24,422 nt of DNA from Oligoflexus sp. (GTDB taxonomy: Bacteria; Bdellovibrionota_B; Oligoflexia; Oligoflexales; Oligoflexaceae), in contig JBGSTX010000133.1 of NCBI GenBank assembly GCA_041736305.1, positions 1 to 24,422 of the forward strand, read 5' to 3'. Under the pieces are notes generated by a model. The model was not told the origin of the DNA. It searched no databases and worked only from the letters and a program-made list of their open reading frames with translations. Made by a program: the position numbers and the translations under genes. Positions 1 to 24,422 of the stretch are shown here, piece by piece. The stretch's first letter is position 1; every line of letters starts with the position of its first letter.

Positions 1-1466
1 ACGTTCGCATCGACCGCCATTCCTAGCGTGAGGATAAATCCGGCGAATCCAGGCAGCGTCAGAGCAAAGCCGAAGCTAGCCATCAAAGCCAGGAGAAGTA
101 TAGCGTTGAGCACCAGAGCTACGCAGGACAAAAAGCCGGGACGTTTGTAATACCAGGTGATGAAGACAAGTACGCCGATGAGGCCGACGAGAACGGAGAA
201 TACACCCTGATTCGCCAACTCTGGCCCGAGTGTCGCACCTACCTGCCGCTCTTCAAGGATAGTTATAGGAGCCGGGAGCGCACCTGAACGAAGGATCAAG
301 GCCAGCTGCTGCGCATCAGTCTCTATTTCTTGACGTGGCTTATCGGAACCGAGCGTAATCTGTGCGCTACCACCTGCGATTTGTGTCTGAATAACCGGAT
401 CGGAAACGATCACCTCATCGAGAACGATAGCCATTCTCTTACCGACGTTGGCACCGGTGACATCACCGAAACGCTTGCCGCCCGTGGCGGTGAATTTCAA
501 AGAGACTACCGGCCGCTGATCCATGGAGTTCGGATCGAAGGTGACGTTAGCGTCGAGAACATCTTCCCCGGAAAGCTCGGTAGCAGCTTTCAAGACGTGA
601 GCTGTATATCGGGTCTTTTTACCGGACGCTAAGAGCGTCTCTTCAAACAAGAGTTCTCTACCCTCGGGGACCAGTCCTTTGGTAGCTTCAAGTATAGCTG
701 GCTTGTTTTCAGAAATGAGTACGGAAGCGCCTTGGTTTCCTCGACGTTCTAGAGTCACGCCTTCCGGGAGTTTCCCGGCCAAAGTATCGAAGCCTTTGAA
801 TTCCTCATCGACCATTTTGAACTTGAGCTGCGCGGTACGACCTAAGAGTTCTCGAGCCTTTTCCGGATCTTTAAAACCTGGGAGCTGCACCATGATCGAC
901 TTGTCTGCGCGGCGGTTGATCGAAGGTTCCGACACGCCCCACTTGTCGATCCGGCTCCGCACCACCCGCTCGGCCTGCTCGAGGGCACCATCGCGGATGC
1001 GAGATATCTCACTATCCTTGAATTTAAAGTCTAAGGTGCGCCCGTTGCTGCCTACCCGCTCCAGATCAGGATGTTCTTTGCTAAGTTCTTCGCGGAATGC
1101 GCCCGGATCAACTCCCTCTTCGAGAGTGATGCGAAGGGTCTGCTCACCGCGTTGGGCATAGGCTTCCTGCACTTTCTTGCCCGACTGATTCGCCCAGCGC
1201 GAAATTTCCGTTCCCATGCGACTCAAACGGTTATCCACCGCCGCTTCGGTGTCGACACCCAAGACGAGCTGCACACCGCCTTGCAGATCGAGCCCCAATT
1301 TAATGTGCTTTTTTGGCAACCACTTGGGAATAGCCTTATCCAGCTCCGCTTGATCATTGCGACTGTCTTTAGGCATGGAAAAGTAGATGATCGTCGGAGA
1401 GATGTAATACAAAGCTCCGAGAGTGATCAGGAGGACCAAGAGGGCGCGCGTTCGCAGGGACTTCAT
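1..1466 (-). CDS. secD: Protein translocase subunit SecD (3' end beyond window)
   Basis: Manual minus-strand translation from ATG 1466 (GGAG upstream; alternative in-frame ATG 1478): MKSLRTRALLVLLITLG...IKLGLDLQGGVQLVL...LALILRSGALPAPITILEERQVGATLGPE...ALTLPGFAGFILTLGMAVDANV. LGLDLxGG, LRSGALPAP and GMAVDANV are SecD signatures. Confidence 0.97.
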   Translation of the reverse strand, partial: MKSLRTRALLVLLITLGALYYISPTIIYFSMPKDSRNDQAELDKAIPKWLPKKHIKLGLDLQGGVQLVLGVDTEAAVDNRLSRMGTEISRWANQSGKKVQEAYAQRGEQTLRITLEEGVDPGAFREELSKEHPDLERVGSNGRTLDFKFKDSEISRIRDGALEQAERVVRSRIDKWGVSEPSINRRADKSIMVQLPGFKDPEKARELLGRTAQLKFKMVDEEFKGFDTLAGKLPEGVTLERRGNQGASVLISENKPAILEATKGLVPEGRELLFEETLLASGKKTRYTAHVLKAATELSGEDVLDANVTFDPNSMDQRPVVSLKFTATGGKRFGDVTGANVGKRMAIVLDEVIVSDPVIQTQIAGGSAQITLGSDKPRQEIETDAQQLALILRSGALPAPITILEERQVGATLGPELANQGVFSVLVGLIGVLVFITWYYKRPGFLSCVALVLNAILLLALMASFGFALTLPGFAGFILTLGMAVDAN

Positions 1467-1793
1467 GCCTCGCTCCATGGCAAACTTATTAACCTAGGGC
1501 ACCGCACATAGGGTGACCGTTACAGATACCTTGCCTACGTGTAAGTGTCAGCCGTTTTTTCGGGAGTAACGCTGTCGCGCCAACCCCTAACTTTTGCTGC
1601 CAACATCGGCATTTCTTCGTCAGTGCCTAACAAGTCTGGCAAAGCCTGAGCAGATTGTCCACGTCCAAGCGTCAAAGGCGCTGCTGTCTTTGCAGCCGAC
1701 CTCTATTTTTCTGGCAAAGCCTTGTCAATTGGGCTTGGTACAGAGCGAGCCCACCTCGGCGTGATCTCTCGGGCAGAGGAGATTTCTCGCGAG

Positions 1794-1822
1794 TTGCCCC
1801 TCGCCCTAAGCTGCGTTATAGT
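1794..1822 (+). promoter_or_regulatory. Putative sigma70-type promoter of the oxidoreductase gene
   Basis: TTGCCC (1794-1799), 17 nt spacer, TATAGT (1817-1822), ending 37 nt before ATG 1860. Confidence 0.45.
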
Positions 1823-1859
1823 GCAGCGCCTGAGTACCATGAGACGTAAAGGACTGAGC

Positions 1860-2633
1860 ATGCAAGAGCTAGCTCCCCCCCGCCGCAAAAAAGGTTGGAT
1901 GAATCTGAAAGTCACGCGTCTGGTCGAAGAGACCTGGGACACCAAGACTCTTTATCTCGAAGATGCTGAGGAAGGCTCCTGTCCCTTTGATTACATCGCG
2001 GGTCAGTATCTGACCTTCCGCTTCGATGATATCGCCGAACGCGCGGTGGCTCGTTCCTATACGATGTCGAGCTCACCTTCGCAAAAAGGTTTTGCAGCCG
2101 TTACGATTAAACGGGTGCCCAAGGGCCTCGTCAGCAACTGGCTCTGCGATCAGGTACAGGTTGGTAGTGTTTTAAAGGCCCGCGGTCCTATCGGCAAATT
2201 CGTGTTCGATTCAGCACTCTGTCGACCTCACCTGCTGATGGTAGGCGCAGGCAGCGGCGTCACTCCCTTTATTAGTATCATGCGTGAATACGCCGACAAG
2301 CTGGGGCAAGCAGGGGCACCCCGCGAGATGACTCTCCTAGTCGCTTACCGCTCGCGAGAAGATCTGATCTCTTGGAAGGAAATTGAGGAGCTGAGGCGAG
2401 TTCCCGGCGTGCGCATAGTCTGCACTCTCACGCGTGAAGACATGCGTTCCGAAGGCTTCCTCTATGGTCGTCCCGATGAGGCGATGCTCGCCCAGGTCTT
2501 TGAAGGTAACTACGCAGACTCCACTTATATGACCTGCGGTCCGGATGCGATGATGCATCTGGTGGTCGATTTTGTGAAAAGACAGGGGGTGCCGGCCGAG
2601 CACGCAATGATGGAATCCTTCGGCAACGGCTGA
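1860..2633 (+). CDS. FAD/NAD(P)-binding oxidoreductase, ferredoxin-NADP reductase (FNR)-like family, no 2Fe-2S domain
   Basis: Motifs RSYTMSS (FAD), GLVSNWL, GAGSGVTPF (NAD), YMTCGP and terminal ESF. Start moved from 1722 to ATG 1860, which has AAAGGA upstream. Confidence 0.9.
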   Translation: MQELAPPRRKKGWMNLKVTRLVEETWDTKTLYLEDAEEGSCPFDYIAGQYLTFRFDDIAERAVARSYTMSSSPSQKGFAAVTIKRVPKGLVSNWLCDQVQVGSVLKARGPIGKFVFDSALCRPHLLMVGAGSGVTPFISIMREYADKLGQAGAPREMTLLVAYRSREDLISWKEIEELRRVPGVRIVCTLTREDMRSEGFLYGRPDEAMLAQVFEGNYADSTYMTCGPDAMMHLVVDFVKRQGVPAEHAMMESFGNG

Positions 2634-2641
2634 AAGCTATC

Positions 2642-4369
2642 TCAATTTGCTTTTTCCGGCCCAAACACCAAGACATCCTGTCGCGGTTCCACCCACTCTG
2701 GTGAGTAATGAGGCTGGGGAAAGGCCGCACGGGCTTTCACTTCCCTAGCTTCCTCAATAGCCTTATCTCTTTTTTCAGGATCGATGCCATGCGAACGCTC
2801 GAGATAAACAGTGGACGAAGCAAAGGCGAAATCGGTGCCACAGTCGCTGACGATCTGCATAACTTTCAGGTTTAGGTCTTCAATTACTGCTAGATACATG
2901 TTGTAGTCGCTGGTGCTGATGAAGCTAAAGATTTCGATATCAAGGCTAGATGCACCCAGCCTCACGAAGCGTACCCGGGCGGGATCATTCATAACCATCG
3001 GATGGCCTATAAGCAGCTCTTTCAGCCGCATCAGGAGCAGGCGCATTTGATCTGGTTTCGTATCGTAGCGAATGCTGAGCGTTGGCGCCCAACGGATCTT
3101 ATCGCGTCTTTCAAAATTCTCAATTTTTATGAGTGAGAACTCAGCATTTGGAATCGTCACGAGAGTGCGATCAAGCGTACGCACTTTGGTCGATCTCAGA
3201 CCAATATCTTCGACTGTCCCAATCACATCTCCAAAACGTCCGGTATCACCGACTCGAACCGGCTGATCCAAGAGGACCGAAATTCCGCCGAAGAGATTCT
3301 CTATCGTCTTCTGACCAGCGAGAGCGATAGCCAAACCACCGACGCCGAGACCGGCAATGATTGCAGTCACATCGAATCCAAGTCCCCGGAAAAGCCAGAT
3401 GAGAGCTATCGCGACGACGAGAACTTTGCCGCCCTTTTGAATCGGCTGCAGCATCCCACTCGCTGCAGATTTTCCCTGCCGTTCAAAATTCCTACGCGAG
3501 AGTTCGATCAAGGCTTCCACCAGGCGCATACCGAGAAAAGCCAGTGCTAGGGCGAGGACTATACCTTCGAAGTAAAGCAATGATTGCCGCGTATTGAGCT
3601 TGAGTTCGAGAAAGGAGTGAGCGAGCTTAAAGACCAGGAGGCCGGTCAGCCAACGCAGCGGCGGCACGAAACGCTTCAGAGTGCGGCTACTGAGGAATAT
3701 CTTATAGCGACGCGTCGCGAAATTTGTCAGCTTGATCAGAATAAACGCCAACAGACGAGAAATGACAAAGGCCAAGACGATACTGACGAGGAGCCCGGTC
3801 CATTGCCAGGCCTTCACGCCGAGCAGAGAATTTTCCACTAGAAAAAGAGGCAAGCGCGCCTCGATCCGATCGCCCGGCAGCTGCTCTGCCATGGCTGGGA
3901 TCTTGTCCATAAACTCCGGAGCAAAACGCCAGACTTTGCGATCCTCATCAGCCAGAACACCCCGCCGCAGTTCAATGGGAATGGTCTGACCATTCAGTTT
4001 TATTTGCCCAATGATTTCAGCATCCGGCAAGAGCCCATCGATCGTACGCCCAGACGCTAGATCCGAAATATCGGCAATATCAATCTGGCCTTTTTTATTG
4101 AGAACATCCATGAGCTGACGAACTAGATTCCTCTGCCGCTGCTGGTTCATTCGCCGCGGAAACTCGACGAAACTGATCGCCCCCTCGACGTCGTCGCGTT
4201 TCATGAGATCGAGGAACTGTCGCATCATAAAGCGAGGCGATTCTGTGCTGCCTTCCTTGCTGGACGCACTGCTGCTCTCAGGCAGGGACTGAGCCTGGAC
4301 CATCGGGACCAGCTTAGACGCATAGAAGCAAGTGCTGAGTAGCAGAAGCAAAAGTCTCCAAGCGCGCAT
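2642..4369 (-). CDS. MscS-family small-conductance mechanosensitive channel with N-terminal periplasmic domain
   Basis: Signal peptide, several TM segments, AGLGVGGLAIALAGQKTIENLFGG, PVRVGD, GTVEDIGLRSTKVRTLDRTLVTIPNA. Confidence 0.95.
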   Translation of the reverse strand: MRAWRLLLLLLSTCFYASKLVPMVQAQSLPESSSASSKEGSTESPRFMMRQFLDLMKRDDVEGAISFVEFPRRMNQQRQRNLVRQLMDVLNKKGQIDIADISDLASGRTIDGLLPDAEIIGQIKLNGQTIPIELRRGVLADEDRKVWRFAPEFMDKIPAMAEQLPGDRIEARLPLFLVENSLLGVKAWQWTGLLVSIVLAFVISRLLAFILIKLTNFATRRYKIFLSSRTLKRFVPPLRWLTGLLVFKLAHSFLELKLNTRQSLLYFEGIVLALALAFLGMRLVEALIELSRRNFERQGKSAASGMLQPIQKGGKVLVVAIALIWLFRGLGFDVTAIIAGLGVGGLAIALAGQKTIENLFGGISVLLDQPVRVGDTGRFGDVIGTVEDIGLRSTKVRTLDRTLVTIPNAEFSLIKIENFERRDKIRWAPTLSIRYDTKPDQMRLLLMRLKELLIGHPMVMNDPARVRFVRLGASSLDIEIFSFISTSDYNMYLAVIEDLNLKVMQIVSDCGTDFAFASSTVYLERSHGIDPEKRDKAIEEAREVKARAAFPQPHYSPEWVEPRQDVLVFGPEKAN

Positions 4370-4573
4370 GATCGGCCTTTCCTAACTCAAGACGGTTGAC
4401 TGTATCGCGGCGGCGCTCTTCGTTCTGTGAGATTCTTCCCGGCCCGCCCGTGCAAATTTTTTTAGCCTTCACGGAGGTAGGATGCCCGACCAAGGCGGCG
4501 AAATCTAGCCGAATAATTTTCTCCCTCAGCAAGGTGAGTGTTCTGTAAGGCCCGTGCGACAGCGTTCTGAGAC

Positions 4574-4602
4574 TTGCATGTTTGACGCTGGCTTCGTATC
4601 AT
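4574..4602 (+). promoter_or_regulatory. Putative sigma70-type promoter for the DUF1592/DUF1552 operon
   Basis: TTGCAT (4574-4579), 17 nt spacer, TATCAT (4597-4602). Confidence 0.4.
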
Positions 4603-4684
4603 TGTGGATACTTTCCAAAAAGGCAAAGAGAGACAGCTTCCATCACATCGCTGCTACACACGCGGCGGAGAGGAGACTTTGGCT

Positions 4685-6343
4685 ATGATCCATCTCGGGA
4701 TCGTCAGTAGGATTTTGCTCGGTTTCGCTTTATTTGGGGGACTCGCCTGCAATGAAGAGGCTCCCTTATCACATTCTCAGGCACTTGCGCCGAAGATTGA
4801 GACCAGAGCGCTGAGTCACAAGAAAATTCTCGATAAAATCTTCGCGCCCAGCAGCGAATGCTCTGCAGACGCTGGCAGCGTAGCCGTCCAGCTGCGCCGC
4901 CTGACTCGCCATGAGCTGCGGCTCAGCGTCGAAAATTTATTTAATCTAAATCTTGATATCGAAAAAGATCTACCACCAGACGAAAGCGTCTTCGGTTTCA
5001 AGAACAATTCTTCGCTCAATCTGGTGAGCATCGATCACGCGGTTGCCTATGCGCGGGTCGCCGATAAGATCGCGCTCGCAGTTTTAGATAAGGGCCTCAT
5101 GACGGAGCTTGCTTGCAGCGAAGCAGACGGTCAGGCATGCGCCAGCCGCCTCATTCAGGAATGGGGTCCCCGTATCTGGCGACGCCCTTTGAGCAATGCA
5201 GAGATTCCAGCTCTTGAAAACGTCTATGCAATCGGTGCGGAAGCCGGAATCAAAAATGGTCTACAGCTGACCCTGCGGGCCCTGCTCACCGCACCAGCCT
5301 TTCTCTATCGCTCCGAAATAGGTAAAGATGGCAAGCTCGACCCCTACGAGTGGGCTAGCGCGCTTTCTTATTTCTTCTGGTCGAGTGGGCCTGATGCCGA
5401 GCTCTTGGCGAAAGCAGCTGATGGCTCTCTCCTCAACGATCAGGTCCTGGCTCAAGAAGTACAGCGATTGCTCGCAAGCCCGCGCGCCAAGGAAGGTTTG
5501 AAGTCTTTTGTGGACAGTTGGACCGGCTATTCCCAGGTTCTACAGGTAAGCAAAGACATGAGCCGCTTTCCTCAGTTCAATTCTGAGACTCGCGTGCAAC
5601 TCGCTCGGGAAACGGAAGATTTTTTCGATCATGTCGTCCGGAGTTCAAATGGCAGTCTCCAGGATCTTCTCCTCGCCGACTACAGCCTAGGCGATCAGAC
5701 CCTCGCTGCTTACTATCAAGTCCCTTGGGAATCAGCCAGCGGGCGCCTCGACTTCTCAGCTCAAGAACGTCGCGGAATCCTCGGCCACGCCAGCATTCTA
5801 GCTTCTCTCTCCTACGCTCACGAAACGCACCCTATCAAGCGCGGGACCTTCATCAGAGAACACATACTCTGCGAAGAACTCTTGCCACCGCCTCCAACGC
5901 TTATGATACAGCCGCCACCGCCTAAAGAAGGTGCCACGACTCGAGAGCGCTTTGCAGCGCATACCGCCCAACCCGTTTGCAAGGGCTGTCACATCAGAAT
6001 TGATGGCGTCGGCTTTGGAATGGAAGACTTCGATGCCATCGGAATGCTGCGCACCAAGGATAATAACAAAGCGGTAGATAGTTCGGGCGAACTTTTCGAT
6101 GTCGATGGGCAGACGCGCACCTACCAAGGCGGGCGTCAACTGACCGAACTTCTTGGAAAGTCGGAGCGAGTCGAACGCTGTTTTGCACTGCAATGGTTCC
6201 GTCAGGCCTATGGTCGGGTTGAAAGCGAAGCGGATATCTGCACGATCCGTTCACTGGGCAGTGAATTCCATGCAGGAATGAGCATCCGTGATCTGATGGT
6301 CAAGGTCATCACCCACCCTTCTTATCGCCACAGGAGCCTCTGA
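4685..6343 (+). CDS. DUF1587/DUF1595/DUF1592/DUF1588/DUF1585 domain protein, predicted lipoprotein with a CxxCH motif
   Basis: LRRLTRHEL (DUF1587), IWRRPLS (DUF1595), LDPYEWASALSYFFWSSGPDAELL (DUF1592), RRGILGHAS..THPIKRG..TTRERFAAH..CKGCHIRIDGVGFGMEDFDAIG (DUF1588). Lipobox-like GLAC after a hydrophobic stretch. Start ATG 4685 has AGGAG upstream. Confidence 0.9.
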   Translation: MIHLGIVSRILLGFALFGGLACNEEAPLSHSQALAPKIETRALSHKKILDKIFAPSSECSADAGSVAVQLRRLTRHELRLSVENLFNLNLDIEKDLPPDESVFGFKNNSSLNLVSIDHAVAYARVADKIALAVLDKGLMTELACSEADGQACASRLIQEWGPRIWRRPLSNAEIPALENVYAIGAEAGIKNGLQLTLRALLTAPAFLYRSEIGKDGKLDPYEWASALSYFFWSSGPDAELLAKAADGSLLNDQVLAQEVQRLLASPRAKEGLKSFVDSWTGYSQVLQVSKDMSRFPQFNSETRVQLARETEDFFDHVVRSSNGSLQDLLLADYSLGDQTLAAYYQVPWESASGRLDFSAQERRGILGHASILASLSYAHETHPIKRGTFIREHILCEELLPPPPTLMIQPPPPKEGATTRERFAAHTAQPVCKGCHIRIDGVGFGMEDFDAIGMLRTKDNNKAVDSSGELFDVDGQTRTYQGGRQLTELLGKSERVERCFALQWFRQAYGRVESEADICTIRSLGSEFHAGMSIRDLMVKVITHPSYRHRSL

Positions 6344-6344
6344 G

Positions 6345-7688
6345 ATGAAAATTTGGAAACGAACTCTCGACCGCCGCCAACTCATGTCTAGCTTTGGTTC
6401 TGCGGCGATTGTCCTCCCCTTCATGCGCGTCCTCGAAGAGGAGCAGCTGCTGGCCGCGACATCGCAGCCTCGCGCAATATTCTGGTACTTCCCTGACGGC
6501 ATTATCAAACCCCTCTTTCATCCTGAAGGAAGCGGCAGTGACTTCACTTTTCCGACGATGACCCGCCCCCTCGATCGCGTTAGAAGCGACGTGACGATGA
6601 TCAAAAACGTCAATTATCGGGCCGAAGGCAGTCACGAGGGTGGTGGTGCCTACTGTCTAACCGGTCTTCCGGAGTCGAAGAAAGGCATTTCCATCGACAC
6701 CTTTCTCGGCCAAGCTTTCCAGGCAAGCTCTCAGCTGCCCGTCCTTCGCCTCGGCATCGGCGCCAATTTTCAAAAGAATAGTTCGATCTCCTTCTTTGCT
6801 CCAGGTGTCCCCGCTCTGGTTGAAGATCATCCGCTCAAGGCTTTTTATCAGATCTTCGGTGCTACGAGCGGCGATGTCGATCCCGCCACCAAAGATCGGA
6901 TAGTCCGCGGCGAGAAAAGCATACTCGACCTGAGTCTTCTCCAGCTGAAAAGTCTCGAGAATCAGTTGGGAGCAAATGAGAAGCAAAAGCTGCAGGTTCA
7001 CGTTGAAGCGCTGCGGGAACTGGAGCGCCGCGTTCAGGATGCAGGCCAGATCGGAGGTCAGCGTCTCCCTCAATGCACAGCGTCTGTCGACTGGCGGGGC
7101 ATGAGTTTCCCCGATAACGATTACAACTACCCGACTATGGAACATCGCAACGAACACTTTGGAACAGTGGGAAGCATCATGAGCGACCTCGGCGTCCAAG
7201 CCCTGGCTTGTGGTGTGACGCGAGTGCTTCTGCTCCAGTGGTCGCATCCGGTGAGTCCGACTCAGTTTGATTTCCCCGGTGCTGTATCTATCAGCCGCGG
7301 GCATCACGATACTTCCCATTACGGTGGTGATCCTGCTAGCTCCTATGCTAGTGATTTTGCTGCTTGCCAAGCTTGGTATATGGAAAAACTCGCACAGTTG
7401 ATCGAACAGCTGAAGGGTATCAAGATGGGAGACAAGAGCCTCCTTCATCATTCAGCCTTGCTGGCACTCACTGAAATTGCTGACTCCAATCTTCACGACT
7501 TTACTAACGTAGCTTTGGTGATGGCTGGACAAGCCGGTGGAAAACTCAAGAGCGGCATCTGTCTCGATGGACGCGGAGCCAGTCACAATCAAGTGCTGGT
7601 CAGCGTTCTTCAGGCAATGGGGCTCAATGAAGATAGTTTCGGCGATCCCCAGCTGGGAATGGGATCGCTGCCTGGACTTTTGAGCTGA
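6345..7688 (+). CDS. DUF1552 domain-containing protein
   Basis: N-terminal LDRRQLM..IVLPFM, FWYFPDG, SIDTFLG, EKQKLQVHVEALRELERRV, ALACGVTRV, HHDTSH, MAGQAGG. Starts 1 nt after the DUF1592 gene, the usual partner arrangement. Confidence 0.9.
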   Translation: MKIWKRTLDRRQLMSSFGSAAIVLPFMRVLEEEQLLAATSQPRAIFWYFPDGIIKPLFHPEGSGSDFTFPTMTRPLDRVRSDVTMIKNVNYRAEGSHEGGGAYCLTGLPESKKGISIDTFLGQAFQASSQLPVLRLGIGANFQKNSSISFFAPGVPALVEDHPLKAFYQIFGATSGDVDPATKDRIVRGEKSILDLSLLQLKSLENQLGANEKQKLQVHVEALRELERRVQDAGQIGGQRLPQCTASVDWRGMSFPDNDYNYPTMEHRNEHFGTVGSIMSDLGVQALACGVTRVLLLQWSHPVSPTQFDFPGAVSISRGHHDTSHYGGDPASSYASDFAACQAWYMEKLAQLIEQLKGIKMGDKSLLHHSALLALTEIADSNLHDFTNVALVMAGQAGGKLKSGICLDGRGASHNQVLVSVLQAMGLNEDSFGDPQLGMGSLPGLLS

Positions 7689-7701
7689 ATGGATCAAGAA
7701 C

Positions 7702-8184
7702 CTAAGGGACGATAGCTTTCAGACGCCATCCTAGTGGGTCATGCATAGCTTCGGCCCACGTTGCATCCTTGTGTTCAAGCAACGCAGCTTCTGCGGTACC
7801 AAGATTTAATGGTGTCCCGCAAAGCTGCGTTGCTGTATCAGACCAGCAAGGATTGTGTCCAACGAGTAGCAGCGTTGATACCGTGTCATCGATTTCGCAG
7901 CAGCGCAAAATAAGCCCTTCAGGTTCTGCCAAATAGAGCAGACTTAAAATCTTCGCTTCGACCCCAGTAAAATCTCCGGCTCGAATAAGCGCCTTTAGGG
8001 TCATGCTTGCACGCAAAGCGTCACTGCAGAGTATGTGATCGGGACTGAAACCACGGGCTCGTATTTCTTGGGCGCAGCGAATAGAAGCCGCAATTCCAGC
8101 TGGAGTCAGCGGTCTTTCCCTATCACTCATCATACCTTGGGCAGGTTCTGCTTCTCCGTGGCGCATCAGAATAAGTCTTCGCAT
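7702..8184 (-). CDS. sixA: SixA-like phosphohistidine phosphatase (histidine phosphatase superfamily)
   Basis: MRRLILMRHGEA (RHG motif), DRERPLT, CSDALRASMT, LLLVGHNP. Start taken at ATG 8184. Confidence 0.85.
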   Translation of the reverse strand: MRRLILMRHGEAEPAQGMMSDRERPLTPAGIAASIRCAQEIRARGFSPDHILCSDALRASMTLKALIRAGDFTGVEAKILSLLYLAEPEGLILRCCEIDDTVSTLLLVGHNPCWSDTATQLCGTPLNLGTAEAALLEHKDATWAEAMHDPLGWRLKAIVP

Positions 8185-8201
8185 GGCCAAACCTTTTTCC
8201 T

Positions 8202-9335
8202 TCAAGCGGGACAGCTTGCTTCGAGACCCTTCAGAAAGGCGTCGTTTTCTTCGGGTCTTCCTATACTCACGCGAAGACAAGCTCTTAGTCCAGGCCCACC
8301 TGAAACATTGCGTACGAGAATACCTTTTTGCACGAGACCGCGATAGACCTCTTCACAGACTTCCTGCTGGGAAAAACGCAGCAGCAGGAAGTTGGCCTTT
8401 GAGTTGATGACTTCTATGTGCAACTGCCTAGACTTGTTTTGCAAGAGGGTGAACACACGATCGCGTTCTTTCTTCGCGTTTTCGATGTTACGGCGCATGA
8501 AAACCATCATTTCCGGATCAGTAAAAATAACTTTGGCTGCTTCTACCGTGAAATGATTCAGAAGATAGGGTAGACGTAGCTTAGATAGGTTACTAATCAA
8601 ATCTGGTGAACCTAAAGCATAGCCGAGACGGATCCCTGCAGCGCCCATCGTCTTAGAGAGCGTTCTGAGAATGAGCAGATTCGCGTGCTCGCTCAATAAA
8701 TCTGTATACGGGTCATCATCAAATTCATAATAGGCTTCGTCAGCTAAAAACAAAGTCTGCGGATGAGCTTTGAGAAGTTCTTTGAAGACGTTTTTAGGCA
8801 AAGAATTGCCGGTGGGATTGTTCGGTGAAGCGAATATGACGAAGGAACCGGGAGGCAGATCCGGCAGCCGCTTCGGGTCATATTGAAAATTCTCGCCGAG
8901 ATCCCAGGTTTCATAACGAATACCGGCATACTGCGCATGCGCTTCAAACAAGGCGAAAGAAGGGCGCGTGATGACCACTTTACCTTTTAAACGTCGACCT
9001 AGAGCTTCGAGAATCAGACCAATCAAGTGGTTAGATCCCGGACTGGTCATGATATTTTCAGCTTTAACGCCCAGATAGTCAGCCAAAAGATCGTTGATCG
9101 AACTCGCCATCGGATCAGGATATCGATTCCACTCGCAGGCAGCGACGCGCTCCAGAATTTTTTGCTTCAGGTGGGGCGGCCAGTCCCAGGGGCTTTCGTT
9201 TTGATCCAACTTGACTTTGATACCCGTCGGCGTGTCGATCTTATAGGAACGAGCAGCGATGAGACTAGGTTCGAAGTATTGGCTGAGCCAGGTCCATTCA
9301 GGCTGCTTGATCGGAAGGGGAGATTTGGAACTCAT
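8202..9335 (-). CDS. hisC: Histidinol-phosphate aminotransferase family PLP enzyme
   Basis: KLDQNESP, NRYPDP, ASPNNPTGN, DEAYYEF, RTLSKTMGAAGIRLG (PLP Lys), LRVSIGRPEEND. Start trimmed to ATG 9335 to remove the overlap with trmL. Confidence 0.85.
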   Translation of the reverse strand: MSSKSPLPIKQPEWTWLSQYFEPSLIAARSYKIDTPTGIKVKLDQNESPWDWPPHLKQKILERVAACEWNRYPDPMASSINDLLADYLGVKAENIMTSPGSNHLIGLILEALGRRLKGKVVITRPSFALFEAHAQYAGIRYETWDLGENFQYDPKRLPDLPPGSFVIFASPNNPTGNSLPKNVFKELLKAHPQTLFLADEAYYEFDDDPYTDLLSEHANLLILRTLSKTMGAAGIRLGYALGSPDLISNLSKLRLPYLLNHFTVEAAKVIFTDPEMMVFMRRNIENAKKERDRVFTLLQNKSRQLHIEVINSKANFLLLRFSQQEVCEEVYRGLVQKGILVRNVSGGPGLRACLRVSIGRPEENDAFLKGLEASCPA

Positions 9336-9348
9336 AAAGCTTCTACCT

Positions 9349-9810
9349 TTAAAAGAGGCCGCGGCGACGGAGCAGGTCGTACACTGTAATCGAGACCGCA
9401 TTGGCCAGATTGAGACTGCGCACCTGATCGTGGAAGATGGGAATACGATATAGCTGCTCGGGAAAGCGCTCGTGAATATCGCTCGGCAAGCCCGAAGTTT
9501 CGCGACCGAAAATGAGCAGATCGGTGTCGAGCGGGACTTCGGTGTAAACCCGTGTTGCGAATTTCGAGAAAAAAGCGACCCGGCCCGAGAAAGGCTCAAT
9601 CAGTTGATCGATATCGTCATGGATTTCTAGATCGAGAAAGGGCCAGTAGTCGAGCCCCGGGCGACGAAGGTTTTTGTCGCTGGTGCCGAAACCCAGAGGT
9701 TTAACCAGGTGGAGACGACAGGCTGTCGCAGCCGCCAGGCGCCCTATACTACCTGTATTCTGCGGGATTTCAGGCTGAAAGAGTCCGATGTGAAGGTGTC
9801 CAGGTTTCAT
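9349..9810 (-). CDS. trmL: tRNA (cytidine(34)-2'-O)-methyltransferase, SPOUT family
   Basis: PEIPQNTGSIGR, LHLVKPLGF, LRRPGLDYW, FGRETSGLP, RIPI..VRSLNLANAV. Confidence 0.95.
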   Translation of the reverse strand: MKPGHLHIGLFQPEIPQNTGSIGRLAAATACRLHLVKPLGFGTSDKNLRRPGLDYWPFLDLEIHDDIDQLIEPFSGRVAFFSKFATRVYTEVPLDTDLLIFGRETSGLPSDIHERFPEQLYRIPIFHDQVRSLNLANAVSITVYDLLRRRGLF

Positions 9811-9824
9811 CAGCTTTCGCTATC

Positions 9825-10466
9825 TTATGAGGGGTCCGAAGCCAGCTTTGCCTTATCACCGTGCTCAGCTCGGTAGCGCCGATACTGAACTCTGAGCCGC
9901 AGAAGAGAGGTGACGTTGACCAGAAAATGACAGATCAAGGGGGGCCAAAGGCTACCTGTCGACTGAAACATCCAACCGAGTAGCAGTCCAGAGAGGACAG
10001 CCCAAAGCGTCCAAATCGACGCCACCCCGCGGGGCCCTAGGTGGAGTAGACCGAAGATCAGAGAGGTTCCAAAGAGCCCGATAGTTGGCTGCAACGCGGC
10101 TCGAAAGAGTAGTTCTTCACCGAGAGCTGAAATAAACGCCAGGTAGATGGCAACTGGAATCGAAGCAGCTCCGACCATCCGCATCAAAACGTGACGAAAG
10201 GCTTTGTAGGCAGCAAATTGCTCTTCAAAAAGATAATTTGAAATAAGGAGTACAAGAGCGCCCATTAGACCGAGAGCGAGCAAAATCCCCCTCTGCTTGA
10301 GCTCCGCAGGTACAGTAAAGACTTGAATAAGGTTTCCCTGCATGTAAAAACAGACCAGGCTGCCTACGCCCGCCATGACGAGATAGAAAAGCGAGGATGA
10401 TTTGACGAAGCTTAAGACCCTATCGAGGCCAATGAGATCAATTTCAGTGTCGTTGCGCTCTTTCAC
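9825..10466 (-). CDS. CPBP (CAAX protease/Abi) family intramembrane glutamic metalloprotease
   Basis: Multi-TM protein with EELLFR, FGLLH and HFLVN motifs; GTG start. Confidence 0.9.
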   Translation of the reverse strand: MKERNDTEIDLIGLDRVLSFVKSSSLFYLVMAGVGSLVCFYMQGNLIQVFTVPAELKQRGILLALGLMGALVLLISNYLFEEQFAAYKAFRHVLMRMVGAASIPVAIYLAFISALGEELLFRAALQPTIGLFGTSLIFGLLHLGPRGVASIWTLWAVLSGLLLGWMFQSTGSLWPPLICHFLVNVTSLLRLRVQYRRYRAEHGDKAKLASDPS

Positions 10467-10587
10467 TAGTGCCTCATTTGCCTGATCCGTTAGAACCCTC
10501 GTTAAAGCAGACTCACTGGCTTTTTACCAACTAAAAATCATCGAGGCCGCACTTGCTCTGGCCTCATCGTCCGAAGGAGAAAATAGG

Positions 10588-11679
10588 GTGAAATGGACTC
10601 GAGGCCTCATTCTCAGCTTATGCTGCTTTTGCTTTTTCAGTCTAAGTCTTTTTGATACAGCAAAAGGCGTAAGTCCCTCACCTCAATGGCAGACAGCTGC
10701 TGATGAGCTCATAAAACTCATCGAAAGTTCTGATAAGCAGACGCAGCAGGACAAGCTTGCCTGGCAGGAGATCAAAGACGCAATCAAACTTGCTTCGCGA
10801 AATGCTGAGACAGCCGCTGGGTTCTACGTCAGTGTCGATAAAATTCTCAGTGCCTGGTCAAGTGGTCGAGGTCTGCGCCTGCTTAACAACAGCCAAGCGA
10901 GCTACTATGCTTACAGCCAGGCCGCTCCAGAGTTTCGCGAAGTCGGAGCCTGGTTTGCAGCAAAAGGAGCCAAATGGTACGTAAAGCAGGTCAGTCGTCG
11001 TCCGGGCCAGGTTCTGCGGCGCGGTGATGCGATACTCAAAGCTGATTTTAATCCCGTTCTGAGTTGGAAGCCGGGCAGTAAGGAAACCATCGAGGTTCAG
11101 GCACAGACGCTGGAAGCTGCAAAGAAAGTAGAGCTCAAAGTCCAGAAGAAATCGCTCGCTGCCTGGGCTCTTGAAGAGACCCAAATGGGTTCTCAGACCC
11201 TGCCTCTCGGGGAAAAAAGATTGTGTGAAGAAAAAGTCTGGCTTTGGCTGACTCCTCCCGTTGCTCTCTATCTCGACTCTAAGCTTCGCGCTGCACAAGA
11301 AAGCTGCGACGCTATTCTGGTCGACTTGCGAGATAGTTTCGGCGAAAAACTGCCCAGTAGCACGCTGAAGAGCCAAAGCAAAAACAAGCCGAAACCTCTA
11401 GTCGTCCTAGTCAATCGCGAGACGCGGGAGCAGGCGGTGAATCTGGCTCTCAAGCTTAAAGATGAGCTCGGTGCGACGATCGTCGGCGAAGCGACGGCGC
11501 CGCGCCTCGTCCCGCAGCAAAAATTAGAGCTGAAGGAAATGCCTTGGCTGCTGCTTATCTATGAAAAGTCGGGAGGCAGTCTGCGGCCGGACGTGGAAAT
11601 TGCCGACCCCTGGATGCTAACAGTAGGCTTTGACGAGGTCAGAGAAGCCGGAATAAAGCAGCTCAAAGCGCTTCTCTGA
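10588..11679 (+). CDS. Exported S41 (CtpA/Tsp-like) peptidase homolog with degenerate PDZ and apparently no catalytic Ser/Lys
   Basis: Signal peptide; PDZ-like ..VKQV..LRRGDAIL; AILVDLRDSFG (cf. LILDLRNNxGG); KPLVVLVNRET..GATIVGEAT; LRPDVEI. GGAG upstream of the GTG start. Confidence 0.65.
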   Translation: MKWTRGLILSLCCFCFFSLSLFDTAKGVSPSPQWQTAADELIKLIESSDKQTQQDKLAWQEIKDAIKLASRNAETAAGFYVSVDKILSAWSSGRGLRLLNNSQASYYAYSQAAPEFREVGAWFAAKGAKWYVKQVSRRPGQVLRRGDAILKADFNPVLSWKPGSKETIEVQAQTLEAAKKVELKVQKKSLAAWALEETQMGSQTLPLGEKRLCEEKVWLWLTPPVALYLDSKLRAAQESCDAILVDLRDSFGEKLPSSTLKSQSKNKPKPLVVLVNRETREQAVNLALKLKDELGATIVGEATAPRLVPQQKLELKEMPWLLLIYEKSGGSLRPDVEIADPWMLTVGFDEVREAGIKQLKALL

Positions 11680-11699
11680 TCAAGTTTGAGGAAAGGCAG

Positions 11700-13163
11700 T
11701 TAATGCAAGTGCCTTTCGCCAACGTTTTTGACCATTTCGCCGAGATATTTCCAGAACTGTCCGACCGATTCGATATCCAGACTTTCATCCGAAGAGTGCG
11801 GATTTTGTATCGTCGGACCAAAAGAGAGCATGTCAATCTCAGCGGCCTGCTCACCGACTATCCCACAGTCTAGTCCAGCGTGAGTGGCGCGAATCTCTGG
11901 CTTGCGATTGTACACTTTCTCGAAGGTGCTTTCTGCCAAATGCAAGAGTTCTGACTGTCGGTTTGGCGACCAGCCCGGCGAAGCTATATTCTGCAAAATC
12001 TCCGCACCACCTATATCGAGCAGACTGACGACACCGCTGACGATCGCTTCCAGCTCGGCTGGCGAGGCACTGCGCTGGCTGGTAGCCAGCGTGATCAGTT
12101 TACGCGCGGTCGTGACGCCGACGATGCTGGTCGAAGTATGCACGAGCCCCTCGATTTCGCTGCTCATCTTTAAAGCCCCATGCGGCATTGCATTGATTAC
12201 ATGCAATATGCGCCTTATCTGGACCCGTTTGAACACCTTGCCTTTACGCAGGCCGAGCGGGTTCCACTCGATTTCGAGATCGGGGTCGGTCTCGCTGAAT
12301 TCAGCCAAGAGGTCCGCCTTCGCATGATCTATCCAGCTCAGTATTTCGGCCTGCCGTTTCGGGGGCAGCAGGAGATAAGCCTCAGCCTCGCGCGGAATTG
12401 CGCTGCGACGACCTCCCCCATCGAGCGAAGAAATGCGTACGCCTCGATCATGGAGGGGCAGGAGCAATCGCGTAAGAACTTTTATGGCGTTGCCGCGGTG
12501 CTTGTCGATATCGACACCGGAGTGTCCGCCGCGCAATCCTTTGACTTTGAGAATACCGCTCGGCACCTTGTCGTTGATCTCTTCCCAGAGAGGCTTCCAC
12601 TGACCAAGAGTGTCGCGTCCACCAGAGCGGCCGATGAAAAGCGCACCCTCTTGCTCACTATCGATATTGATGAGCAATCGACTTTCGATCATCGATGAAT
12701 CAAGAGTCTTGGCGTTGGTCAGACCGTTTTCTTCTTCCACGGTGAGCAGGCATTCAAGCGGCCCATGTGCCTTGCTCGGATCTTCGATGAGAGCCAGCAT
12801 CGCGGCAACTGCGATACCGTTGTCGGCACCCGATTGTCCTCCTCGGAGAAGCTTGACTTCACCCTGCGGCTGCTGCCCATCCGCTGCGAACTCAAATTCA
12901 CTGTTGAGCATCCGATCACCCACGACACCCAGGTGACCCTGGAGGCAGACTGAGGGAGCCGTTTCTAATCCTGGAGTAGCGTTGCATTTGATGAGGAGAT
13001 TACCAGTGCGATCGCGTTTGACCTGGCACCCAGCCCGAGTTGCTACCTCAGTCACATAACGGGCGATCGCTGCTTCGTTCTTTGAGCTGCGAGGAATCGC
13101 CGTGATGGCGGCAAAGTGCTTCCAAAGAAGAGGTGGTTGTAGATCAGCGACTGGATCCGACAT
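11700..13163 (-). CDS. pepD: Aminoacyl-histidine dipeptidase PepD homolog (M20 family)
   Basis: LWKHFAAITAIPRSSKNE, GADNG, HGPLECLLTVEEE, NIDSE, GLRGGHSG, HAGLDCG, SFGPTIQNPHSSDE. ATG 13163 has GAGGAG upstream. Confidence 0.88.
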   Translation of the reverse strand: MSDPVADLQPPLLWKHFAAITAIPRSSKNEAAIARYVTEVATRAGCQVKRDRTGNLLIKCNATPGLETAPSVCLQGHLGVVGDRMLNSEFEFAADGQQPQGEVKLLRGGQSGADNGIAVAAMLALIEDPSKAHGPLECLLTVEEENGLTNAKTLDSSMIESRLLINIDSEQEGALFIGRSGGRDTLGQWKPLWEEINDKVPSGILKVKGLRGGHSGVDIDKHRGNAIKVLTRLLLPLHDRGVRISSLDGGGRRSAIPREAEAYLLLPPKRQAEILSWIDHAKADLLAEFSETDPDLEIEWNPLGLRKGKVFKRVQIRRILHVINAMPHGALKMSSEIEGLVHTSTSIVGVTTARKLITLATSQRSASPAELEAIVSGVVSLLDIGGAEILQNIASPGWSPNRQSELLHLAESTFEKVYNRKPEIRATHAGLDCGIVGEQAAEIDMLSFGPTIQNPHSSDESLDIESVGQFWKYLGEMVKNVGERHLH

Positions 13164-13294
13164 GTTGAGACTCCTCACGAGCTTTAGTCCAATTGAGGGC
13201 TACTGAACGGCGGTTTTTCCCACACCCTCTAGGTGCTTGGCGCAGATATCGAACTGGTGTGTCTCCACAGTACGTTTTTCGAAGTCTACTGACA

Positions 13295-13332
13295 AGCCCT
13301 TACGAAGTGCTGTGAATTGCAGCCCTTACGAA
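13295..13332. repeat. 12-bp direct repeat AGCCCTTACGAA x2
   Basis: Exact copies at 13295-13306 and 13321-13332 in the intergenic region upstream of pepD. Confidence 0.8.
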
Positions 13333-13535
13333 TGCAGGTCTTGGATCCTACACTCTTCATGGATTGCTGACGACGCGTATTTTTGTCGAGTTAGCTCTCT
13401 CTGCGTACACGCTGGTATCGCCTGTGCCTGGAGCCCATTGCTGCAGGATTTTCAGCGGATAATTCGGACTCAGTTAAAAGACTGGCTAAGAATGGGGACT
13501 GCTGGAAAACTTGCAGATGCAGAGGGAGGACACGC

Positions 13536-15398
13536 TCAAAAGGTCTTAGCCAATTCAAAATAAAAGCTCACATCCTCTATCTCTGACGGGTTCGCAGCCT
13601 TGAAAACATACTCCTTGGTGTCTTTCTCTTCATAGCTGTTCCTAATGATCGAGTAGCTTCCCGAGAAGCGGAGCCAGTCCGAGATCGCAAGTACCGCACC
13701 GGCTTGAAACAGCTGCTGGTCGACGTTGGTCAAGTAGTTTTTCATCACGTTCCCCTGATCATCTCGCTGCGAGTAAAGGTAGGCCGTCAGTAGGTTGTAA
13801 CCGCCTGAGGCTACCACCGTCAAAGCATCCCAGAGAGGATAATTAGCGGAGAGCAGAAATTTATTGGCGCCGTCTACCGCCGTCTCAATACTATCGATAG
13901 TACTGATACGGTTAACAAAACGCGATTTAGCTATATCTCTATCATAATAGGCTGCGCTGAATAGAAAAGAGGCATCGCCGATATTCGCGTTCATGGCCGC
14001 GTTGCCCCCGGCTTCAGTGGCAAAACCAACCCGGTAGCGAATCGATGGATCGACGAGAGTATAACGAAAGCGATCTGGACTGACAAACTCGACCCTGTCC
14101 GTCGCCCAGTAATAGGCATCCAATCCAAGCCGAAAGACCATGAAATCGTATTCGAGATCGACGCGAAAATAATTGTCGAGGGCGTCTTCCTTTTGCCCTT
14201 CATCGAAGGGCTGCTGCACGGAAGCTTCCGCGACGAAATCAACTTTCTTGCCTTCAAATCGCATGCCTGCCGTAATTGCGCTCTGACCCCAGGCCTTTTC
14301 GCTATCTGATTTCGGCATGTGGGTGATAAAAGAGCCTCCCAGTTCCAGACTAAAATTGTCGCCGAGCCCGAGGCTTCCATTCGCAGCTACTTTTCCGAAC
14401 GGTGCGCTCTCCGATTCTCTTTTATTTTTTTGCTCGGTGAATACTCCACTGGCTTGATCGACCACGAAGTAGCGAGATTTCTGAATCTTGGCGTTGTAAG
14501 AAGACTGACCGCCCTCAGCCAAGAGCTGCAAGGAGAGACCCGTTGCCGTTTGCGGTGGATGATAGTTCACCGTCGCGGTCACAGATTCTTTGTGAGCCAC
14601 TAAATTGAGCGAATCAAAGGCGAGGTTGTCATTGTCCAGTGTCGAGCCTTGCTGGGCCAATTTCAAAGAAGGGCGAAAGCTCAGATGCCACCCAGGCTCG
14701 GCACCATTTTTCTGGCTGGAATGGGCTTTAAGATCATCATCATTCCCATCTTCGTTCTCCCGCCAAGCTCCATCATCTTCACTAGGAGGCGGCGTGGCTT
14801 CAGCATAAGCTCGGCTACCTCTCCAGCCACTCACGCGTTCGATCATGCGATTCTGCTCGCGTCGAATATCACTCAGGTAGCGGCGTCTGTTCACCCGCAG
14901 AAAGACCGGCAGGTTCTCAGGATCAGCCTTCTGAAAGAAGCGTTTGGCTCGCGCCATCTGTCCGGTTTTGTAGTAGATCGACCCGAGATAGTAGATAGCC
15001 AGGCTGCGGTTTTTTCCCCGCTTGCGGACTTCGTAGCGCAGGCCTCTGGCCGCTTTGCTGTAGGACTTATTTTCCAAATATGTCATGCCGTAGGCGAAAG
15101 CCGACTCGTCCGTCAGTGAACGGACTTCGACGCGATCAAAATAATTCTTTGCCTTCTTCAATCGATGGTTTTCAAAGTAGATCGTGCCAAGCAGCAAAGC
15201 AGCCTCGTCATCGCTCGGTTCACGCTGAAGTATGGCTTTCAGTTGGCGGACCGCATCTTTAATTTCCTTGTTTTGATAGGATTCGAGAGCACTGGCGTAA
15301 GAGGATATACCTAGTTTTTCTCGCCTCGATTCGAGCGCGTACCCTTGCCCTGCGAGGCAGAAGATAAAAAGCAAGAATGGAAGGCTTCTGAAAGTCAT
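13536..15398 (-). CDS. TPR-repeat plus C-terminal outer-membrane beta-barrel protein
   Basis: Signal peptide (..GQGYA), 3-4 TPR-like helical pairs (AALLLGTIYF, AFAYGMTYL, AIYYLGSIYY), acidic linker, alternating beta-strand patterns, C-terminal FYFELAKTF (beta-signal Phe). Confidence 0.75.
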   Translation of the reverse strand: MTFRSLPFLLFIFCLAGQGYALESRREKLGISSYASALESYQNKEIKDAVRQLKAILQREPSDDEAALLLGTIYFENHRLKKAKNYFDRVEVRSLTDESAFAYGMTYLENKSYSKAARGLRYEVRKRGKNRSLAIYYLGSIYYKTGQMARAKRFFQKADPENLPVFLRVNRRRYLSDIRREQNRMIERVSGWRGSRAYAEATPPPSEDDGAWRENEDGNDDDLKAHSSQKNGAEPGWHLSFRPSLKLAQQGSTLDNDNLAFDSLNLVAHKESVTATVNYHPPQTATGLSLQLLAEGGQSSYNAKIQKSRYFVVDQASGVFTEQKNKRESESAPFGKVAANGSLGLGDNFSLELGGSFITHMPKSDSEKAWGQSAITAGMRFEGKKVDFVAEASVQQPFDEGQKEDALDNYFRVDLEYDFMVFRLGLDAYYWATDRVEFVSPDRFRYTLVDPSIRYRVGFATEAGGNAAMNANIGDASFLFSAAYYDRDIAKSRFVNRISTIDSIETAVDGANKFLLSANYPLWDALTVVASGGYNLLTAYLYSQRDDQGNVMKNYLTNVDQQLFQAGAVLAISDWLRFSGSYSIIRNSYEEKDTKEYVFKAANPSEIEDVSFYFELAKTF

Positions 15399-15412
15399 GC
15401 TTAGCTATGGCC

Positions 15413-16696
15413 TCAAGGTTCCGACTTCGGGTTTGGCGCTTGCAAAAATGCTTGCGCCGCCCGGATATCGCCGTTTTGCTGGATGATTTCCTGAAAATAC
15501 CTGAGTTCTTCGCCGCCAGATGAACGTTCTTTTTCCAGTTTTGCCAGATAATCTTTGAGGAGACTCTGGAATTTATTCAGGCTTTCGCTATCGAGCGTCG
15601 TCTGCCCTTCCAGGACAAGGAGCAGGCGCCGTTTAAGAGTCGCTTGATCCAGGCGTGATTTCCAGTTTGCCTTGACGCTCAGCGAGCTTTGACAATTGCT
15701 GAGGCTGCTTTCATTGTGACTATCCTCGATGCAGCTGAGAGCCCAGAGGGTTCCCGACATCTCAAATTCTTCACTCATGCCCTTACCCGTGATAACGCCG
15801 AGCTGCCAGCGCAGTCGCGACTCAAATACTTTGGCTTCCCAGGCAGTGCTCGCTGTCCCAAGCCGTTGCAAGGCCTTGAGGCTCATCTCCATGCAAGCTT
15901 CGGCGTAAGAACCAGGTCGCAACCAGCCTGGCATAGGTGAGCGGCTGCGGATCCAATGGGGGTCTATCGTTAATATTTGTGCCCAGTCCTCGCGTACGAG
16001 TTCGCGTCCATCTAGATAGCTGCTCCATCGATCCTGCTGCTTTTGGCTGCTTTTCCAAGTTTCTTCCCAGGCCGCCATCGAGCAGTCCTGCGGTAAAGGC
16101 TCTTCGACTTTACCTCGCAGCTTCTTACTCGAGAGACCCTCCCAATGGCCATCGCGGCTGAAGGCCACTGCGCGGACATAGGGCAGCCAGAGGCTGAGAC
16201 CTTTCTTCTTTTTCAAGGCTTTGCCGATAGTCTCTCGATTGCGATCCATATGCGCTTCGAAGCGGGTGGGATTCTCTTCACTAAAGAGATTCTGAGCTGT
16301 TTGAAAGGTACTATCTCTGTTGAAAAAAGCCGAGATCATTCCTAAATCGGCTTCGCGTAGAAGCAGAAAAAGTAGAATGGCACCTAGTACCGCCAGCCCA
16401 TAGATGGAGGCCGCATTGAGTCGCCTTTTCTTTCGGGATTTCTGGGGCATCTGCATCTGCGGTTGAGTATTCATGCCCCAGGCGCCGAGCATCTCGTTCT
16501 GTACCATCTGCGCTAGTTCAGGATAGTGGCGCCGTAAGGCATCCACATCATCGAAGGTGACCCATTGCTTGAGAGAGCCTGAGATCTCATCCTGCAGCCC
16601 GAACTCCATACGCGCGTAAGAATCCTTCAGTTGCTTGTGGTTGAAGGGCCCCAAGAACCGTTGCATGTCTACACGTATGAGATACAGCCGCTCCAT
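15413..16696 (-). CDS. Single-pass membrane protein with N-terminal GYF_2 (DUF4339)-like domain
   Basis: YLIRVDMQRFLGPFNHKQL..DEISG..QWV resembles GYF_2 (GPF..L..W). Basic KSRKKRR precedes one TM helix, followed by a large soluble region with 4 Cys. Confidence 0.6.
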   Translation of the reverse strand: MERLYLIRVDMQRFLGPFNHKQLKDSYARMEFGLQDEISGSLKQWVTFDDVDALRRHYPELAQMVQNEMLGAWGMNTQPQMQMPQKSRKKRRLNAASIYGLAVLGAILLFLLLREADLGMISAFFNRDSTFQTAQNLFSEENPTRFEAHMDRNRETIGKALKKKKGLSLWLPYVRAVAFSRDGHWEGLSSKKLRGKVEEPLPQDCSMAAWEETWKSSQKQQDRWSSYLDGRELVREDWAQILTIDPHWIRSRSPMPGWLRPGSYAEACMEMSLKALQRLGTASTAWEAKVFESRLRWQLGVITGKGMSEEFEMSGTLWALSCIEDSHNESSLSNCQSSLSVKANWKSRLDQATLKRRLLLVLEGQTTLDSESLNKFQSLLKDYLAKLEKERSSGGEELRYFQEIIQQNGDIRAAQAFLQAPNPKSEP

Positions 16697-16697
16697 A

Positions 16698-17426
16698 TCA
16701 CCTCGTTACCGCAGAAATCACGACCGTTACATTGTCTTGGCCGCCGGCATCGTTCGCTTCTTGGATGAGCCGCTGCGGAAGTTCATAAAGCCGATTCTCG
16801 TATTCTTTAATGATGCGCACAATCCGACGGTCGTTGACCATACCGGTAAGTCCGTCGGAGCAGGTCAGCAAAATTTCGCCGGGTTGCAGCTTGAGCTCAT
16901 AGATATCGACCTCACACTGGGTCGAGAGTCCTAGGGCCCGAACGAGAGCGCCTGGCTTAGGATTCATGGCCAGCGATCCGTCGGGTAACCAACCCCGTTC
17001 AACATAGTTCTCAACGTTGTGATCGAGCGTCAGCTGCCAGAGATTGGATTTGTAATAGAGATAGGTGCGGGAGTCACCCATATGGCAAATGAAAGCCTTT
17101 TCTCCGACGAAGAGTAGGCAATTGAGAGTCGTCGCCATCCCTTCAAGGCTCGGCGTATGCAGGCCCTTGGCTATGATTTCCTTGTTCACCTGATCGATAG
17201 TCTTACTTAAGAAGGGCTCGACTTCTTCGTGCCGGAGGCTGTCGCAAGCGAGATAGGCTTCCTTGATGCCGTTCACGGCTGTAGAAGAAGCAGTTTCCCC
17301 ACCCTTGCGTCCGCCGATGCCATCGGCGACGATGAGCAAACCTAGCTCAGCGTTAAAGAAAAGGCTGTCCTGATTGTTTTTCCGAACGCGCCCCATGTCG
17401 GTGGCACCGTACATTTCTATACGCAA
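16698..17426 (-). CDS. PP2C (PPM) family Ser/Thr protein phosphatase, Stp1/PrpC-like
   Basis: TDMGRVRKNNQDS, VADGIGG, GMATT, HMGDSRTY, QLTLDH, LVRALG, CSDGLT, GGQDNVT. Likely TTG start at 17426, 6 nt after GGAGG. Confidence 0.95.
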   Translation of the reverse strand: MRIEMYGATDMGRVRKNNQDSLFFNAELGLLIVADGIGGRKGGETASSTAVNGIKEAYLACDSLRHEEVEPFLSKTIDQVNKEIIAKGLHTPSLEGMATTLNCLLFVGEKAFICHMGDSRTYLYYKSNLWQLTLDHNVENYVERGWLPDGSLAMNPKPGALVRALGLSTQCEVDIYELKLQPGEILLTCSDGLTGMVNDRRIVRIIKEYENRLYELPQRLIQEANDAGGQDNVTVVISAVTR

Positions 17427-17478
17427 GACTTTCCTCCCTGCTTGCTGAGGCGCCCGAAAGAGTCGACCTCTGCTTTGG

Positions 17479-17505
17479 GCATCGACAAAAAGCATGAAAT
17501 CTTGA
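17479..17505 (-). promoter_or_regulatory. Putative sigma28 (FliA)-type promoter upstream of the PP2C operon
   Basis: Minus strand TCAAGATT-N11-GTCGATGC versus consensus TAAAGTTT-N11-GCCGATAA. Confidence 0.4.
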
Positions 17506-17555
17506 GTCTTTAGGTCTGAGGACTGCTAAGAAGCTCAGCATAAATCTTGAGACTT
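17491..17555. repeat. Imperfect ~20-bp direct repeat
   Basis: AGCATGAAATCTTGAGTCTT (17491-17510) and AGCAT-AAATCTTGAGACTT (17537-17555). Confidence 0.75.
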
Positions 17556-17602
17556 CGCAGGCAATTTGCAGCGGATTATGTTTTTCGCCAAATTAACGCC
17601 GG

Positions 17603-18448
17603 TCAGAGCACGGACCTCGTGCGCGGATATTCGCAGAGAAGCTCAGGGAGATAGACCCACCCCTGCTGGAGGAAGAAATCACTCTGCGGTTTGGTGCAAA
17701 GCCCTTCGAGTTCAAGAGCAGCGACTAGAGCAGCCATGTACGCTGAAAACCCTTCGACGCTTGCTACGATAGCATCATCGATCGGACCAGCGATGAAAGC
17801 CCGCTCACTCAGGGCTTGGAGGAGCTTGAGGCGCCGCTTCCTACCGACTTCGAAAGCCCGGTATTCATATGCGAGTTCGGCTTCGAGATCCAGCTGATCG
17901 ACTAGCACGCTCATCGCATGGGGTATCGATGTTTCACGCATCACGGGGGCTTCAGCTAGGCTATTCAGGCGTTTTTGTAGGGTCATCGCCCGCACGACAA
18001 GCGGGGCTTTATTTGCGCTGTAGGTCGGCTCCTGCAGAGAAGGCTGCCACTTGAACCATTCTTTGACATCCCAGATGCGCTGGGTTTGGGGATTGAGTGG
18101 GCGCTTGCGGCGTTTGCCTGTTTGAGACTCAAGAAGCATCTGCATGTAGGCCACAGAGATATCCTCGCAGGCGTTTACACCGGGGCAACTGACACGCGTG
18201 CAAGCTACGCAGGGAGGCACAGTCAAAGGGCTGTCAATCATGATGCTGTCGGGACGTTGATTCCTCAGTATATCGAAGAGTCTGTCATCGGAAAAAAGCT
18301 TGTGGAGCGCTCCCATGCGGTCATGCACGGAACTTATCTTTAGGTTGCCTTCCCCTAAGCGACCTGTCATGATCACTAGAGTTGTCTTGTTAGAATTGGG
18401 GCCTGCAAGGTGGATCCCTGCTACTTTGACCTTCGGTGCATCCAGCAT
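17603..18448 (-). CDS. DUF429-like (predicted RNase H-fold) protein with a 4-Cys insert
   Basis: VAGIHLAG (cf. GIDLA), MIDSPLT (cf. AIDAPL), CVACTRVSCPGVNAC, C-terminal GWVYLP (cf. GxIxxP). Confidence 0.6.
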   Translation of the reverse strand: MLDAPKVKVAGIHLAGPNSNKTTLVIMTGRLGEGNLKISSVHDRMGALHKLFSDDRLFDILRNQRPDSIMIDSPLTVPPCVACTRVSCPGVNACEDISVAYMQMLLESQTGKRRKRPLNPQTQRIWDVKEWFKWQPSLQEPTYSANKAPLVVRAMTLQKRLNSLAEAPVMRETSIPHAMSVLVDQLDLEAELAYEYRAFEVGRKRRLKLLQALSERAFIAGPIDDAIVASVEGFSAYMAALVAALELEGLCTKPQSDFFLQQGWVYLPELLCEYPRTRSVL

Positions 18449-18494
18449 GTCGACCTTATTAATGCGCAGTTTGGTGAAGTGAAGAATCTAAACT

Positions 18495-20234
18495 ATGTGG
18501 AACAGAATGTTTCGATTCCTAAGCCGATTTTTTTTGCTTCTCTTACTTTTCGCACCCTTTCTTCAATTCCCGGCGGCTCTCGAGGCTGCCGCATCTGATT
18601 CTAACCTACTCGCTCGTGCGCAAGAAGAGTTTTCCCGTCGCAAGTATGAAGAAGCAATGCTCCTCCTCCGCGCCTACCTGCGGAAGCATCCCAAAGATCA
18701 GGATGCCTGGACACGTTTTGCCGCCACCTATTATCACACAGGTCAGGCGAATTATGCCCTCCAGTATCTTCTCAAAGCCAAAAGTTCGCCTGAGCTACGT
18801 ATTTTCAACATGTATTACCGCGCCCTTTGTTACGACGCACTAGGCGACGAAAAGCGCGCTGACCGCCTCCTGCGGAAGGTTATCAAGTCAGAGGACCCCT
18901 TAGCCGAAGACGCCCTTTTTGAAAAGGCCGCTATCGAATTTGACACTGGCGACAAGCAAGCTGCCAAAGATACTGCTCGCGACTATCTACGTCGTTACCG
19001 CGGTGGCCGTCATAGAGCTCAGGCTGATTTCATTCTGAAGAACATCGATAAGGCGAGTAAAGTCGATGTCCCCGAATCGCAGCGGACCCTCTATCGCTCG
19101 AGCTATTTCCAAGTTCACCCTTACTCACTCATGCCGATTCCTCATAGCTGGGTCTATCAACTCGGTTTTTTCTATAAGGGTGGCCAGGAACAGTCGCCGA
19201 CACTCGGCAATACCGGGACCGAAGCTAAGGATTACGAGGAAATCAAAATCTTAAGTCGCATCGGTTTAGCCTTGGGGCCTTTCACCAAAAATTGGTCATC
19301 GACGACAGTCGGCTACTTCTACTCGCAGGATTGGTTGAGCGATAGTGACAGGACTGCGGAGTATCTTGAAGACCCGACCGATCTCGAGTATTTTCTCTTC
19401 CGCCCTGATATGCAGGAGCGTTCTCACCGCTTTTATCTCGACTCTTCAGGAAGCTTCGGGCCGGTGAAAGCTGGCGCCTACGCTCACTTTGAATTCGTGC
19501 GAGGCGGTTCTTCACTCTTTCCTGCACCTGAAAGACCTGAAATCAGGCGCTCGTTCGATATTCGAAACGGCACGATGCTAGCTCCTTACGTGGATTGGGA
19601 AGTGATCCCCGACCATCGCTTGCGATTTTCGCTGCTGCTCGAAAAGGTGTTCGATAGCCAGCAGTCAGCATTTTCATACAAGACCTACAATTTCACGACT
19701 GACGACGAAGATCGCTTTGCCAGCATGCTCATCCAGGAGCATAGCTACTGGCCGGACTATGGGATCCGCGCCTCCTTCGAAATCTTTCGTCTGTCTTCCC
19801 TATACAACGACTTCTGGGAAGGCTCTTCCTCAATCGGTGGAGCGACCCGCTTCGAGTGGGAACCCATACCTTATTTGAGATTTTCAGCTAAAGTCGGCTA
19901 CGCTAGCCGCGACTACCTCTCCGAAGCCATCAAAAGTTCACCCTGCAACCAGACTCCGCAGCAGGGGCCCCGGGGCCCGGCACAGGCTTTCGCCTGTCCT
20001 CGTCATGAAAACACTTTAAAAGCCGAAGGTTCAGCCAATTTTTTCTCAAGCAAACACTCCTCTTTCTCAGTCGTGGGTGGTTATGAGAAGACCGAGAATG
20101 ATACACTGAAGGTATACGATGATACTTCTCAGTACTTCATGATCCGATTCTCGCAGGCCTTTCCTGACCTCAGGACGGGCGCTCAACATATCGAGCCGCC
20201 GCGTGGCTTGTTTCAAACCAGGGAATTCTACTGA
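18495..20234 (+). CDS. TPR-repeat plus probable outer-membrane beta-barrel protein
   Basis: Signal peptide (..AALEA), TPRs (YEEAMLLLRAYL, YYRALCYDALG, ALFEKAAIEF, ARDYLRRYRGG), amphipathic beta-strand-rich C-terminal half ending YFMIRFSQAF plus a short tail. Confidence 0.7.
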   Translation: MWNRMFRFLSRFFLLLLLFAPFLQFPAALEAAASDSNLLARAQEEFSRRKYEEAMLLLRAYLRKHPKDQDAWTRFAATYYHTGQANYALQYLLKAKSSPELRIFNMYYRALCYDALGDEKRADRLLRKVIKSEDPLAEDALFEKAAIEFDTGDKQAAKDTARDYLRRYRGGRHRAQADFILKNIDKASKVDVPESQRTLYRSSYFQVHPYSLMPIPHSWVYQLGFFYKGGQEQSPTLGNTGTEAKDYEEIKILSRIGLALGPFTKNWSSTTVGYFYSQDWLSDSDRTAEYLEDPTDLEYFLFRPDMQERSHRFYLDSSGSFGPVKAGAYAHFEFVRGGSSLFPAPERPEIRRSFDIRNGTMLAPYVDWEVIPDHRLRFSLLLEKVFDSQQSAFSYKTYNFTTDDEDRFASMLIQEHSYWPDYGIRASFEIFRLSSLYNDFWEGSSSIGGATRFEWEPIPYLRFSAKVGYASRDYLSEAIKSSPCNQTPQQGPRGPAQAFACPRHENTLKAEGSANFFSSKHSSFSVVGGYEKTENDTLKVYDDTSQYFMIRFSQAFPDLRTGAQHIEPPRGLFQTREFY

Positions 20235-20842
20235 TGAGCATAGATGATGCCGCCCTTGACTTGATTCATGAAAGCGTCCGACGCCGATCGCAGGTTTTTT
20301 TTTCAGCTTCTGAAGTCCAGGTCGTATTTCAGACGCAGATATTGAGCCTCAAAAACAAATCGATAGTCCTCGCCAACTCGGTGCCGCCTGATTATATCGG
20401 CAAGGTAGCGAAGTCTAGCCAGTTCTTTCTCAAGGTGCAGTCGGTGCGTTTCGTATGCGAGCGCATCCTTTCCGATGGTGTCCATATTCTCTTCCCTCTC
20501 GAAGATATTCGACAGATCGAAGACAGCCGCAGCGCCAAGCGCTTTATGTTCGATACCAATGAAAGAGTCGTGCTCGAAGTCGTCAATCCTATCGACCAGG
20601 AAACTATCCTGCGCAAGGCTGTGCTCGACATGTCGACGACTGGACTATCCATTCGCACCCCCAGGCAGTCGCAGCTCTATGCTCCGGGGCAACAGTTCAA
20701 GGGCATGAAAATTATCATGGATGGCAAGATCTATAATGAGGTCGATGCTCACGTGGTGTACCAACAGGCTTTTCTGAGTCAGAAAGGCAAGAGCTACTGC
20801 CAAGTAGGCTTTAAGTTCGAGATGGAGCACCCGAATCCCTAA
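20234..20842 (+). CDS. PilZ-domain c-di-GMP receptor (YcgR-like two-domain layout)
   Basis: RSAKRF (RxxxR), DMSTTG (DxSxxG), C-terminal VGFKF; overlaps the upstream stop (TGATG). Confidence 0.8.
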   Translation: MSIDDAALDLIHESVRRRSQVFFSASEVQVVFQTQILSLKNKSIVLANSVPPDYIGKVAKSSQFFLKVQSVRFVCERILSDGVHILFPLEDIRQIEDSRSAKRFMFDTNERVVLEVVNPIDQETILRKAVLDMSTTGLSIRTPRQSQLYAPGQQFKGMKIIMDGKIYNEVDAHVVYQQAFLSQKGKSYCQVGFKFEMEHPNP

Positions 20843-20877
20843 TTGGTTTCCCTAGCGAAACAAGGTCTCAATTAAGC

Positions 20878-22320
20878 ATGCAAAAACTCAAGAAACATCA
20901 AAAAATCTATGTCAATCGCTCTTTGAACATGGCGACCATACGGTCCATTGGTTTCGACATGGATCATACGCTCGTCCTCTACAATAGAGAGAATTTTGAA
21001 AGCCTGGCCTTTCATGAAACGGTCAAGAAATTCGTAGCCAACGGCTATCCGGAAGAACTTTCCAAACTCAAGTTCGACCCCAACTTTGTGATCCGCGGAC
21101 TGCTCGTCGACCGTGAGCGCGGCAATCTCTTGAAAGTCGACGCCCATAAATACGTTAAAATCGCCTCGCACGGCCACCGCCGCCTCGAGAAAGAAGAGCG
21201 CTACGAACTCTATAATGCCAAGAGTTTCAAGGCGGATGATTTCCTTACAGTAGATACCTTCTTCGCTTTGAGCGAGACGCAGCTCTTCACGGAAATCGTC
21301 GACTACATGCGTCGGCATCCCGATTCGGTCGGCAAGACGTTTAGAGCCGTCTATCAGGACCTGCGCGAGTGGATCGATCTTTCTCACCAGGACGGTAGTA
21401 TCAAAAACTTAGTTCTCACCGATCCCGAGCGTTACATCGTGCGCGATAAGCACCTAGTGGAAACTTTGGTAAAGCTCATCGACGGTGGCAAAAAGCTTTT
21501 CGTCATCACCAACTCTGACTGGACCTACACCAATTCTGTCATGAGTTACCTACTCAACGATCTGCACGACGACTTCCCGCGTTGGCAGGACTACTTTGAG
21601 TACATCATCGTCAGCGCGGGTAAGCCAAACTTTTTTACAGGGAGCAATCCCTTCTACGAAGTCGTGCCTGAGAAAGAAGGTCTGCTTAAGCTCCACCGCG
21701 GCCCGCTCGAGCCGAAGAAAATATACCATGGCGGTAACGCCATTCTTTTTGAAAAGTTAACGCGGCAGAAAGGTGATCAGATTCTTTACTGCGGCGATCA
21801 TATCTATGGCGATATCCAGCGTTCGAAGGAACTCTTCAACTGGCGCACCCTGCTCGTCGTCCAAGAGCTCGAAGAAGAGCTTTTCAAACTTGAAAAATTG
21901 CGCCCTGAATTTGAACGCATCGTCGACTCTATCCGTCTCGAGGAAGAGATCCAAGAAGAAGCCCAGGCGCTTCGTTCCGAGATCGGCAATCTGCAGCGGC
22001 GACTGAAGATGAACAGTTCGGATCGGCAAAAAGAGCAGAAGAGTCTGCAGCGTTTCAAGGAGTACCAGGACCAGCTCATGCATAAGGAAACGCAGCTCAT
22101 CGAGCAGCATAAAATCATCAAAGAGCTGATCGACAAGCGCGAGAAATCTGTGCATCCCATCTGGGGCGAGCTAATGCGAACCAGTCTTGAACGCAGCCGT
22201 TTCGCCAAGCAAGTGGAATCCTATGCCTGTCTCTATACGAGTCGAGTGACCCATTTGCGCTTCTACTCATGTAGCCAGAAGTTCCGCTCCTACCGGGACA
22301 TGATGCCGCATGATCTTTAA
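20878..22320 (+). CDS. HAD-IG family 5'-nucleotidase (cN-II-like IMP/GMP nucleotidase)
   Basis: IYVNRSLNM, GFDMDHTL (DxD), IRGLLVD, ITNSDW, AGKPNFF, YHGGN, LYCGDHIYGDI, WRTLLVVQELEEE, C-terminal MPHD. Confidence 0.95.
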   Translation: MQKLKKHQKIYVNRSLNMATIRSIGFDMDHTLVLYNRENFESLAFHETVKKFVANGYPEELSKLKFDPNFVIRGLLVDRERGNLLKVDAHKYVKIASHGHRRLEKEERYELYNAKSFKADDFLTVDTFFALSETQLFTEIVDYMRRHPDSVGKTFRAVYQDLREWIDLSHQDGSIKNLVLTDPERYIVRDKHLVETLVKLIDGGKKLFVITNSDWTYTNSVMSYLLNDLHDDFPRWQDYFEYIIVSAGKPNFFTGSNPFYEVVPEKEGLLKLHRGPLEPKKIYHGGNAILFEKLTRQKGDQILYCGDHIYGDIQRSKELFNWRTLLVVQELEEELFKLEKLRPEFERIVDSIRLEEEIQEEAQALRSEIGNLQRRLKMNSSDRQKEQKSLQRFKEYQDQLMHKETQLIEQHKIIKELIDKREKSVHPIWGELMRTSLERSRFAKQVESYACLYTSRVTHLRFYSCSQKFRSYRDMMPHDL

Positions 22321-22427
22321 GCCGAAGAGCCTTGCAAGCAAGTTTGGACCAGCTCAGGAATCATTGATATATTAGCTCAAACTGCTCGTTTTTGACCTGA
22401 AGGCCAAAGCTTTTCGTGCCGTTTTTC

Positions 22428-22454
22428 TACGCTTTTCCAAGTAAATACCGATAT
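22428..22454 (+). promoter_or_regulatory. Possible sigma28-like promoter upstream of the PKS
   Basis: TACGCTTT-N11-ACCGATAT, ending 58 nt before ATG 22513. Confidence 0.25.
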
Positions 22455-22512
22455 GAGCCCTCGAGTTCCCGCCTTCTTCGAAAGCCGGGATTACGTATGA
22501 AAGGGCACCTTC

Positions 22513-24422
22513 ATGTCAGATAGGTCTGACAACAATGACTCAAACTTGGCAAAGCTTTTTGCCAAGCACATGGACGTCATACTCCGACAGCTCGAACTGC
22601 TAGAGAAAGAACAGAAGAATCCAGCCCCGACTGCTGCGAGCAGCTCCGCTAACTTGAAAGCCCTAGTTCCGGTCGGAGCTAGCAAAGCTAAAATCGCCGT
22701 CATAGGTATGGCCGGCCGCTTCCCTGGGGCCCAGAGCGTCGCTGAATTCTGGAAGAACCTCAACGCCGGAGTCGAGTCGATCTCAACTTTTGAGCCTGAG
22801 GAAATTGATAGAGCTGTAGCAGCCGCCGACCGAGAGCACCCCAACTACGGCCGTTCGCGAGGGATCCTCGCCGATGCTGACAAGTTCGATGCCGCGTTTT
22901 TCCGTATCAGTCCCCGTGAAGCAAAAATAATCGATCCTCAGCAACGCATTTTTCTCGAGCTGGCCTACCAGGCGCTACAGGACGCAGCCTACGACCCTGA
23001 GCGCTTTCCGGGTGAAATTGGTGTTTTCGCAGGAGTCGGCGACAACTTCTATCACATCAATAATGTGCTCGACAAAAAAGACCTTATTAAGCAGGTCGGT
23101 AGTCTCTCGACAACTGTTGGCAACATGAAAGACTACGTAGCGACGCGGGTATCCTACAAACTCAACCTACGCGGTCCCAGCATCAGTCTCAACACGGCTT
23201 GCTCGACCTCCTTGGTTGCAGTTGATCAAGCTGTCTGGTCACTTCGAAACGGTCACTGCTCGATGGCTCTGGCCGGAGCCGCGACTATCTATGTCCCGCA
23301 AAAAGCCGGCTTTATGCACGGCCCCGGGCTACCCTTTGCGAGCGATGGCCACGTGCGGCCCTTCAGCGCCGATGCCACAGGAGTTCTCTTCAGCGATGGT
23401 GCGGGCGTCGTCGTCCTCAAGCGTCTCGAAGATGCCGAGAGAGACGGTGACCACATCTATGGCGTGATCATCGGCAGTGCGACGAACAATGATGGTGCCG
23501 AAAAAGTCAGCTTCTTCGCTCCCAGTGTTTCGGGTCAAGCGCGGGTCATCACCAAAGCTCTGGAAGACGCCGGGGTTTCGGCGGCGACGATTTCCTTCAT
23601 CGAAGCGCATGCTACAGGTACCCTGCTGGGTGATCCTGTAGAATTCGAGGGTTTAAAAACGGCCTTTGCCCCCTACACCGATAAAAAAGGTTTCTGCGCC
23701 CTCGGAGCTTTCAAGGGTAACATCGGCCATACAGATTCCGCCGCAGGGATTACAGGCCTGATCAAGGCCCTTCTCGCCATCAAACATCGCAGCTTGCCAC
23801 CGAGTCTCAACTTTCGCTTGGCCAATCCGGCTATCGACCTCGATAATTCGCCCTTCTTCGTTCCTGAAAAAGCTGTTTCACTGATGAGCGGAGAGCTACC
23901 TTTACGCGCTGGAATTAGCGCATTTGGCTTTGGCGGAACCAACTGCCATGTCATCATTGAAGAAGCCCCAAAATCAGCTGCCACATCGAGCGGCTATCCT
24001 CAGCAGCTCCTCTTGATCTCAGCAGAAACACCTGAAGCCCTTGCGCGAGCGCGTCGCGATCTCAGAACGCATCTAGAACGGGAGACTAAATTACCTTTGG
24101 CTGACGTTGCCTATACTCTCGCCGAGGGACGCAAGGCGTTTAGCTATCGTAGCTATTTCACTGTTGGCGATCGCCAAGAGGCCCTTAAGGCACTAGATGG
24201 CGATGACACCGTTCACGAGCTCGAACTTGGCGCAGAAATTGCCGCAGCCTTTATTTTTCCCGGTCAAGGAATTCAGTCGATCAACATGGGGCGCGAGCTC
24301 TATGAGTCCCAGCCCAGTTTTAGAAAGACTCTGGACTCCTGTGCCGACATGCTGAAAGCTCATATCGATATCGATATGCGGCAGCTGCTCTTTCCGAGTC
24401 AAAATCTCGAAGCGGCGGCGCT
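22513..24422 (+). CDS. Type I polyketide synthase, KS domain and start of AT (3' end beyond window)
   Basis: Manual translation: IAVIGMAGRFPGA, FDAAFFRISPREA, DPQQRIFLE, NTACSTSLVA (Cys at 23200-23202), EAHATGT, KGNIGHTDSAAG, SAFGFGGTNCH, LADVAYTL, AFIFPGQG (AT entry). Confidence 0.97.
   Translation, partial: MSDRSDNNDSNLAKLFAKHMDVILRQLELLEKEQKNPAPTAASSSANLKALVPVGASKAKIAVIGMAGRFPGAQSVAEFWKNLNAGVESISTFEPEEIDRAVAAADREHPNYGRSRGILADADKFDAAFFRISPREAKIIDPQQRIFLELAYQALQDAAYDPERFPGEIGVFAGVGDNFYHINNVLDKKDLIKQVGSLSTTVGNMKDYVATRVSYKLNLRGPSISLNTACSTSLVAVDQAVWSLRNGHCSMALAGAATIYVPQKAGFMHGPGLPFASDGHVRPFSADATGVLFSDGAGVVVLKRLEDAERDGDHIYGVIIGSATNNDGAEKVSFFAPSVSGQARVITKALEDAGVSAATISFIEAHATGTLLGDPVEFEGLKTAFAPYTDKKGFCALGAFKGNIGHTDSAAGITGLIKALLAIKHRSLPPSLNFRLANPAIDLDNSPFFVPEKAVSLMSGELPLRAGISAFGFGGTNCHVIIEEAPKSAATSSGYPQQLLLISAETPEALARARRDLRTHLERETKLPLADVAYTLAEGRKAFSYRSYFTVGDRQEALKALDGDDTVHELELGAEIAAAFIFPGQGIQSINMGRELYESQPSFRKTLDSCADMLKAHIDIDMRQLLFPSQNLEAAA

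Follow-up and report, generated by a model that had tools for sequence, protein, structure and literature searches.

A PP2C phosphatase gene paired with the gene for a GYF-fold inner-membrane protein in Oligoflexus: a candidate two-subunit phosphatase receptor

Two adjoining genes of an Oligoflexus sp. contig are best read, on balance and with moderate confidence, as encoding a membrane-anchored receptor-type Ser/Thr phosphatase of two subunits, with an outer-membrane barrel protein as its accessory. The true core of the locus consists of the PP2C phosphatase and the GYF domain; the barrel protein is an accessory outside this conserved core. The link between the PP2C and the membrane protein is strongly supported by their fusion in a sister lineage and by their predicted docking. 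The window (the whole stretch analysed, 24,422 bases) is an entire contig; its features are listed in Table 1.

Table 1. Features of the locus, with the basis of each assignment.
Feature	Position	Strand	Basis
16-stranded outer-membrane beta-barrel, residues 236-620 of the barrel protein, C-terminal Phe and stop codon	13536..14693	-	AF2
Periplasmic TPR domain, residues 33-190 of the barrel protein	14829..15302	-	Pfam TPR_19 (4e-10) and others; nine model helices
Signal peptide, residues 1-21 of the barrel protein	15336..15398	-	Hydrophobic leader; model helix 5-17; putative cleavage after GYA
Membrane-protein gene, 427 aa, bitopic	15413..16696	-	ORF list
Periplasmic all-alpha TPR-like domain, residues 118-419 of the membrane protein	15440..16345	-	AF2 pLDDT mostly >90
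Single TM helix, residues ~95-115 of the membrane protein	16352..16414	-	KD19 maximum 2.47 at residue 95; helix in AF2 model
N-terminal GYF-fold domain of the membrane protein (residues 1-74), cytoplasmic, predicted PP2C docking site	16475..16696	-	AF2, Foldseek, VIA
Stp1-type PP2C Ser/Thr phosphatase, 242 aa, cytoplasmic, TTG start	16698..17426	-	Pfam, NCBIfam, PDB profile, motifs
Shine-Dalgarno sequence GGAGG, 6 nt before the PP2C TTG start	17433..17437	-	Read in sequence
Unknown-family gene, 281 aa	17603..18448	-	Upstream of PP2C, conserved context
Divergent pair: second TPR+barrel-type gene (18495-20234) and PilZ protein gene (20234-20842)	18495..20842	+	Conserved context

Three minus-strand open reading frames (13536-15398, 620 aa; 15413-16696, 427 aa; and 16698-17495) are separated by gaps of 14 nt and 1 nt, in agreement with the tight spacing reported in the first-pass annotation. 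The junctions were read directly in the sequence as TGA-t-ATG between the PP2C and membrane-protein genes, and as TGA, 14 nt and ATG between the membrane-protein and barrel genes. The TTG at 17426 was preferred as the PP2C start over the longer ATG frame at 17495 because a start codon occupies the homologous position in 20/20 orthologues. The 281-aa gene is syntenic on the PP2C side in 14/20 loci and possibly belongs to the same transcription unit as the trio; searches of Pfam, NCBIfam and the PDB returned no match for it. The second TPR+barrel gene overlaps the PilZ protein gene by 1 nt and is syntenic in 14/20 loci and in 7/9 further loci. When the first and second barrel proteins were compared by profile, the TPR part alone aligned. 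A Pfam/ORF survey confirmed that the window holds no kinase gene; other contigs carry five or more complete Hanks kinase domains (seven Pfam matches over the cut-off, some partial).

The product of the PP2C gene is a member of the PP2C/PPM family (Pfam PP2C_2, E 5e-14, 52.7 bits with a cut-off of 24; Pfam PP2C, 39.5 bits with a cut-off of 20.3). It scored 217 bits against the NCBIfam Stp1/IreP model NF033484 (E 2.4e-64), under the cut-off of 230, and is thus a family-level relative of Stp1/IreP and not a called equivalog. Profile matches in the PDB covered residues 3-240 and included tPphA (2j82), Stp1 (2pk0), PstP (1txo/2cm1) and PppA (6jkv). The metal-binding and catalytic motifs of PP2C enzymes are RxxNQD, DGxGG, GDSR, SDG and DN. 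Residues D20, D35, G36, G38, G39, G117, D118, S119, R120, D191, G192, D231 and N232 are invariant in 19/19 sequences; the enzyme, earlier annotated as a cytoplasmic PP2C phosphatase, is intact in its metal-binding and catalytic motifs.

The membrane-protein gene was present in 41/41 relatives, and the family comprises 178 clusters among 1.84 billion representatives. Homologues occur in the cultured relatives Oligoflexus and Pseudobacteriovorax, and 'GYF domain-containing protein' is the name that one source gives to a homologue. The N-terminal domain, in an AF2 model of pLDDT 87.3, has the beta-beta-alpha-beta arrangement of the GYF fold and matches GYF domains. Foldseek matched it to the GYF domain of GltJ (7z3c; prob 1.00, 56 columns superposed at rmsd 3.1), to Smy2 (3fma; prob 0.99) and to GIGYF2 (7rup; TMt 0.66). 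VIA gave Z 6.5 to 8z9y_E (rmsd 2.2, 58 aligned), Z 5.7 to 7z3c (24% identity over 68 residues), Z 5.6 to 7ruq (60/62 aligned) and Z 5.4 to 3fma. Pfam GYF_2 (PF14237) matched 0/37 family members at E<=1, was not matched by the window protein at E<=10 or by a fused PP2C-GYF-TM form at E<=0.01, and a profile search of the PDB reached GIGYF1 at E 1.6 only. The GYF label is therefore one of fold (Z 5.4-6.5, for a small domain): of the 'GYF_2-like' N-terminus annotated earlier, the fold stood and the assignment to the Pfam family did not. Residues R8, G16, E37, W45 and Y58 are invariant across three architectures (split, GYF-only and fused, described below).

The remainder of the membrane protein is as first annotated, namely a single-pass protein with a basic patch and a four-Cys periplasmic domain. 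It contains one hydrophobic segment, with the patch KSRKKRR just before it, and exactly four Cys (205, 268, 322 and 335), each of which follows the TM and is invariant in 37/37 homologues. From the TM after the basic patch and the four invariant Cys beyond the TM, we infer an N-in topology. Two disulfides probably hold the periplasmic domain, in which the homologue alignment also has invariant Trp columns. Sequence searches of Pfam and the PDB with this domain returned no match, and its structural matches in VIA were non-specific TPR-like folds (Z<=7.4), with no informative relative.

Linkage of the trio across genomes, proposed earlier as a check, was found to be conserved at its core: the PP2C and GYF-protein genes adjoin in 24/27 loci examined across the order, a count that overstates the support because the relatives are not independent. 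They adjoin in 20/20 full-length loci and in 4/7 loci with truncated, GYF-only forms, and lie ~4 kb apart in the other 3/7. The TM-less GYF-only forms show that the pair does not depend on being anchored in the membrane. A sister lineage within the class encodes the PP2C, a GYF-like domain and a C-terminal TM in one open frame, in 20/20 loci examined (3 of them cut by contig ends); this fused form was found in 20/33 genomes of the sister-lineage family.

The PP2C was co-folded with residues 1-94 of the membrane protein, alongside three controls. The ipSAE was 0.89, 0.88 and 0.89, against 0.01 for the best control, a score that expresses the model's confidence and is no measurement; at least 93% of the contacts agreed between runs, with partner pLDDT of at least 74. 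The calibration mark for such scores is reached by 116/157 solved complexes and by 2/215 mismatched pairs, and holds only roughly because our own alignments were used. All PDB relatives of the PP2C are listed under phosphatase names only, which makes it unlikely that the pair passed this mark because the model had memorised a complex. The predicted interface on the GYF side (residues 1-2, 4, 6, 8, 11-14, 17, 39-42 and 45) is the beta-sheet of the domain, where R8, P17 and W45 are invariant or nearly so in the split, GYF-only and fused forms.

In the mechanism that we propose, the catalytic subunit, an intact Stp1-type PP2C, would dock on the GYF-fold beta-sheet by the edge hairpin just ahead of its flap (residues ~123-134, plus 174-179 and 199-203). 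Because the GYF-fold domain is the N-terminal, cytoplasmic part of the bitopic membrane protein, docking would bring the phosphatase to the membrane, a placement resembling that of the TM-borne PP2C domain of PstP, from which the function is proposed by analogy. The periplasmic TPR-like domain may recognise a ligand or protein in the periplasm and thereby control the location or the activity of the phosphatase, whose substrates would be phosphorylated by Hanks kinases from other loci. Within this genus, the two genes would be co-transcribed with that for a TPR protein with a 16-strand outer-membrane barrel, the foremost candidate for a partner that the periplasmic domain may touch or monitor.

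The barrel protein was described in the first-pass annotation as a signal-peptide TPR protein with a beta-barrel ending in Phe, and this holds in full. The three gene products and their predicted compartments thus stand as annotated there, and none of the three outcomes named there as refuting was obtained. It has a leader sequence, TPR Pfam matches spanning residues 21-160, an even number of strands (16, at 236-617 in an AF2 model of pLDDT 79.6) and a C-terminal aromatic residue, F620, invariant in 17/17 homologues. Searched as a whole, it gave the exporter BcsC (9b8a) as top Foldseek match (E 2.3e-10, TMq only 0.30), with generic porins close behind, and VIA returned a flat list for residues 235-620 (Z 17-20 to many porins). 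NCBIfam gave no BcsC match for it, and the window contains no synthase or glycosyltransferase family of the kind expected in BcsC/PgaA/PelB operons. The analogy with Slam did not survive: SlipAM/DUF560 (PF04575) had no match in the window protein at E<=0.1 and was absent from the 25 listed of the 39 families matched by 17 members of the barrel family. On this result, together with its 16 strands, the protein is no Slam member. TPR_Slam (PF24575) reached 23 bits in the window protein (cut-off 35.2; E 1e-4) and matched 5/17 family members at E<=0.1 (best 3e-7). In a protein atlas, its feature score to a SlipAM cluster, 0.95, was tied with those to CymA and unnamed barrel clusters.

The barrel gene follows the membrane-protein gene directly in 26/41 relatives and is missing at the loci of the other 15/41, two complete genomes among them, while the PP2C and the GYF protein persist. 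Its product could be an independent outer-membrane protein, either a porin or a channel of polysaccharide type, anchored by its TPR and linked to the others only by a common transcript, the PP2C and the GYF protein being the sole unit and the periplasmic domain sensing something else. Besides this dispensability, the existence of several TPR+barrel genes in the order (that at 18495-20234, and another class of ~540-580 aa matched in many relatives), fast evolution of the barrel sequence (14-21% identity across families) and the lack of a barrel gene near the fused PP2C-GYF-TM form in the two neighbourhoods examined all point this way. We nevertheless consider it somewhat unlikely: in 12/12 fetched loci that have the barrel gene, it lies immediately downstream on the same strand, overlapping or with a gap of <=52 nt, and it is lost together with the periplasmic domain, none being found beside the GYF-only forms (0/7 loci).

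That same restriction to full-length forms with a periplasmic domain, the conserved operon order and tight spacing in 26/41 genomes, the TPR-type protein-binding folds of both periplasmic parts, the presence of one component for each compartment and the BcsC match would also suit a full trans-envelope machine, in which the periplasmic domain binds the TPR of the barrel, and the resulting conduit or contact sensor is phospho-regulated and serves export, adhesion or surface sensing. We regard this as doubtful, given the loci that lack the barrel gene, the equally good match of generic porins, the low TMq to BcsC and the window itself, in which no cargo, synthase, adhesin or energy-coupling gene was seen. 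The single envelope-wide system envisaged in the first-pass annotation is a minority reading that the analysis did not bear out, and its suggestion of export or adhesion found no specific support. A Glt/Agl-like gliding component, with the membrane protein as the GltJ/AgmX counterpart, is highly improbable: GltJ is among the best structural matches of the N-terminal domain, but the protein has no ZnR and no Cys before residue 205, its periplasmic part is a structured all-alpha domain without the disordered region or TonB-CTD-like domain described for GltJ in PMC11761067, the window shows no recognisable Glt or Agl gene, and bacterial GYF domains are, according to PMC11135422, widespread on unrelated membrane receptors. 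The missing ZnR and TonB-like domain largely refute the identification with GltJ, and the gliding analogy made earlier fails with them.

The preferred reading, a phosphatase docked on an inner-membrane protein, suggests a lineage-specific means of coupling phosphorylation signalling to the state of the envelope. PP2C phosphatases anchored in the membrane are already known, as are N-terminal-GYF membrane receptors; no description linking the two was found in the open-access literature searched. If the docking is real, a bacterial GYF domain other than that of the gliding machine of Myxococcus gains a ligand open to testing, and the split, fused and soluble forms make a simple series in which to study the localisation of a Ser/Thr phosphatase or its gating by the periplasm. 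As the membrane-protein family is small and lineage-restricted, the interest is mechanistic and not broad, and the cultured relatives among the homologues should make genetics possible. More tentatively, the GYF fold may be a dedicated PP2C docking module of an undescribed transmembrane phosphatase-receptor class; in the full-length form, the disulfide-braced periplasmic TPR-like domain would read the TPR-bearing barrel and relay its state to cytoplasmic dephosphorylation. Were this so, Oligoflexia-type bacteria would possess a phosphatase-receptor class in split, fused and soluble forms that converts outer-membrane or periplasmic events directly into cytoplasmic Ser/Thr dephosphorylation, and GYF domains would have a second kind of ligand, the edge of a folded enzyme as against a proline-rich peptide.

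Among known systems, PstP of Mycobacterium tuberculosis and other membrane-anchored bacterial PP2C phosphatases come closest, and the PP2C of the locus belongs over its full length to the catalytic family of PstP, Stp1/IreP, tPphA and PppA. In PstP a TM and an extracellular domain are present, and the proposed likeness lies in a PP2C held at the inner membrane and linked to an extracytoplasmic domain. Here, however, the catalytic and TM/extracytoplasmic parts are two polypeptides that a docking domain of GYF fold would hold together, and the periplasmic domain belongs to a family without a named relative; in the sister lineage there is one chain, with a GYF domain inserted between PP2C and TM. 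Slam and BcsC/PgaA/PelB share with the barrel protein a signal peptide, a periplasmic TPR domain and a C-terminal outer-membrane barrel. The Slam barrel has 14 strands, whereas 16 are predicted here, without a SlipAM/DUF560 or BcsC barrel HMM match; only about four TPRs are present, against many in BcsC, and no lipoprotein cargo or synthase gene lies near the locus. GltJ (AgmX) of Myxococcus xanthus, and bacterial N-terminal-GYF membrane receptors in general, resemble the membrane protein in their cytoplasmic N-terminal GYF fold, linker, single TM and periplasmic part (PMC11135422); the membrane protein differs in lacking a ZnR, a Glt/Agl context, a Pfam GYF_2 match and the disordered periplasmic segment ending in a TonB-CTD-like domain that is described for GltJ (PMC11761067). 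The GYF domain of GltJ binds its ligand through the beta-sheet, and N-terminal-GYF membrane proteins have been proposed to signal between compartments (both from PMC11135422); the ligand predicted here is the edge of a folded PP2C and not a proline-rich sequence.

Three consecutive minus-strand ORFs encode a 620-aa protein with TPRs and an outer-membrane barrel (barrel protein), a 427-aa bitopic protein (membrane protein) and a Stp1-type PP2C phosphatase; coordinates are collected in the table. The spacing of 1 nt and 14 nt reported for this trio in the first-pass annotation was confirmed by direct reading: the PP2C and membrane-protein genes meet at TGA-t-ATG, and the next TGA is followed by 14 nt and an ATG. 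The codon at 17426, the upper limit set in that annotation, is a TTG 6 nt past a GGAGG (17433-17437), and a start codon is found at the homologous position in 20/20 PP2C orthologues; the phosphatase was therefore taken as a 242-aa protein. A scan for promoters and terminators gave a result no better than shuffled sequences. Co-transcription was judged from spacing, which suggests that the trio is transcribed together. The contig, covered in its entirety (24,422 bases), is one of 392 in a 5.0-Mb assembly.

Coordinates of the features discussed (positions in the window, or in a locus fetched from a relative where an L handle is given)
Feature	Coordinates	Strand	Remarks
PSD2-5 + PSCyt3 (DUF1585/1587/1588/1592/1595) protein beside DUF1552 (HXXSHH) protein	4604-7688	+	579 aa and 447 aa
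Signal-peptide protein, borderline Peptidase_S41	10588-11679	+	23.9 bits, cut-off 24
Barrel protein	13536-15398	-	620 aa
Membrane protein	15413-16696	-	427 aa
PP2C phosphatase	16698-17426	-	listed ORF 16698-17495
Conserved 281-aa protein	17603-18448	-	upstream of PP2C; syntenic in most relatives
Second TPR+barrel-type protein	18495-20234	+	579 aa
Divergent operon: second TPR+barrel-type, PilZ and HAD-IG 5'-nucleotidase genes	18495-22320	+	PilZ start overlaps preceding stop by 1 nt
Start of polyketide synthase module (KS, KS-AT linker, beginning of AT)	22513-24420	+	runs off contig
Fused PP2C-GYF-TM protein	L038:4148-5365; L039:4142-5326; L042-L059		~395-484 aa

The phosphatase matched both Pfam PP2C_2 (E 5e-14) and Pfam PP2C above cut-off, and the NCBIfam Stp1/IreP model at E 2.4e-64 (217 bits; the equivalog cut-off, 230, is slightly higher). 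A profile built from 19 orthologues matched tPphA, Stp1, PstP and PppA across residues 3-240, and the metal-binding and catalytic residues were without variation among the orthologues compared. The protein has no hydrophobic segment, and one paralogue (37% identity) is encoded elsewhere in the genome. As had been noted from the sequence, a search for a kinase found none within the 24,422 nt; Pfam Pkinase gave seven matches above cut-off in the genome, all on other contigs and part of them partial. A kinase linked to the locus was also looked for in relatives, where the genes inserted between the 281-aa gene and PP2C in some genomes have other functions (LysR, AhpF/AhpC-like, TatD and aminotransferase).

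The membrane protein has a single strong hydrophobic segment (residues ~95-115), preceded by KSRKKRR, and exactly four Cys (205, 268, 322 and 335), all C-terminal to that segment and kept, with many invariant Trp, in 37/37 homologues. No family was returned by a Pfam scan at E<=10, and NCBIfam and PDB profile searches were empty. The AF2 model is of good quality (mean pLDDT 87.3): residues 1-74 fold into a small beta-beta-alpha-beta domain, which a disordered linker joins to a TM helix, and an all-alpha domain of 300 residues follows. The N-terminal domain was matched by Foldseek to the GYF domains of GltJ (7z3c; prob 1.00, rmsd 3.1, 56 columns), Smy2 and GIGYF2 (TMt 0.66); the best Z in VIA-align was 6.5 (rmsd 2.2, 58 aligned), with 5.7 for GltJ (24% identity), 5.6 for GIGYF1 (60/62) and 5.4 for another entry. 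Pfam GYF_2 was found in 0/37 family members at E<=1, and the domain profile reached GIGYF1 in the PDB only at E 1.6. The earlier call of a GYF_2-like N terminus therefore holds at the level of the fold, on which Foldseek and VIA-align agree, and not as Pfam membership.

The membrane protein, whose homologues have source names such as Oligoflexus sp. and Pseudobacteriovorax, was present in 41/41 relatives of the order and in 88/131 sampled genomes of the phylum, nearly all within the same order, and matches at E<=0.001 comprised only 178 clusters among 1.84 billion representative proteins; the family is small and lineage-restricted. Its gene adjoins that of PP2C in 20/20 fetched loci (~16 families). 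In 26/41 genomes the barrel gene comes next downstream, on the same strand. Of the 20 fetched loci, 12 have it, either overlapping or within 52 nt, and 8 lack it, two complete genomes among these. In one fetched locus (L024) its place is taken by a 438-aa ORF without assignment, with a weak profile match. The relatives are non-independent, so these synteny counts overstate the support.

Two further arrangements define the conserved core. In a sister lineage, reached via weak class-level matches, a single open frame encodes PP2C, a GYF-like domain and a TM helix at the C terminus in 2/2 and 18/18 loci (20/20; three end at contig ends), frequently with a conserved LLPAY tail; a single query found this form in 20/33 genomes of its family. 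The two fused-form neighbourhoods examined (L038 and L039) have no barrel gene; both contain an inositol-monophosphatase/TldD-like fusion, and L039 also has Lgt and PAP2 genes. Seven smaller genomes belonging to the same order as the window (loci L033-L037, L040 and L041) have the membrane protein only as a GYF-only ORF of 85-168 aa, mostly without a TM helix, which adjoins PP2C in four and lies ~4 kb off in three. These loci have the first barrel gene in 0/7 and the second, divergent one in 7/7. The second barrel protein of one genus is shortened to ~380-490 aa, with only the C-terminal part of its profile matched. Residues R8, G16, E37, W45 and Y58 are invariant, and L6 and P17 almost invariant, when the split, GYF-only and fused forms are compared. 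Given the adjacency or fusion and the residues kept in all forms, the conserved unit is PP2C plus the GYF domain; the TM helix, periplasmic domain and barrel gene are additions to it.

PP2C and segment 1-94 of the membrane protein were co-folded from alignments of 19 and 37 rows, respectively, with three controls. The ipSAE values were 0.89, 0.88 and 0.89, against 0.01 for the best control; contacts agreed to at least 93% between runs, and the partner's pLDDT was at least 74. The calibration mark is reached by 116/157 solved complexes and 2/215 mismatched pairs, counts that are valid only roughly here because our own alignments were used. The predicted interface comprises PP2C residues 123, 125-132, 134, 174-179, 199-200 and 203, with contacts on the hairpin between GDSR and the flap, and GYF residues 1-2, 4, 6, 8, 11-14, 17, 39-42 and 45, on the beta-sheet that includes the conserved R8, P17 and W45. 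Every PDB relative of PP2C is listed under phosphatase names only and we know of no solved PP2C-GYF complex, so this result is unlikely to reproduce a memorised structure. We consider it probable that PP2C docks on the GYF domain as predicted. The co-fold agrees with the fusion, from which it is independent; both are predictions or comparisons rather than measurements, and every structure of the trio used here is predicted.

PP2C and the membrane protein would thus form a two-subunit membrane phosphatase, in which the GYF domain would hold PP2C at the inner membrane and perhaps gate it by way of the hairpin near the flap. On the other side of the membrane, the TPR-like periplasmic domain would bind something; two disulfides probably brace it. 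A VIA-wide search with this domain gave solely TPR-like matches (PlcR, Rap, AimR, LpoA-N and DdvA) at Z<=7.4, below the level meaningful for helical repeats; the resemblance to TPR-type peptide-binding solenoids is not specific. The top score in a protein-atlas search with the periplasmic part was 0.79, which serves as a lead only.

The barrel protein has a hydrophobic leader, Pfam TPR matches at 21-160 and, in the AF2 model (pLDDT 79.6), TPR helices (33-190), a disordered linker (190-233) and 16 strands (236-617); the C-terminal Phe is kept in 17/17 sequences. By this model the outer-membrane barrel is real and carries a TPR arm in the periplasm. The TPR-plus-barrel architecture first described for it stands, and the likeness to Slam does not extend to the barrel family. 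HMM searches with the window protein and its 17-member family matched no barrel family among the hits listed, and TPR_Slam matched the window protein below its cut-off and 5/17 relatives weakly. Foldseek with the whole protein placed E. coli BcsC first (E 2.3e-10, TMq 0.30) with ordinary porins close behind, a second structural look gave a flat list of porins with 16-18 strands (Z 17-20), and SlipAM, CymA and unnamed barrel clusters tied at 0.95 in the protein atlas; membership of the Slam or BcsC family is not demonstrable. The alignment is shallow (17 sequences) and was assembled from fetched loci; in word-based searches, TPR words crowded out the candidates and just 4-5 close relatives were returned. 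Profile comparison of the first and second barrel proteins aligned the TPR part only (127 columns, prob 98%), which leaves paralogy of the barrels unsupported. The second has a signal peptide and two invariant Cys. The TPR part of the first also matched, in many relatives, a third class of proteins of ~540-580 aa; in four of these relatives its gene shares the contig of the locus, at a distance of 35-70 kb. Outer-membrane proteins of TPR+barrel architecture may be common in the lineage.

As for what the periplasmic domain might contact, the most economical candidate is the barrel protein, in view of its operon position and its co-absence with the GYF-only forms. The barrel gene is, however, missing from 15/41 loci, and several TPR+barrel genes occur in the lineage. 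A true envelope-spanning export or adhesion machine, close to what was first proposed, appears improbable. A membrane phosphatase receptor with an accessory barrel is the reading we favour for the whole, by a modest degree.

The wider conserved block comprises the 281-aa gene upstream and the divergent operon. The 281-aa protein gave nothing in Pfam, NCBIfam or PDB searches and has a CxxC...C...C cluster around residues 80-94. The PilZ protein carries the PilZ motifs RxxxR (99-103) and DxSxxG (132-137). Throughout the order the divergent block stays beside the PP2C/GYF pair, including in genomes that have lost the first barrel gene. The Peptidase_S41-like, CAAX protease and SpoU methylase genes are syntenic with the locus at family level only. 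The pairing of PSD/PSCyt3 and DUF1552 proteins is typical of Planctomycetes-type genomes.

In its proposed function the PP2C/membrane-protein pair may resemble PstP-type phosphatases, which have a membrane PP2C architecture. Searches of open-access literature on GYF with PP2C, on GYF_2/DUF4339 and on outer-membrane TPR proteins of Oligoflexia returned no description of the pairing, and the supplementary figures of PMC11135422 might show related neighbourhoods; the sole bacterial paper found to name both GYF and PP2C does so in unrelated systems (PMC7159879). The membrane protein is not GltJ, and the gliding likeness to GltJ/AgmX suggested earlier does not hold: the protein lacks the ZnR (its first Cys is 205), no Glt/Agl gene was recognised in the window, and an ordered alpha domain stands in the place of the disordered segment and TonB-CTD-like domain described for GltJ (PMC11761067). 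The GYF domain of GltJ binds its ligand via the beta-sheet and not the canonical eukaryotic groove (PMC11135422), and the same face is predicted to be used here. The same source places the domain of most bacterial GYF proteins N-terminally on membrane receptor modules that may signal across the membrane (PMC11135422). The locus fits this general class of N-terminal-GYF membrane receptors and adds to it a specific predicted ligand.
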